Part shown: positions 1 to 64,000 of the stretch, piece after piece
Numbering within the stretch: position 1 is the stretch's first letter
How the letters are laid out: each line of letters begins with the position of its first letter
The notes under the pieces: model-generated
The model's input: the letters and a program-made list of their open reading frames with translations, nothing else
What the model was told of the DNA's origin: nothing
The model's database searches: none
Assembly: GCA_035084275.1 (NCBI GenBank)
Contig: CM068745.1
Span: forward strand, 21,142,001 to 21,206,000
Reading direction: 5' to 3'
Length of the DNA stretch: 64,000 nt
Origin: Hydrolagus colliei
Taxonomy: Eukaryota
Made by a program: the position numbers and the translations under genes

Positions 1-990
1 GTTATTCATTGAGCAACAATAAAAACTTGTAGTTATAACACCCTTCACGCAGGGTAGCATCTCAGAGCGCTTGACAGTGGCTGGCTCAAATGGCATGTCA
101 TGATTTCATGCTCTTTCCCAATTTGCAAAGATTCTCTGGTGATAGTTTTGAATGTGAGCATTATTACAATTGAGTGCGAACCATGCTCCACGAATTCCCG
201 GAAAGATTTCTCTGTTTTAGTGGATTTGCTATTGTGTTCTGGTCTCTGAGAGATCCATTCCAATTTGCCTGAAATTTGCATGAATTAGCCAAATTTGTAT
301 CCAAAGACATGTATGGAAATGGACTTGCTTTTACTGCAAAAATCAGAATTCAGCTGAAGAGAAGGGGACTCACTGTTGCTCACATGACAGGAGGTATTTT
401 TGGATGACATCTACCCAGTACTTAATAGGTTAGTTACAATGTCCATGTCTGGTTCAAACTTACCTGTATGAGGGGACATTTACAACTACAGTATTCTTTT
501 AAAAGGCACAATAAAATTGGTCATTTCAATCCATGATTGTTTGTGGGCCACTGCTGTGCACAATTGGCTGCTGCGTTTCGACAAGTATACAGTCAATTCA
601 CTTTACAGTATAGGTGAAGCTCTTTGAGATGTCCAGAAGACGTGAATAGTGCTGTATCAAATGCAAGGATTATTATTATTATTTCAATAAACCCGAATTA
701 CAGCTTGTAGTTCCTGGACACCAACTTCACAGTATATTCTGTGAAGCGCTTTGGGACATTTGATAAGATGTGAAAAGTACTATATCAAATGCAAGGATTA
801 TTATTATTATTATAACTTGGAAGTGTAGTCAATTGTCGCATTGGTTTGCTCCAGTTTAGAAAATTGGTGGAAGATCAAAATGTTGACTAAAATATGTAGA
901 ATTTATTACTATTTGCATTGTTTGTGTTTATTGCTTATATTGGGTGTTGCTTGTATCACACTGGGATTTGCCTGCAGTTTGAATAACATA
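1..990 (+). mobile_element. Decayed hAT (SPIN/Charlie, GTF2IRD2-like) transposase, C-terminal part, interrupted by an L2 tail (about 17-85) and SINEs (about 505-812)
   Basis: Broken frames read FMLFPNLQRF...LHEFPERF..F....DPF, MEMDLLLLQ and YPVL...MSMSGS (cf. hAT dimerisation-domain SMFGSTYLCE). 86-180 aligns by eye to 34258-34350 and 850-990 to 34420-34572. Confidence 0.65.
505..812 (+). mobile_element. Two 5'-truncated Deu-type SINE fragments in tandem
   Basis: Core ttgtgggccactgctgtgcacaattggctgc and tails ...ctatatcaaatgcaagg(att)n ending near 685 and 812. Confidence 0.8.
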
Positions 991-1069
991 TGGATATAAT
1001 GAGGCTTACATAGATGGTTACTTCAATGTTGGTGACAAGAAAACGGTTCAAAGAGGATTAGAAAATAAT

Positions 1070-1335
1070 AAAACTAATTCTTGCATTTGATATACTGTCT
1101 TATCATGCCATTGAGATGTCTCAAAGCACTTCGCAGAATATACTATAAAGTGGATTGTATTGTCTGTTATGGGCGAAATACAGCAGCCAATCATACATGG
1201 TAGTTGTATAAAAATATTTTTATATATACTATATTTTGCCCACAAAATATACAGTCAATTCACTGCACTGTATACTCCGTGAAGCGCTTTGTGATGTGAT
1301 AAGGTACTATATCAAATGCAAGGAATATTATTTTT
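1070..1335. mobile_element. Head-to-head pair of truncated SINE 3' ends (minus about 1070-1200, plus about 1235-1335)
   Basis: cttgcatttgatata... on the left and ...ctatatcaaatgcaagg on the right. Confidence 0.75.
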
Positions 1336-2289
1336 GTTTGATGTATACTTATATACATATAAATAACATTAGTTGGTCCCGTAATATGAAGAGAACAATT
1401 GGAGGGAGGAAAAATAAGCTCCAATGTTTATGGCAGTCATGCATTATTATTCAATTGAACCCAATAGATTAACTATTTTGAATGATGATGAGATTTGTTT
1501 ACTACGCAGTGGAAATTCACTCTTTTAGGCCAGGTATTTTGGTTTACTTGGGTTTATTATCACTGGTTTATTTTGCCTTTATTGCTTTGTTGACCTCTGA
1601 AACTGCAGGGATGGCCTCATTCTGGAGTTATCCTCCGTTTTGAGATACTTAGTTACTTAGTTACTGCTACTGGTTAATAGAGAATAAGTTATTTTCTAAT
1701 TTGCTTGATTTCAAGGTCCCTTGATTATTTTGATATAATAATTTTCTCTCGGTGTTTATAAAAAGATTGATGATGTTGCTACATGCATTGTGTCTCTTTA
1801 CCCCACATAAATGTTAGGTACTGAGAGTAGCAATGGCAAAATTCCTCAGTGATGAAAATTTCTAACAAAAACTCTTATTCTAATAGAAAAATGCTTTTAA
1901 ACATGACATTATTTTACAGAGAGTATCTGACTGCTCTAGTGCACTTTCAGTCATATCTTTATAAAATGCAATGAATAACTTATGAGCACTGTTTAGTATC
2001 TTTGCAGAGCTTAGCATTTGTTGACACACATATTTAAAGTAATGGTAACCAGCAATGCTACATTATAGTTTAATACATTTTAAAAAGCTTAAGGCATATT
2101 GAATAATCCTTAATTATTCTAATTCAATAGAGCTATGGGAACTCCTGATTGTTAATAGTTTAGATAGATATATTCTCTAATATAGATATTCATACTGTGC
2201 TTTTTAGTTGAATTTTTAACCTAGGCTGTAAATAAGGTGGTGAAAGACAGGTGTAATTTCTTGTAAATGTATTCAACTCTCAGGGTTGT

Positions 2290-2600
2290 CTGACACTCCA
2301 TTTGCAGTCCTGAGGTGGGGTGTTCCTTTGTTAGAGTTGCTGTCCCGAAGATAAGATATCAAACAGGCCTGTTAAAGATCTGACAGAACTATTAAGAGAA
2401 GGAAATTTCTCCAGGTATCCTAACTAACAATCCCCTAAAAGAAAATTAGGCATTTGTTTCATGCCTGTTTCTGGGACAATTATGTGTACAATTGAGCTGC
2501 TGCCTACAAATGCACAGTCACTACTTTGTGGTAAAATCTAGTGAAGCGTTTTGAAGCGGACTTGCAACTTGCAAAGGTTCCATACCAAATGCAATGCTAA
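2290..2600 (+). mobile_element. Old SacSINE1/AmnSINE-like Deu-domain SINE
   Basis: Degenerate Deu core (gctgtcccgaagataagatatcaaac...ttctccaggtatcctaactaac) and tail gtgaagcgttttg...aaatgcaa. Confidence 0.55.
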
Positions 2601-4138
2601 TTGTTTTTTCTGATTATTATAGATGCATTATATATATGTTTGAACAACTGAACGGTAGAAGAATTTCATCCTATGGAGTTCTCTTGGTCTTTGTCATGGA
2701 GCTTGGGATGGCTGGGAAGTCGATTTATTGAATAGTCAGTGTTTAGTCTTTAGTAAGAGTGTGGCTGATAATTTATAGCCCTCCTATGTTGCGCTCAGTG
2801 ATTGGTGGAAGACAGTTCTGCTCTGTAGGACTTCTAGAATGGAACCAGATTATTTGCCACTTCCTCATTTGGAGGTTAAACAATTCTTGGAGGCTAAATC
2901 AATGTGTTGTGTTATCCACATACTAATATGCAAAGTTTGCCACAATGAAGGAAGAGTATTTTTGCTGTCAACAATACAATTGATGTGCTCTAAGGGAACA
3001 TTATTTATTGATAAATGGGGACAACAATCATGATCCTGGAATTGCAAGGATTATGGCTTTGGCCTTCGGGCTGCTGCCCTGAGTGGTAGAATCAAGGGAG
3101 ATAAACAGAATCTATGCAGGAGTGTATTTATGTTACTGCTGTCTTACTAATGGTCATCTGTTATGGAGTGTAGATTATTTGGCATTATAGGCATGGAGTG
3201 TGAATGTTAGCCCATATTGCTGGGTGTGGTTATGCATTTACCCCTTTACATTTTACTATTCGTCCTCTGTTAACTTGCTATCATCATCTTAGGTCATAGC
3301 TGCAGACCTATGGTCAGTCCAAGTTTGGAGGAAGTAATGTGGAAATACCAAGTGTTTTAATGAATGAAGGTTGCCTCGGTGGGCAGAGATTAGATGGAAA
3401 TTGTAAAGGGGAATTAACTGGATGGCTTTACTAACTGAAGCTGAGAGAAACTGTACTCACTCAGCTCCAGTTGTCAGGCCAGGGAGAGTGAGAAGTCAAG
3501 CTTGAAAATGTAGAAATAAAGAGGACACTTAGGAATGCTACCACAAGGAAATGGCAAACAGAAATTCAATTCAATTATCATACAAATGAAGCTAGCAAGG
3601 TGATTTCTCCTGAAAATAATTGAAAAGTAAGAATTCTTATGAATCAAAATGGTAATTAAAAATCTCTCCTATTGAATTGTTTATGGTACTTGAGTTTTTT
3701 CTTAAACATATCGAGTAGAGTCCCATTAGAATTCACTGTTATTTCTGTAATGAATGACAGTTGTTAGTATGTGAACTGACTACTTTCAAAGCTGTATCGA
3801 GGAGCTTGCTTCCTTGCACACAGAGATATGAAGGCCACATAGCTTTGATGTATGACTTTTGAGATTTGATGATGAGGTTCAGAAACTCAATTAATTAACT
3901 CGAAAACTGCATCCCTGTTGGGAAGTCAAGATTCCATGTATAATATGGAATTCCATTCTAACAAGACAAATAATTCTGCTGTAGAGTTCCATTATCCTTA
4001 ATTTGAGAGCTGCTTTGAGTTTTAAGATTATTTCAAAATAAATCAGAACAGTAATGGGTTTGGGGGTCTTCATTCCGGTTAGATCATTTGAGACTTGAGA
4101 TAGCTGCAAATTTGAAGCATTCTTCATTATTATGTATT

Positions 4139-4468
4139 GTGGAGCTCCTGTGGCTTAGTGGTTAGAGCACTTGTCTTGCAGGCTGGGGAGACCAAACTGG
4201 GGAGACCTGTGTTCGAATCCAGGCAGGTCAGGGCGAAACCTTGGGCACACTCCTAATAATAATCCCTCCAAAAAAAACTACAATAATAAAATTGGTCATT
4301 TCAATCCACGACTGTTTGTGGGACACTGCTGTGTGCAATTGGCTGCTGCGATTCGCCCACAAATATACAGTCACTTCACTTGATAGTATATTCTGTGAAG
4401 TATATTTTGGGACGTCGATAAGATGTGAAAAGCGCTATATCAAATGCAAGGATTATTATTATTATTAT
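4139..4468 (+). mobile_element. Near full-length tRNA-derived (Ala-like, CTTGCAA loop) SINE with Deu-type 3' half and L2-like tail
   Basis: A box tggcttagtgg, B box gttcgaatcc, (ATT)n tail; many sister copies in the window. Confidence 0.9.
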
Positions 4469-4796
4469 GTAACAACTAACGATTACATTTTGAAAATAAA
4501 ACATATTTAAAATAATGATCATTACATTTTGATTCCTTATAGCACCTTTCATCTTAGGAAGATGTCTCCAACTCTTCATAAGATATTCTTTGAGGTATAT
4601 GACTTCATATATTGTAGATAAAAAAGAAACTTCTTGTTTTCTATGATTTTTCTTACTTTTAAAATCAAATCAAATTATGTATTTTGTTTATTTTAATGTC
4701 TTAATACTGTAATCTGATAAATCTATAATACACCCTCCCTACATGAAAGGTACTATAGAAGTGTAAATTGTATTATATTGTATAAATATTAAAATA

Positions 4797-4990
4797 CAGG
4801 TAAACCTCTATTTAGGACGGGGTTGCGTTCCTGAAAAACGGTACTCAGATCGAAACGTCCTAAATTGAAACATGGTTTCCCATGCTGTCCCATTACATAA
4901 CCCGAGATGCGTTCTTTTCACAAAATTTTTGGACCTTAAACCCACTAAATAACACACAAAATTAAACACATTGGCAAGAAGGAGTATTTG
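4797..4990 (+). mobile_element. Possible Tigger/pogo-like DNA transposon left-end fragment
   Basis: TA|CAGGTAAACCTCTATTTAGGACGGGGTTGCGTTCC start, locally CpG-rich; no matching right TIR found. Confidence 0.4.
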
Positions 4991-5831
4991 GAGTAACAAT
5001 TTAGTACTTAAAGTGATGACATTGCGGGTTCTCTTGCTGCAGCAGTAATGCCGCTATTAAGATGACCATTTTCAATTTATATTGGAATTCTTAACCTGCT
5101 CAGATTGAGAGCAGGTTATCTAAATTTTAGATAAGGTTATCTGAGGATATTTTAGCTCAGTTTATCTAATTATCACCTTTGTGGAACTGGGGCTGCATTT
5201 AGAGCATGTTTTCTTTCTGTACACTTCGCTTTGATTTGTCAAATTATTAAATTTTTATTGTGGTCAGGTATGACCTCTAATGTGTAGAAGAGGATCTCAA
5301 CAAAAACAGTTGATACTATTCACTTTATGGGGTGGGCGGGGAAACAAACTTGAATATATATCTGGTTGACAACAGTCTGTGAGGAAAGAGGGTTAGGTGC
5401 AGATTGAAATTATTCCATGAAAAGCTCATTTCTCTCTTGGAGAGTGTGTGTGGGTAGAAGAGATTGTGATTGTAGAGGAGGGTTGAATTATGACGTTCGA
5501 AAATCATTATGGAGATTTTGTTCAATGTATTGGGTACATTTATGTGGAATCTTCCCTTGCTGATGGTGTGTGGGAAGTCCATGATAGACTAAGTATTGTG
5601 AAGGTGGGAGCTGGCAGTTGGGCTAATTGTCCTATTCTTGTTTTATGCTTTGCTTTTAAGTCATTTTTAATGTTGCACTACTAATTAGAATCATTCAAAA
5701 TATGATGGTCTTTGATTTCATTACTGTATTTGGAACAACTGAAAATGATTTATTTTAATATGGTTTATTTAAGACTATAGCATACACCATTTGCCAGTTT
5801 AACACGGCCGCCGATAGTGGAGCGGAGCATT

Positions 5832-7225
5832 AGACCATAAGACCATAAGAATTAGGAGCAGGAGTAGGCCATTTGGCCCTTCGAGCCTGCCCTGCCATTC
5901 AATAAGATCATGGCTGATCTTCTGACCTAACTCGAATTACCTGCCCCATGCCCATATCCCCTAACCCCTCTATTTAAAAAAAAAAATCTTATCAGTCTCA
6001 GCCTTGAAAATGTTCAGGGACTGAGCATCCACAGCCTTCTGGGGTAGTGAATTCTATAAATTCACTATCCTCTGAGTGAAGAAATGTTTCCTCAACTCCG
6101 TTCTAAAAGGCTGACCCTTAATTTTAAGACTGTGACCCCTGGTTATAGATTCTCCTACCAGGGGAAACAGTCCCTCACTGTCTACTTTATCCATCCCTTT
6201 AAGAATCTTATATGTTTCAATAAGATCTCCACTAATTCTTCTGTACTATAGAGAGTACAGCCCTAATTTATTAAACCTATCCTCATAGGTCAGTCCCCTC
6301 ATCCCAGGAACTAACCTAGTGAATCTACACTGCACCCCCTCTAAGGCAAGTATGTCCTTTTTTAAATAAGGAGACCAAAACTGCACACAATACTCCAGGT
6401 GCGGTCTCACCAAAGCCCTAATACAGTTGCAGCAAGACTTCCCTCCTCTTGTACTCTAAACTTTTTGAAATGAACTCTAACATGCCATTCGCCTTCTTAG
6501 TTGCTTGCTGCACCTGCAAAGTAACTTTTTGAGACTGATGTACAAGGACACCCAAATCCCTTTGAATACTAACACTATCTAACCTCTCCCCGTCCAGAAA
6601 ATAATCAATTTTTTTATTTTTGTTACCTAAGTGAATAATTTCACATTTCCCCACATTGAATTCCATCTGTCACCTACCTCCCCACTCCCCTAGCCTATCT
6701 AGTTGTATCTTGTTGCAATCTTTTTGCATTATCCTCAGAGCTCACTCTCCTACCTAGTTTAGTGTCATCCGCGAATTTAGGCACGTTACATTCAATGTCC
6801 TCGTCTAGATCATTGATGTAAATTGTAAATAGCTGAGGCCCAACCACTGATCCTTGTGGCACTCCACTAGTTACATCCTGCCAATTCGAGAATGACCCGT
6901 TTATCCCTACTCTCTGTTTTCTACCAGTTAGCCACTCATCTATCCATGTTAATATGTTCTCATTAATCCTGTGGGCCTTGATCTTGTGCCTTTTGTGTGG
7001 CACTTTATCAAATGCCTTCTTAAAATCTAAATATAATACATCTACCGGTTCCCCTCTATCCAAACTGCTGCATACATCTTCAAAAAACTCTAAAAGATTA
7101 GTCAAGTATGACTTCCCTTTTGTAAAGCCATGTTGGCTCTGCCTAATCTTTTTGTGGTTTTCCAGGTATCCCATAACGACATCTTTAATTAAGGACTCAA
7201 GAATTTTCCCTACCACTGATGTCAG
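5832..7225 (-). mobile_element. 5'-truncated CR1 LINE inserted into L2
   Basis: RT motifs [40 protein letters not shown]; 3' tail (tcttatgg)n; ATT repeated at both junctions (5829-5831, 7226-7228). Confidence 0.92.
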
Positions 7226-8333
7226 ATTCAGGGAACAAGATGGAGGCTGGACCCAATAGAGCGGCGCAGCGAGTAATGCTATGAGGAGAGAGAAGGTTAG
7301 AGAGGTAGGAGGGTGCCAAGTAGTAGAGGGATTTAAACACAACAGTGAGTATCTTGAAGTTGATCTACTCTGTGACAGGGAGCCAGTGCAGTTTGGCAAG
7401 ACCTGGGGTAATCGGGGTGCAAAGTTTGGTCCGGGTGAGAATGTGGGTTTCAGAGTTTTGCAAGAGCTGGATGGAGGGGAGACTGGCCAGGAGGAGTTTG
7501 GAGTAGTCCAGCTGAGAGGTGACAAAGGCATGGACCAGCGCTTTGGCAGCTTTTGGGTTGAGGTATTGACGAGACGAGCAAAGTGGTAGAAGAAAGCTGT
7601 ATTGGTGAAGACTAGATGTGGGGGAGAAAAGATATCTGGAGATCGAACCTGACACCTAAGTTGCTCACAAGTTCAGACAGGTCAGCTAGGTTGAGGAGAT
7701 CGGAATCAAGGGGACAGAAGATGTCAGGGAGCCAAAGAGTATGTCTTCTGTCTTGTCGACTTTTAACTATAGGAAATTTGCACTCATCCAATTCTTGATG
7801 TCTGACAGGCAACTTGAGAGAACATCAGGGGTCTGGGATTCGCAACTGTAGGTGAAAACATAGAGTTGGGTGACATCCGCATACATGTGGAAGTTGACTC
7901 CGTGTTTGCAGATCATATCATCGAGAGGGTACATGTAGATAATAAGGAAGTGGAGGGGGCCAAGGCTGCATCCTTGGGGTATCCTGCAGCTGACTGGGTG
8001 GAAGCAAGAAGACAAACCATTTGCAGAGATGAAGTGCTGGCAGTTTGTGAGCAAGTGTGTGCAGTCCCACTAAGGTGAATGGTGGACGACAGGAAGTGGT
8101 AGAAAATAGAGTGATTGACTGTCAAGCGCAGTGGAGAGATCCAGGAGGACAAGGAGGTAGAGGATGTGTTAGAGAGGACATCGTTTGTGACTTTCACAAG
8201 CGCTGTCTCTGTATTGTGGGTTGGGTGGAATGACTGGATGGGTTCTAGTGGTGTTTGGAGGTAGGAGTGTGCCCAAAGTTGGTCAATGCGCACCAGAGCT
8301 TTTGCAAGGAAGAGCAGGTTTGAGATAGGGCAG

Positions 8334-8649
8334 TAATAATAATAATAATAATCCTTGCATTTGATAAAGTTCTTTTCATGTCTTTTAGATGTCTCAAAGT
8401 GGTTCACAGAATATACTGTAAAGTGAATTGACTGCATATATGTGGGCAAAACACGGCAGCCAATTGCACAGAGCAGTGTCCCACAAACAGTCATGGATTG
8501 AAATTACCAATTTTTAATGTGTTTTTTTTAGGGATTATTATTAGGTGTGTGGAGTAAGGAAACTTGCCCAAGGTTTCACCCTAGCGGGTATCAAACCTAG
8601 TTCTCTACTTGTAAAGCGAGTGCCCTAACCACTGAGCTACACGGCTCCA
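8334..8649 (-). mobile_element. tRNA-derived SINE inserted into L2
   Basis: Reverse complement of the 4139 family; (aat)n at the left, tRNA-like head at the right. Confidence 0.88.
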
Positions 8650-10102
8650 GTAGTAACCACGGTTGGAATGGATTGAGTGTAGGTTTTTTTAAGGAGGTGG
8701 GTGATGATGGCAGCTTTGAGGGGGAGTAGGACTGATTCCTACTCAGGAGAGTAACCAGTTAATGGTGCCTACTAGCAGTGGGTAGAGGAGGGGGACCTGG
8801 GTGATCAGCAATTGGGTGGAGAGATAGAAGAGGCAGCACGTGGTGGGTTTTATATTGGTGATGGTGGTTGAGAGGGAGCAAGGAGAGATGGGGGGAAATA
8901 AATGTAGGATGGGGGTCGTGGTAGTAGCTGATGGCAGGGTTGGTGAAGGAGATAGAATGGGGGTAGTAGTGGGTGACACGGGGCAGAAAGATGAGGCTGC
9001 CAGGTGGATGTTGTAAATTTTGAAGATAAGGAACTCCATGACCTCTTCGCACATCTTCAATGCTTGAGTGGGTGCATGGAGTAGGTGGTGGACGGTGGAG
9101 AATAGGATTTTGCAAAACATACCTTTACAATTCAATTCTGTATGTCTATGTGTTACTGCGAGTATCATGTTTAATAGATTCTTTCTTAATATAATCTCTT
9201 AGCTTGGTGAACTAGGAATACTTCTGTCAGCTTTTTACATTTTAACCAAGGAAGTGTAAACCAACTTTTGCATTTTAACCAAGGAACACTAATAAATATT
9301 AGCTTGTGATTAAAATCATTGTTTGTTTAAAGCAATTGAAACTGACAAATTGCATGGGAGAAGATTTTGCTTTAGATTCTCTTCCATTAAAGATAAAGTA
9401 AATTCCTTTTTCATGCCGCTTTTTTGTATTTCTCATGGACACTTTTAGATTTCTATGCTCATTTTTTCAACAACAGTTGCACTAAATTTAATTCATTTCA
9501 TTAACTTGATTTAATCATTCACAACATATCCAGTCAATTCACTTTACAGTATATGTGTGAAGTGCTTTGAGAAGTCTCAATGACATGATAGAACACTATA
9601 TCAAATGCAAGGATTATGATTACTATTAATTCTATAATATTCTGAATCAGCCTAGATCTGACCTTGACCAAATTCTGTCAACGGTTTAGGAATAATTAGT
9701 TTTGCAGTGATCATTAATTTTGCCAATTTACACTCTGCAAAAGCAGATGGTGATCCGCCAACACAGAGCACCTCTACGAGTAAAGGAGACCGATTCAATT
9801 CCCTGCTGCTACTTATTTGCTGGTCTCAGATACATGTTGTGATGAAGTGCTAATCAATCTCTTTAGGTCCCATGGGACTGGACAAAATAATACGGGATTG
9901 GAGGGATTATTGCCCCTGAGCAGCTCATATGCATATTCTGACGTAAAGTGGTATTTTAGATGCTTAGTAAAAGTTACCCACCTTGCGTAGAATTGTGGAA
10001 GTTGGATCAAGAAGGCCATTCAGCTTTTTGAAAGAGTAACCCATTGAGTATCAAATCTTGCTTGGATCCCTTATGATTTCTGTGTCTGATTACCCTTTAA
10101 AA

Positions 10103-10389
10103 CAATGGTTTCCAACCTCAGGTCCTGACCCAAATCAGGGTCGCGGGGAGGTCCTCAGTAGGTTCGTGAGGGGTCACCCATTTTTTTTAATGTTGAAAAT
10201 GCTTTTTTAACTCTTAAAAAAAAGCTTTTAACGCTAAACAAATGCAATGCTGACCAATTTATTTAACGAGGGTATTTACGAGATAACATTTTGACTGAGC
10301 TGAGTGTCAATCGCAATATCGCCCTCTAGTGGTGGAGGATCTGCTGGTGGTTAATTTGGGTCGCAGCAAAAAAAGGTTGGGAACCACTG
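10103..10389. mobile_element. hAT-Charlie-type MITE (287 bp)
   Basis: TIRs CAATGGTTTCCAACCT / AGGTTGGGAACCACTG; perfect 8-bp TSD CTTTAAAA (10095-10102, 10390-10397). Confidence 0.9.
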
Positions 10390-12557
10390 CTTTAAAAGAT
10401 ACTGTGGAATTTGCTCCAAACATGTTTTTCAAGGATTGCTTGATTCCCCAAACCACTCAATATAAATTAAATTCTCCCAAATACACCCTTAGTTGAAAAC
10501 TCATCAAGTTTTGCCCTTTATTCACTCACCAGAGGGATTAGTTTATCCTTACTGCACAATCAAAACCCGTCGTAATTTGGAATATATGCAACATATTTTT
10601 TCAACATTCTCGCTCTAGAGAAAGTGGGCCTGATCAATGGCTAAAATCGCTCATGCTTGGTATTATTCTATTGAATTGCCTTCATATTTTCTCTATGGTC
10701 TTGACATCTTGCATTTGTGATAACAATCCATACATTTGATATAGTGCCTTTTTTATCAGGAGGATGTCTCAAAGTGCTTTTCCGTAAAGTGTGGTGATAT
10801 GTGTATTTTGTAGATTAAGTTACACATTAGGCTTTTGAATTGATTAATTTTATAGGCCTACTTTCTTAAGTAACTGCCTGAATTGGATACAATACAACGA
10901 CTGACTAGATCTATCCAGTCTCTCTCAGTCCCTCTCTCTCTCGGTTGGTTGGGAGTTAGAGGAAGTCAATGGGCTGGTAGATGCCGGGAGAGCTGGGGCC
11001 TGTCCCCAGTCTCCCTCTAACAAATGAGTTACAAAGGTTAACAGTACCTCTTTCCTTCTGAAATCAAATGTCTTTGTAAACATAGGATTAACATTAGTTA
11101 GCTTTATTTTTAGCCGCTTTATCAATTGACACCCTCTTAAACGTGTGTGCACATTAGCTCCTTACTATTCTAATCATTTGAAAGATTAGCCATTTTAGTT
11201 TTCCTCAGTGTCTCCTTTCCATGGTCCTGATCAATGCCTTGCATATTTGTCTATTATTCCCATGCGACTCTTGACAAGTGTTTTGTTAACAAAATATACA
11301 GTCAATTCACTTCACAGTATATCCTGTGAAGTTCTTTGAGACATCTCCACGATGCGAGAAATGTTGTATCAGAAGTAAGGACTTTATTATTATAGTATTA
11401 CGTTTGTATTGCCAGGCTATTTAACTGTGGAGTATTTCACAGCTGATCATGAACCCTCCCTCCCCTGTCATCACACATGTGCATCTTTCAGCAGGAATCC
11501 CTGAATTACCAGGAAGAGAAATTCTGGCTGGTTTTGTTTTTTCCACTCAGAATCTCCAATCCAAGCGATACAGAAGCTAATTGTAGTGCACAATGATCTT
11601 TTGGTCTAGTAGTTCACCTGATTGAGCAGAGAGTGGGGGATTCAATTTACACCTTTCTGATTTGCAGGCCAAATATTGTTCCAGGTGATGCCTTTACTCT
11701 TCAGACAATTGGTCTATTTAGTTGATATTATCCGGTTATGAGTTGCCCAAGTCTTGCTTGACTACTATATATTGTAAAATGATTTTGTACCTGTTACAGC
11801 TAATCATTTTGAACATTTTCTTCTCCTCCACACCCCTATGTAACTATCATTTATTAGAACTTCTTGTCATTCTATCCGTGTTGTACCTACTTTACCTGCC
11901 ATCATTAATGTCAGATAATTACCAATCTGTTTTACATTTCATTACCAATTAACATTTATATATCGCCTTTCAAGTCAGGAGGACATCCCAAAGTGCTAAG
12001 CATAGCTGCCTGGCTACCTGAGTTGGGAGTGGGAGCCAAGTCGTAAAGATGACCAAAGCCACGGTCAGAGAGCTACATTCTGGAGCTGTATTCTATTGTT
12101 ATTAACAACAATAACCACCTGGCACTGAAATTTTCTGTTTTCAGGAAACTTGAAAGCAGCTCTGATGCTGATCCAACAGCTTTGCCATTACTAATCTCAA
12201 TCGTTTCATTGCTGCACCTTTACATAAATAATTTTACTGAAGTGTTTTGCAATCGGTGGATGCGATCCAAGCATGACATTAAATCAGGGATTTCTTGCTT
12301 TAGGGAAAACACCAATTTATTGTGTTCAATTCTCAAAGTATTTTAAGTAAATAGATTTAAAAAAATTCCTTACACATTGTTTCCCCTTTTGCAGTGTTTC
12401 AACTTTCTCTTTTATTATTTTTCTGAAGTGTTGTATGTTGCATGTCAATTGCAATTGCAGTTCCATAAATTGTGCAAACAGGTAATGCGTTGTCTTACTC
12501 CAGTGACTGTAAAGTCCCTCAAATGTTAAACACTGAAACGCATATTTTGTTTTCCAG

Positions 12558-12755
12558 AGTACCTTTAAGTTCAAATCAGAGAGTGACATCCATCTGGCTG
12601 AACACCATAAACAAGTACTCTATGATGGGAAGCTGGCTAGTAGTATAGCCTTCACATATAATGCCAAGGCTACAGATGCACAGCTTTGCCTTGAATCATC
12701 ACCAAAGGAAAACCCTTCAATTTTTGTACATTCCCCACATGCACTAATGTTACAG
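12558..12755 (+). CDS. NBEA: Neurobeachin internal coding exon (198 nt, phase 0-0)
   Basis: tttccAG|AGT ... CAG|GTttg; translates [66 protein letters not shown], recognised as neurobeachin. Confidence 0.95.
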
Positions 12756-13920
12756 GTTTGCATTAATGTTTTCCATTGTTGTGATTTACAAAGACCTTTC
12801 TTCATTCAATATTGTTTAAAATTAATTTGATAAATCAGGTATTTTTTGTTCATAGTTATTAGCTATACTATACCAGAGTTATATGACGAAGACTGCTTTG
12901 CTTACTTTTAACATACAATTATGTAAAATGCCTTTTAGAACTTAAGTGCTGACTCTTCCCTTCCAATAGCAACTTCACTTATCCTCATCTATAAATCCCG
13001 TCATGCCCGAGCACTACCCTATCTCTGTGATCTTCTTGTATGTCATTCTTGTTGTTGTTGTCATTCCTCTGTTTGATTTCTCTGCTCAGCTAACTGAATG
13101 TCCCTAGCTCCTGCACATCACTCGGGATTGTCAAGCTTTTAGCTGCTGGGCTCCTAACCTTTGGTATTCCCTCCTTCTTCCCCACGCCCCCACCCCATTT
13201 CTGTCTTTAAATCCCACCTTAAAGGCTGATTCTTGAATCACGGATATAATCACCACCCCCCCTCCCCACTGCTTTGCATGGTATCTGATCCTGTCATTTG
13301 TAAAGCTCTCTGAGAAGTTATACTACATGAAAGGTACTGTGTAAATATGTATTATTGTTGTAATAATTTTCTTTACAGAAAACATTTATATCCGAATAAA
13401 TTACAGAATTTCCAGCTCAAAATAGCTATTGACCTTTTAGCAATTTACTGCATTGTAATAAATGTTTAAATCTTGATGCTTTTGGTAGGTAGACAATTGT
13501 AATTAAATCCAGTAATTCTGTCGTTTTGTTTTAGATCTCTTGCTTTCTAATGTTTTCCCATTATTTTGACCTTCCCATTATTTTACTGCCTGTGATTTTT
13601 TTCAAGCCACACACTTCCTGTAGTTCAGAGGGTGGGTGAATTGCTTACAATCAATGACAATGGTACTCTTGCACTAAACTCACTATATGAGAGGAACCTA
13701 ATGTGATTTCTCTCTTCATTCTTGAAATAGACATGTGGCTTTAAATTAATATTTTTCCAGCACAGCAAAATAAAGTTTAGGAATGATAGGTCAACTGTGG
13801 CACGACTTTATTCACTTGTTCTTGGATAATGTCATAGACTTTAAACATATAATCATCTCAACAAATACATACAAAATGCATGATAAGTTATACATGTTTT
13901 TGTTTTCTGCATTTGTTTAG

Positions 13921-14054
13921 GATGTAAAAGCTATTGTCACCCACTCGATTCACAGTGCAATCCATTCAGTTGGTGGTATTCAGGTTCTTTTCCCATTGTT
14001 TGCACAATTGGACTGCCTTCAGCAAAATGACAGTCTGGTGGAGACCACAGTCTG
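13921..14054 (+). CDS. NBEA: Neurobeachin internal coding exon (134 nt, phase 0-2)
   Basis: tttAG|GAT ... TG|GTaag; [44 protein letters not shown](C). Confidence 0.95.
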
Positions 14055-14352
14055 GTAAGATTTAAAATAATGGCAACATGGAATACCTCAGGGATTATTT
14101 TCTGATGATCAGTAAATTTACCTTTTGTAGTGCAAGCTTAGAATTGAAATATTACAAACATGACCTGATAAAATCCAGCAAATTTACTGGCCAGCAAATG
14201 AACTTGTTCGCCCAGGTTGGTAAATGTACTAACCAGCAATCATAATTAAATGATTTGGACCACAAGTTCGGGGCAAACATCAATGTAATCAAGTGTTTAC
14301 TCAGGTTTTAAAGAACATGACTCTCATTTATATGGTTACCTGTGGAGTTTAT

Positions 14353-14678
14353 GTGGAGCTCCTGTGGCTTGGTGGTTAGAGCACGTGTCTTGCAAGCTGG
14401 GGAGACCTGTGTTCAAATCCAGGCAGGTCAGGGCGAAACCTTCGGCAAGTTTCCTTACTCCACACGCCTAATAATAATCCCTCCAAAAAAAAAACACAAT
14501 AATAAAATTGGTCATTTCAATCCACAACTGTTTGTGGGACACTGCTGTGCGCAATTGGCTGCCAGGTTTCGCCCACAAATGTACAGTCAATTCACTTTAC
14601 AATATATTCTATGAAGTGCTTTGGGACATCGATAAAATGTGAAAAGTGCTATATCAAATGCAAGGATTATTATCATTA
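14353..14678 (+). mobile_element. Full-length tRNA-derived SINE
   Basis: gtggagctcctgtggc...gttcaaatcc...ctatatcaaatgcaagg(att)n. Confidence 0.9.
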
Positions 14679-15927
14679 CCAAATTTATGTGGTAGTATAC
14701 TTTTCATGATCACACCCTTTTGATGAGGTATTTCATTCCACGGTTTTATTCTATTCAGTTCTACTTTGTGGGAATTTAAAAAAGATTTTGAACAAATATT
14801 TACATAATTATTATAAATATTTTAATTGTTATTAGATCCAGGATTAGCCTCTACACAGGATTACACTGTTTATGGTTAACGTTAATTGCCAAGTAATTTT
14901 TTGCCCAAATTTGTAATTTTGACCCAACATTCAATAGTGAATGAATGGATTGATACTTTACCACATAGCAAGAACATTTGCAAGATTCAGGAGATTGATG
15001 GCCCTTCAAGATGTTCCATGTCATATACTGGAATGTTTGGGATGACATCCACATGATTCCTATTGTTCCTATGCCATATGCAAATATTGCCTATGCAACA
15101 TTCACCACTTTCATTTCTCCCCTTAGTTAAAATGTTTTGTTACATTTCCAGGCAGCATTTATTTCACTGTAATTTTCATCTCCTCGTTTACCACAATTTT
15201 TTGCAGTTGAGATGGACAGCATTAACATTGTTTACCTTTCTCAATGTCTGTTCCCATAACAGTGATTTGAAGCACTATACAAAGGCTTGCGGTCAATTGC
15301 TGATGTCTGACATAGATTTACATGCAGTGTGAGATATGGGCAAACTTTAATTTGTATCAGTTGACTTAATATGACTTACGCAAAATTAAATTTGTTTTTT
15401 GTGAAACCACTTAGGCGCTTTTGTCACATTAAAACAAATTCTACACTATCTCCATTAAACAGACATCTACTTGGCATTCTACCACAAAGAATAGTTACAG
15501 TACCTCAAGCTGGTTTTGCGCCTTTACAATGTACAACAACATGGTGACGGATCATGACCTTGTTTCACATGCTTCAGTGTTTCAAATGCAGCACCATGTT
15601 ATTGAAATGGGCTGGAGTAACCCTTATATAGAAAACCTTATGTAGAATAAGTCCTTATACAGAGTAGTCCTTATATACAATAAAACATAGCAAGGAATTA
15701 AAACAAATCCTTTGAGAAGAAGTCAGGAAGCAGCTTGATCGAGCATTAACAGATTATAAAATGAGAGGTTTAGAAAAATAAAGGCGGATGAGACAGCACA
15801 AAGAAGCTGTATTTTATTTCCTAAACCTCCCCCTGGCAGCATTTCATAATCTATTAATGGTCTATCAAGCTGCCTCCAAATTTTAATTTTTTACTTCTTA
15901 ATGTCTTGCCTCCGCCAGATCATCCTT

Positions 15928-16330
15928 TTGTGGATTCCTGTAGTTCAGTATTTAGAGCACTCGCCTTGCAAGCAAGAGACCTGGGTTCGATTCCCTGCAG
16001 GGCAAAATGTTGGGCAAGTTTCCTTAACTCCATATGCCTCTGTTTAACAAGCAGCAACCCAGGTAGCAAGCCCATATGGGCCCCATATGGGATAAATTGG
16101 GTTGATCCATGCCCATATGGGCCCACATGGGCTTGCTACCTGGGAAGTAGAAACCCTCACCCCACATTTCACAAGTTTCCTTACTCCACACGCCTGATAA
16201 TAATTCCTTCAAAAAATAATAATAAATTGGTCACTTCAATCCACAATGGTTTCTGCGACACTTTTGTGTGCAATGGCTTCCATGTTTTAACCACAAATAT
16301 ACGGTCAGATCACTCATTAATATTATTATT
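15928..16330 (+). mobile_element. tRNA-derived SINE variant hosting the 87-bp MITE
   Basis: tRNA-like head tagagcactcgccttgcaagcaagagacctgggttcgattccc, followed by the family body. Confidence 0.75.
16058..16144. mobile_element. 87-bp MITE with CCCAG termini and 2-bp TSD (CMC/EnSpm-like)
   Basis: TIR CCCAGGTAGCAAGCCCAT(A/G)TGGGCCC, 25 of 26 matched; AA on both flanks. Confidence 0.8.
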
Positions 16331-16339
16331 ATTTACTCC

Positions 16340-16592
16340 ATGATTGAGGAAAAACTTCTTCACTCAGAAGGTAGTGAATTCATAGAATTCTCTACCCCAA
16401 AAGGCTGTAGATGCTCAGTACTTGAACATATTCAAGACTGAAATTGACATATTTCTTACGGATAAAGGGATTAAGGATATGGGGATCAGACGGGTAGGTG
16501 GTGTTAGATTAGAAGATCAGGCTATGATCTTATTGAATGGTGGAGAAGGCTTGAGGGGCCGAATGGCCTACTCCTGTTTATTACGTTCTTAT
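16340..16592 (+). mobile_element. CR1 3' fragment
   Basis: ttcttcactcagaaggtagtgaat...ttcaagactgaaattgac...ggccgaatggcctactcctg. Confidence 0.85.
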
Positions 16593-16739
16593 ACTCCTGG
16601 AGGCCAAGGACAAGTCCTGGTTCCTCTTTTCTACAACAAAACAACTCCTTTGCCCACCTTCTCATGACATCTCCTTTCTTTTAACTCCCAAACGTGAAGA
16701 GTTGTGAGACTTTTTTGTATCCAAAATTGAGAATATCCA

Positions 16740-17522
16740 TACTGCTACTGCTTTTCTACCTGTGCTCTGGAGGCGTAGTCCTGCTTCATGTTCCCTGCCA
16801 TACCTGTCCACTAGGGTCCGTCGATATCGAAATTTTCCGATATTGATATATCGGTTTGCCCCTATCGACATACCGGTCTATCAATATCGCCGATATATTG
16901 ATATATACGGATATATTGATATATACGGATATATTGATATATACCGATATATCGATATTGCAGGGTTTTTTTGTCCTGCACATGCGCGCGCATTCCGGTG
17001 TGCGCGTCCATTCGGATATCGACAAGGTAAGTTGAAAAAGTCCACATTATACCGATATATACCGATATTGCGATATATCGCTGGACACGATATACCGATA
17101 TTTGCGATATATCAATTTTTTTTACAGATCAAATTTTTTGATATATCAATATATTTTAAATTCCGATATCGGCATATCGATATGAAAATTATATCGGATA
17201 TAACCGATACATCACCGGACCCTACTGTCCACTATTGGCAGTCATGCTTTTAGCCATTTTGCTCCCACGCTCTGGAACGCCATCCCTGAATCTCTTCATC
17301 TTACCTTTTTCCTAGCCACTTTCAAAGTCGATCTCAAGACATTCTTCTTTGTCCGTGCTTTTGGTCATTTTTTATCCATCTCTTTCACTCCATTTCCCTC
17401 CTCGGTTTCCTCTGCTCTTGTATACAACCCCAACTCAGATTGATTGATTGTCCTTGATTATCCAGCACCTTGGGCCATCATGCTCCTGTGAAAGGCGATA
17501 TATAAATGCAATTTGTTGTTCT
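16740..17522 (+). mobile_element. L2 3' fragment hosting the 413-bp hAT MITE
   Basis: gcttttagccattttgctcccacgctctggaac...ctatataaatgc-like end with (ttg)n tail. Confidence 0.7.
16812..17224. mobile_element. hAT MITE (413 bp) with TAGGG termini
   Basis: TIRs TAGGGTCCGTCGAT / ATCACCGGACCCTA; perfect 8-bp TSD CTGTCCAC (16804-16811, 17225-17232); dense CGAT/ATCG subterminal motifs; 18-bp tandem unit gatatattgatatatacg about 3 times. Confidence 0.93.
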
Positions 17523-18030
17523 TGTCTTTGCCTTTACTTGCTGTGCTTGCTTTACTTATACAGTGACTTGATTCAGCCTAGCATTTCATTTTGATGAAGG
17601 GTGATGTCAGAAACATAAGCTTGTTCTGGTATCATACATATATGGCCTCTAACCGGAATGGTTAGCACCGGAGGCTCGGTGTAGGTAAATATTGGGTAGA
17701 AGTTTAAAATACTTCTGCACAATAATTGTTCTATACAATGAGAATTTGGTCACCCAGCCACTCTTTCCTATCTGTATGAGTGAAAAAACAGCCGACAGAT
17801 AGATTTAAAGTAGGGATTATAGTATCAACATAGGTGTGCTAGGCTGAATGGCCTCTTCCTTTTCTGTAACAAAGCCAAACCAACATCATAAGGAAAATGA
17901 AAAGCATTAAATAATTGTTGTTTTGAGTTGTGCATTCACAAAATGATTCTCCCTGATAAAACCACATTAAGAGGCTATTGTGAAGAAATTGATTTGCATT
18001 ACTGCAGTACAAATACAGCTGGTGTCTTTA

Positions 18031-18373
18031 TAATAATAATAATCCTTGCATTTGATGTAGTACTTTTCACATCTTATCGATGTCTCAAAGTGCTTCATAG
18101 AATATACTGTAAAGTGAATGGACTGTATACATTTGTGGGTGAATCGCGGCAGCCAATTGCGCACAGCAGCATCCCCACAAACAGTCGTGGATTGAAATGA
18201 CCAATTTTATTATTGTGTGATTTTTTTGGAGGGATTATTATTAGGTGTGTGGAGTAAGGAAATTTGCCCAAGGTTTCGCCCTGACCTGCCTGGATTCGAA
18301 CACAGGTCTCCCCAGCTTTGTCTCCCCAGCTTGCAAGACAAGTACTCTAACCACTGAGCCACAGGAGCTCCAC
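18031..18373 (-). mobile_element. Full-length tRNA-derived SINE
   Basis: Reverse complement of the 4139 copy, sharing the duplicated ggggagac segment in the head. Confidence 0.9.
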
Positions 18374-18920
18374 AACTATATAAAAGTTGTCCCAATTTCA
18401 AGGAACCACTTTTAATTAATTGAAGAGACAATTGTGCAGATTGAGACCCTGGCAAAAGTGTTTCAGATTGAGAAATTGTCTTTATGTTCCGAGTGAACAT
18501 AAAGACTCTGACTTATGTTCTACTTTAGGGAGTCGTTGTATTGCCACCAGGTATCAATTGACATGGATCAACTGCTTTTCCTTTGGAAGTCTGTTCCACT
18601 GATACAGTAATCTTTTGTTGTTGCTCCACTGGCTAATACTGAATCCATGTGCTCTAGTTCTATGTTCGATTTGTCTATTTAGCATTTTAAACACATAGAT
18701 CATCCTCATCTTTTGAGAATGAAAAAATACTCTGTATTAAACAATCAATAATAATAATTTATTATATTTTGAAAAATCAGAATAATGTTTTTAAAAAGCA
18801 TGACCAAAGTTCTTGAAGCATGAAAGTTTGATAATTATTTTGCTGTATGAGAATAAGAAAATGGAATAGTGTTTTTTATCCTTGCTTTCTTTAAACTCAT
18901 TTTGATCTATATTTGTGCAG

Positions 18921-19029
18921 TGCAACACTTTTGGCATTTCTAGTTGATCTGCTGAAGAGCTCAGTTGCCATGCAAGAACAAATGTTGGGTGGAAAAGGCT
19001 TCCTGGTAATTGGCTACCTCTTAGAAAAG
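18921..19029 (+). CDS. NBEA: Neurobeachin internal coding exon (109 nt, phase 2-0)
   Basis: tgcAG|T ... AAG|GTaag; (C)ATLLAFLVDLLKSSVAMQEQMLGGKGFLVIGYLLEK. Confidence 0.95.
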
Positions 19030-19117
19030 GTAAGATGGAATCATGTATCAATTTTAATGAATCCCCACTGACCTACCAATAATAACTTGCATTTGTATAG
19101 CATCTTTCATTGCCCTC

Positions 19118-20302
19118 TGTTAGTAGCACTCTCCCCTGAGTCAGAAGATGGTGTAAGGGTTGATGTAAATTTGTGACCCTGCACTGAAGTAAGGACTGTC
19201 ACAAATGTTGTACAATTAATATGCATGTTTATTAATTTAGATTAGTAATAATTATAAGTAATTAAAAGTATACATCACAACAATGCTTGCGTATCGATGC
19301 ACAGTTCACAATGATTTCAATTGACCAAAGTAAATGTTGCGGGTGAGCTAGAGGAGCAATATCCAAATTAATCCAAATATAAGTCCAAAAAAAGGAATCC
19401 ATATATTAATGTACAGTTTCCAGTTTCATATCCAAAATATCCAGTTATTATTGTGCAGTTCCCAGTTCAATATCCAAGCACCACAGTACGTCTAGAGTTG
19501 CTCCACTCATAGTCTGGATGTTCCCTTCTTGAAACTGGAACATGGTTCACGACTCCCAAGTTCCAATTTTTTCCTTTCTCCCTCTTCTTTCTCGAATCAA
19601 TCTCTTTATCCAGTTCATTAGGTGGCCTTTGACTCATTGTCCTTTGCAGGATGGTTCCTCTGCAAAAACAAATGGAACACAGCTACAGATCATTTCTTCA
19701 TAAGAAAATTACTGATAAGGACTGAAACCAGTTTGTTGTTTATAAACAGTCTTTTGTTTCTTCTGCAAAGTTAGTCACATCCAGCTCCTATCATATGTGT
19801 TTGATCATACGTCTCGAGTATATGTTTATTGCTAATATAATTTGAGATATTATTTGACACATCAATTATACAATCTTACAATGGGTTCCAGCTCCACGTC
19901 AAGACTCAGTATTTAGACTGGACTGATACTCTAGTACAGTACTACATTGTTGGTGTGGTCCTTCGGATGAGACGATAACCTAAGGCTTATTTGCCTGTTC
20001 AGCTGGACATTACAAAAACCATGGAGAATACAACTTATATAGTGCTCAACATTGTTGGCTAGGCACCTGGGCTGGAGTTGGTATTCCCCATCCCATGGTA
20101 CAACTCAAAACACAAAAGGGTTTCTCCTGGTGTCCTGGCCAATAATCCCCATTATCTTTTTCTGGGACCTTGTTATGCCCAAATTGGGTGTCGTGTTTTC
20201 CCTCAAATTTTGCAGTCACTACATTTTACAGTGATTCCTGTGAAGTGCTTTGAGATATCTTCCTTATATGAAGGACGTTATATGAAATGCAAAGATTATA
20301 AT
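19118..20302 (+). mobile_element. Old SacSINE1-like SINE split by a solo LTR
   Basis: Head tagcactctcccctgagtcagaagatgg rejoins gttccagctccac after the LTR; Deu core ccttcggatgagacgataacc...ctggtgtcctggccaata. Confidence 0.75.
19152..19880 (-). mobile_element. Solo LTR (729 bp), Gypsy- or ERV1-type
   Basis: TGTAAG...CTTACA termini; 4-bp TSD ATGG (19148-19151, 19881-19884); minus-strand AATAAA about 80 nt from the left end gives the orientation. Confidence 0.82.
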
Positions 20303-20424
20303 TAAAAAATAACTATCCCGAATAATTTTATCAAATATAATTGAGTAGAAATTAAGTAAACGTAACATATTAATCTGACCTATCTGTATAAATATTAATC
20401 TGATCTGGCTATGTGTCAATCTGT

Positions 20425-20850
20425 CTCAGAAGAAGAACTCTTGCCTCTGAGTCAGAAGATTGTGGGTTTATTTCCAAAATTGAAAATTAATTATGGAGTT
20501 CTCCAGTGACCAACCAATAATAACTGACTCAAACATGGAATCATATAGTTTATGATGGCATCCTAATGCAATGTTGGAGGTGGGAGGTTGCATTGTTGGA
20601 GGCACTGTCTTTATAATGAAACATTAGCCCAAGGTCCAATCTAACTATACTGGTGGACATTAAAGATTTTATGACACTGTTTTGAGAAGACAAGGGAGTT
20701 TCTCCCATTGTTTTGGCTAAGAAATCCTCCAAATAAAAGTGGTTACATGCTTCATGCCTGTTTGTGGAACACTGTTGTACACAAATTGGACGCAACATTC
20801 ACCTTTAAATGTACAATAAATCTACTTTACAGTATATCCTGTGAAACGTT
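20425..20850 (+). mobile_element. Old SacSINE1-like SINE
   Basis: actcttgcctctgagtcagaagattgtgggtt head, Deu core ggtggacattaaagat...gaagacaagggagtttctccc, tail atcaaatgcaagg. Confidence 0.75.
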
Positions 20851-21948
20851 TTGAGATGTCCCAATGACATGTCAACGTGTCATCGATATCAAATGCAAGG
20901 AATAATTATTTTGATTAATTAATTAAAGGCATTGCAGCACATGGCCGTAGAGTTTTTTTGATTTCGCAATTCAATTAGTTTGTTCAGTGTGTATTCAAGC
21001 CACAATAATAAATAATAAAGTTAAAAATCCTTTAAAAATAACTAACTAATAATAATAAATAATTTGGTCACTCAATCCATGACTGTTTCTGGGACACAGA
21101 CAAGAACGTTTCAGGTTTTACTCCTGTGCTAAATGAGCACAACTCAGCCGGGAGTGCAGTTGTAGAACTAAAATTGACATCCCTGTTTCTGAGTTGGTGA
21201 CTGGCAAATTTACTGGGGCTGCAGCTCCTGAACCTCCTTTGTAGGTGACAAATGGATTTCTCTGGGGATGAGTTGTCTCCAAGGTAAAATGGCTGATAAT
21301 GAAAGATAGGAATCAGCTTGATCCTCAGTGGTGATTCTAGTAGTCTGATACCAGAGGCAGACAAGTACACATTATTCCAGAAAATGGTGATGATGGACCA
21401 GCAAATATGGCTTGACCCTCAAGACTCTCCTCTTCTACCGTGCCTTCAGTCACCCTCCTACCCCTCTGCCCTCCCTCATCCCAACCCAGCATCCCCACCC
21501 TCCCCCCGATGATTGGATGCTGACTTCTGACTGTTCAGTGCCTTGGGACATCCTCCTGACATGAAAGGCACTCCACAAATGTAATTTTGCTATTGTTGTT
21601 GTTGATTCATTTAAATTCTAAGGCCAGGTTCTTAAAAAATATGCTTTTTTAATGTTGAAAGGTCAAAGTCAATTTTGGTTGTTGCTCATGATTAATATTT
21701 AATTTATGAACAAAAGCAGAATGAAGCCGCAGATATTGAATGTGAAAGCCAGATTCAGGTTAATTCACCCTATGCTGAGCATTACAAGCTCTCCTTGGCA
21801 ACCATCTGTTTTCAATTTATCACACTTCATGATTATTACCTTAGCAACATATAGTTCAGGTCAATACAACACAATCTTCGTGGTCTTACCCTTGCTTGGT
21901 TCAAATTTTCCCTTTTCTATTGTCTCCACTTCGTATGATTGGCTTCTC

Positions 21949-22300
21949 AACAACAACAACAACAACTTAAACTTATAAAGCGTCTTTCACGTCGGGAGGA
22001 CGTCCCAAGGCGCTGCACAGGAGGCGTGTGACCCGAGCTGGGAAGGGAGTGTTCGGGAAGGGGTGAAACACGTAGGGGAGGTCGAAAAATTCGGTGGGGA
22101 ACAAAAGGCACGGTCGAAGAGGAAAGTCTTCAAACCGGCCTTGAAAGAGGAAAGGGAAGAAACAAGACGGAGGGATTGGGGGATGGAATTCCACAGGGTG
22201 GGAGCGGAAAAGCTGAAAGCCCGGCCTCCAATGGTGGGGCGGTTCGGGCGCGGGGCTTGGAGCAGGCCAAGACCTGCTGAACGGAGGGTCCGGGCCCCCG
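21949..22300 (-). mobile_element. Young (CpG-rich) L2 3' fragment
   Basis: (aac)n tail at the left, then aagcgtctttcacgtcgggaggacgtcccaaggcgct. Confidence 0.85.
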
Positions 22301-22309
22301 CACCATAAC

Positions 22310-22880
22310 TTGTGCATTCGTCAGAGCTCTGTCCTTGATCCTATTCTCTTCAACATCTATTTGCTCCTGCTTCGTGACATAATCCATAGATTATGGGTCA
22401 ACTTCCAGATGTGTATGCATGACACCAAACTCTACCTCTCCGCCTCCATCCTTGACTCCAGGGATGTAAAGTCCTGGATGAGAAATAACTTTCTTTAGTT
22501 GAATGTCAACCAAGACTTAGACCCTCTTGCTTGGCTCCGACAGTGCCTCTACACCTTGGGTGCTGATAGCATCATCATTCATGGATGCATCGATGTCTTG
22601 TTTGACCGACCCTCAACTGTGGGATGTGTTGCTCCCTGACTCTCAACCCAAAACACATCTGTTCCACGACCCGTTCTGCCTTCCTCACCTCTGCAATATC
22701 AACTGGCTCCTTTTCCTGTTTGTGGGTCTTTCTAATTCTTCCCTCCACAAGCTGTAGATTATTCAGAACTCTGCAGCTTGTATCCTCTCTCGCACTCTGC
22801 TCAGTAAACCTACTCTCACCCGGCTTCACTGGCTTCCCATCCTTCAGAGGATAGTTGAAGATCCTCATCCTCTCTTTTGT
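22310..22880 (+). mobile_element. Decayed L2 RT fragment
   Basis: RQSSVLDPILFNIY, HDTKLY, VKSWMRNNFL, LHWLP-type peptides. Confidence 0.75.
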
Positions 22881-23584
22881 CCTGAGCCTTCAGTCTTGTT
22901 GCCCCCACACTGGACTCCATCCCATAGTCCCTTCGTCTCTGCCTCTCCATTGATTCCTTAAAGGAAGAACTTTCTCTCCAACTGCACCTGTTAATACAAG
23001 GATTATTATTATTTCATTTTGAATAAAAATTGATTACAGTGTTGTACATTGCATTTTGTGTGTTAATCTGAAATCTATCTGTATATAATACATGATTCAA
23101 GTAGCCTTTGTTTTGGGATGAAAGTCAGGGAGCAACACATTCTACTTACAATGAATCCTAATAATACAAGATCATAAATTAATTTATTAACAAATTAATT
23201 TGTGCTGTGGATACTAAAAATAAGAACTCAGGGCAGCATGAAGAGAGTTCCCTCAAGGGTGTCTCTGAGAACAGTTTGCCTACTTTCTCCAGGTATTTTG
23301 ACCTGATGGCTCAGGTAAACAAGCAACAGCAGTGCTTTGTGCAAATCTGCAGATGGTTACAGCTCCTCAGGGTCTTTATTACCTGTTTCTGCACAACTTT
23401 GTGAAGGGTGAAAGAAAAAGATTTATGTAATGTAGTCAAGATAAATTACATTGAGTTGAGAAAATAATGTCAGTCACTTTAAAAAGGAGTAATAGTATAC
23501 GATTTTTGGAAGTCAATAGAAGCATTGATTTAATGAAAAGAAAAATCATTCCTCAAAATGTTGTAATTTGTTTTTTACCTCTAG

Positions 23585-23737
23585 TCCTCCAGAATTCATA
23601 TATCTCGAGCCGTTCTTGAGCAGTTTTTGTCTTTTGCTAAGTATCTGGATGGTTTGAGCCATGGAGCACCTTTACTGAAACAGTTATGTGATCATGTTCT
23701 TTTCAATCCTGCCATTTGGATTCACACTCCTGCAAAG
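23585..23737 (+). CDS. NBEA: Neurobeachin internal coding exon (153 nt, phase 0-0)
   Basis: ctctAG|TCC ... AAG|GTatg; SSRIHISRAVLEQFLSFAKYLDGLSHGAPLLKQLCDHVLFNPAIWIHTPAK. Confidence 0.95.
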
Positions 23738-24390
23738 GTATGTTTTCTTTAATAAGCATGGAATTATCAATTTTTTTCACTTCTAAGAAGAGGCATACCT
23801 TTGATTTACCCTCACTTTAGTTGACTATTTAGAAGCTCTGAAGTAATAAATATAGTGTGTTATGCCTTATGTAGTCCTAAATTTGTAAGTATATACTCTT
23901 ATGGTTTATTTAGTCTTGAAGTAATAAGTAATAAAACATTATTATGAATTAATGTCATGTGATACTCCATATAATTGCATGGTGTCTATCTGGTCCCAGT
24001 CTTATGCAATTATATAGAGTACACTGAATTGCATTAATCTTTGTCTGTACTGATTAGTATAAAGCAAGGACACTGATGCTGAAATATGATTTGTTACAAT
24101 GCCAGATTGCTGCACAGTGGGATCTAATTTAATACATCTAATTTGGTATATTACTAAATAATGGCAATGTTGTTTCTGGCACTTAATGTATACAGTAAAT
24201 TAAATTGAATGCATATGGAAATAAAATGTGTCACTATTATGATTAGGAATTAAATCATTTACTTATGCTAACATCATATGTTTAGTTTGATCAAATAATT
24301 TGCTGTGAATACAAATTGCATTTGTAAAAGTAAATATTACAATTTGTTTTCAATGTAGTCAAATAACTTTATTTTTATGCCTATGCCTAG

Positions 24391-24559
24391 GTTCAACTTT
24401 CACTTTACACCTACTTATCTGCTGAATTCATTGGTACCGCTACTATCTACAGTACCATCCGCAGAGTGGGAACTGTACTACAATTAATGCACACACTCAA
24501 GTATTATTATTGGGTAGTTAATCCAAATGATTGTAGTGATATTTCTCCCAAAGGACAAG
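24391..24559 (+). CDS. NBEA: Neurobeachin internal coding exon (169 nt, phase 0-1)
   Basis: cctAG|GTT ... G|GTgag; [56 protein letters not shown]. Confidence 0.95.
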
Positions 24560-24814
24560 GTGAGGAAAATATTCTTAAACACTGCAATTATTAATATTAG
24601 ATAAAAATACATCTCTCCAGTTCTTAAATTACACAATATTAGCATTTGTTTGATGTTATTTTGCTTGTTGGGTTTAACAGCATTTTCATGTTCTAAAAAT
24701 TGTCATGTTCTTTACAGCTACAATTGAGAATTTAGATTTACCCGCAATCAAAATCAAAGGTAACTTTGCTATCTGTAAGACATTTTTTTTTACATTGATA
24801 TGTAATAGTGTTGA

Positions 24815-24995
24815 AAACTCAAAAGCAGAAGTTGCTGGGAAGGCTGAATAGATCATGCAGCATATTGGGGGAGAGAAAAATGAGCTAACATTTAAGGTCG
24901 ATGACCTTTCATCAGAACCATGAATGCTGCCTGACCTGCTGAGTCTTCTCAGTGACTTCAGATTAACAGCATCGGCAGTATGTTGTCTTTTGTTT
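24815..24995. mobile_element. Decayed Penelope-type palindromic terminal repeat
   Basis: Same family as 45612-45840 (atgctgcctgacctgctgagt); minus strand has ctgatga-aaggtcatcgacct-taaa, a mutated hammerhead-like core. Confidence 0.6.
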
Positions 24996-26254
24996 ATGGA
25001 AAACATAGTCTAATTTATGGCAGCTAATTTAGGTTTAAATGAATATCTGTGAAGAAAACTGCCAGACTCATCCTCCCTAACTGGCAACAACACAGTATTT
25101 TACTTAGACCAATTTCAATATATTGTGATAATTGTATCAAATTCCTGAACGTAAAGCCATTTTATCCAAATTGACTTGAGTTTATACAACATTTCTCCCT
25201 TTTTAAATTAATTTTACTAGTTTTTGTTTGTGTTATGGTATAAATAATAACTGCCTATGTTTGCATTTTTCAAGAAACATAGAACTTTATGTTCCAGTGC
25301 ATTGAGGGAAATGGGTTTTCCACAAGCTTGGTATAGTAACATCACTTGACTATTAAGATTGAGCCATATTTTCCACCAAGTGTACCTGAAGTTTCAGCTA
25401 TTCTGTCTCCGCTCTTTCAAACAACTTTCGCCTTGCCCTCGGTCTCACCACCTTCAAGATGCCTCAGTCCATTTCCCTCCTGCTGGCCTGCCTCATGCTC
25501 CTGCCTGTTCTTCCCCTCCCCACCATCTGTGGGCAAGCTTTGAGCTACTTTACCCAGTTCTCCTGAAAGTCCGCTGTCTCACACTCTCTCTCTGTTTTCA
25601 AAATCCATGTGAAGTCCTATATATACCTCCATGCCCAGGCTCCCTCTTGTCTTCAAATGTTGTTCCTGCATGAAAAGTGCTACTCAAGTGCAACTTATTG
25701 TTGTATCCCTGATTACCATTTATGCACTTGTGACTTGAAATTGAAGTCCAAAACCTTTGGTGGTTTGTCTTAGTCATGGAATCAAGCCTTTCTGGTGTGG
25801 ATTGGTTCTCCCCATTTAAATTTCTATGTAAGGTTATTTAACATTTATTTCCATTTTAGTCAGGAGGGCACAGTTTGCTTATTCCCTGCTTAAAACAATA
25901 GTTGAAGGCAATTTCATCAACATTGTAGTGGACAGGAGGATTACACAAATATAATCAGAGCTCAGTGGATGACACCATTTCCGAGCATAGATTCAAAATG
26001 CCTTGAAAAAAGCATATCGCGCTATCCACCAATTAGGAGGATGAGCGTGTCTGATTCTCCACCAATTGGTAAATTTTACTATTGTAAAGTAATGGAATTT
26101 GGAATAGGATTAAAATTTACATATAACATTTCTTCTTTATAGTATATCAATGTGTATGAAGTGGAAATCTACCAAACTTTAGAGTGCCACTGATTTATAT
26201 TTATAATATTGTGTTACCTTTATTTGGGAGTTAATGTGTTTTGAACTTTGGGGT

Positions 26255-26617
26255 ATTTAAAGCCCTCCACAACCTCGCTCCACCCTACATCCGTGACCTC
26301 CTATCCCCTTACCAACCTGCCTACCCCCTCCGTTCGGCAGGCTATCGCCTGCTCCATGTCCCCCCACCCACCCAACCATTGGTGGGCGAGCCTTCAGTCA
26401 CTCTGCCCCAACCTCTGGAACTCCATCCCAAAGTCCCTCCGCCTCACCTCGCCCCCTCACTGGCTTCCTTCAAGTCTTGCCTCAAGACTTTGATGGACCC
26501 ATCGACAACTCCTTCCCCCACCCCGTCCTCAGCTCGGGTCTGAAGCAGTAACTGTTCAGCGCCTTGGGACATCCTTCTAACATGAAAGGCGCTATGCAAG
26601 TGTAATTTTGTTGTTGT
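26255..26617 (+). mobile_element. L2 3' fragment
   Basis: FKALHNLAPPYIRDLL...LRS peptide; gcgccttgggacatcc...(ttg)n tail. Confidence 0.85.
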
Positions 26618-26654
26618 AGAGGGCTGCACCCAGAGTTAACATTTTTCTGTGACA

Positions 26655-27045
26655 TTTAATGGGAACAAATGTGAGATTATACATTTTGGGACAAGCACAA
26701 GAACAGCGCCATATCTTTAAAATTATGAAAGGTTTGATAGAGTCCATAGAGAGAAATTATATCCACTGATCCGTGATATATGGAAAGAAATGAATAAATG
26801 GGGAGGTTAGGGGAATATTTTTCACACACCGAGTAGTTAGGATATGGACAGCCTTGACAGAAACAGTAGTGGAGGCAAAATCAATGTTGACCTTCAAGAT
26901 AAAACTGGATAGATACCTTAGAAGCGTCAGCTACAAGGGTATGGTGAAAGGGCAGGTACATGAGACTGGAAGGATTGCTCTTGAGATAACCGACACAGAC
27001 ATGATAGGCTGAATGTTCTGTGCTGTAAATTTCTGTGGTTCTGTG
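26655..27045 (+). mobile_element. CR1 3' fragment with internal deletion
   Basis: tttaaaattatgaaaggtttgatag...tttttcacacaccgagtagttagg...(ttctgtgg)n tail. Confidence 0.75.
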
Positions 27046-27663
27046 GTTTTATTGCTTTGAAATGACAATTGATTAAGTATTGGCAATATTAATACTAATA
27101 ATCCTTACATTTCATATGGTGCTTTATGACGTCTTCGAGACATTTCAGAGTGCTTCACAGGATATACTGTAAAGTGAATTGACCATATATGTTGTGGTCA
27201 AATCGTGGCAGCCAGATGTGCACAGCAGTGTCCCACAAACAGTGGATTGAGTGACCAAATTCAAGATAATAATAATCTTTGCATTTGACATAGTGTCTGA
27301 TCATCATCATTAATAACCGTAGATTAAAAAAAAGTTGCTTCGCTCTTCCAACATAGAAACTGAATGATGAAGGTTTAAGGAATAAATGTTAGGAAAAACA
27401 TAATTGGATAATTGGAACATAGTATTATTTAATAAAAAGACAGAGATGGAGGAAATACAACGACAACTAATTTTAGAATGTTTCAATTTTACTTTTCTAT
27501 ATATATTTGCAGTTCATGGGTAATAAAGTAACAAAGAACTTTGAATAGCTTTAATACTGTCTGGCATTCTAAAGGTTAATACAAATGTTAATATTGGATT
27601 AGGTAAATAATTTATGTTAAACAGTCTGTAAAAAAAAAAACTTTATGTACTTTTTGTTTCAAG

Positions 27664-27743
27664 ATGGACCTCGACCATCTCAGAAAGAAATTATTTCATT
27701 GCGAGCATTCATGCTGCTATTTTTGAAACAACTGATTTTGAAG
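27664..27743 (+). CDS. NBEA: Neurobeachin internal coding exon (80 nt, phase 1-0)
   Basis: ttcaAG|AT ... AAG|GTaag; (D)[26 protein letters not shown]. Confidence 0.95.
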
Positions 27744-27896
27744 GTAAGGAATGGGTGACTAAGCAAACATGGTATGTTGTTTCAATCAGCTTGCTGTGTT
27801 GTAGAAAGCTACAATAAAACCACCAAAATTATTAAGTGAAACTCATTGCTGTGATGATGATTTTTTTATTCTATAAAATTTGATTCACAACAGTTT

Positions 27897-28756
27897 TGTT
27901 AAGCTTGTCAGACATCAAACCCTGGATGAGAGCTAACGTTTTACAGTTGAATGTAAACAAGACCAAGTCCCCCTTGATTGGCTCACACCAGTGCCTTCAC
28001 ACCTCAGGCACTGGCAGCATCAACCTCCATGGTTGCTCTCTCCACCTCACCAGGCTAGTCAAGAACTTTGCTGTCTTGTTCGATCAACAGCTGTCTTTGC
28101 TCCCCCACATCCAAGCCATGACCCGCTACGCCTTCCCTCACCTCTATAACATTGCCCAACTCCGCCACTACTTTATCCCCTAGGCCGCTGAAACTCTCAT
28201 TCATGCCTTTGTCACATCCAGGCTTGACTATGCCAATGCTCTGTTTGTCGGCCTTCCCAACTCCTCCCACCATAGGCCTTCAGATTATCCAGATGGCTAA
28301 TGTCTTCTTCCACTCCCAAGCTCTGTGACACCATTTTCACCTGACTCCACAGGCTCCACAACACCCAGATGATTCAATTCAACATCCTGGTCCTCACCTT
28401 CAAAGCCCTCCATGGCTTTGCCCCACCCCTACCAACCTGCCCACTCCCTCCATTCAGTGGGCTCCTACCTGCTCCATGTCCCCCAACCCACCCGCCCCAT
28501 CATCGGCGGGCGAGCCTTCAGCCACTCTGCCCCTAACCTCTGGAATTCCAACCCACAGTCCGTATGCCTCAAAGCCTCCCTGGCCTCCTTCAAGTCCCAT
28601 CTCAAGACCCTCCTCTTCAACGGTCCTATCGGTCACTAATTTCCCTCCACTCTCCTTGATCTCGACTCCTGCTCGTGTCTGAAACAATGACTGTCCAGTA
28701 CCTTGGGTCTTCCTCCCGACATGAAACACGCTATATAAATGTAATTTTGTTGTTGT
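27897..28756 (+). mobile_element. L2 3' fragment
   Basis: LSDIKPWMRANVLQLNVNKTK, LIHAFVTSRLDYAN, (ttg)n tail. Confidence 0.85.
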
Positions 28757-29187
28757 GAGTTTAGAAACGTTTTTGAATAGGTGGTTGATAATAATAATTC
28801 TTACATATATATAGCGCTTTCCACGTCTTATCGACGTCTCAAAGCGCTTCAAGGAATACAACAACATCCCAAGGTTGGGACCAGAGCAGGGTGGGGAGGG
28901 AGACGGCAAGAGGGAAGAAAGAGGGGAGAAGAGGTAGGGAGCCTGAAGTAATAAACTCAAATAAATACCAATATTGCTTTAATTGCCTGGCGTGGAGGGT
29001 GCTATATAAATGCAAGTAGTTGTTGTTGAAATATTTTAACATATACCAATTTGTAGTGAAACTTATGTGATTTCATCTTTCTTGTATGTTTGGTTAACTT
29101 AACAGATTAATTTAACATAGCACACTATGATTGCTTATACTAGCTACAGTATTTTTATAATTTTAAAAATTCTGTTTTTCTGAGTAG

Positions 29188-29250
29188 GATCGTGGTGTGA
29201 AGGAAGACGAACTGCAAAGTATATTAAACTACCTGTTAACAATGCACGAG
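29188..29250 (+). CDS. NBEA: Neurobeachin internal coding exon (63 nt, phase 0-0)
   Basis: gtAG|GAT ... GAG|GTaaa; DRGVKEDELQSILNYLLTMHE. Confidence 0.95.
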
Positions 29251-30559
29251 GTAAATTTTAAAATTCATGGCACTTTTCCTTTAGAAGACCCAATTACACT
29301 GATCAATATTAGATTACACAAAGATTATATTGCTATATTTTAAATTAATATTTTAAAGTCATGCAGTATACATTATTGAACATTAGAAAATAATGGATGA
29401 GAAAGACTATTCACTCACTGAAGTTTATTCTTCTAGTACATTACAATAGCACTGACAAAAAGATAGAGAGCACATTTTCCAGTAAATCTTGTAAAGAACT
29501 TAGAAACATGCCCCTATGTGAAAGGCACAATATGAAATGGAAGGGGTATTATTATATACTTTCCCATCATGACATTTTTTGCTATTTTGGATAATCTCAA
29601 TGTTTTTGCCTCTAGCCTTGCTTAATAGAAACATTGATCACTGTTAATTCAGACTTTATAATGCAAAAATATTCTCATTGCATTCTGGTGGTTTGAAGAC
29701 ATAATTAGTTTTGATTTATTTTGGAGCTCCTTATAGACCATTTATTTGCACTGCATGGTGTGATATTCTACTTTACATAACAGGAACATCTCAGAATTGA
29801 TTTCTCACCTAATATCATGTGGACCAATATTATTCATGACCGTGATGGTTCCATTACTTGAAACACTGACTAGCTTTCAAAATGAAGAATAACTACTAGG
29901 AAGAATACTGGAGGTTTGTGGGGACTCGTGTAAATGTATCATTATTTAGGACAGGGAGGAAGAAAATTGGGAAGATCTGCTTATCGATATACTTGTTATA
30001 CTTGTCCACCTTGCATCCATTTGTCTATATCTAAGATGTATGGTTGACCTACTTAAGTAGCTCCTAGAAACTCTTGTGATATATGAAGTTCATACTGCAC
30101 ATCCTAAAAGTTATTTTTGGCGGTAATGGTTTTAACCTGTTGGATTGGAAAAATTCATGTTTAACTAGAACATTCATTGTACAACTAGAACACAACCCTT
30201 GGGACAGTTCTGTAACTATTTGATGTATTTTGTTCCCACCCCTTAGAAAAACTTGTATCCCTAAGTTTGTATTTTATTTGAATTCTCCATTATTCCAATT
30301 TTTTTGGTAAGAAACCTAGTTATCTTTTCTAAATTATACTACCCATTCCGTGGTTAATCCATAAGAATCTTTAAATAACGTCTTTGTAAATGGGATCAGG
30401 AAGGTCATGATTCGTAAATAATCCACCTTAGATTTTACAGTCATGCATGACATATCTATTATAGCTCCATCCTTGCAGTTGTGTAGTCAGAGAGGATTAG
30501 ATAAAAAGGGTCTTCTTCATCCAAATCTCTCTTGTGATTTTGTGATATTCTGAGATATG

Positions 30560-32280
30560 CCGCATTTCGCCCATGTAATGCACAGTCAATTCACTTTATA
30601 GTATATTCTGTGAAGTGCTTTGAGACGTCTAGAAGATGTGAAAAAGTGCTATATCAAATGCAAGGATGATTATTATTATTATTCCAATGTTGTACAGAAT
30701 TAATATTTGACCAGTATTTTCCAGTAGCCGTGCACACAACCAAATTGTGCACTCATCTTTTAGGCTGTAGGAGAAAGGTCACTTTGGTAAGAGCTTTTTG
30801 ATATTGCCCAGTCGTAGCAAACATTATAAGGAGCATCTCATGGTTTCCTCAGAATGTAATCCAATCTCAACACCAGCACAAATGAAGAAAACCATTGGAG
30901 TTTTGTATTTTTTAAAACCAAGTTCTCGTCTATTTTCAAGATACTGTATCAAATGATTTAAGAGATAAAACCATTTGCTCATGCATTTCTAAAATTCATT
31001 GATCCATCTCTCGAAGGTTGACAAACTTTAAACTTTTGTATTATGTGATATGTACCTCCTGACTATTTATTTCCATAATAAGACTATTCAAACTTTTCAA
31101 AAGCACACAAACAGTATTAAATGGATAATGCATCCACTCTGTTGTATTAATCATCAAGGTGGTTTGTGTTTTACAACAAGTGTTTAATGGAGTCCTACAA
31201 AGAAGCTTGAATGGGTATGGGGATAAAGCAGAGCAGTAGGATTGAATGAACACTTTGCTCTGAGAGCTAATATAGACTCAGTGGGTTGAATGGTGAAAGA
31301 TTTTACTTGTAGGCTTATAATAATAATATTCCTTGCACTTGATAGGGCATTTTTCACATCTTCTAGATATCTCAAAGCGCTTCACAGAATATACTGTTCT
31401 ATATTTGTGGGCGAAACACAGCAGCCAATTGCACACAATTGGCTGCTGTGTCCCACAAACAGTCATGGATTGAAATGACCAATTTATTCTTGCTTATATT
31501 TGAGGAATTATTAATAGGCATGTGGAGTAAACAAACTTGCTTGAGATGGGAACAGGGAGGCAATAGAGCCGCTTGAGGACCGGAATACTGGACATGTGAA
31601 GGTTTGTTCAGTTAGGGATTTGAGCGGCTGAGTTTTGCAAATTGTTGTTGGGGTTTCTTCACCCCTTCCTTGAGGTGTGGACCTACCTCCATACACAGAG
31701 CAACAAAGTTCAAAGGGATTCAATCCAGCCATACAATTGTACACAATTTATAAAGATTGATGGATAGAGCAATAAGAAAAACGCTTACATAATTGTTTTG
31801 GGGAGTTCACTTTATGTTTTCAGAATGACTTTACATGGTTGTAGTCTGTTTAGTGGGGGAGAGGGGTGATGCTGATGAGATTGCTATCTATCTGTACTTG
31901 ATTGTGTGGAGTCCTGTATCTTAGTGGTTAGAGCACGCGCCTTGCAAGGTTCAATTCCCAGCCAGGGCAAATTTGGGCAGGTTTCCTTACTCCACATGCC
32001 TAGCAGTAATTTGGAACCCAGTTGTTAGTCAATCGGTAGATCACTTTCTGGGGGTGATAATCTTTAAACAATATGTGATCATTTATTCACTGAATCCACG
32101 ACTGTTTGTGTGACACTGCTGTGCTGTGCTGTGCCCAATTGGCTGTACATTGGCCCACATATTCTTCACAGAATATTCATGTTCTCAAAGCGCTTCACAG
32201 AATATTCATATTCTGTGAAGCGTTTTGAGACATCTGGAAGACTTGATAAGGCGCTTTATCAAATGCAAGGATTATTATTG
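30560..32280. mobile_element. Cluster of SINE copies: plus about 30560-30682, minus about 31317-31535, plus about 31906-32280
   Basis: Family tail ctatatcaaatgcaagg(att)n or its reverse complement in each; tRNA head at 31906. Confidence 0.8.
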
Positions 32281-32284
32281 TATT

Positions 32285-32818
32285 CAAATGCACTCCATGA
32301 CAGTCTCCCCAGCTCCACCATCCACAAAATCCATCTGATGCAATACTCTACTGCCCACTTTTTCACCTACTGAAAACTCTGTTTCCCCATCACACTAGTT
32401 TGAGCCAGGCTTTACTGACTCCTTATTGACGAACAGTTCAATGTCAAGATCCTCACACTCATTTTCAAATCCCATCGTGCCCTGGCATCTCCTACCTCTC
32501 TGACCTACTGACCACATAACCAACATCCTGTTGACTCCGCTCGACTGGCTCCAGCCTCTTGCATTTCTCTTGTGCCCTCAGTTCTGGTATGTGTGGCCGA
32601 CCTTTCAGCTACTATGCTGCGAAACGCTGGAACACTTTTCCTTTATCCATCTGCCTTAGCCCTTCCTTCCTCATCTTCAGATTGCATGTGAAGACCTTCC
32701 TCGTTGAACATACCTATGGTTACCTCTCCCCATTTCGTTATCATGCTCCACCACTGTGAAGCGTTTTGGGACACCACCCAGCATGATGGGCTTTATATAA
32801 ATATGAGCTGTTGTTGTT
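32285..32818 (+). mobile_element. L2 3' fragment
   Basis: tcaagatcctcacactcattttcaaatccc...cctttcagctactatgc...ctttatataaat(gtt)n. Confidence 0.8.
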
Positions 32819-32842
32819 ACTTTCATCTTTATGTTGGCCCTA

Positions 32843-34600
32843 AAGTGGAGTTGTCCAATACATTGGCCCCTGGCCACACGTGACCAATTGCACATAGAAG
32901 TGTGGCCAATTCGTTCATGCAGTATCAGCGACAAAAGGCTTTAAAAATGGCAGAAACATTCACAACTGATGGAATTCACTAATACGTCTGGTGGTATGAA
33001 TTACAATTCACTCATAATGGACAAGTTTGGAGATTGATAAAGTAGTGAACCAACTGCTGATGTTCAAAGTGGAATAGAAAATCTTACTACAGAATTGCCT
33101 TCTTCATAACTGGCTACTAAGAAATTGAGAAATTGGAATAAAGTTTACAGTAAATTTAAAGTGAATGGGAAATTTATTTCTTGGTCATTGAAAGTGAATG
33201 CAAGGAGGAATTATCTATACCAAAAGGCTGCAGATGCTCAGTCCTTGAACATATTCAAGACTGAGATTGATAGATTTCTTATGGATAAAGTGATTAAGGG
33301 ATATAGGAAAAAGGCAGGCAGGTGGACTTGGATGAGGAGATCAGCCATGATCTTATTGAATGGTGGGGCAGGCTCAAGGAGCTGAATGGCCTACTCCTGC
33401 TCCTTATTCTTATGTTCTTATGAGGGTTTTCCTGATAATTACGCAGATCATTTGCAGCAGCATTCGATAGATTTGTCCAGTACATTTTGCATGCGATACA
33501 TTATTACCAACTTTGAACTTAGGGAAGATCTGCTGTTCTGTACTAGACTTATCCAAATTTATCCGAATGTGTGATTGCAACATACAGTATTTGCTGCTTT
33601 CCAGAAAGTCTTGGAGATATTTGGTTTGTATCTTGATAAATTTGCTTCCGTCACGACTGATGTTGCATCATCAGTAATCAGGTATATGCTCGGATTTGGC
33701 CCTGAACTGATATGATATTTGGCAGAAATGGATAGCAAGCAACAGTCGCTGTTCTCTTTCCACAGCATTATTCACCAGGAGAATCTGTGTGCCCAAATGG
33801 TGTCTGGTGGCTTACTGAAAGATGTGATGATTAAAATAGATTTTTTTTGCAGTATTAGACTTACATTCCCCACAGGCCGAATTTTAACAGTGATTAAAAT
33901 GGTTAACAAAAGCTCTGAATCATTACCAACTATTTGTGCAGAAAGGGGTTGAGTCGGAATATGCAGAGATCGATGGGATATTATATAAATGTTCACTAGC
34001 TGAGTCACAGAAAGTTTTTGGAGAGATTAGTGGAATGTCTTCTGCTGGTCAGAGACTTCCTATGGAACAGAAAATAAAGCTGGTAAAATTATCAGTAATC
34101 GATAATGAAGCTTGGCTGTGCATTCTGTTCTGTTACTTACCAACATCACTTCATATCTGAATGATTTGTTCTTGAAACTTGCTAGGGAAAAGAATGTTGA
34201 TTTGTTACCTAATGTGTGACATTAATGAGTTTCAGGTAAAACTCCAGTTATTCATGGAGCAATTGGCAGCTCACAATTTCATGCGCTTTTCTAATTTGCA
34301 AAGATTCTCTGATAATAACTTCAAATGTGAGAGTTTCTACAATTGGATGAGAAATTTGTTCCACAAATTACAGGGAAAAATATCTGTAGATGCACTGCTG
34401 CTCCTGTGACAGAAGGTAGAAATTTAGAGAATTGGTGCAAAATAAAGACTTCAACGCTTCTCATCAAAAATATGTCCCGACTGTATCATTTGATACTACT
34501 GTAGCATTGGTGTGTCATTGCTCATATCATATGTTGCTTGTATTGCACTGGGTTTGTTTGCTGTTTGAATACAACAACAACATGCACAAACAATTTAGTT
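32843..34600 (+). mobile_element. Decayed hAT (SPIN/Charlie, GTF2IRD2-like) transposase fossil, interrupted by a CR1 3' fragment (about 33195-33422)
   Basis: KFASVTTDVASSVI (TTDGA catalytic-Asp motif), FHSIIHQENLCA (CxxH motif), WL...HLNDLFLKLLGK...FQVKLQLFMEQL...FSNL; many stops and frameshifts. Confidence 0.8.
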
Positions 34601-34849
34601 TTTTATAGTGGCATTGAAAACGTGGAAATATACAGGTATTTCTGTGATAGTGGTAGGAAAGCAGTTCAAAACAATATCTAATCTGGTGCTTTGGTGGCCA
34701 GCCTAAAATCTATTTTGAAAAGCACTACCTTAAAATGTCTTCAATACATGAAAAAATTTAATGTAAGAAATCCCAATTCCTTCTATGAATGCATTTCAAA
34801 GCTGGAAAAGTAATATTGTATAGGCAGGAGAGAGAAAATCTTTCTTTTT

Positions 34850-36240
34850 CAAATAGGGAGAGAAAATAGAAGGGAAAAGGATGAAATGACAAACAATGAA
34901 ATTACTGAGATTGTAAAAGAGGTTCATGAAGAATATAGGTCCAATATTGCAAAAAACATAAGAGAAGTGTTATAAAGGAGAAATAAAAGGTGATTAGAAA
35001 ACTTAAGCCATTTAGGTAGAAAGAAACATTAATGTGAAGGCTTTTGTAATCATATTACAAGTAAGAGGTTAGTCAAGAATAGGGCATGACAGCTTGGGGA
35101 TAAAAATGATTAATGTGAAGTTGAGAATAAAGAATGACACAGTTGCGTAATTTCCCTCGGTGTTTGCTCAAAGAATGCTAAATCAGAAGTTATAGAATTA
35201 CCTCAGGAAGGTGTCTTAACAACGACTAAAGATAATTATTCAAAGTAAAATGGTTAATGTTCAAGTGGAAAATCAGAAGGAATTCGGAGAAGATATATTT
35301 AGGCCTTTAGAGTGCAAGTAAACTATTCACTGTAATAAAGCACAATTAATTCTTTTTTTTTAATATAGTGGCATTGAATACAAGAGCAAGGAGGTAGCAT
35401 TAAACTTGTACAAGACGTGCTCTATGAACCTGCATCCACTCCGTTCAGCGGGATCCAGTCTGCACCATGCCCCCCGCAAGATCTGCCCTACCATCAGTGG
35501 ATGGGCTTTCAGCTCTCTCTGCCCCCACACTCTGAAACTCCATCCCACAGTCTCTTCGCCTTGCTTCCTCCCTTTCTTCAATGCCGGTCTCAAAACCCTC
35601 CTCTTTGATCGTGCCTTCTGCTGCCCTCCCAACTTCCCTTCCCTCCTTACACTCTCCCTCCTCCCCCCTATATAGGTCCCTGACTGTTCAGTGCCTTGGG
35701 ACGTCCTCCTGACGTGAACGGCGCTCTAAAAATGTAATTTTGTTGTGTTGTTGTACTGAATTTTGAGTGTTCAGTAATCTGTATTCCATTATAGAAAATA
35801 CCTCACTGTCACAGAGAGAGGTTATAGTTGTGTCCTTAGCATGATTGTTTCACTGGAACTTGGAAGTGAGGATCTATTACAGGTTTTCAAATTTATGAAT
35901 GGTTTAATGGTGTAAATAGACAAGCAAGGAGAAGCTTGTTTCCATTAATTGGTTCGTTGATCGGTTCCTTGGTTGGTTCCTCTGTTAACTGCATGAAAAA
36001 TCATGAATTGCAGTTGAAAATAGGTAGAAAATTGAGGTTGGAAGAAATGTTCATATAGAGGGTTTTTGGAATATGAAATGTCTGACTACATATAAGGTAG
36101 TGACATACAAGTCAAGTATGTAAAAGTATTTGAAAGAAGATTGGATAAATCCTTGAGTAAAAATAATAATTGAGGGTATAGGGAAATACAAGGCTAATGG
36201 GAATAATGTAGGCATGTAAAGTGCCAAACCAAAGGGGATT
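34850..36240 (+). mobile_element. Old, heavily deleted CR1 containing a younger L2 3' fragment (about 35425-35752)
   Basis: ggcattgaatacaagagcaaggaggta...ttgtacaagac resumes as gtactgaattttgagtgttcag after the L2 (ttg) tail; caggttttcaaatttatgaatggttt. Confidence 0.65.
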
Positions 36241-37518
36241 TTGATCAGGGATTGCTTGTAAGGAAGGAGAGATCTTAAGCACTCTGAGACGCTGTCCGGC
36301 GTGGAGGGTGCTATATAAACCCAAGTTATGTTGTTGCTAATGTTTGAACAGAATATCATGATTGTGCATAGCTCAGTGAGAAAGCAGCTAGGATGGTCAA
36401 GCTAATTGGAGTCACATGTGAGGTGGCAGCAGTGGTAAAGCTTCCATTTTGTCCATGTTGAGTGGAAGAAATTTAAGACTCATTAGGACTTGATTTGTGT
36501 TAGGCAAGTAGTCATAACATCAAGGGACTCTGAATCATGTTGAGTTATGAAGGTAGATTCGGAAAGCATGCATGTAGAAATTTAACTCATATTTGTTAAT
36601 AGTTTTTGTATATCTTTAGGGGGATAGGGATGGTATCACATTAATAAAACTCCTAGTAATTCAGGTACTTTATTTCTGTCATGTTCACATTGTCACAGTA
36701 TGTGAGCTGAAATCATTCAGCCCATCAAAAAATAGTTTTGGTAGATTGCCAGGAAACTAAGGTTTAAGGCATTTCATTTTCTCACTATACCATCAAGAAG
36801 CTGCCAAAGCTTCTTCCAAAGCCTCCTAGAGCTAACCTCTAGTAGTTGTTAGAGTAGCCTAATGTGACTTCGACTGTGTTTCTGCTTTCCATTGGGGAAA
36901 TCAGCTGGTCATTGCCCTGAAGGCACCTCCAGGCTGATAGTCAAGACTGAACACTTGCCATGTGGGGAATTGTCACCCCATCCCGCCCCATTTTTAAAGC
37001 CGGCCTTAAAGCCTATCTCTTTGATTACTCTTTGCATCATCTTCCACCCACTTCTTCCCCAATGGCAGTTTGGTTATCCCATCAGTTGTATAAAGTGCTT
37101 TGAAATGGCAAAGGGTGCAATATAAATGTAAATTATTGCTGCTGCTGTTGAAATATCTCTAAAAGTTACAACTGAGGGAGGTAAGGTGTCCCACGATCGT
37201 GAGTTCCTGAGATGTGTTGAATGTTACTACATTATGCATGCAGGAAGGAATAGTGTGTGACAATGCATTTGCAACTTTTGTTGAACAAAAGAGGAAAGTT
37301 CAAAGTAGCAATGCTGATCAGACAGAGAAAGGAAATGTTGTGACAGTGCGAGTGAAGATGAAGGTGAAGAACAGATGAACCGTGAAATGACTAGCATTTT
37401 CATTAATATTGTCCAGGAGGGCAATAGAAATGCTAAAAGAGCCTCCCGTGTATAGGAATATCATTGAGGTTTTGGCATTATTTATCTCATTGGCTGATGA
37501 CCTATTATCATTCAACAG

Positions 37519-37616
37519 GATGAAAATATCCATGATGTCCTGCAACTGCTGGTCGCCCTGATGTCAGAGCACCCTGCATCCATGATACCTGCTTTTGATC
37601 AGCGAAATGGAATACG
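37519..37616 (+). CDS. NBEA: Neurobeachin internal coding exon (98 nt, phase 0-2)
   Basis: caacAG|GAT ... CG|GTgag; [32 protein letters not shown](R). Confidence 0.95.
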
Positions 37617-38081
37617 GTGAGGAGATTGTTCAGTAATTGTTCGCAGCATGATAATAATAATAATTAGTCATATTTTCAGTGTTGTACAGGGCAACCTCAT
37701 TACAACATGGTCCAATAGCTCAGAGGCTGCGTTGGAAGCGAAAAATGTCTAATGCATTTTCTTTGGCATGTGTAACACTTTGTTCACATAGAAACGTTGT
37801 ATGTGACTTCTTACCTGATGACCAGACATTGGCCTTTATTAGAGGGAAGTCGGTTTTTCAGCTCTAGGCGAGTTAGTGCAGGTGCATATAACATTAGTGC
37901 TGCATCTGAGATTGAATTCTGCTATGTAGGGGTGGGGGTGTTGTTAGAATAGGCTTGCACTTATTTTTTGTTAAACATCATCACAGCTGTCAACATTTAG
38001 AATATAATGCATGAATACAAACACATGTGGGTTTTAATGAATCGCTATAATGTAATTTAAATGTATTTCTTCCCCGGTCAG

Positions 38082-38174
38082 TGTTATATACAAGTTACTA
38101 GCTTCTAAAAGTGAAAGCATCCGAGTCCAAGCATTGAAAGTCCTTGGTTACTTCCTCAAACATCTTGGTCACAA
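38082..38174 (+). CDS. NBEA: Neurobeachin internal coding exon (93 nt, phase 2-2)
   Basis: gtcAG|T ... AA|GTaagt; VIYKLLASKSESIRVQALKVLGYFLKHLGH(K). Confidence 0.95.
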
Positions 38175-38239
38175 GTAAGTGCAGCACAGGTGGCTTTGAT
38201 TGCTTCTTGTTTGAGTACTTTTTTTTCTTCCTTTTGAAC

Positions 38240-39405
38240 TCAGGCTACCCACTAACTCCAAACCCCCATCACACCAGTCCTTGCGAAGCTTCACTGGCTC
38301 CCAATTACTGAATGGATCGATTTCAAAATCCTGTCACTCATTTTCAAATCCCTTCATGCCCTCACACCCTATCTATCTAATTTGCTAACACCCCCTCCCA
38401 TCACCTCAATTCAGTTGGCTCTGGATTCCTTTGATCCCTCGTCCTCTCTGCTCCACCTTTGGTGGCTGGGCCTCCAGGCCCTATACCCCAAATCCCTGGA
38501 CCTCTCTCTTTCTCAATCCCTCCAACTTGTCTGCTCCCTCCCCACTTTCAAATCCTGCTGAAAGAGTTTCCTTTTTGATCACGTTCACCTCCCCCATCCC
38601 TCTCCGCCACTGACAAGCGCTCTGGGATGCTACCTCAAGTTGTCCCAGCAATTTGGGACGTCCTACCGATGTGGGAGACGGTGCTCTATAAATGTACAGT
38701 AAAAGCCCGTTTATCCATGACCCAATCAACCATAACTTCCCTATAACTGACACCTCAAAAAAAAGGTCCCCATTCGATTAATTGGATCTTATCTGGCACA
38801 ATGTTTTTTTTAATATTTTTTTTATTGTGTATGTTTTCGGCCTAATATCCAGCATGTGCTTTAACCGGCATTGGCCAGGTCCCGAGGGTGCCGGATAAAC
38901 GGGCTTTTACTGTAATTTTGTTGTTGTTGTTGAGAATGGCGCTATATAAATACAAGTTGTTGTTGTGAACTACCGGCCAATGAAAGGCTTGCAATACAAT
39001 TCAAGATCCTGGTTTTCACATTTAAAGCCCTCTACAACCGCACCCCACCCTACATCCGTGACCTCCTATCCCCTTACCAACCTGCCTGCTTCCTCAATTC
39101 AGCAGGCTCTGGCCCGCTCCTCATTCCCGACCCACCTGCCCAATGGTGGGCGAACCTTCAGTCACTCTGCCCCCAACCTCTGGAACTCCATCCCAAAGTC
39201 CCTCCACCTCACCCCCTCCCTGGCCTCCTTCAAGTCTCGCTTCAAGACTCTTCTTCGATGGACCCATCGTCAACTCCTTCCCCCCCCCCCCCCCCCCCCC
39301 CCCGCATCCGTCCTCAGCTCGGATCCGAAGCAGTAACTCTCCAGCGCCTTCGGATGGCCTCTTGACGTGAAAGGCACTATACAAATGTAATTTTGTTTTG
39401 TTGTT
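38240..39405 (+). mobile_element. Two consecutive L2 3' fragments (about 38240-38932 and 38995-39405)
   Basis: cttcactggctccca...ttcaaaatcct; both end in aatgtaattttgtt tails; the second has a 24-nt C run (39280-39303). Confidence 0.8.
38697..38912. mobile_element. Tigger/pogo-like MITE (216 bp) inserted in an L2 tail
   Basis: TA|CAGTAAAAGCCCGTTTATCC ... GGATAAACGGGCTTTTACTG|TA; removing it restores aatgTAattttgttgttg. Confidence 0.92.
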
Positions 39406-39980
39406 TCAAGATCAGTCTAGAGATTGGAGTATATTTATACTTAAAAACTTTAAAAACCAGAGCCTTAGGTAATTTTGTTGTTGTTTTTCTTCCTTCTTCC
39501 TTTGTTCTATATCTCCAAGTTCCATTTTGAATCAGAAATTTACCCATTCATCATTTGCATGCTTTAATGGCATTGAAACATGGGTTTCATTAAAGAAATG
39601 TTTGACAAATTGCAATTGAACACTATCATGATATTAAAATACATCCTTTTGCCAACTTCGCATAACGCTGTGCCAAAAATTACCCCTTATATGGTTTTGT
39701 TTCTCACTCCAATAATAAGATGAAAAGTATTTTTTTCTATACTTTTCTTGAGTTGGGAGTCATTGTTTTGTGATGTGTGGAGTGAGATAATCTTAAACCA
39801 GCTCTTGTCATGGTTTATTGTGAATGCCTGGGAAAAAAAGACAAAATAATAGCCATGTGTCTTGATAGATTTTTTTCTAAGAGAAATTATAGAATTCAAA
39901 TACTGAGTTCAAATGAATAAAAAGATCATGAATATAACCTAATATCAGTAGTGCCTGGTATAATAATGCAACTCTTTCAG

Positions 39981-40089
39981 AAGGAAGGTGGAGATCATGC
40001 ATACGCACAGTCTATTCACCCTGCTTGGAGAGAGGCTAATGCTTCACACAAATACTCTTTCTGTAACAACGTATAATACACTTTATGAG
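39981..40089 (+). CDS. NBEA: Neurobeachin internal coding exon (109 nt, phase 2-0)
   Basis: tttcAG|A ... GAG|GTaag; RKVEIMHTHSLFTLLGERLMLHTNTLSVTTYNTLYE. Confidence 0.95.
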
Positions 40090-40825
40090 GTAAGATGTCC
40101 ATTAAACATGTTTCTGTATGCATTGCTGTATATATTATGAAGATATATTTAATTTGTTCTTGTAGATTTTGTATTTTTCTCCTGAAGCTAATCATTCTAT
40201 TGTAATACTATTAATGCAACAATTTTTAAAAAACGTTTTGCTTCAGAACATTTTTAATATTTGCATTTTTCTTAAATTCATTTTAAATTCATGGGAGAAA
40301 AAGGTGTTTGACTCAAGTTATTCATTTAAATGCTCTGATTGCTTTTAAAGATTTGTCTTCAGAGTTTCCTATTTGGACCAAATTAGCATTAGAAAATTGG
40401 GATTTTATATGAATAATTAGTATTCTGCGGTGTAAATGCTGTATCATAAATTTATATTTCCTGCATCAGGAAAATGTTTATGAATCAGAGATTATTATTA
40501 AAAACCAATTTGGTTGATCTGTATTTAAACCTTGAAATTAGGGTGCAATAATATTTCTTTGTTATAATGGAATATATTTTTGAACTGGTTAGGTAAATGT
40601 CACCTCCAAGAGCAGAGCTATTCCATATGTCTGTCCTCTTTTTTCTGCATTATCACAACAGCAACGGTTCAAATGAATAAAGCCTTTAAGACCATTTGAT
40701 CTCATCTGTTCTGAAAGCAAAACTATCATTCTCCCAGAGCAGGGTCAAGCTGTTCCTTAATGAATCATGTATTGAGACATCTAGCACTCTTTCTGATAAC
40801 CAGAAAGAGGTTTCTACACATGGAG

Positions 40826-41190
40826 GGCTTGGGGATCCCAGAAGGTGTGTTGGGGTACTGCTGGAGTCTAACCAGATAAAACCAAATAGCTTGCCATTAA
40901 TATCGCTGTCAGGGAAACTTTCCTGCTGTTTCTCCAGCTAGGACCACCCTATCCATTAGGGCTTTGGCTTAACAAGGGTTAACAAGAGCTGAATTGGATG
41001 ACTCCTTGCCCCCAAATGACTGATCTGGCCTTCCAGATCCTGCTGATGAGCTAGGCTTGTGTGTGCATCAGCAGTGCCCTGGATTATGGTAGACCTGCCT
41101 GGCTCAGGAACTGGACAACCGAGACTGCTACAGAGGGCAAACTCGATTCTGACATTCCATTGCCAAGCATGCCACATTGGAGACAGTTCA
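40826..41190 (+). repeat. Old unclassified interspersed repeat, inverted sister of 54727-55056
   Basis: Shared blocks ctggagtctaa, ctgctgat...atcagcag, ctggctcaggaactggac, attctgacattc in collinear inverted order. Confidence 0.7.
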
Positions 41191-41986
41191 GGTTCAAGGA
41201 GACCCTGCTTACCTCCCACTCAAGGAGGATAGTCACTAGTTGATTGTTCAACATTTGACAAGTGTGGGTTTCAGTACATCTTTTGAAGTTCACTCGTGTT
41301 GCCAGTGCCCTGTACAAGCTTCACTCTAATGCATTATGGGAGGAGTGAGTTCCAGACAGGAGCTATGCCTTGTGTTGGCTGAAATCAGTAACCCAAGCTT
41401 AACATAATCCATGCCATCATTGGGCAGGTTTTCAGTCATCCTGTCCCCACTCTGGAACTTCACCTCAGAGGGATAGAGAGAGAGTTCCAGATTTTCTCCC
41501 TCACTTTGTTCAAGGCAAATCTCAAATCATTGCTGACTATGCTTTTGGTCATTCCTCCCCCTCCACACTCGCCCTTGACTCCAACAACAACAACAACAAC
41601 AACTTTGATTTATATAGCGCCCTCCACGCCGGACGGCGTCTCCACATCCCCTCCCCCAACCCCCTTGACTCCCACCCCACAGCTAACCATCTAGCTTTGC
41701 CAATTGCATGTTGTCCTCCATATGTGAAAGGTTCTAGATAAACGTAGATTGTAATGGAATTTAATTTCAAATGCTCCTATTGTGTAGTATTGCACTATTT
41801 AACTATTTTGCATAGAACTATCAGTCCAGTTTGGATACTTTTAAGCATGATGGTGGGCTTCCGGTGTGTCAGATACCAGCTGACCAACAAAAACATTTCC
41901 AAAAGTTCTGAAGTGAGGCTTGTAGCAGTTTAGTTACATGGCACAGAAATAGGATTTTTGAGCCTGTGTACCATTAATTATAAATA

Positions 41987-42192
41987 CAGTAAAAGCCTGT
42001 TTATCTGGCACACTTGGGACCTGGCCAATGCCGGTTAAAGTGCGTGCCGGATATTCAGCCGAAAACACACAACTTTTTTTAAAATGTATTGTGCCGGATA
42101 ATTTCTGGTAAATCGAATGCGGCCTTTATTTTGAGGTGCCAGTGAAACGGAAGTTACGGTTGATTAGGTCATGGATAAATGGGCTTTTACTG
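41987..42192. mobile_element. Tigger/pogo-like MITE, inverted sister of 38697-38912
   Basis: TA|CAGTAAAAGCCTGTTTATC ... GATAAATGGGCTTTTACTG|TA; interior is the reverse complement of the 38697 copy. Confidence 0.9.
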
Positions 42193-42706
42193 TATTAGGT
42201 TCTGCGTGCTGAATCTAGAGCCTAGAGTTGAAGCTCAATAAAATAAACAAAATTGACCAATTTGTTATTTTTGATGAGGAAGGATCCATCATTATTTAAA
42301 TAGTATACGCGTTAGTAGGGAACGGCGATTAATCGGTTTTTCGATTAAACCCGATATGATTTTCAGATCGGTATGCCGATATGGTGATTCTAAAAAAACT
42401 GTTATATCGAGAGATTCGATTTTAAAAATATACATCGATATATTTTTAATATCGTTCCTGGCAATATATCAATATTGTTGGTATTATCAGTGTAATGCGA
42501 TCTTTTCCAGCTTACCTTGTCGCCGGCATTGCAACCTCCTAGATCTAGAGCATGGAATGCGCGTACATTCGGTGCGCGCGCACAATTAACGGGCGCGCAC
42601 ATCCGATGCGCGCGCACACTTTACTGTGTATACTCGACGTGAGTCGTGGCGTCTTAACAAAGTCGCATCGCTGAAAATTGTTGTTTGAAAATTTACCTTT
42701 CTCATC

Positions 42707-43186
42707 ATGGGGAAAAGAAGCCCCATATGGGACTACTTTGAAAACAATGCAGTCAGTAATGGTGTGTATAGATGTACAGTTTGCAAGGTCTTGGTTAAGA
42801 CATCTGATTCGAGCACGAGCAACCTGCGACATCACATTAAGCAGCACCACCCCGCCCAGCACGCTGCCCTCAGAGCGAAATCATTGTCGGTAACAGCAGG
42901 AAGTCGAACCAGCGCTTCGGAGAAAGCGACAGGTAGTGGGGCCAGTGCAGCTCAAACAATTCCTGCTTTATTTAAGAGGAGAACATTGTACCAGAGAGGG
43001 GACAAAAAGTGGCAAAGTATCACGAACGCTGTCACTTTTTGCATAGCAAAGGAGAGCTTGCCAATGGCGAAGGACATTAATTCAGACTTCAGACTACATA
43101 AAAATAAATGGCATTTTGTGGCTGTGTTATTTTTGTGTGTGAGAGAGTTAGAAGCCAGATTATCACTGCTGTGTGTGTCTGACTAG
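42707..43186 (+). CDS. Truncated hAT transposase N-terminus (BED zinc finger), 159-aa ORF; expression unknown
   Basis: SPIWDYF...CTVC...TSNLRHHIKQHH BED signature, then ITNAVTFCIAKESLPM; transposase similarity ends there and no DDE core follows. Confidence 0.75.
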   Translation: MGKRSPIWDYFENNAVSNGVYRCTVCKVLVKTSDSSTSNLRHHIKQHHPAQHAALRAKSLSVTAGSRTSASEKATGSGASAAQTIPALFKRRTLYQRGDKKWQSITNAVTFCIAKESLPMAKDINSDFRLHKNKWHFVAVLFLCVRELEARLSLLCVSD

Positions 43187-43372
43187 ACACACACATAGAA
43201 GCAGTGATAATCTGGCTTCTAACTCTTAACAGTCAGATTGTCTGTCTCTCTCTTTTCTATTGTAATAGATCTCATTTACACGTGGACATTACATGCTACT
43301 TTCAAGCAAGAATTGGAGGAGAATAAATCTCTAGATTTTGTTTTTGGTGTGTGTGTGTTCTATTTTGTGTTT

Positions 43373-44134
43373 AGAGATGGAGGGAGAGAAGGAGAGGGGG
43401 AAAGTTGGGAGAGAAGGAGAGAGGAAGAGAGGAGAGGGAGGGAGAGAATGAGAGGGGGAAAGGAGGGAGAGAAGGAGCGAGGGGAAAGGAGGGAGAGAAG
43501 GAGAGAGGCGAGGAAGGGAGAGAAGGAGAGGGGGAAAGTTGGGAGAGAAGGAGAGAGGAAGAGAGAAGAGGGAGGGAGAGAAGGAGAGGGGGAAAGGAGG
43601 GAGAGAAGGAGCGAGGGGAAAGGAGGGAGAGAAGGAGCGAGGGGAAAGGGGGGAGAGAAGGAGAGAGGGGAGGGAGAGGGGGAAAGTTGGGAGAGAAGGA
43701 GAGAGGAAGAGAGGAGAGGGAGGGAGAGAAGGAGAGGGGGAAAGGAGGGAGAGAAGGAGCGAGGGGAAAGGAGGGAGAGAAGGAGAGAGGGGAGGGAGGG
43801 AGAGGGGGAAAGTTGGGAGAGAAGGAGAGAGGAAGAGAGGAGAGGGAGAGAAGGAGAGGGGGAAAGGAGGGAGAGAAGGAGCGAGGGGAAAGGAGGGAGA
43901 GAAGGAGAGAGGGGAGGGAGGGAGAGAAGGAGAGAGGGGAGGGAGGGAGGGAGGGAGGGAGGGAGGGAGAGAGAAGGAGAGGGGGAAAGGAGGGAGAGGA
44001 GACAGGGAGGATGGAGAGGAGAGAGGGAGAGTGGAGGGGGAGGGAGAGGGGGGAGGGAGGGAGGGAGGGAGGGAGAAAGGAAGGAGAGAAGGAGAGAGGA
44101 GAGGAGGGAGAGAAGGAGAGGGGGAGGTAGGGAG
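43373..44134. repeat. Almost pure polypurine (GA-rich) minisatellite inside hAT copy 1
   Basis: Shuffled units such as gggagagaaggagagggggaaa, ggaaagttgg, gaaggagcgagg. Confidence 0.95.
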
Positions 44135-44516
44135 CAAACAACATCGTATAATTCAACAGACCTTGACACCAACATTACAAACTTTCTGGACCTAGAGCAC
44201 GCATTTCGAAATGTGTGTGCACCGCGACTGCGCGCGCATCATCAGTGCGGACGCACCGTCAATGCGCGCGCACCGCGACTGAGCGCGCACCATAAATGCG
44301 CGCGCGCCATCAATGCACGCACACTTCGAATGCACGCGCATGCGCAGTATAAAAACTCGATAGATCGGTTTAAGCAGGTATGAGCAAACCGATATATCCA
44401 TATCCGGAAAATTCCCATATCGCCGTTCCCTACGTGTTAGTGATGATTATGATGATGTAGAAAGCTTAAATCCACCGCCATGAACAAATGGGATTTTTTT
44501 TCACTTTTGGTTTTAG

Positions 44517-44598
44517 ATTTTGACTGAACAAGTGTGCACACAGGTGGTCCACAAGCCTCATCCAGAACCTGACTCAACAGTAAAAATTCAGAATCCAA
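44517..44598 (+). CDS. NBEA: Neurobeachin internal coding exon (82 nt, phase 0-1)
   Basis: ttttAG|ATT ... A|GTgag; ILTEQVCTQVVHKPHPEPDSTVKIQNP. Confidence 0.95.
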
Positions 44599-44718
44599 GT
44601 GAGTATACATGTAAATAAAAAGAAACTAAAACTGATGGAAATCTGAAATATCCAGCAAATATGAGAATCGATATCAAGTCAGTCTGCCTCAATAAGAGAC
44701 TATTGCCCAAAAGTTATC

Positions 44719-44992
44719 TAATAATTATAATAATAATCCTTGCATTTGATATAGCGCTTTTCACATCTTCTAGACTTCTCAAAGCGCTTCACAGAATATA
44801 CTGTGAAGTGAATTGACTGTATTTTTTGTGGGCGGAATACGGCAGCCAATTTTGCACAACAGTGTCCCGACAAACAGTCAATTGAAATGACCAACTTATT
44901 ATAGGTTTTCTTGGAGGGATTATTATTAGGTGTGTGGAGTAAGGAAACTTGCCCAAGATTTCGCCCTGAACTGCCTGGATTCGAACACAGAA
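44719..44992 (-). mobile_element. 5'-truncated tRNA-derived SINE
   Basis: (aat)n ccttgcatttgatatagcgc...ggattcgaacac. Confidence 0.88.
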
Positions 44993-45611
44993 ACACAGTT
45001 TCTCTTTTAGATGTTTAATTATTATCCAGCACCTTGGGATGTCCTCCTGACGTGAAAGGTGCTATACGAGTATAATTTTGATGTTGTATTAATATAGCAT
45101 GCATATTTTTTGTGCAATTTCACATGAAGAAGACTATTTTCTGACCAAGCAAGCGTTAATAAAAAAAGTTGCAGAAAGACCCACCTGATTGCCTACTGTG
45201 TGGCTGTTCGCTTTAGAACCTTACAGGCACTAACATTTACAAACCACGCATTACCCTCCATTATCATTTTGATGCTAAAAGATTTGCCCTTTACTGCAGC
45301 CATGTTTGTATAACATGATTTCATCCCCCATAATGTTTAGAACCTATCCACTAATCCAAAGAATTTACGTACAAGACCAAACATCACTCCATTAAATCCT
45401 ATCTGTGTAAAACATGTAGAATAAAACTCATATTTCCAAGAATATCTATTTTGATGATGTGTGCTAACAGTGGAGAAAATCTGATGTGAGCATACATCAT
45501 TGATTCTGAACTAGTAGTTTAAGGTAGCCACTATATTTGTGAGAAATAAACAGAAATGTTTGCACATAGAGGAGAAATCTGCAACTAATTTAAGAATATA
45601 CATATTAAAAA

Positions 45612-45840
45612 ATGCAAAATACCATAGATGCTAGAAATCTGAAACAACAACAGAAATTGTTGGGAACACTCAGCAGGTCAGGCAGCATCTATGGAGAAAG
45701 GAAAAGTGAGTCAATGTTCCGGGTCCACGACCCAAAATATTCTGACAAAGAATTGTAGACCTGAAATGTTGGCTCACTTTTCCTTTCTCCATAGATGCTG
45801 CCTGACCTGCTGAGTGTTCCCATGACTTCTGTTTTTAATT
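45612..45840. mobile_element. Penelope-type palindromic terminal repeat (head-to-head copies)
   Basis: 53-nt inverted arms 45662-45714 / 45769-45821; degenerate hammerhead-like ctgacaa...gacctgaaa at about 45742-45766; family assignment from memory of chondrichthyan repeats. Confidence 0.7.
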
Positions 45841-45976
45841 TAAAAATAGGATTGAAGATCAATGAGATTTAATGAGTAGTGAAATATCTTATATTCAAAG
45901 ATATTTCATACAATGGCAAAGGCACAAACCAGATGGAAACTCAATTTGTTCTATTTTCATAATTTTTTTTCTTTAG

Positions 45977-46100
45977 TGATTCTCAAAGTGGTAGCTACTT
46001 TGTTGAAAAATTCTACGCCAAGCACTGAACTGATGGAAGTTAGACGTCTATTTTTATCAGATATGATAAAATTGTTCAGCAACAGTCGGGAGAACAGAAG
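45977..46100 (+). CDS. NBEA: Neurobeachin internal coding exon (124 nt, phase 1-2)
   Basis: ctttAG|TG ... AG|GTatg; (M)ILKVVATLLKNSTPSTELMEVRRLFLSDMIKLFSNSRENR(R); inside ORF 45913..46314. Confidence 0.95.
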
Positions 46101-47399
46101 GTATGTGGATCTGCTGTTACAGGTTTTGCTTGTCTGTTACTATTTTTTGTTTTCTAGGTATGCCGTGTACCTTGTTTTAGGCTGCCTGAGTTACTCCAAT
46201 TGCACAGATTTATGGAATACTGACCTGACTACAGACTTGAATGTTGTGCAACTAATTCTTGTAAAGCAGCATACAGTCCACTCAGGGTTACAAAATTGCA
46301 GCTTTGTTATGTAGGAAACCAGCCTGTTTTCTGTTCTACTGTTACACAAAAGCTCCTGGTGAGGGTTGTTAAAAAGATTGAACAATATTTAATTAAGGAA
46401 CAGAATGTGCTTAGGAATGTTGCAATTTTGACCCAATTTTCCTTTTTTCCACTTGCTGGATTACAGTTTCAGGTGTAGAGTATCTGAGGTTGGACATCCT
46501 CAGATATCTATCTCACTGTTAGCAGTTTACACTTCATTCAACAATGGAGACATTACAACTGAGCCTGATCTCATGCTTAGCTGACATACACATATTATAG
46601 GGATTACTTACAAGACAACAAACCCTGTTAGTAATAGTTTCAATCAAATTTATTGTTTACTAAAAAAGTTTTTAAAAATCACATATCAAAAACTTAATAT
46701 AAATGTACTGTACTTTCAATTATAATAATAATAAAATATGATAAAGCAGCAACTACCACAGAAAGTGGGGATGATATACAGTCATTTCACTTTACAGTAT
46801 ATTCTGTAAGCTTTTTGAGATGTCTTGAAGATGTTGTAAGGTGCTATATCAAATGTAAATGTTATTATGATTATGAGAATTGTTATCTTGTCTGAAGATT
46901 TAGCACAGAGTCAGTGGTGCTACCTTTCCTCCAGAATCTTCTTCACTAAATTTGGTTAAACTTCCATCTTTTATACCCCAAAGTCCAACTTTGTAGACAT
47001 CAACTTTCATGAAATTATATAAATCATTTGGTGCTAATAGTTTTTGTCCTCATTAGCACGTTCCAAATAGGGAATGATAAAATCTATCTATTCAGGTAGA
47101 TATGTCAAAAGAATGCAGGGACACAGACAAACTATCTTTATCTAAACCCTATCACACTTCAGGAGAAAACCACACTTGTTCCATTTCATTGGTGACGGTG
47201 AGAAACAGGAAAGAATAACATTCTAAAAAGGAAAGACATTATTAGCTAGCTGCATCTGGTTGGTCTCTGCGTCAATTCTCTCTCACCATATACACACTGA
47301 GTAGCTGCGTCATTCCTTGACCATAGAGAATTTTCATTTACAATGCCCAATTTCAAGCAAAGAGGCACTGCAGACTGATTAGGAGTCGCTGCTGTTTTT

Positions 47400-47951
47400 C
47401 TCCTCACGGCTGGACTATTCAAATGTCCTCCTTGCTGGTCTCTCCTCCACCCCAAACCATAAAATCCAACTCATCCAAACCTCTGCCACCCACATACTTA
47501 CCCGCACCAAACTTCGCTCCCCCATTACCCCAGTCCGTGCCAGACTTCACTGGCTCCCTATCCCCGAGAGGATCGACTTCAAGATCCTCACCCTTGTTTT
47601 CAAATCCCTCCACTCCTCTGCACCCCCCTACCTCTCTGACCTCTCTCCTCAAACCAGCTCCCGTTGCCTTCGCTCGACTGGGTCTGGCCTCCTCCATATT
47701 CCCAAATCCTCCGCTCCACCCTTGCCTTCAGCCACTATTCCCCGAGCCTCTGGAATTCCCTTCCTCACTACCTTCGCCTCGCCCCCTCTTTTCTCAGTTT
47801 CAGGTCCCAGCTGAAGACCTTTCTCTTCGACCGTGCCTTTGGCCACCTTTCTACACCTGCCTCTGGCTGGGTCCTGGGATCCGCTATTGTGCAGCGCTCT
47901 GAGACGCTGTCTGGCGTGGAGGGCACTATATAAATCAAAGTTGTTGTTGTT
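47400..47951 (+). mobile_element. L2 3' fragment
   Basis: cttcactggctccctatccccgagaggatcgacttcaagatcc...gcgctctgagacgctgtctggcgtggagggcactatataaatcaaa(gtt)n. Confidence 0.88.
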
Positions 47952-48036
47952 ACTTCATTTTTCTGCAACAGATGTAGATGCTGACATTATTACTTAATTA
48001 TATGTTCACCTATTTAATGCGAATTATCTTTTGCAG

Positions 48037-48229
48037 ATGTCTTCTACAGTGTTCAGTCTGGCAAGACTGGATGTTCTCTCTTGGTTACATCAATCCAAAA
48101 AGCTCAGAGGAGCAGAAAATCACAGAGATGGTGTACAACATTTTCCGTGTTCTCCTCTATCATGCAATTAAGTATGAATGGGGAGGTTGGCGTGTTTGGG
48201 TAGATACTCTCTCGATCGCACATTCTAAG
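48037..48229 (+). CDS. NBEA: Neurobeachin internal coding exon (193 nt, phase 2-0)
   Basis: ttgcAG|A ... AAG|GTaag; [64 protein letters not shown]. Confidence 0.96.
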
Positions 48230-49441
48230 GTAAGATCTGATTGATGAAGAAATTAACTTGAATATGCTTTCTCATTAATGCATTGCAAAGTATTCAGATT
48301 CTATTACGGAATTTATTTTCAGTCTACAAAGACAAAAGCGTAATTTTATTGATCGCAAGCTGAATTGTATTTATACACAATTTACTTTGATGTGTTGTCC
48401 TCTACTCAATTTATATGCAGCTAGAATTGCTGTGAATGCATCTCATACTATTAACGCAGGAATAATAATGAAAAAAAAGACTTAACCTTGAGGTAATTAG
48501 AGTGTTAAAGAGGGTGATTTAATGGGTTCACCTCATTATACTTATGATGTATCAATAAAAAGTACTAGGATTGAAGAATATGATCGTACATGATATATTG
48601 TAGTATTTAGAAAGTTCAATACTGCCATCGTGTGGTAACCTATGAAAAGTGCAATAAAGATGTTCCTCAGATTATTTGCCATTTTCTGATAGTACAGTAT
48701 GTTGTATTATGTTGAGACTCTTTGATTTTAGGGTTAAGTCTGTAATATCCAATAATTACCATTGAATTATGTATTACAAAATATGAGTTAAACACCAACT
48801 TCTAAAACCTCTTAAGCCATGCTTTGCTTTGTATGATTAGGAGGTGAGGTTTCCTCACTTTTAAAGACCATTACTCTCTTTGTTACTAGGTCACTTTGTT
48901 AGATTTTTGCATTTGTAATTTTAAGCAGTTTAACACTCCAACGGAGGAGTGAAACATGAAAGATGCAGCATGGAGTGAAGATGCTCTGGGTGAAATTCAT
49001 CCTTGCCATATGTTGTCTATCATCAAGATGTTTTTATTTCTAGGTTTCCAGTAGGGAATGGCGATTAATCGGTTTTTCGATTAAACCCGATATGATTTTC
49101 AGATCGGTATGCCGATATGGTGATTCTAAAAAAACTGTTATATCGAGAGATTCGATTTTAAAAATATACATCGATATATTTTTAATATCGTTCCTGGCAA
49201 TATATCAATATTGTTGGTATTATCAGTGTAATGCGATCTTTTCCAGCTTACCTTGTCGCCGGCATTGCAACCTCCTAGATCTAGAGCATGGAATGCGCGT
49301 ACGTTCGGTGCGCGCGCACAATTAACGGGCGCGCACATCCGATGCGCACGCACACTTTACTGTGTATACTCGACGTGAGTCGTGGCGTCTTAACAAAGTC
49401 GCATCGCTGAAATTGTAGTTTGAAAATTTACCTTTCTCATC

Positions 49442-49858
49442 ATGGGGAAAAGAAGCCCCGTATGGGACTACTTTGAAAACAATGCAGTCAGTAATGGTGT
49501 GTATAGATGTACAGTTTGCAAGGTCTTGGTTAAGACATCTGATTCGAGCACGAGCAACCTGCGACAACACATTAAGCAGCACCACCCCGCCCAGCACGCT
49601 GCCCTCAGAGCGAAATCATTGTCGACAACAGCAGGAAGTCGAACCAGCGCTTCGGAGAAAGCGACAGGTAGTGGGGCCAGTGCAGCTCAAACAATTCCTG
49701 CTTTATTTAAGAGGAGAACATTGTACCAGAGAGGGGACAAAAAGTGGCAAAGTATCACGAACGCTGTCACTTTTTGCATAGCAAAGGAGAGCTTGCCAAT
49801 GGCGAAGGACATTAATTCAGACTTCAGACTACATAAAAATAAGTGGCATTTTGTGGCT
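49442..49858 (+). CDS. Truncated hAT transposase N-terminus (BED finger), first 139 codons up to a putative GTAAGT donor; expression unknown
   Basis: MGKRSPVWDYF...CTVC...TSNLRQHIKQHH...IAKESLPM; the unspliced frame continues open into the purine tract. Confidence 0.7.
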
Positions 49859-50110
49859 GTAAGTGTTATTTTTGTGTGTGAGAGAGTTAGAAGCCAGATT
49901 ATCACTGCTGTGTGTGTCTGGTCAGACACATACATAGAAACAGTGAAAATCTGGCTTCTAACTCTAACAGTCAGTCTGTCTGTCTCTCTCTTTTCTATTG
50001 TGATAGATCTCATTTACACGTGGACATTACATGCTACTTTCAAACAAGAAATGGAGGAGAATAAATCTCTAGATTTTGTTTTTAGTGTGTGTGTGTTCTA
50101 TTTTGTGTTT

Positions 50111-51027
50111 AGAGATGGAGGGAGAGAAGGAGAGGGGGAAAGGAGGGAGAGAAAGAGAGAGGCGAGGGAGGGAGGGAGAGAAGGAGAGGGGGAAAGTTGG
50201 GAGAGAAGGAGAGAGGAAGAGGGAGGGAGAGAAGGAGAGGGTGAAAGGAGGGAGAGAAGGAGAGAGGAAGAGAGGAGAGGGAGGGAGAGAAGGAGAGGGG
50301 GAAAGGAGGGAGAGAAGGAGCGAGGGGAAAGGAGGGAGAGAAGGAGTGAGGGGAGGGAGGGAGAAAGTTGGGAGAGAAGGAGAGAGGAAGAGAGGAGAGG
50401 GAGGGAGAGAAGGAGAGGGGGAAAGGAGGGAGAGAAGGAGCGAGGGGAAAGGAGTGAGAGAAGGAGAGAGGAAGAGAGGAGAGGGAGGGAGGGAGAGAAG
50501 GAGAGGGGGAAAGGAGTGAGAGAAGGAGGGAGGGGAAAGGAGGGAGAGAAGGAGAGAGGGGAGGGAGGGAGAGGGGGAAAGTTGGGAGAGAAGGAGAGAG
50601 GAAGAGAGGAGAGGGAGGGAGAGAAGGAGAGGGGGAAAGGAGGGAGAGAAGGAGCGAGGGGAAAGGAGGGAGAGAAGGAGAGAGGGGAGGGAGGGAGAGG
50701 GGGAAAGAGGAAGAGAGGAGAGGGAGGGAGAGAAGGAGAGGGGGGANNNNNNNNNNNNNNNNNNNNNNNNNNNNNNNNNNNNNNNNNNNNNNNNNNNNNN
50801 NNNNNNNNNNNNNNNNNNNNNNNNNNNNNNNNNNNNNNNNNNNNNNNNNNNNNNNNNNNNNNNNNNNNNNNNNNNNNNNNNNNNNNNNNNNNNNNNNNNN
50901 NNNNNNNNNNNNNNNNAGGAGAGGGAGGGAGAGAAGGAGAGGGGAAAGTAGGGAGAGAAGGAGAGAGGAGAGGAGGGAGAGAAGGAGAGAGGAGAGGAGG
51001 GAGAGAAGGAGAGGGGGAGGTAGGGAG
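50111..51027. repeat. Polypurine minisatellite inside hAT copy 2, spanning an assembly gap
   Basis: Same units as 43373-44134 in a different order. Confidence 0.9.
50747..50916. other. Assembly gap (170 N)
   Basis: Run of n. Confidence 1.
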
Positions 51028-52111
51028 CAAACAACATCGTATAATTCAACAGACCTTGACACCAACATTACAAACTTTCTGGACCTAGAGCACGCATTTC
51101 GAAATGTGCGCGCATCGGCAGTGCGGACGCACCGTCAATGCGCGCGCACCGTGACTGTGCGCGCACCATAAATGCGCGCGCGCCATCAATGCACGCGCAC
51201 TTCGAATGCACGCGCATGCGCAGTATAAAAACTCGATAGATCGGTTTAAGCAGGTATGAGCAAACCGATATATCCATATCCGGAAAAATCCCATATCGCC
51301 GTTCCCTAGTTTCCAGTTATTAAAGCTTATCCTGGCGCATGTGAATGCAATCATTTTATATTGCTCTAGATCTAGACATTAATAAAATGGTTTAGTCACA
51401 TCATGGGTGTTTATGGGATATTGATGTGCGCAAATTTGCTGCCACATTCACTTGCAAAATAGTCGTTACACTTTATTTGATATCTTGTGAAGTGCTTTAG
51501 GACATCCTTGTGATGTGAAAGGCGTTACACTAAATGCAATTATTACTGAGAATATTCAGCGAGAACTAGTTACCAGAAATGGTGGTTGAGGCCAGGATAC
51601 TAGACTCATTAAAGAAACAATCTCGAGAATCGGAGCGTGGAGGTTTTGCACTGAGGTCCCATTAATGCTGCAATTCAATGCCATAATGGATGGCTGGACA
51701 AGCAGCAGGAAAGCCTGACAGACAGTGTTTTCAATAGTACGTTAAGTGATTTTAGCTGGTTAGGTTTTAGCTGGAGGCCAACAGAACCTCTGGGTTTTGC
51801 AAGCCTTGCCTCTTATCACCCTGTGCCAAATACATTCTAGAATTAAGAAGCAGGATGCTTCCTTCTTGGGAGAGTGAGAAATACATTCAAACAACTATCT
51901 GGAATTTGCATGCATAGGTGGGATTCATAGAACTCTGTTTGGAATGAATACTTTTAAACATGTCAGACACCCTTCGTTAATGTAAAAATAAATTACATTT
52001 TAGTTTAGATTTGAAGTCAGAAGTGAATAATAGCACAAGTATGTGAAAGTATATCTATAAGTTCATCCTTTAGCTGCCCGTTAACTTCAACAAATATTTA
52101 TGTTTCTTTAG

Positions 52112-53131
52112 GTCACTTATGAAGCTCACAAAGAATACTTAGCCAAGATGTATGAAGAGTATCAAAGACAAGAGGAGGAGAACATCAAGAAAGGAAAAAA
52201 AGGCGGTGTCAGTACTATTTCTGGCCTCTCATCTCAGGCTGTAGGATCCAAAGGGGTTATAGAGATCAGAGAAATTGATGACAATTCCCATACTCAGAGC
52301 CCAGAGAGTGAAACTGACTATCCAGTCAGCACAGATTCTAGAAATTTACTTGTAGAGGCAAAGATACCCAATAATTGTGTGGGAGTTTCAGACAGATCAG
52401 CAGCAGCAGCAGGAGGAGGAGGGGTACGTGTGGAGGTTCATGATCTCCTAGTTGACATCAAGGCTGAGAAGGTAGATGCCACTGAAGTAAAGCTTGATGA
52501 TCTGGACCTGTTGCCTGAGACACTCGCTGGAGAGAATGGAAACTTAGTGGAGGTCGATTCTCTGTTAGACAATGTATATACCTCCACTGTTGAATCCCTC
52601 AAGAGCAATATCAGTGACAGTTCAATTTCTCAACCACGGGAAGAAAGGGACAGTGGTCCCTTGATATCTCTGGTAGATGAAAAGGAGGATGAGCCTGCAA
52701 ATAGTAACTCATTTCTCTTTGATAAAAGAACCAACCATCAGAAAAAACTACTGACAGAGCTGCCTTCTCCTGACAATCTTTCCCTTACAAATATACAGGA
52801 AGCCCAACTAAGTACAAGTGCTTGCGATGATCTGGGGCTGTTAGCTCACATGACAAGCAATTCAGACATGCCTTGTCCAAAACCAGCCACTGAGGACAAG
52901 AATTTCAAAATTCAAAGCAGTTTGGTAGAAATGAACATCCTGTCAGAGGCAGAAGGAGTTTCAAAAGGAACAGAATTTGCTGAAATTGTTGGCATCGACT
53001 CTGAGCTGTCTTCAAAAAAAGCTGTTGTTAATTTAGATGCTGCCAGCACAACGTCAGACACTGAGAGATCTGATGATGGCAAAGAAACAGGAAAGGAAAT
53101 GAAAAAAATTCAGACCACAACCACAACCCAG
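52112..53131 (+). CDS. NBEA: Neurobeachin large internal exon (1020 nt, phase 0-0), acidic low-complexity region including the putative PKA-RII binding helix
   Basis: tttAG|GTC ... CAG|GTaag; VTYEAHKEYLAKMYEEYQRQEEENIKKGKKG...KKIQTTTTTQ. This N-terminal peptide is NBEA-type rather than LRBA-type (from memory). Confidence 0.96.
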
Positions 53132-53191
53132 GTAAGGTCAAATGGTTTAAACAGGCTGTGTTCTAAATTTATTGCCTGAGAGTGGAATGTA

Positions 53192-53327
53192 TAGTTTCAC
53201 AATCTCACCTCATTGGCACCATCCAAGAGGCACCAAAGAAACATGTTTAGCTTTCATTTTGATTAAACTTTTTGAGATCTGTTTGGTACCACTAGGATGA
53301 TGCCAGTGAGGTGAGATTGTGAAACTA
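53192..53327. repeat. Intronic inverted repeat (about 48-bp arms), possibly an old MITE
   Basis: tagtttcacaatctcacctcattggcaccatcc... / ...ggatgatgccagtgaggtgagattgtgaaacta. Confidence 0.8.
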
Positions 53328-53579
53328 ATGTTGTGACACACCACAAAGGTGTGAACGATTACCATTGATGAGAAAAGAAGGGGTTTATTTTGTATATTAT
53401 CAGGATTTTAATGATCTGCATATAATGCACACATTTCTACTGTGCAAATTGATGAGTCCCAGTTTAGTTTGTTGGAGAACCATTTATGGTCTTTTGTGTT
53501 TATTGGAAGTGGTTGTTAATGGTAATAAGAGAACATTCGGCTTACATTAGATTTTGTTCATCAAATGTTCTATCGATAG

Positions 53580-53797
53580 GCTGTTCAGGGCCGTGGAGGC
53601 GCTCTGCAAGAAAGAGATCTACGTGTTGATCTGGGATTCCGTGGAATGCCTATGACTGAGGAGCAACGTCGGCAATTTAGCCCAGGACCACGCACAACAA
53701 TGTTCCGCATCCCTGAATTCAAGTGGTCCACCATGCATCAGCGATTGCTGACAGATCTGCTGTTCGCTTTGGAAACTGATGTCCATGTTTGGAGAAG
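53580..53797 (+). CDS. NBEA: Neurobeachin internal coding exon (218 nt, phase 0-2)
   Basis: gatAG|GCT ... AG|GTgat; [72 protein letters not shown](S). Confidence 0.95.
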
Positions 53798-54343
53798 GTG
53801 ATGAAAATAATTTTATTTCATAACTATTTTTGGTGTGGTGGAGAAATCCTGAAGGAAGCAGTGAGTTATTGAATTATGTGATCAAAATAAATTTCTAATT
53901 TATTATTTATTGAACATTATATACAGTAAATTTAAAATTTACTTTGTCTAGAACTAAGGTAGGATTTATTCTCATTTGCAAACTTTGTTTTTCAAATGGT
54001 CACTAGGGGTCCTGTTTGCTTCATCTGGTTGAAACATGATGATGTCCTTACCGAAGATTAGCAAAACTGTGACAGCTTTGTTAATGTTTCAATCAATTCA
54101 GTGATGGTTCTTTTCACATTTGTTGCTTTTAAAGCAGTTGTAACTATTTTTTTTGTACTGGTTGTGATGAAGATTATCTAGCATTATTGGTTAGGTTAGA
54201 TGATAACTATCCTTATCGCTTCAACAAATTGTTGATTGTTTTACCATTTTGATTGCTGTCATTGTGATTATCATGGAATTTGTAATATATGTGAAACAAC
54301 AACAAAAATTACATTTGTAATATATGTGTTTGTGTCTCTGCAG

Positions 54344-54497
54344 CCATGCCACAAAGTCAGTGATGGATTTTGTGAACAGCAATGAAAATATTATTTTTGT
54401 GCACAATACAATTCATCTTATTTCTCAAATGGTGGACAACATTATCATTGCTTGTGGCGGAATCTTACCTTTGTTATCAGCAGCAACATCTCCTTCT
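54344..54497 (+). CDS. NBEA: Neurobeachin internal coding exon (154 nt, phase 2-0)
   Basis: ctgcAG|C ... TCT|GTgagt; [51 protein letters not shown]. Confidence 0.95.
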
Positions 54498-54726
54498 GTG
54501 AGTATGGAGCATAGCGCCGCCTTGTGTTGCTATCTGAAATTTCACATTATAAAACAAAATCCATAATATAACTAAATAATTCCAAACATCAAGAAATAAA
54601 AATAAGCCCTTTTCAATAGTTCACCAATACATCTTAAATAATCCAAATAAATTAACAACTTTATGTTGTGTACTTTAACATAGATTGAGCTTTATGCTTT
54701 AAATTTGAGTCCAAACCACATCATAG

Positions 54727-55056
54727 AACTGGATCCTAGATGACATGTTGGTAACAGAATGTCAGAATTGAACCAACTCTCTGTGACTGTCTCAGTAGTC
54801 CAGTTCCTGAGCCAGTTTCAGGGCCCTGCTGATGGCAGCTGACGCAGTATGGCTTATCAGCAGGACGTGGAATGGCAGACAAGTTACTGGAGCCAGACTG
54901 TTTCCCTCAGCTTCCATTAACCCAGCAAGGCAAAGCTTTAACTGAAAAGATGGTCCTTACAGGACAAGCAATAGCAAAGCATGCCAGACAGAACATTCAA
55001 TGGCAAACTGATTAGACTCCAGCTGTAACCCAACACATGCTCTGGGGTCCCTAAGC
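54727..55056 (-). repeat. Old unclassified interspersed repeat, inverted sister of 40826-41190
   Basis: gaatgtcagaat, gtccagttcctgagccag, ttagactccag blocks are reverse complements of the 40826 copy. Confidence 0.7.
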
Positions 55057-55397
55057 TTTGGCTTTTTCCCAACATCTGCCTCATACCTTCTTTCTTTATA
55101 ATTTTACATCAATAGATTCAGTAAAGGTAAAGATTGAGTGTAAAATAAGTCTGACGTATTTTAGAAATGGGTTTAGATTAACCTTTAACAAATATACTTC
55201 TCTTTTATTTATTACAAATTCTACAGTGAAATGTTAACTTGCCTTAGTATGTTAGGTAATTGTAAATATTTTTAACTGAACTTGATAAATAAGTATAATT
55301 TAAAATTATAATTCACAAAGTTTTTTCCTTCCTATTTATTAATTCTTACTTTTTTAACTTATATTTTTATTCTGTTTTTTTCATATTGCATGCCAAG

Positions 55398-55406
55398 GGT
55401 TCAAAG
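55398..55406 (+). CDS. NBEA: Neurobeachin 9-nt microexon encoding GSK (phase 0-0)
   Basis: Long T-rich tract, then ttgcatgccaAG|GGT TCA AAG|GTtagt. It supplies the GSK that I recall in mammalian NBEA between ...SAATSPT and TELENIE...; neither flanking exon encodes it. Confidence 0.8.
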
Positions 55407-56589
55407 GTTAGTATTTCTACTTTTTGAGTTTGACTTAATTTTCACATTTTGTGCTAAATCTCAACAAGGAAATAATGCTTAAATAAGGTGCACTGGTTAT
55501 AAATTGTCTTCTTTTAAAAGTAATTACTTTTGGTGTTTGTATTTGTATTCTACATTAATTTCAATACAAATGTAAAACATAGTAATTAATTTAGCACATT
55601 TTTCTGTAGTTTTTGAAAGCAAATATTGTAGCATATTGCTACAGGTGGAGCTCTCTTATTCCACCATTTCTTCTGACTCTATTTACAACATTAAGTTGTT
55701 TTTAAGAATCTGAAGAAGAAAAATCTGTACCAGAGTAATAAGAGAAAATGTGCTAAAGAGCTCTATCATAAAATCTATCTTTTAATGATTGTAGAACATG
55801 TGCACCATTTGTGCATAGTCTGCTTATGGTAAAACTCTGACTGCTAAACCATGTGATTCATGCTTCATCGCTAGGCTTTGAAATTTGACTATTAAAGATA
55901 TTCAAACTTGTTAAAATCAAAATATAAAATATTTTGCTTTGCAGTTAAAATAAAAGGGCTGAAAAGGGGGAACATTGTATCAAATCTGTTAAATATAGAA
56001 AGCAATGTTAAAATGTACCAAGTAAGAATTGCATAGCATTTAGTTTATATGAAAAAGAATGTGAGTTAGCACATTTGGGTATGTAAACCTAGGTTTAGTG
56101 ATATTGAATCCAACTGAATAGTGGGTATTTGATATTCTGCAACAAAAATAGGCTGATTGTAAAATGGGCCCTTTTTGTATATGATGTACAGACGTTCTTT
56201 ATCAACTGTAATAATCACGTGTACAAAATATTATCTTCAAAAGACTATCAGAGTGGATTCTAGAGCCCCAGTTGACAATGGGAGACTCCACAGCCCTGGC
56301 AAATCACTTGTAAGTTCAGCAAAGATCTATGTTGTCTGCATATATTAAATAAAATAACCATTAGAAATTGGAGTGATATTTGTGTTTTACATGTGTAGTT
56401 TCTAGCATCAGCTAAATGTCTTGACTGTAATTGAACAATGATTTTGATATTTTTATAAATAAACTAAAAATAGAAATATAACATACCATTCCAAATGTAT
56501 CTTGCACACTTGTATTAAAATTGTATGTACAATATCCTAAGGACAAACATATGACATGATATGGGTATTTTACCTGTGTTTTTTAAAAG

Positions 56590-56770
56590 ACTGAGCTGGA
56601 AAATATTGAGGCAACCCAAGGCATGTCAACAGAGACAGCAGTAACGTTCCTAAACAGGCTGATGGCCATGGTTGATGTGCTGGTTTTCTCAAGCTCACTC
56701 AATTTCAGTGAGATTGAAGCAGAAAAGAACATGTCATCTGGAGGCTTAATGCGTCAATGCCTGAGGCTCG
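56590..56770 (+). CDS. NBEA: Neurobeachin internal coding exon (181 nt, phase 0-1); last exon recognised in the window
   Basis: ttttaaaAG|ACT ... G|GTgagt; [60 protein letters not shown]. Confidence 0.95.
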
Positions 56771-56989
56771 GTGAGTACAAATATTATGCTATAGTTTTTG
56801 TATTTATGTCTGTCCATAGCAACACTTCAATTCTTCAATGAGTATGTCTATGTTCAATGCACAACTTAATATTCAACAAGAGCAACTTGCATTTATATAA
56901 CACCCTTCACATGGGTAGTTTCTCGGAATACACTTGTGGAGCTTGATGCCAAACCGGGGAAATGAGTTAGGTGACTGTAGACATAGTCA

Positions 56990-58240
56990 AACAACAACAA
57001 CAACAACAACTTGGATTTATATAGCACCCTCCATGCTGGACAGCATCTCAGAGCACTTCCCATTAACGGATCCCAGGGCTGAGTCAGTGGGAAGGGGAAG
57101 AAGGTGACCGAATGCGGAAGATGGAAGAAAGCAATGCTGGTGAGGAAAAAGAAAGGTCTTTAGCCAAGACCTGAAAGTAGGAAGAGGGGTCGAGGTGAAG
57201 GGAGTGAGGAAGGGAGTTCCAGAGCCTTGGGGCGTAGTGGGTGAAGGCACGGCCGCCGATGGTAGAGTAGAGGATTTGGAAGACGAGGAGGAAGCAGATC
57301 CGGTGGAACGAAGGCAACGGGTACTGTTGTGAGGAGAGAGGAGGTCAGAGAGATAAGAGGGTGGAGGAGTGGAGAGATTTTAAAACAAGAGTGAGGATCT
57401 TGAAATCGATCCTCTCTGGGACAGGGAGCCAGTGCAAGTCTGGCAAGGACTAGGGTAATCGGGGAGCAGAGTTTGGTATGGGTAAGAATGCAGGCAGCAG
57501 AATTCTGGATGACCTGGATTTTATGAATGGAGTGGAGGAGAGACCGGTGAGGAGGGCATTTGAATAGTCCAGCAGAGAGGTGACAAAGGCATGGACCAGG
57601 GTTTCAGCGGCTTTTGGGGTGAGATATTGCCAGAGACGGGTGAAGCGTCGGAGATGGAAGAAAGCGGTGCTGGTGAGGGACTGGATTTGGTGGTGGAAGG
57701 ATAAGTGGAGGTCGAACCTGACGCCTAGGTTGCTTATGGGTTTGGGGAGTTTTAGGGGCAAGTTGGGTAGGTGGAGGAGGTGATGAATCTGTGGCAAAAT
57801 CGAAAGATCTTCAGAAGTAATCTGTAGTCTGGCAAGGAGAGACTAATGCAGAGGGATTGGAGCAGAGAGTTCTAGAGTTTTGGGGCAAATTGATGAAAGC
57901 GCTGCTGCAGATGGTGAAGTGGAAGGAACGAGGGATAAAGCCAGCCAGAGGGTCAAGATGGTCAGAGCCAGGTGAGCAAAAGGGGTGGGTAATGTAGTGA
58001 GGTAAGCATGTTGGAGAGCTAGAGGTGCTAGGGCGTGAACTGATTTTTAAATAAATGTACGGATCTTGAAATTGATCCATTGTGTAGCAGGAAGGCTGGT
58101 TAGTAGATCCTAGCAAGGATTGGAATGATGGGGTGGAGAGTTTGGTACATGGGTGGATGAGGTTCGAGTCAGTTGAAAAGTGGAGTTGGGAAGACTGGCA
58201 AGGAGGTCATTGGAAAAATTGAGGTGGGAGGTAATGAATG
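56990..58240 (-). mobile_element. L2 remnant (3' end plus internally deleted upstream part)
   Basis: (aac)n tail at 56990; [12 protein letters not shown]...[20 protein letters not shown] in ORF 57450..57797. Confidence 0.85.
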
Positions 58241-58489
58241 GATATATAAGTCTTTAATGCTTTCACCAGGTATTTTGAAAGTGAACTGTAAAGGGAAACA
58301 GTTTTCATATATATAATTAATATGAATATAAATAATGTGCAAATACAATACATAATTTCAGTAAGAGGGTAGCTGGGGAGACGTTAAAACACTAAGGAAC
58401 TTGAAGGGAGTTGGAAAAGAGAATGACCAGATGGCATCAAGTTGAACTGTGGAATAATTGAATGCAGAAAAGTATTAACATTGAGAGCT

Positions 58490-58830
58490 TTTAGCGTATG
58501 TACACGGGCTGATGATTGGCAAATACAGTTCAATGCATGGAAATGCCTGCAGGAAGTAAGAATAGGAAACACATGTATTGCATGGATGGGATAGAATTTC
58601 CCATGGGGGAAGCTGAAAGAGATCTAGGGATGTTAGTTGACTCATCACTCACCATGTCAAACAGTGTGAGGCAGGAATAAACAAGGCAAACAATATGCTG
58701 GGCTACATTGCCCAATCAGTTAAATTCAGATTGCTAGACATCAAACTCAAGCTATATCGTGCTCTGGCCAGGTTGCACCTGGATTCACGCTCACAGTGTT
58801 CCAGGCCATTTACAAAATCCAGAATCACGT
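58490..58830 (+). mobile_element. Old CR1 RT C-terminal fragment
   Basis: ADDWQIQFNAWKC, ERDLGMLVDSSL, KANNMLGYI peptides. Confidence 0.7.
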
Positions 58831-59035
58831 AGTGAGATGAATCTGTGGCAAATACAGAAAGAAGCTAGAGGGAGGGAGGGCAGGCGGGTGGGCTCCGGCC
58901 TACAGTGACCTGTCACTGAGGCCCCAAAGGTGGAGTTAGCTTCACAACAGATATGTCTGTTTGTCATCTCCTCACAGGAGCACCTGGATAAACACCTGGT
59001 GTTGAGTAAGCCTGGTACACGGTAGCCTGGTACAC

Positions 59036-59742
59036 GTGGAGCTCCTGTAGCTCAGTGGTTAGAGCGCTCGCCTTACAAGTGTGAGATCTGTGTTCAAATC
59101 CAGGTAGAGTCCTTGGGCAAGTTTCCTTACTCCACACACCTAATAATAATCCGTTCCAAAAAAAAACCACAATAATAAATATTGGTCATTTTCAATCCAC
59201 AACTGTTTGTGGGTCACTGCTGTGTGCAATTGGCTGCTCATTTTTGCTCACAAATATAGTCAATTCACTTTACAGTATACAGTACAGTAACACCTTTGTT
59301 ATCCAGCACGTTCAGGACCTGACCAGTGTCGATTACTCAAATATGCCAGATATTCGAGTGGCAAGTTGCCGAAAATCATACCATATTAATAATAGACTAA
59401 ATAATAATAGAATATTGTATGGATACTTACCAATAAAGCATTCCAGCACACTCGGTAAAATGATCGATAAAAAAGAATTCCAGCGTTCAGTAAGTTTAAT
59501 AAGTGCGCATGCGCCTGATGCACAAAGTGAGCATACCGTGAGTGTCCCGGATGGCTATGGTATGAGATCCGGTTGCTGGAATGGTGAATTGTATTGGGAG
59601 ATACCGGTTGGTTGAGTATGCCAATTGGTTGGGTACCGGATAAACAAGGTTTTACTGTATTTTGTGAAGCTCTTTGAGACGTTGATAAGTTGTGAAAAGA
59701 GCTTCATCAAATGCAAGGATTATTATTATTATTATTATTATT
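59036..59742 (+). mobile_element. Full-length tRNA-derived SINE split by a Tigger-like MITE
   Basis: gtggagctcctgtagctcagtggttagagcg head; body resumes ttttgtgaagctctttgagacg after 59659; (att)n tail. Confidence 0.88.
59285..59657. mobile_element. Tigger/pogo-like MITE (373 bp)
   Basis: TA|CAGTAACACCTTTGTTATCC ... GGATAAACAAGGTTTTACTG|TA; termini related to the 38697/41987 family. Confidence 0.85.
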
Positions 59743-60807
59743 GGACTTGGACCTTGACCACATCAAAATGGCTGGCATGTCATTAGCTGTCTGTAACAGT
59801 CCTCCCGCCATGCTGACAGCAGATGTCTTTTAGATATCTAATGACAAAACTCTAAGTCTTGTGGCAACAGCTGTTGGACAGCGTTACCTGAAGTCTGAGC
59901 TTGTGAACATGTGTTCATACATCAAGCGCTTGGAACCCACTTGGGTTGGTTTGCAGAGAGGTAAGCAAGTACTGCTTATGCTCCACATCTTCAACAAGAA
60001 CCATATTCAGCGTAAATTAATGTGTGTCCAAGCAGTGAGCGGGACGCTGTTGGCAACACTCTTACGCATTTCATGCTGTGCTCCTGGTAACTGCCATCCA
60101 CTAGTAAGGGCAAACGAACAACTCTTGATTTTCCTCCTTGAATTCCAAAACCTAACTATTTATGTGAAAAAAAATTATCCTAACCTCAATACGGATTCCT
60201 CTCATTCAATTCCAGATAATTCTGCAAGTCGAAGTCCTAATGGATATAGTGTTGCTAAGCTGGACACACAGTGGGGCGGTTACCAGACAATTCTTCCAAT
60301 GATAAGCAATGCAGTTTTAGCTGGTTAAATTCCAGCAGTCCTCCAACATATACTGTAGCCAACCTGTGTCTAATACTCTTTATAATAATGTTCCATCAGG
60401 GAAATTGTGCATTCCATTCCGGACACAGGGAAATTTTCATGCATGTGGCACTCTGTCGTGTTTGAATACTCTTAAGCATGGTGATGGATTTCCGCATGTG
60501 TTAGCACCTGGCTAACCCCAAAAAAATCCAAGTACAGTATAAATAACCACTGCAGCCATATCTTGCTTTGTTTGGTTGAATCACAGTAATGCGTGTCTCG
60601 ATTGGTGTATCAGCATAGAATGGTAGATGAGCTAATGCAATTCCACCAGAGGATGGAGCTACAGCTTTGAAACCTTACCAGTTCCCATCTTGTATAATAT
60701 GTCCTCTTTTGCCACAAAACAATAAAAATAGGGGATTTTAAAACTACATTTCATAAAGATACAATAATAATTGTTAGGATTTTATAATAATGATGCTTGC
60801 ATTTGAT

Positions 60808-62421
60808 GAGGGAAATGTGGTGGACGTTATTTACATGGATTTCAAAAAGGCTTTTGACACAGTACCGCATAAGAGATTAATAAAAAAAATTAGAGGCCCA
60901 CGGTATTAAGGGGATAGTGGCAGTTTGGATTAAAAAATGGCTGAGTGACAGAAAGCAGAGGGTGGTGGTTAATGGGTGTTTCTCGAAATGGAAGGAGGTG
61001 TGCAGTTATGTCCCCCAGGGATCGGTATTGGGACCACTGCTCTTTCTAATATATATTAATGATCTGGACTTGGGCATAGAGAGCACTATTTCCAAGTTTG
61101 CAGATGATACAAAATTAGGTAGAGTAGCAAATAGTGAGGAGGATTGTAACCAACTGCAAGCAGACATACACAGAATGGTGGAATGGGCTGACATGTGGCA
61201 AATGGATTTCAATATGGATAAGTGTGAGGTGATACACTTAGGTAGGAAAAATTATAGGAGGCAATATAGACATGGTAGATAAGGCAGTAAAAAAGGCATT
61301 TGGTGTACTAAGCTTCATTAGTAGGGGCATAGATTATAAGAGTAGGGAGGTTATGGTTAATCTATACAAAACACTGGTTAGGCCTCAACTGGAGTACTGC
61401 GTCCAGTTCTGGACACCTTACTTCAGGAAATACATTAAAGCACTGGGGAAGGTGCAGAGGAGATTCACGAGAATGATACCAGGAATGCGGAACCTTAGCT
61501 ATGAGGACAGGCTGGAGAAGTTAGGACTTTTCCCATTAGAGCAGAGAAGGTTACGCAGGGACCTGTTAGAGGTCTTCAAGATCATGAAAGGGTTTGACAG
61601 ACTAGATAGGGAAAAGCTGGTAGGTGTGTTCGGAATGGAATGCAATACTCACCCGCTCTAAGCTTCGCTCCCCCATTACCCCAGTCCTTGCCAGACTTCA
61701 CTGGCTCCCTATCCCAGAGAGGATCGACTTCAAGATCCTCGCCCTTGTTTTCAAATCCCTCCACTCCTCTGCACCCCCCTATCTCTCTGATCTCCTCTCC
61801 CCCCAACCCAGCACCCGCTGCCTTCACTCCTCTGGGTCTGGCCTCCTCCATGTCCCCTGAGTCCTCCGCTCCACCCTCGGCGGCCGTGCCTTTAGCCACT
61901 ATGCCCCGAGGCTCTGGAACTCCCTTCCTCACTCGCTTCGCCTCGCCCCCTCTCTTCCCAGTTTCAGGTCACAGTTCAAGAGCTTTCTCTTCGACCGAGC
62001 TTTTAGTCACCTTCCTGCCCCTGCCCCTGGATCGGTCCCGGGATCCGCTACTGTGAAGCGCTCTGAGACGCCGTCTGGCATGGATGGCGCTATATAAATC
62101 GAAGTTGTTGTTGTTGTTGTGACCCCATGGTCACAGTCTTAAGATATCTACCAAAAGAAGCAGAGGGGAGGTTAGAAGAAATTTTTTTACTCAGCGAGTT
62201 GTTCGAATTTGGAATGATCTGCCTGAAAGGGTAGTGAGGTCCGATTCGATAACAGCTTTTAAGAGAGAACTAGATAGGTATCTGGGGAAGACGGGTTTGC
62301 AGGGTTATGTGGAGAAAGCTGGTGATTGGGCTTAATGAAAGTGACTTGCTTGGTCAAAGATTCGGCACAGACTCGATGGGCCGAATGGCCTCCTTCTGTG
62401 CCATAACATTCTATGATTCTA
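60808..62421 (+). mobile_element. 5'-truncated CR1 inserted into a minus-strand SINE (60784-60807 plus 62426-62525)
   Basis: [47 protein letters not shown]; (ttctatga)n tail; TGAT at both junctions; host rejoins as cttgcatttgat|atagcacttttca. Confidence 0.92.
61645..62120 (+). mobile_element. L2 3' fragment inserted into CR1
   Basis: PITPVLARLHWLPIPERIDFKIL peptide; (ttg)n tail; CR1 resumes at gaccccatggtcacagtc. Confidence 0.9.
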
Positions 62422-63675
62422 TGATATAGCACTTTTCATGTCTTCTAGACATCTCAAAGCACTTTAAAATGCTGTATATGACTGAATTGACTGTATATGT
62501 GTGGCCAAAATGCAGCAGCTAATTCATATTATCATTGACAATACACTGTTTAATTTAGCTAGTTTTTTTATTTTTGTATTCCTTTCATATTGATTTATAA
62601 AGAAATTTCAATATACTGGTGTGGAATCGGGCCAGTGGATGCAAAAGTAATAACTGTTGTGGTGGTCAGGTGGTGTGTGAAGCACAGGAGCAACATAATG
62701 GAATCATTAAATGAGATTTGACTCTTGCTCGCTGTAACTTGCAAACTTAACCTGAAACTGGTGTATTTTGCAGTTACAGTCTCTCTTGAAACACACTCAG
62801 CTGTTAGCCGATATCCAAACCTAGATAAATTCATCAAAGCTCCTTTGTTCATTATTAATTCATAGTTTGACAGGCATAAATATTTCCCTCTTGGCTTTTT
62901 ACTTTCATTTCAAAATGTATTCAAAAGTGAGAAAGCCATTTTCCCCATTGGTAATGCAAATCACAAAATGTAAAACTTAAATCTGTATCTTGATCACAAA
63001 CAGTGTCTCAAAACTCATAAAATCAGTTGAGAGAACCTTTTATGCAAAAACAAAAAAATCCATGTGGTGCATACCCATGATTGTCCACTTTCAAGTAATT
63101 TTTCCACACATGTTTTTCTATGATAGACTTTTCTAGGAAATTTTCCATTGTTTCCCAGCTGTTTACATTTTTACAGCAAACTTTCCATTATGCTACAAAA
63201 TTGCAATTAAATGTAGTGTTTTATTACTGAGAAAATTATTGATTATTATTGAGTTAAAAAGTTGAGAATTTTAATTTTGCTGCAAATGCAGTCTAGAATT
63301 CCTTATTTGTCTATCGTGATTTGATTAATAACTGAAGATCCTTCTTCAACTAGTATTTATTTCATCTATACAGAATCTTGTACTTGTATCACTGCACATA
63401 AACAATTAGGTTTACAAATCAAGTAATGAAGGAATGCTTTTCAGATTGAAAATGCATTGGTTCCATCTGGCTGCCAACATTTTATCTAGCGAATTAAAGA
63501 TAATTTTTGCTGATGTGTCTTCTTTTCCATTTCCTCACCAACCAATGCTTCCAGGGAGCACAGTCATTCATAAACCTTCCATTACCTGTATTTTCTAATT
63601 TTACCTACTAGAAATTGATTATTAATTGTGTCTGCTAAAAAAAATCCTACTTCCAAATAACTGATAGCCTTGTCA

Positions 63676-63860
63676 TAATAATAATCCTTCCATTTGATAT
63701 AGCACCTTATCACGTCTTTGAGACATCTCAAAGCACTTCACAGAATATAATAATAATAAAAATATACTCTGAAGTGAATTGATTGTATATTTTGTGGGTA
63801 AAATGCGATAGTTAATTGCGCCAGTGTCACACAAACAGTCATGGAATGAAGTGGCCAATT
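63676..63860 (-). mobile_element. Truncated SINE
   Basis: (aat)n ccttccatttgatatagcacc...cacaaacagtcatgga. Confidence 0.8.
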
Positions 63861-64000
63861 TATTATTTGTTATTATTTATTATTACCCTCAGAAAAGCGA
63901 TCCACCAATCGACTGACACAACTATGTTCCTATTTACTGCTACATAGACAGGGGCATGTGGAGTAAAGAAACTTGTCCAATATTTTGCCCTGTCAGGAAT

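Follow-up and report, generated by a model that had tools for sequence, protein, structure and literature searches.

A non-autonomous hAT element inserted twice within the neurobeachin gene of a cartilaginous fish

Two insertions in neurobeachin introns

The window analysed here is a 64,000-nucleotide stretch of DNA from Hydrolagus colliei, a cartilaginous fish, in which two copies of a non-autonomous hAT element occupy separate introns of neurobeachin. Copy 1 spans positions 42316–44432 (2117 bp, gap-free) and copy 2 spans 49052–51308 (2257 bp, including 170 N). Both lie on the plus strand in identical orientation, with a start-to-start distance of 6736 bp. Neurobeachin exons on the same strand are found at 44517–44598 (82 nt, located 84 bp 3′ of copy 1), 45977–46100 (124 nt) and 48037–48229 (193 nt, matching Pfam DUF4704). 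These exons are colinear and single between the copies, and both of the introns that the copies entered are of phase 0.

Copy 1 is bounded by terminal inverted repeats (TIRs) at 42316–42329 (plus strand, 14 bp) and 44419–44432 (minus strand), and the right TIR of copy 2 lies at 51295–51308 (minus strand). The sequence TAGGGAACGGCGAT is matched at 14/14 positions in copy 1 and 13/14 in copy 2, where the mismatch in the left TIR is a C>T change at a CpG. Flanking copy 1 are the target site duplications (TSDs) CGCGTTAG (42308–42315) and CGTGTTAG (44433–44440), which agree at 7/8 positions (chance ~5e-4), while copy 2 has GTTTCCAG on both sides (49044–49051 and 51309–51316; 8/8, chance ~2e-5). CpG decay is already visible in one TSD and one TIR. 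The 300-bp flanks of the two copies have nothing in common except a 14–18-bp chance match. Because three neurobeachin exons (399 nt, in frame) stand between the copies, the arrangement is not a tandem duplication. The original prediction of two same-orientation copies with 14-bp TIRs and differing 8-bp TSDs, representing independent insertions, is borne out, and we regard two insertions of a non-autonomous hAT element as nearly certain.

The retained transposase segment

Each copy holds the 5′ portion of a hAT transposase ORF (42707–43069 in copy 1 and 49442–49804 in copy 2, both on the plus strand), comprising a BED finger at amino acids 5–49, a linker and the first helix after it. Both ORFs exceed the cut-off of Pfam zf-BED. 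Homology to transposase P0001 stops at residue 121 (element homology ends at amino acids 120–121). Among 37 alignments that reach residue 105 or beyond, 28 end at 107–123, eight at 128–129 and one at 149, a count in which many subjects are fragments themselves. A later breakpoint at codon ~129, which 8/37 alignments would suggest, was set aside because it rests on two matching residues.

N-terminal identity to the hAT transposases P0001 and P0152 is 41–47%. A further member of the same set, P0101, carries both BED and Dimer_Tnp_hAT domains and matches Hermes at 1e-22. Counted on the alignment, the break corresponds to Hermes residue ~109, about 70 residues upstream of the first catalytic Asp. 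Like Hermes and ZBED1-like transposases of the Ac family, the element has an N-terminal BED finger followed by a helix corresponding to Hermes residues ~92–109 (aligned via P0101), but unlike them it has no catalytic or C-terminal domain.

Together, the TIRs, the TSDs and the 120-codon transposase segment uphold the earlier classification as a non-autonomous hAT/Ac derivative. The TSDs are 8 bp long (8/8 and 7/8 identical, and 8/8 in a related MITE described below), the TIRs are short at 14 bp (5–27 bp is the hAT range given in PMC3517528), and the BED sequence is transposase-derived, as judged from zf-BED and from homology to P0001, P0152 and P0101. Neither copy has the complete DDE transposase of an autonomous hAT element. 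The putative link to the Ac clade comes from relatives that resemble Hermes and the BED domain of ZBED1. Targets may follow the Ac-type pattern nTnnnnAn (described in PMC8961557 and PMC10368747), to which those of Hermes-like elements conform. In a tiny sample of three TSDs, including that of the MITE, A occupies position 7 in 3/3, both consensus positions agree in 2/3, and the central TA of Buster targets (nnnTAnnn; given in PMC3517528) occurs in 0/3; the TSD of copy 1 matches the Ac consensus at just one of the two positions.

The BED ORF had been described as intact, which holds up to codon ~120 in both copies. Beyond this point a 4-bp indel produces unlike tails. Copy 1 encodes 159 amino acids before a stop codon at 43184–43186, and copy 2, if unspliced, reads through 548 codons that include the N gap. 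All three changed codons in the ORF are non-synonymous, and no synonymous change is seen at ~79 sites. Although these numbers are small, the comparison gives no sign of constraint or selection on the BED peptide, and with unlike tails as well, the significance first attached to retention of the finger is not supported.

Word-index searches returned one match among 416 longer candidates (41% identity) and one among six candidates of similar length (P0152, 47%), and a HMMER search gave 461 matches, with a top identity of 43% among the best 150 of these. No close relative of the parent transposase was found in the searched protein sets, the HMMER part covering the best 150 of 461 matches. Judged by these similarities, the parent family is absent from the searched sets, its best protein relative being only 45–47% identical (P0152). 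When GTDB contigs were screened for stray eukaryotic copies, 11 stretches matched, of which none was confirmed. Likewise, tblastn searches using 14 relatives and a profile of 324 columns revealed no further transposase pieces near the elements; neither copy retains a trace of the catalytic or dimerisation domain, and no catalytic part lies within the 64-kb window. A catalytic region hidden by the N gap of copy 2 is ruled out by copy 1, which is gap-free and has the same units. Degraded transposase-like fragments at ~33400–34600 were assigned to no hAT family by Pfam.

The middle stretch and the element ends

The ~310 bp past the break resemble the end of a gene, with an intron, a short last exon, a stop codon, AATAAA and a GU-rich tract. 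In copy 2 a putative phase-0 intron of 148 nt (49859–50006, plus strand), predicted from sequence to run from GTAAGT to AG, would lead into a putative terminal exon at 50007–50072 (plus strand; AATAAA at 50060, stop codon at 50070–50072), and the predicted splicing would yield a 160-amino-acid product. The donor is whole only in copy 2, copy 1 lacking 4 bp there. The corresponding putative terminal exon of copy 1 (43269–43334, plus strand; 21 codons and a stop) is preceded by a polypyrimidine/AG acceptor and has AATAAA at 43322, then the GU-rich tract. The AATAAA named in the original prediction must be qualified in that the second such signal (43322/50060) is common to both copies and the first (43103) is AATAAG in copy 2. 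A donor and acceptor of such strength occurred in 1/170 control windows, and with AATAAA as well in 0/170, the splice thresholds for this control having been chosen post hoc from the element's own scores. A transposase C-terminus that seemed by eye to be present in one frame of the putative last exon was rejected after an 11-sequence profile gave only scores below 0, and Pfam returned one weak, unrelated match from five peptides of the middle stretch.

A long hairpin of ~83 nt (43144–43226, plus strand) lies within the putative intron, and folding z-scores of −11.9 and −7.6 in the two copies confirm it. It does not qualify as a known miRNA, given Rfam matches that fall far under the gathering thresholds and point to generic hairpins, or as a canonical mirtron, the stem ending ~20 and 40 nt away from the splice sites. 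No other copies of the hairpin occur within the 64-kb window. Three right-arm differences and a changed loop distinguish the two copies; these could reflect template switching, in numbers too small to support such a claim.

Downstream lies a purine-rich compound minisatellite on the plus strand, at 43379–44134 in copy 1 (97% A+G) and at 50117–51027 in copy 2, where it contains the assembly gap (170 N, 50747–50916). Its units of ~25–42 bp are built on an 11-bp core, with a higher-order period of ~122 bp. The same variant units recur in similar order in both copies, so the architecture predates both insertions as a unit, in agreement with the proposal that it was mobilised as such.

The ends differ in composition from the surrounding DNA, with a CpG o/e of 1.7–2.0 versus 0.38 across the window. 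The CpG-rich left end of copy 1 (42316–42706, plus strand) would hold a promoter and 5′ UTR, and its reported near-identity between copies is verified (the ends are 1–2% apart). CGATA/TATCG-type repeats number five in the first 200 bp, three in the last 100 bp and none in the ORF and middle, compared with eight in 16.8 kb of host DNA; they are likely BED binding sites. Arrays of (GC)n with a period of 17 occur at 42559–42618 and 44219–44341, the right array of copy 2 being shorter by 17 bp. Arrays had been predicted to follow the ORF, which is correct for the right one, but another precedes the ORF, within the left end. An older related hAT MITE (16812–17224, minus strand, 413 bp, perfect 8-bp TSD) is 72–80% identical to the element ends and has no ORF remnant; two related non-autonomous forms of unequal age are thus found within one gene. 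The arrays, present at both ends, are part of the element ends, and they recur in the older MITE. The 'unusual cargo' originally proposed is much reduced, the remainder having the look of a gene end with a minisatellite behind it.

Block X (42514–42553, plus strand), in the left end, is a diverged direct repeat of block X′ (44160–44199, plus strand), with 30/40 columns identical; X′ is free of CpG. Their score was reached by 0/2000 shuffles in a narrow test and 1/500 in a broad one. Homology of X′ further upstream is weak (equalled by 11–413 of 1000 shuffles, varying with query and gap setting), and the idea that remains of a second left end follow the minisatellite finds no support beyond the X/X′ block.

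Origin of the element and of its two copies

Outside the purine tract the copies differ by 27 substitutions per 1342 aligned bases (2.0%), with 1–2% divergence in the ends and 4% in the middle. The left 753 bp carry eight substitutions against 13 in 308 bp (Fisher p = 0.002, or 0.012 by events), a slower divergence that could equally be explained by gene conversion between neighbours. Only 7/27 substitutions are CpG transitions despite the CpG-rich ends, and this low share suggests that much of the divergence may be older than insertion. In a slow-evolving lineage 2% corresponds to ~5–10 Myr or 33–63 Myr between the copies, by choice of published rate; 'young' is a relative term for this family, and recent mobilisation is not supported. 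Nor is a living autonomous partner implied, as a transposase existed then and need not exist now.

We consider it probable that this is an Ac-like, Ds-type internally deleted hAT element that inserted twice, separately, in neurobeachin introns and that includes a native gene end. A full-length parent would have been excised, and incomplete gap repair by SDSA, the origin described for Ds elements (PMC3878927), would have deleted most of the transposase gene. Codon ~120 would thereby have come to abut the 3′ end of the parental gene itself, with its short intron, last exon and poly(A) site, together with the right subterminal region, where the purine minisatellite presumably went on expanding and contracting. 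The cis sequences kept, namely the TIRs and the CpG-rich subterminal repeats, would be bound in trans by the BED domains of transposase, and the derivative would move as one unit by cut and paste. The BED ORF may persist since the deletion started downstream, rather than from need for the peptide. The gene-end signals look native because they are read in the direction of the ORF and lie directly before the right end. Maize Ds and the D. willistoni BuT2/Mar derivatives likewise have short TIRs, 8-bp TSDs, both ends kept, internal transposase deletion, movement in trans and a proposed origin by incomplete gap repair (as described in PMC3878927, PMC3942097 and PMC3517528). Unlike these, the present element keeps 120 codons with BED, a minisatellite, a putative intron, a last exon and a poly(A) site, and resides in a cartilaginous fish. 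A search of titles and abstract openings, in which subscription journals were poorly covered, returned no description matching this hAT family.

Most likely the family had already diversified and each of the two copies descends from a source copy of its own, with CpG decay since. It is possible, though we think it unlikely, that a recent local hop instead produced one copy straight from the other. The 6.7-kb spacing is suggestive, Ac/Ds and Tol2 are known to hop locally (PMC3878927), and chance would yield only 0.07 such pairs at 100 copies per Gb. However, at 1000 copies per Gb it would yield ~7, and the 2% difference, the indels, the unlike minisatellite structure and the low share of CpG transitions all count against a direct derivation.

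We also think it unlikely that the element is a multicopy Pack-hAT, in which the stretch after codon 120 would be captured host DNA that was later amplified. Its acquisition would have involved template switching, or a broken left end mobilised jointly with a neighbouring MITE-like right end. The middle has a host-like CpG o/e of 0.2 (host median 0.32) and no transposase homology, X′ repeats a left-end block in direct orientation and is free of CpG, and the older MITE follows the left end to block X and then picks up again in the right array. The X/X′ repeat could mean that the right end comes from a second element and the middle from flanking host DNA. The frog element hAT-N8_XT, a Pack-hAT with 291 bp of CAPSL (PMC8277862), offers a precedent in which ~300 bp of non-transposase sequence likewise sits in a hAT at sites with distinct TSDs; recurrence of one internal segment at such sites, a mark of multicopy Pack-TIRs, is seen here too. 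Against this, Pack-TIRs have an identified parental host locus, and no parental copy of the middle was found within the 64-kb window, the only sequence searched. The sense orientation and poly(A) signal position fit a native gene end, the upstream extension of X′ homology is weak, and few multicopy Pack-TIRs are known from animals (four cases, 1.4%, in PMC8277862, a survey that lists zero Pack-TIRs for elephant shark). The native gene end that we prefer has, on its side, to accommodate the missing full-length parent, the lack of any transposase C-terminus trace in the middle and the host-like CpG content.

An expressed, KP-like mini-gene, whose spliced 160-amino-acid BED protein would occupy subterminal sites and damp transposition of the family, is improbable, although it fits either origin of the middle and repression would favour this structure. 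As in Drosophila KP, an internal deletion keeps the DNA-binding domain and interrupts translation, which are the two sequence features set out in PMC12393704, and the isolated Hermes BED domain is described as binding subterminal repeats specifically (PMC10368747). The start codon is flanked by A at −3 and G at +4, and copy 2 has the predicted in-frame splice to a stop and poly(A) site. On the other hand, the few codon changes are all non-synonymous with no visible constraint, the donor is missing from copy 1, whose tail differs, and seven ATGs precede the ORF in the left end. KP moreover belongs to the P superfamily, and repression, which was shown for KP, would here be a prediction. Nothing suggests domestication either: domesticated ZBED genes also took their BED domain from Ac-family hATs (PMC3606216), but the present element is multicopy, has TIRs and TSDs, and shows no purifying selection. 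Also improbable is a combination in which a chimeric multicopy hAT, in a lineage nearly free of DNA transposons, would join a transposase 5′ end to a captured, spliceable gene end, encode the KP-like 160-residue BED repressor and act as a gene trap. Segmental duplication or an assembly artefact is hardly credible, for despite the assembly gap in the low-complexity tract of copy 2, the TSDs differ, the flanks are unrelated, the 27 substitutions are scattered, and the neurobeachin exons are ordered and single-copy across the region.

The kind of element is ordinary, and as it stands the result is a useful annotation. It shows hAT elements still on the move in a cartilaginous fish as recently as a few percent of sequence divergence ago, in contrast to papers on the elephant shark that describe DNA transposons as very few (PMC4350176, PMC6817897). 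The finding would gain weight if the middle were captured host DNA, which would make it a rare multicopy Pack-TIR in animals, if the BED peptide proved to be expressed and to act as a repressor, or if the sense acceptor and poly(A) site shortened neurobeachin transcripts. In this last case, which belongs to the improbable combination above, the acceptor, stop and poly(A) module would act as a natural gene trap, and splicing into it would produce in-frame, shortened neurobeachin isoforms with a common 21-residue tail. Recombination between the two copies would remove the 399-nt three-exon block in frame.

Two insertions within neurobeachin

Two near-identical non-autonomous hAT elements, copy 1 (42316-44432) and copy 2 (49052-51308), lie in the same orientation on the + strand with their starts 6736 bp apart; the length of copy 2 is approximate owing to a 170-N gap within its purine tract. 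Their 14-bp TIRs carry no mismatch in copy 1 and a single CpG change in the left TIR of copy 2, and the TSD pairs are CGCGTTAG/CGTGTTAG for copy 1 (chance ~5e-4 at window composition) and GTTTCCAG/GTTTCCAG for copy 2 (chance ~2e-5). With the purine tract excluded, 27 of 1342 aligned bases differ between the copies, together with a few indels. Seven of these 27 substitutions are CpG transitions, and CpG o/e is 1.7-2.0 in the element ends versus 0.38 in the window.

Protein comparison places the host gene, neurobeachin, at 12552-56769 (+), where the catshark protein yields 16 colinear tblastn blocks. Pfam assigns DUF4704 to an exon near the elements, and the large exon from 52112 has 82 protein matches, every specifically named one being neurobeachin or a member of its family. 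The best match is the catshark protein (72%), followed by sturgeon and paddlefish (63-64%); no other full-length match from a bony vertebrate exceeds 64%. A tree of nine rows, using 8 of the 82 matches after removal of a partial hagfish row, joins the window sequence to catshark, its sole cartilaginous fish, with support 96/97, and the host is accordingly placed among the cartilaginous fishes.

Both elements are intronic and in the sense orientation of this gene, copy 1 ending 84 bp before the next acceptor. Three neurobeachin exons (82 + 124 + 193 = 399 nt, phase 0 on either side, 44517-48229), each present once, separate the copies, and tandem duplication is therefore excluded as the origin of the pair. 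Recombination between the direct copies would delete or duplicate this three-exon block in frame. The original prediction of independent insertions of one structure, with different TSDs, thus described a real feature correctly: the flanks of the two copies are unrelated and host exons stand between them. All tests of hAT membership that could be run on the pair gave positive results, and we are nearly certain of this core account, a non-autonomous hAT element inserted twice.

The truncated transposase and the sequence beyond it

A BED finger scores above the Pfam cut-off in the ORFs of both copies. The closest proteins found are N-termini of hAT transposases (41% and 47%), and in the full HMMER search, with 461 matches, identity did not exceed 43% in the top 150. 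Homology breaks off at residue 120-121, partway through a motif that goes on in relatives. Among the 37 matches that reach residue 105, many of them fragments themselves, the alignment ends by residue 123 in 28, at 128-129 in eight and at 149 in one. One relative in this set (P0101), with BED and Dimer_Tnp_hAT domains, matches Hermes at 1e-22. By hand count on the alignment, the break corresponds to Hermes residue ~109, ~70 residues ahead of the first catalytic Asp and within the intertwined dimerisation domain. No further transposase pieces were found inside or close to either element. The break falls after the Hermes BED domain, given as residues 1-78 (PMC10368747).

The ~310 bp past the break (43070-43378 and 49805-50116, the middle) are suggestive of a gene end. 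In copy 2 a putative GTAAGT donor comes after exactly 139 codons of the ORF, at 49859, and would open a 148-nt intron (49859-50006) that encloses a hairpin and closes with a polypyrimidine/AG acceptor at 50006. A putative last exon of 21 codons would follow, closed by a stop (50070-50072); AATAAA lies at 50060, and a GU-rich tract comes after it. The predicted spliced product is 160 aa long. In copy 1 the acceptor, exon and AATAAA are retained, but 4 bp are missing at the donor. Under simple consensus scoring the acceptor reaches 14 and the donor 6, versus 10-15 and 6-8 at host exon edges (17 automatically chosen sites, some possibly wrong). Among 170 control windows, each 310 bp long, one has a comparable donor and acceptor and none combines these with AATAAA, at thresholds chosen post hoc, after the element was known. 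The hairpin is real (folding z = -11.9 and -7.6 in the two copies), and its Rfam matches all stay below gathering score.

The purine tract is a compound minisatellite. Its variant units follow a similar order in both copies and differ in number, and within the window its 11-bp core is confined to these tracts.

Ends shared with an older MITE

Arrays of (GC)n with period 17 lie in the left end ahead of the ORF and also in the right end. A related, older hAT MITE of 413 bp (16812-17224, -), flanked by a perfect 8-bp TSD, is 72-80% identical to both element ends and also contains (GC)n-type sequence, along with 24 CGATA/TATCG repeats. In this lineage the arrays are therefore part of the element ends. 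They had been read as cargo following the ORF, and that reading falls. Of the unusual cargo proposed, the hairpin, AATAAA, purine tract and arrays are all present; once the arrays are returned to the ends, a minisatellite and a gene-end-like stretch are left.

Ahead of the left array, a 40-bp block (X, 42514-42553 in copy 1) is repeated directly and CpG-free ahead of the right array (X', 44160-44199), with 30 of 40 columns matching, a score reached in 0/2000 and 1/500 shuffles; homology upstream of X' beyond the block is weak. The MITE tracks the left end to block X and picks up again in the right array, a layout that a deletion between X and X' in a sister lineage would give. A minus-strand consensus splice donor in the left end (42515 and 49251) is conserved between element and MITE.

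Origin and age of the element

hAT elements make 8-bp TSDs, require 100-200 bp at each end and have subterminal repeats bound via BED domains (PMC10368747, PMC3517528). Three TSDs, one of them the MITE's, and the similarity of relatives to Hermes, assessed outside any tree, make membership of the Ac family likely. The element works like maize-type Ds, and incomplete SDSA repair is the proposed source of Ds elements (PMC3878927). The structure of both copies, their separate insertion sites and the loss of the catalytic region are observed. A repair deletion would have fused codon ~120 to the parent's own gene end, and the derivative would then have been mobilised in trans at least twice. This full account, native middle included, we favour with moderate confidence.

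The main rival, a multicopy Pack-hAT whose middle is captured host DNA, draws on the host-like CpG level of the middle, its lack of homology to the transposase C-terminus and the X/X' repeat; we consider it possible but rather unlikely. One survey counted four multicopy Pack-TIRs (1.4%), among them a hAT element from frog, and lists none for elephant shark (PMC8277862).

A KP-like repressor role for the BED product agrees with published sequence criteria (PMC12393704), but selection lends it no support and it appears improbable. All three codons that differ between the copies are non-synonymous, with 0 synonymous changes at ~79 sites, and a 4-bp indel gives the copies different protein tails; the peptide thus shows no sign of selection, on small numbers. 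The ORF had been called intact and unlike transposase after the break; the BED finger and the stop in homology hold, and the tails diverge. We likewise give little credence to the boldest reading, in which a captured gene end would make the element a mobile BED mini-gene, repressing its own family and trapping neurobeachin transcripts.

Divergence is uneven, with substitutions at 8/753 positions (1.1%) in the left end and ORF, 13/308 (4.2%) in the middle and 6/281 in the right end (left end and ORF versus middle, p 0.002; 0.012 by events). Protein selection does not explain this pattern; gene conversion, mosaic repair between members of the family, a mutable middle (hairpin, microsatellite) or selection on the ends could.

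The sources of the copies split 5-10 or 33-63 Myr ago, depending on which of two rates from PMC5499810 is used; as a crude limit, the insertions are no older than these dates. Elephant shark SINEs average 12-22% divergence (PMC5499810), relative to which the pair is young. The proposed recency of mobilisation is relative in that sense, and dates of 5-10 or 33-63 Myr imply neither present activity nor a surviving autonomous partner. Local hopping cannot be inferred from the spacing, because the number of close pairs expected by chance ranges from 0.07 at 100 copies per Gb to ~7 at 1000. Published accounts credit elephant shark with few DNA transposons (PMC4350176, PMC5381603, PMC6817897), and no account of the present family was found in titles and abstract openings.

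Elsewhere in the window, a long palindrome at 45669-45815, in an intron between the copies and unrelated to them, has sub-threshold Rfam miRNA matches only and is probably a small palindromic repeat. Broken frames at ~33400-34600 (+) gave weak tblastn matches only and no relevant Pfam match; by eye, their motifs resemble those of a decayed transposase from a different hAT group. The introns are full of SINE- and LINE-like repeats. A LINE reverse transcriptase fragment (Pfam RVT_1) lies at 60884-61279 (+). A tRNA-Ala-like head at 15934-16005 (+) is probably that of a SINE and may point to a chimaera as host, as the Holocephalan-specific CmiSINEs bear tRNA-Ala heads (PMC5499810).

Follow-up and report, generated by a model that had tools for sequence, protein, structure and literature searches.

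A spliced 9-nt exon in the neurobeachin gene of a chimaera and its likely neuron-raised inclusion

Does the intron between two coding exons of a chimaera gene hold a nine-nucleotide exon, and, if it does, is that exon switched on in neurons only? The question is raised by a stretch of 64,000 nt of Hydrolagus colliei DNA (assembly GCA_035084275.1, contig CM068745.1, positions 21,142,001 to 21,206,000; hereafter the window, with positions counted from its first letter), in which an earlier note made from the sequence alone had proposed an ancient, neuron-specific microexon of neurobeachin, marked by SRRM3/SRRM4 and RBFOX motifs and likely to be missed by gene predictors.

The gene, its exons and the transcript evidence

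The exon at 56590 matches neurobeachin proteins (255 matches among 276 candidates, the best 120 of which are listed), and the pieces of one of them, the Callorhinchus milii NBEA model P0133, run collinearly along the window in 18 tblastn alignments. The window's variable exon of 340 aa is 95.6% identical to P0133 and 71.9% identical to the Scyliorhinus canicula protein by tblastn, and the 181-nt exon downstream of the microexon is 100% identical to shark and chimaera NBEA proteins. The Pfam domains of P0133 follow the order DUF4704, DUF1088, PH, BEACH and WD40; judged by its best protein matches and this domain order, the gene is neurobeachin (NBEA) and not LRBA. Residues 1338-1340 of P0133 correspond to the microexon and lie between DUF4704 (393-872) and DUF1088 (1868-2034), outside the Pfam matches. 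The features of this part of the gene are collected in Table 1.

Table 1. Features around the NBEA microexon, in window coordinates
Feature	Position	Strand	Basis and remarks
Joint into the 154-nt upstream exon	53795-54342, cut +2	+	spliced contigs
NBEA coding exon upstream of the microexon, 154 nt	54344..54497	+	ends ...SAATSPS, phase 0, donor GTGAGT; tblastn
AG-free T-rich 3' splice-site region, 75 nt	55321..55395	+	sequence scan
Branch-point-like motifs (pattern match only)	starts 55339, 55354	+	sequence scan
TGC pair at -11 and -7, the first within TGCATG (55387-92)	55387..55393	+	sequence; putative function after the available parts of PMC4387716 and bioRxiv 2024.09.17.613571
Microexon acceptor AG	55396..55397	+	sequence
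9-nt microexon, Gly-Ser-Lys (GSK)	55398..55406	+	sequence; spliced joints in 3/3 RNA-type runs; same residues in P0133
Microexon donor GTTAGT	55407..55412	+	sequence
Intronic 15 nt reading VSIST	55407..55423	+	resembles the extra 5 residues of bony vertebrates; TT at 55422-23
Second in-frame exon, 66 nt / 22 aa	56244..56309	+	AG 56242-43, donor GTAAGT; GT..AG joint 56309-56590 in 3/3 RNA-type runs
NBEA coding exon downstream, 181 nt	56590..56770	+	starts TELENIE, phase 0

Of five runs listed, four (X2 to X5) were used. Transcript evidence comes from three of them, all of one study (X2, X3 and X4), unlabelled as to tissue and derived from a relative about 95% alike (51-52 differences from the window in 1020 nt); their type was guessed to be RNA, and their GT..AG joints indicate that the sequence is spliced. 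In all three, 54498 is joined to 56240 with four extra letters in between, and these four, together with the one letter that fits the donor G at 54498 and the four that fit the acceptor at 56240-43, are exactly the nine letters of the microexon. One X2 contig of 8218 nt spans all five exon pieces. The microexon joint is absent from X5, a near-identical run that behaves like DNA. The earlier note had allowed that no reads might include the nine bases; they are spliced in all three RNA-type runs of the relative, and the 9-nt exon is real. Of 23 joints, 15 are shown, and none of these skips the microexon, contigs showing presence only. These transcripts do not join the microexon to 56590, the next exon that the earlier note implied, but to the 66-nt exon, which its reading had overlooked.

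It is important to consider that the nine letters in the transcripts could have been supplied by an alternative splice site of a flanking exon, the intronic match being due to chance. Such an origin could draw on the resemblance between the microexon and the nine bases that precede the 66-nt exon (56235-43), and on the fact that the RNA is from another species; however, those nine bases differ from the transcript letters and have no AG before them, read-through at the upstream donor would give VS instead of GS, rays and mammals have proteins with GSK that lack the 22-aa exon, and the intronic copy has both splice sites. This origin, which the earlier note had itself named as a possible objection, is largely refuted, and we regard it as extremely improbable.

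The sequence surrounding the exons was described in the earlier note as free of recognisable young repeats, a statement that is not exact: high-copy sequence occupies 54672-55172, where the depth of the DNA run reaches 3177 (54672-54838) and 471-545 (54839-55172) as against about 40-62 in unique parts. By contig depth, dispersed high-copy repeats lie in the flanking introns at 54672-55172 and 56843-57000, and the listed repeat pieces show 2-10 differences in 64-68 letters. Farther away, the start of a long frame at 49424-49700 reads like a BED-type zinc-finger fragment, which we take to be from a DNA transposon, and is followed by a GA-rich simple repeat and then by a run of N near 50800-50960; several short frames on both strands at 57000-62300 resemble decayed pieces of LINE reverse transcriptase.

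Splice signals of the microexon

The splice signals were described correctly in the earlier note. The AG, the nine letters for GSK and the GTTAGT donor are all in place, the T-rich region announced as about 70 nt is free of AG for 75 nt and holds 45 T in the 74 nt counted, and both TGC motifs are present, at 55387 and 55391, the first within TGCATG. The exon falls within the 3-27 nt size range of microexons, has a canonical AG and GT (55407-08) and preserves the frame, since it is 9 nt long and since phase 0 is found at the end of the exon at 54497 and at the starts of the 66-nt and 181-nt exons. TGC at -11 and -7 also places the motif between the pyrimidine tract and the AG, at the end of a long AG-free zone; of the upstream UCU/CUC half of the bipartite enhancer, TCT occurs at 55344 and 55371 and CTC is absent. 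No informative repeats or base pairing were found around the microexon.

How readily such a constellation arises by chance was estimated in three ways. An AG-free zone of this length is matched by 61 of the 4212 AG gaps in the window. A strict filter (an AG, 3n nt with no stop, a donor with at least 5/6 consensus letters, at least 40 nt free of AG, a TGC and 70% pyrimidine) kept a single candidate among 1624 on the + strand, namely 55398-55406, and none among 1362 on the - strand, and when the 2092-nt interval was simulated 2000 times with an order-2 Markov model, a single simulation passed it; these figures overstate the rarity, because the filter was designed with the features already known. 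By itself TGC is weak, as it occurs within 14 nt upstream of 639 of the 4212 AGs (15%), and given this frequency and the way the filter was built, the argument from motifs is suggestive only.

A longer, 24-nt form of the exon was considered for the window and ruled out: neither GT nor GC stands at +24, and a stop precedes the GT at +30. At the +15 donor position the letters are TT instead of the canonical GT, and so the window has no canonical 24-nt form.

Linker forms across orthologs

The cartilaginous set comprised 86 entries from 21 named species and one further, all of them gene models retrieved by a search that favoured proteins with the 22-aa exon. Linkers of no residues, 3 aa, 22 aa and 3+22 aa all occur among these entries: a 3-residue form (GSK, SSK, GGK or GEK) is present in 13 of the 21 named species, while 7 have only models without it and 1 is uninformative, and an exon of 21-22 residues is present in 14 species. 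In C. milii, 2 of 8 entries carry both exons, identical to those of the window, and two entries have no linker; in Amblyraja, five models have GSK and one does not. The 8-residue form was found in none of the 86 entries.

Bony vertebrates have no linker, GSK or an 8-residue form, examples of the latter being GSKVSIAA (paddlefish, ostrich), GSKVSITD and GSKVSISD (frogs) and SSKVSANP (otophysans). Judging from the protein models, the 8-residue form would result from a donor shifted 15 nt downstream. The VSIST that can be read after the window's donor closely resembles the extension VSIAA/VSITD/VSISA that bony vertebrates have. Among all proteins compared, 259 of 320 had both flanks, and their linkers consisted of no residues in 64, three residues in 22, eight in 40, the 22-aa exon alone in 37, the microexon plus more in 67 and other forms in 29. 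Rat and mouse lemur models have GSK at this junction, and in the isoform pairs of mouse lemur and Logan the difference is exactly GSK. Among the 38 NBEA isoform pairs compared, no other 3-residue difference is clean, two Callorhinchus pairs being too noisy to read.

The occurrence of 3-residue forms from chimaera to rat bears out the proposal that the microexon is ancient; being spliced in chimaeras, it likely dates to the first jawed vertebrates. That gene predictors would miss it was only half right: the models of 7 of the 20 informative cartilaginous species lack it, but the C. milii RefSeq model has it. It is very likely that the event has already been catalogued in mouse, human and zebrafish, and both exons are present in the C. 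milii gene model. Other small differences between NBEA isoforms lie 3' of the part of the gene matched in the window, namely 2 aa (TG), 5 aa (CFLPQ), 1 aa (Q), 6 aa and 11 aa, and are likely to be more microexons or shifted splice sites. The gain and change of exons by lineage in the NBEA linker is a side lead of our study.

Orthologs hold from 0 to 45 residues in the linker, and the invariant alignment columns break off at S126 and begin again at E155, as would be expected of a flexible linker; the effect on the protein is likely to be small and local. A predicted fold of 241 aa around the linker rendered it as a coil between two helices, with a mean pLDDT of 39.4 and a pTM of 0.28, too weak to use, and the solved structures found cover the PH-BEACH part and WD40-like stretches and none covers the linker region.

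All 22 residues of the 66-nt exon are as in P0133, and 18-19 of 22 are shared with five shark and ray models; the exon was not seen in the bony-vertebrate models compared, amniotes included. Ray-finned fishes have an insert of 23-38 aa at the same position in the linker. Homology between this insert and the 22-aa exon was detected in 0 of 10 comparisons (shuffle p 0.10-0.92), a weak test, as only 2 of 8 ray-finned inserts reached p<0.05 against that of sturgeon. Four models from sharks and rays, each about 1520 aa long (P0243, P0249, P0250 and P0253), start in or just before the 22-aa exon and give a hint of an internal start that would yield a C-terminal isoform. Where three of these four models have M, the window reads V. 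The X3 and X4 contigs break at 56240, as would fit a second entry (an unspliced intron or another start). A literature search for a short neurobeachin isoform with an alternative promoter found none.

Graded or neuron-only inclusion, and comparison with known systems

Evidence on regulation comes from likely orthologs, as given in published tables and in the available parts of the papers cited. Nbea is named among the genes with nSR100-regulated microexons in PMC4387716, where its 9-nt mouse exon MmuEX0030987 has a PSI of 65.9-74.3 in wild-type brain versus 36.2-41.4 in Srrm4 knockout brain (dPSI -31.6), and a review counts NBEA among nSR100-dependent transcripts and among those with aberrant microexons in autism (PMC7545264). 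The zebrafish nbeaa exon DreEX0049383 has 24 nt, a neural dPSI of +67.7 and a PSI of 32-59 from 2 hpf to the dome stage, before neural development, and of 81-90 from 72 hpf; its srrm3/4 dPSI, the lowest of three mutant comparisons, is -6.3, and the paper's cut-off is -15 (PMC12626424). The same source gives HsaEX0041810 as the human ortholog, with a neural dPSI of +49.5. In PMC7935315 the PSI of HsaEX0041810 is 54.8 in neural progenitors and 73.5 in neurons, and, with inactive versus active SRRM4, 64.6 versus 80.5 in MCF7 breast-cancer cells (+15.9) and 50.7 versus 56.2 in SH-SY5Y (+5.5). The searched supplements of PMC12626420, PMC12868881 and PMC4317164 have no NBEA rows, and a topic search found no literature on a conserved zebrafish nbeaa microexon.

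These three catalogued exons are likely orthologs of the GSK exon, matched by gene, length and intron size and not by sequence. The mouse exon is linked to GSK by its gene, by its 9-nt length and by the lack of any other clean 3-residue difference in the isoform pairs; the zebrafish exon by its gene, by its 24-nt length and by an upstream intron of 909 nt, compared with 900 in the window; and the human exon through the ortholog column.

The claim of a neuron-specific switch is not supported by this comparison. A strict switch, dependent on SRRM3/4 and with near-zero inclusion outside neurons, would agree with the full cis signature, with the mouse Srrm4 dependence (PMC4387716), the remainder of which Srrm3 may cover, and with a window that offers only the short 9-nt form, given that shorter exons lean more on SRRM4 in the available part of bioRxiv 10.1101/2024.09.17.613571. 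We nevertheless judge it improbable, as the published tables show no near-zero inclusion outside neurons: the likely human ortholog is included at 51-65% in lines with inactive SRRM4 (PMC7935315), and at a PSI of 54.8 in neural progenitors, the zebrafish one is included at 32-59% in pre-neural embryos (PMC12626424), and the microexon is included in each of the three tissue-unlabelled RNA-type runs. Control by SRRM3/4 is supported in part, through the partial Srrm4 dependence of the likely mouse ortholog; strict control is not supported, the zebrafish value falling short of the cut-off.

Upstream RBFOX sites tend to repress. The link to RBFOX suggested in the earlier note could not be upheld, since within 54300-56800 the single TGCATG lies upstream of the microexon, inside its 3' splice site, and none lies in the downstream intron, as an RBFOX-enhanced micro-exon would have it; the enrichment of the RBFOX motif reported by Li et al., in the part of PMC4317164 available, is downstream of micro-exons.

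At the other extreme, the exon could be constitutive or SRRM3/4-independent in chimaeras, its UGCs being incidental or serving RBFOX or another factor. The inclusion joint alone is listed in all three runs, but contigs drop minor forms, and among the gene models two C. milii entries lack the linker and Amblyraja has both forms; the zebrafish counterpart is nearly srrm3/4-independent (PMC12626424), but the mouse exon depends on Srrm4 (PMC4387716); and the frequency of TGC before the window's AGs is set against UGCs at -11 and -7 and a long zone free of AG, which is the described architecture. We consider a constitutive or SRRM3/4-independent exon quite improbable.

Taken together, we hold with good confidence that the window contains a spliced 9-nt NBEA exon adding Gly-Ser-Lys, the likely ortholog of a catalogued vertebrate microexon, and that it is likely included more in neurons, in part through SRRM3/4, without being confined to them. 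With its pyrimidine tract and branch point far from the AG, the 3' splice site would be weak and the exon poorly defined alone; SRRM3/4 bound at the UGC pair may help early spliceosome recruitment and so raise inclusion in neurons, while substantial basal inclusion would persist without them. The three residues would lengthen a length-tolerant linker between two conserved blocks, with a probable effect on local flexibility or on a binding surface and not on the fold.

A broader reading, which we offer tentatively and consider unlikely as it stands, sees the linker as a hot spot of splicing, the regulation of which shifted with the length of the exon. On this view, cartilaginous fishes would have a 9-nt-only, SRRM3/4-sensitive microexon together with a 66-nt exon of their own, at which a short C-terminal isoform may also begin; bony vertebrates would have gained a second donor, placed 15 nt farther on; and the zebrafish exon, in its 24-nt form, would have escaped SRRM3/4 control while staying neural. 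If true, the hot spot would offer a test in nature of the length-sensitivity rule derived from minigenes, in which lengthening gives SRRM4-independent inclusion for some microexons (available part of bioRxiv 10.1101/2024.09.17.613571). The conservation of such exons from shark to mammals has already been reported in general, and our results change no view; what they add is comparative only, namely 9-nt and 24-nt forms with different reported dependence on SRRM3/4 and a cartilaginous exon of 22 residues.

Among the closest known systems is the C. milii RefSeq model XP_007889506.1 (P0133), whose 25-residue linker equals the window's microexon plus its 66-nt exon, residue for residue, although it belongs to a different chimaera-like species and, as a predicted model, is silent on regulation. 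Mouse MmuEX0030987 shares the gene and the 9-nt length, whereas the 66-nt exon that follows the microexon here is in none of the amniote models compared. Zebrafish DreEX0049383 and human HsaEX0041810 are neural-enriched NBEA microexons; the 24 nt of the former fit the 8-aa teleost linker, and it differs from the window's exon in being barely srrm3/4-dependent and in having a length for which the window lacks the GT. The SRRM3/SRRM4 (nSR100, eMIC-domain) programme, in the available parts of PMC4387716 and bioRxiv 10.1101/2024.09.17.613571, resembles the window in its frame-preserving exons of 3-27 nt, its displaced pyrimidine tract, its UGC near the AG (in the latter source, 74-79% of dependent microexons have one close to the 3' splice site) and its responses conserved from shark to mammals. 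NBEA is absent from the main text of the bioRxiv source, as far as that text was available, and the LS and HS classes defined there have a PSI near 0 without SRRM4, whereas the NBEA orthologs keep a high basal inclusion.
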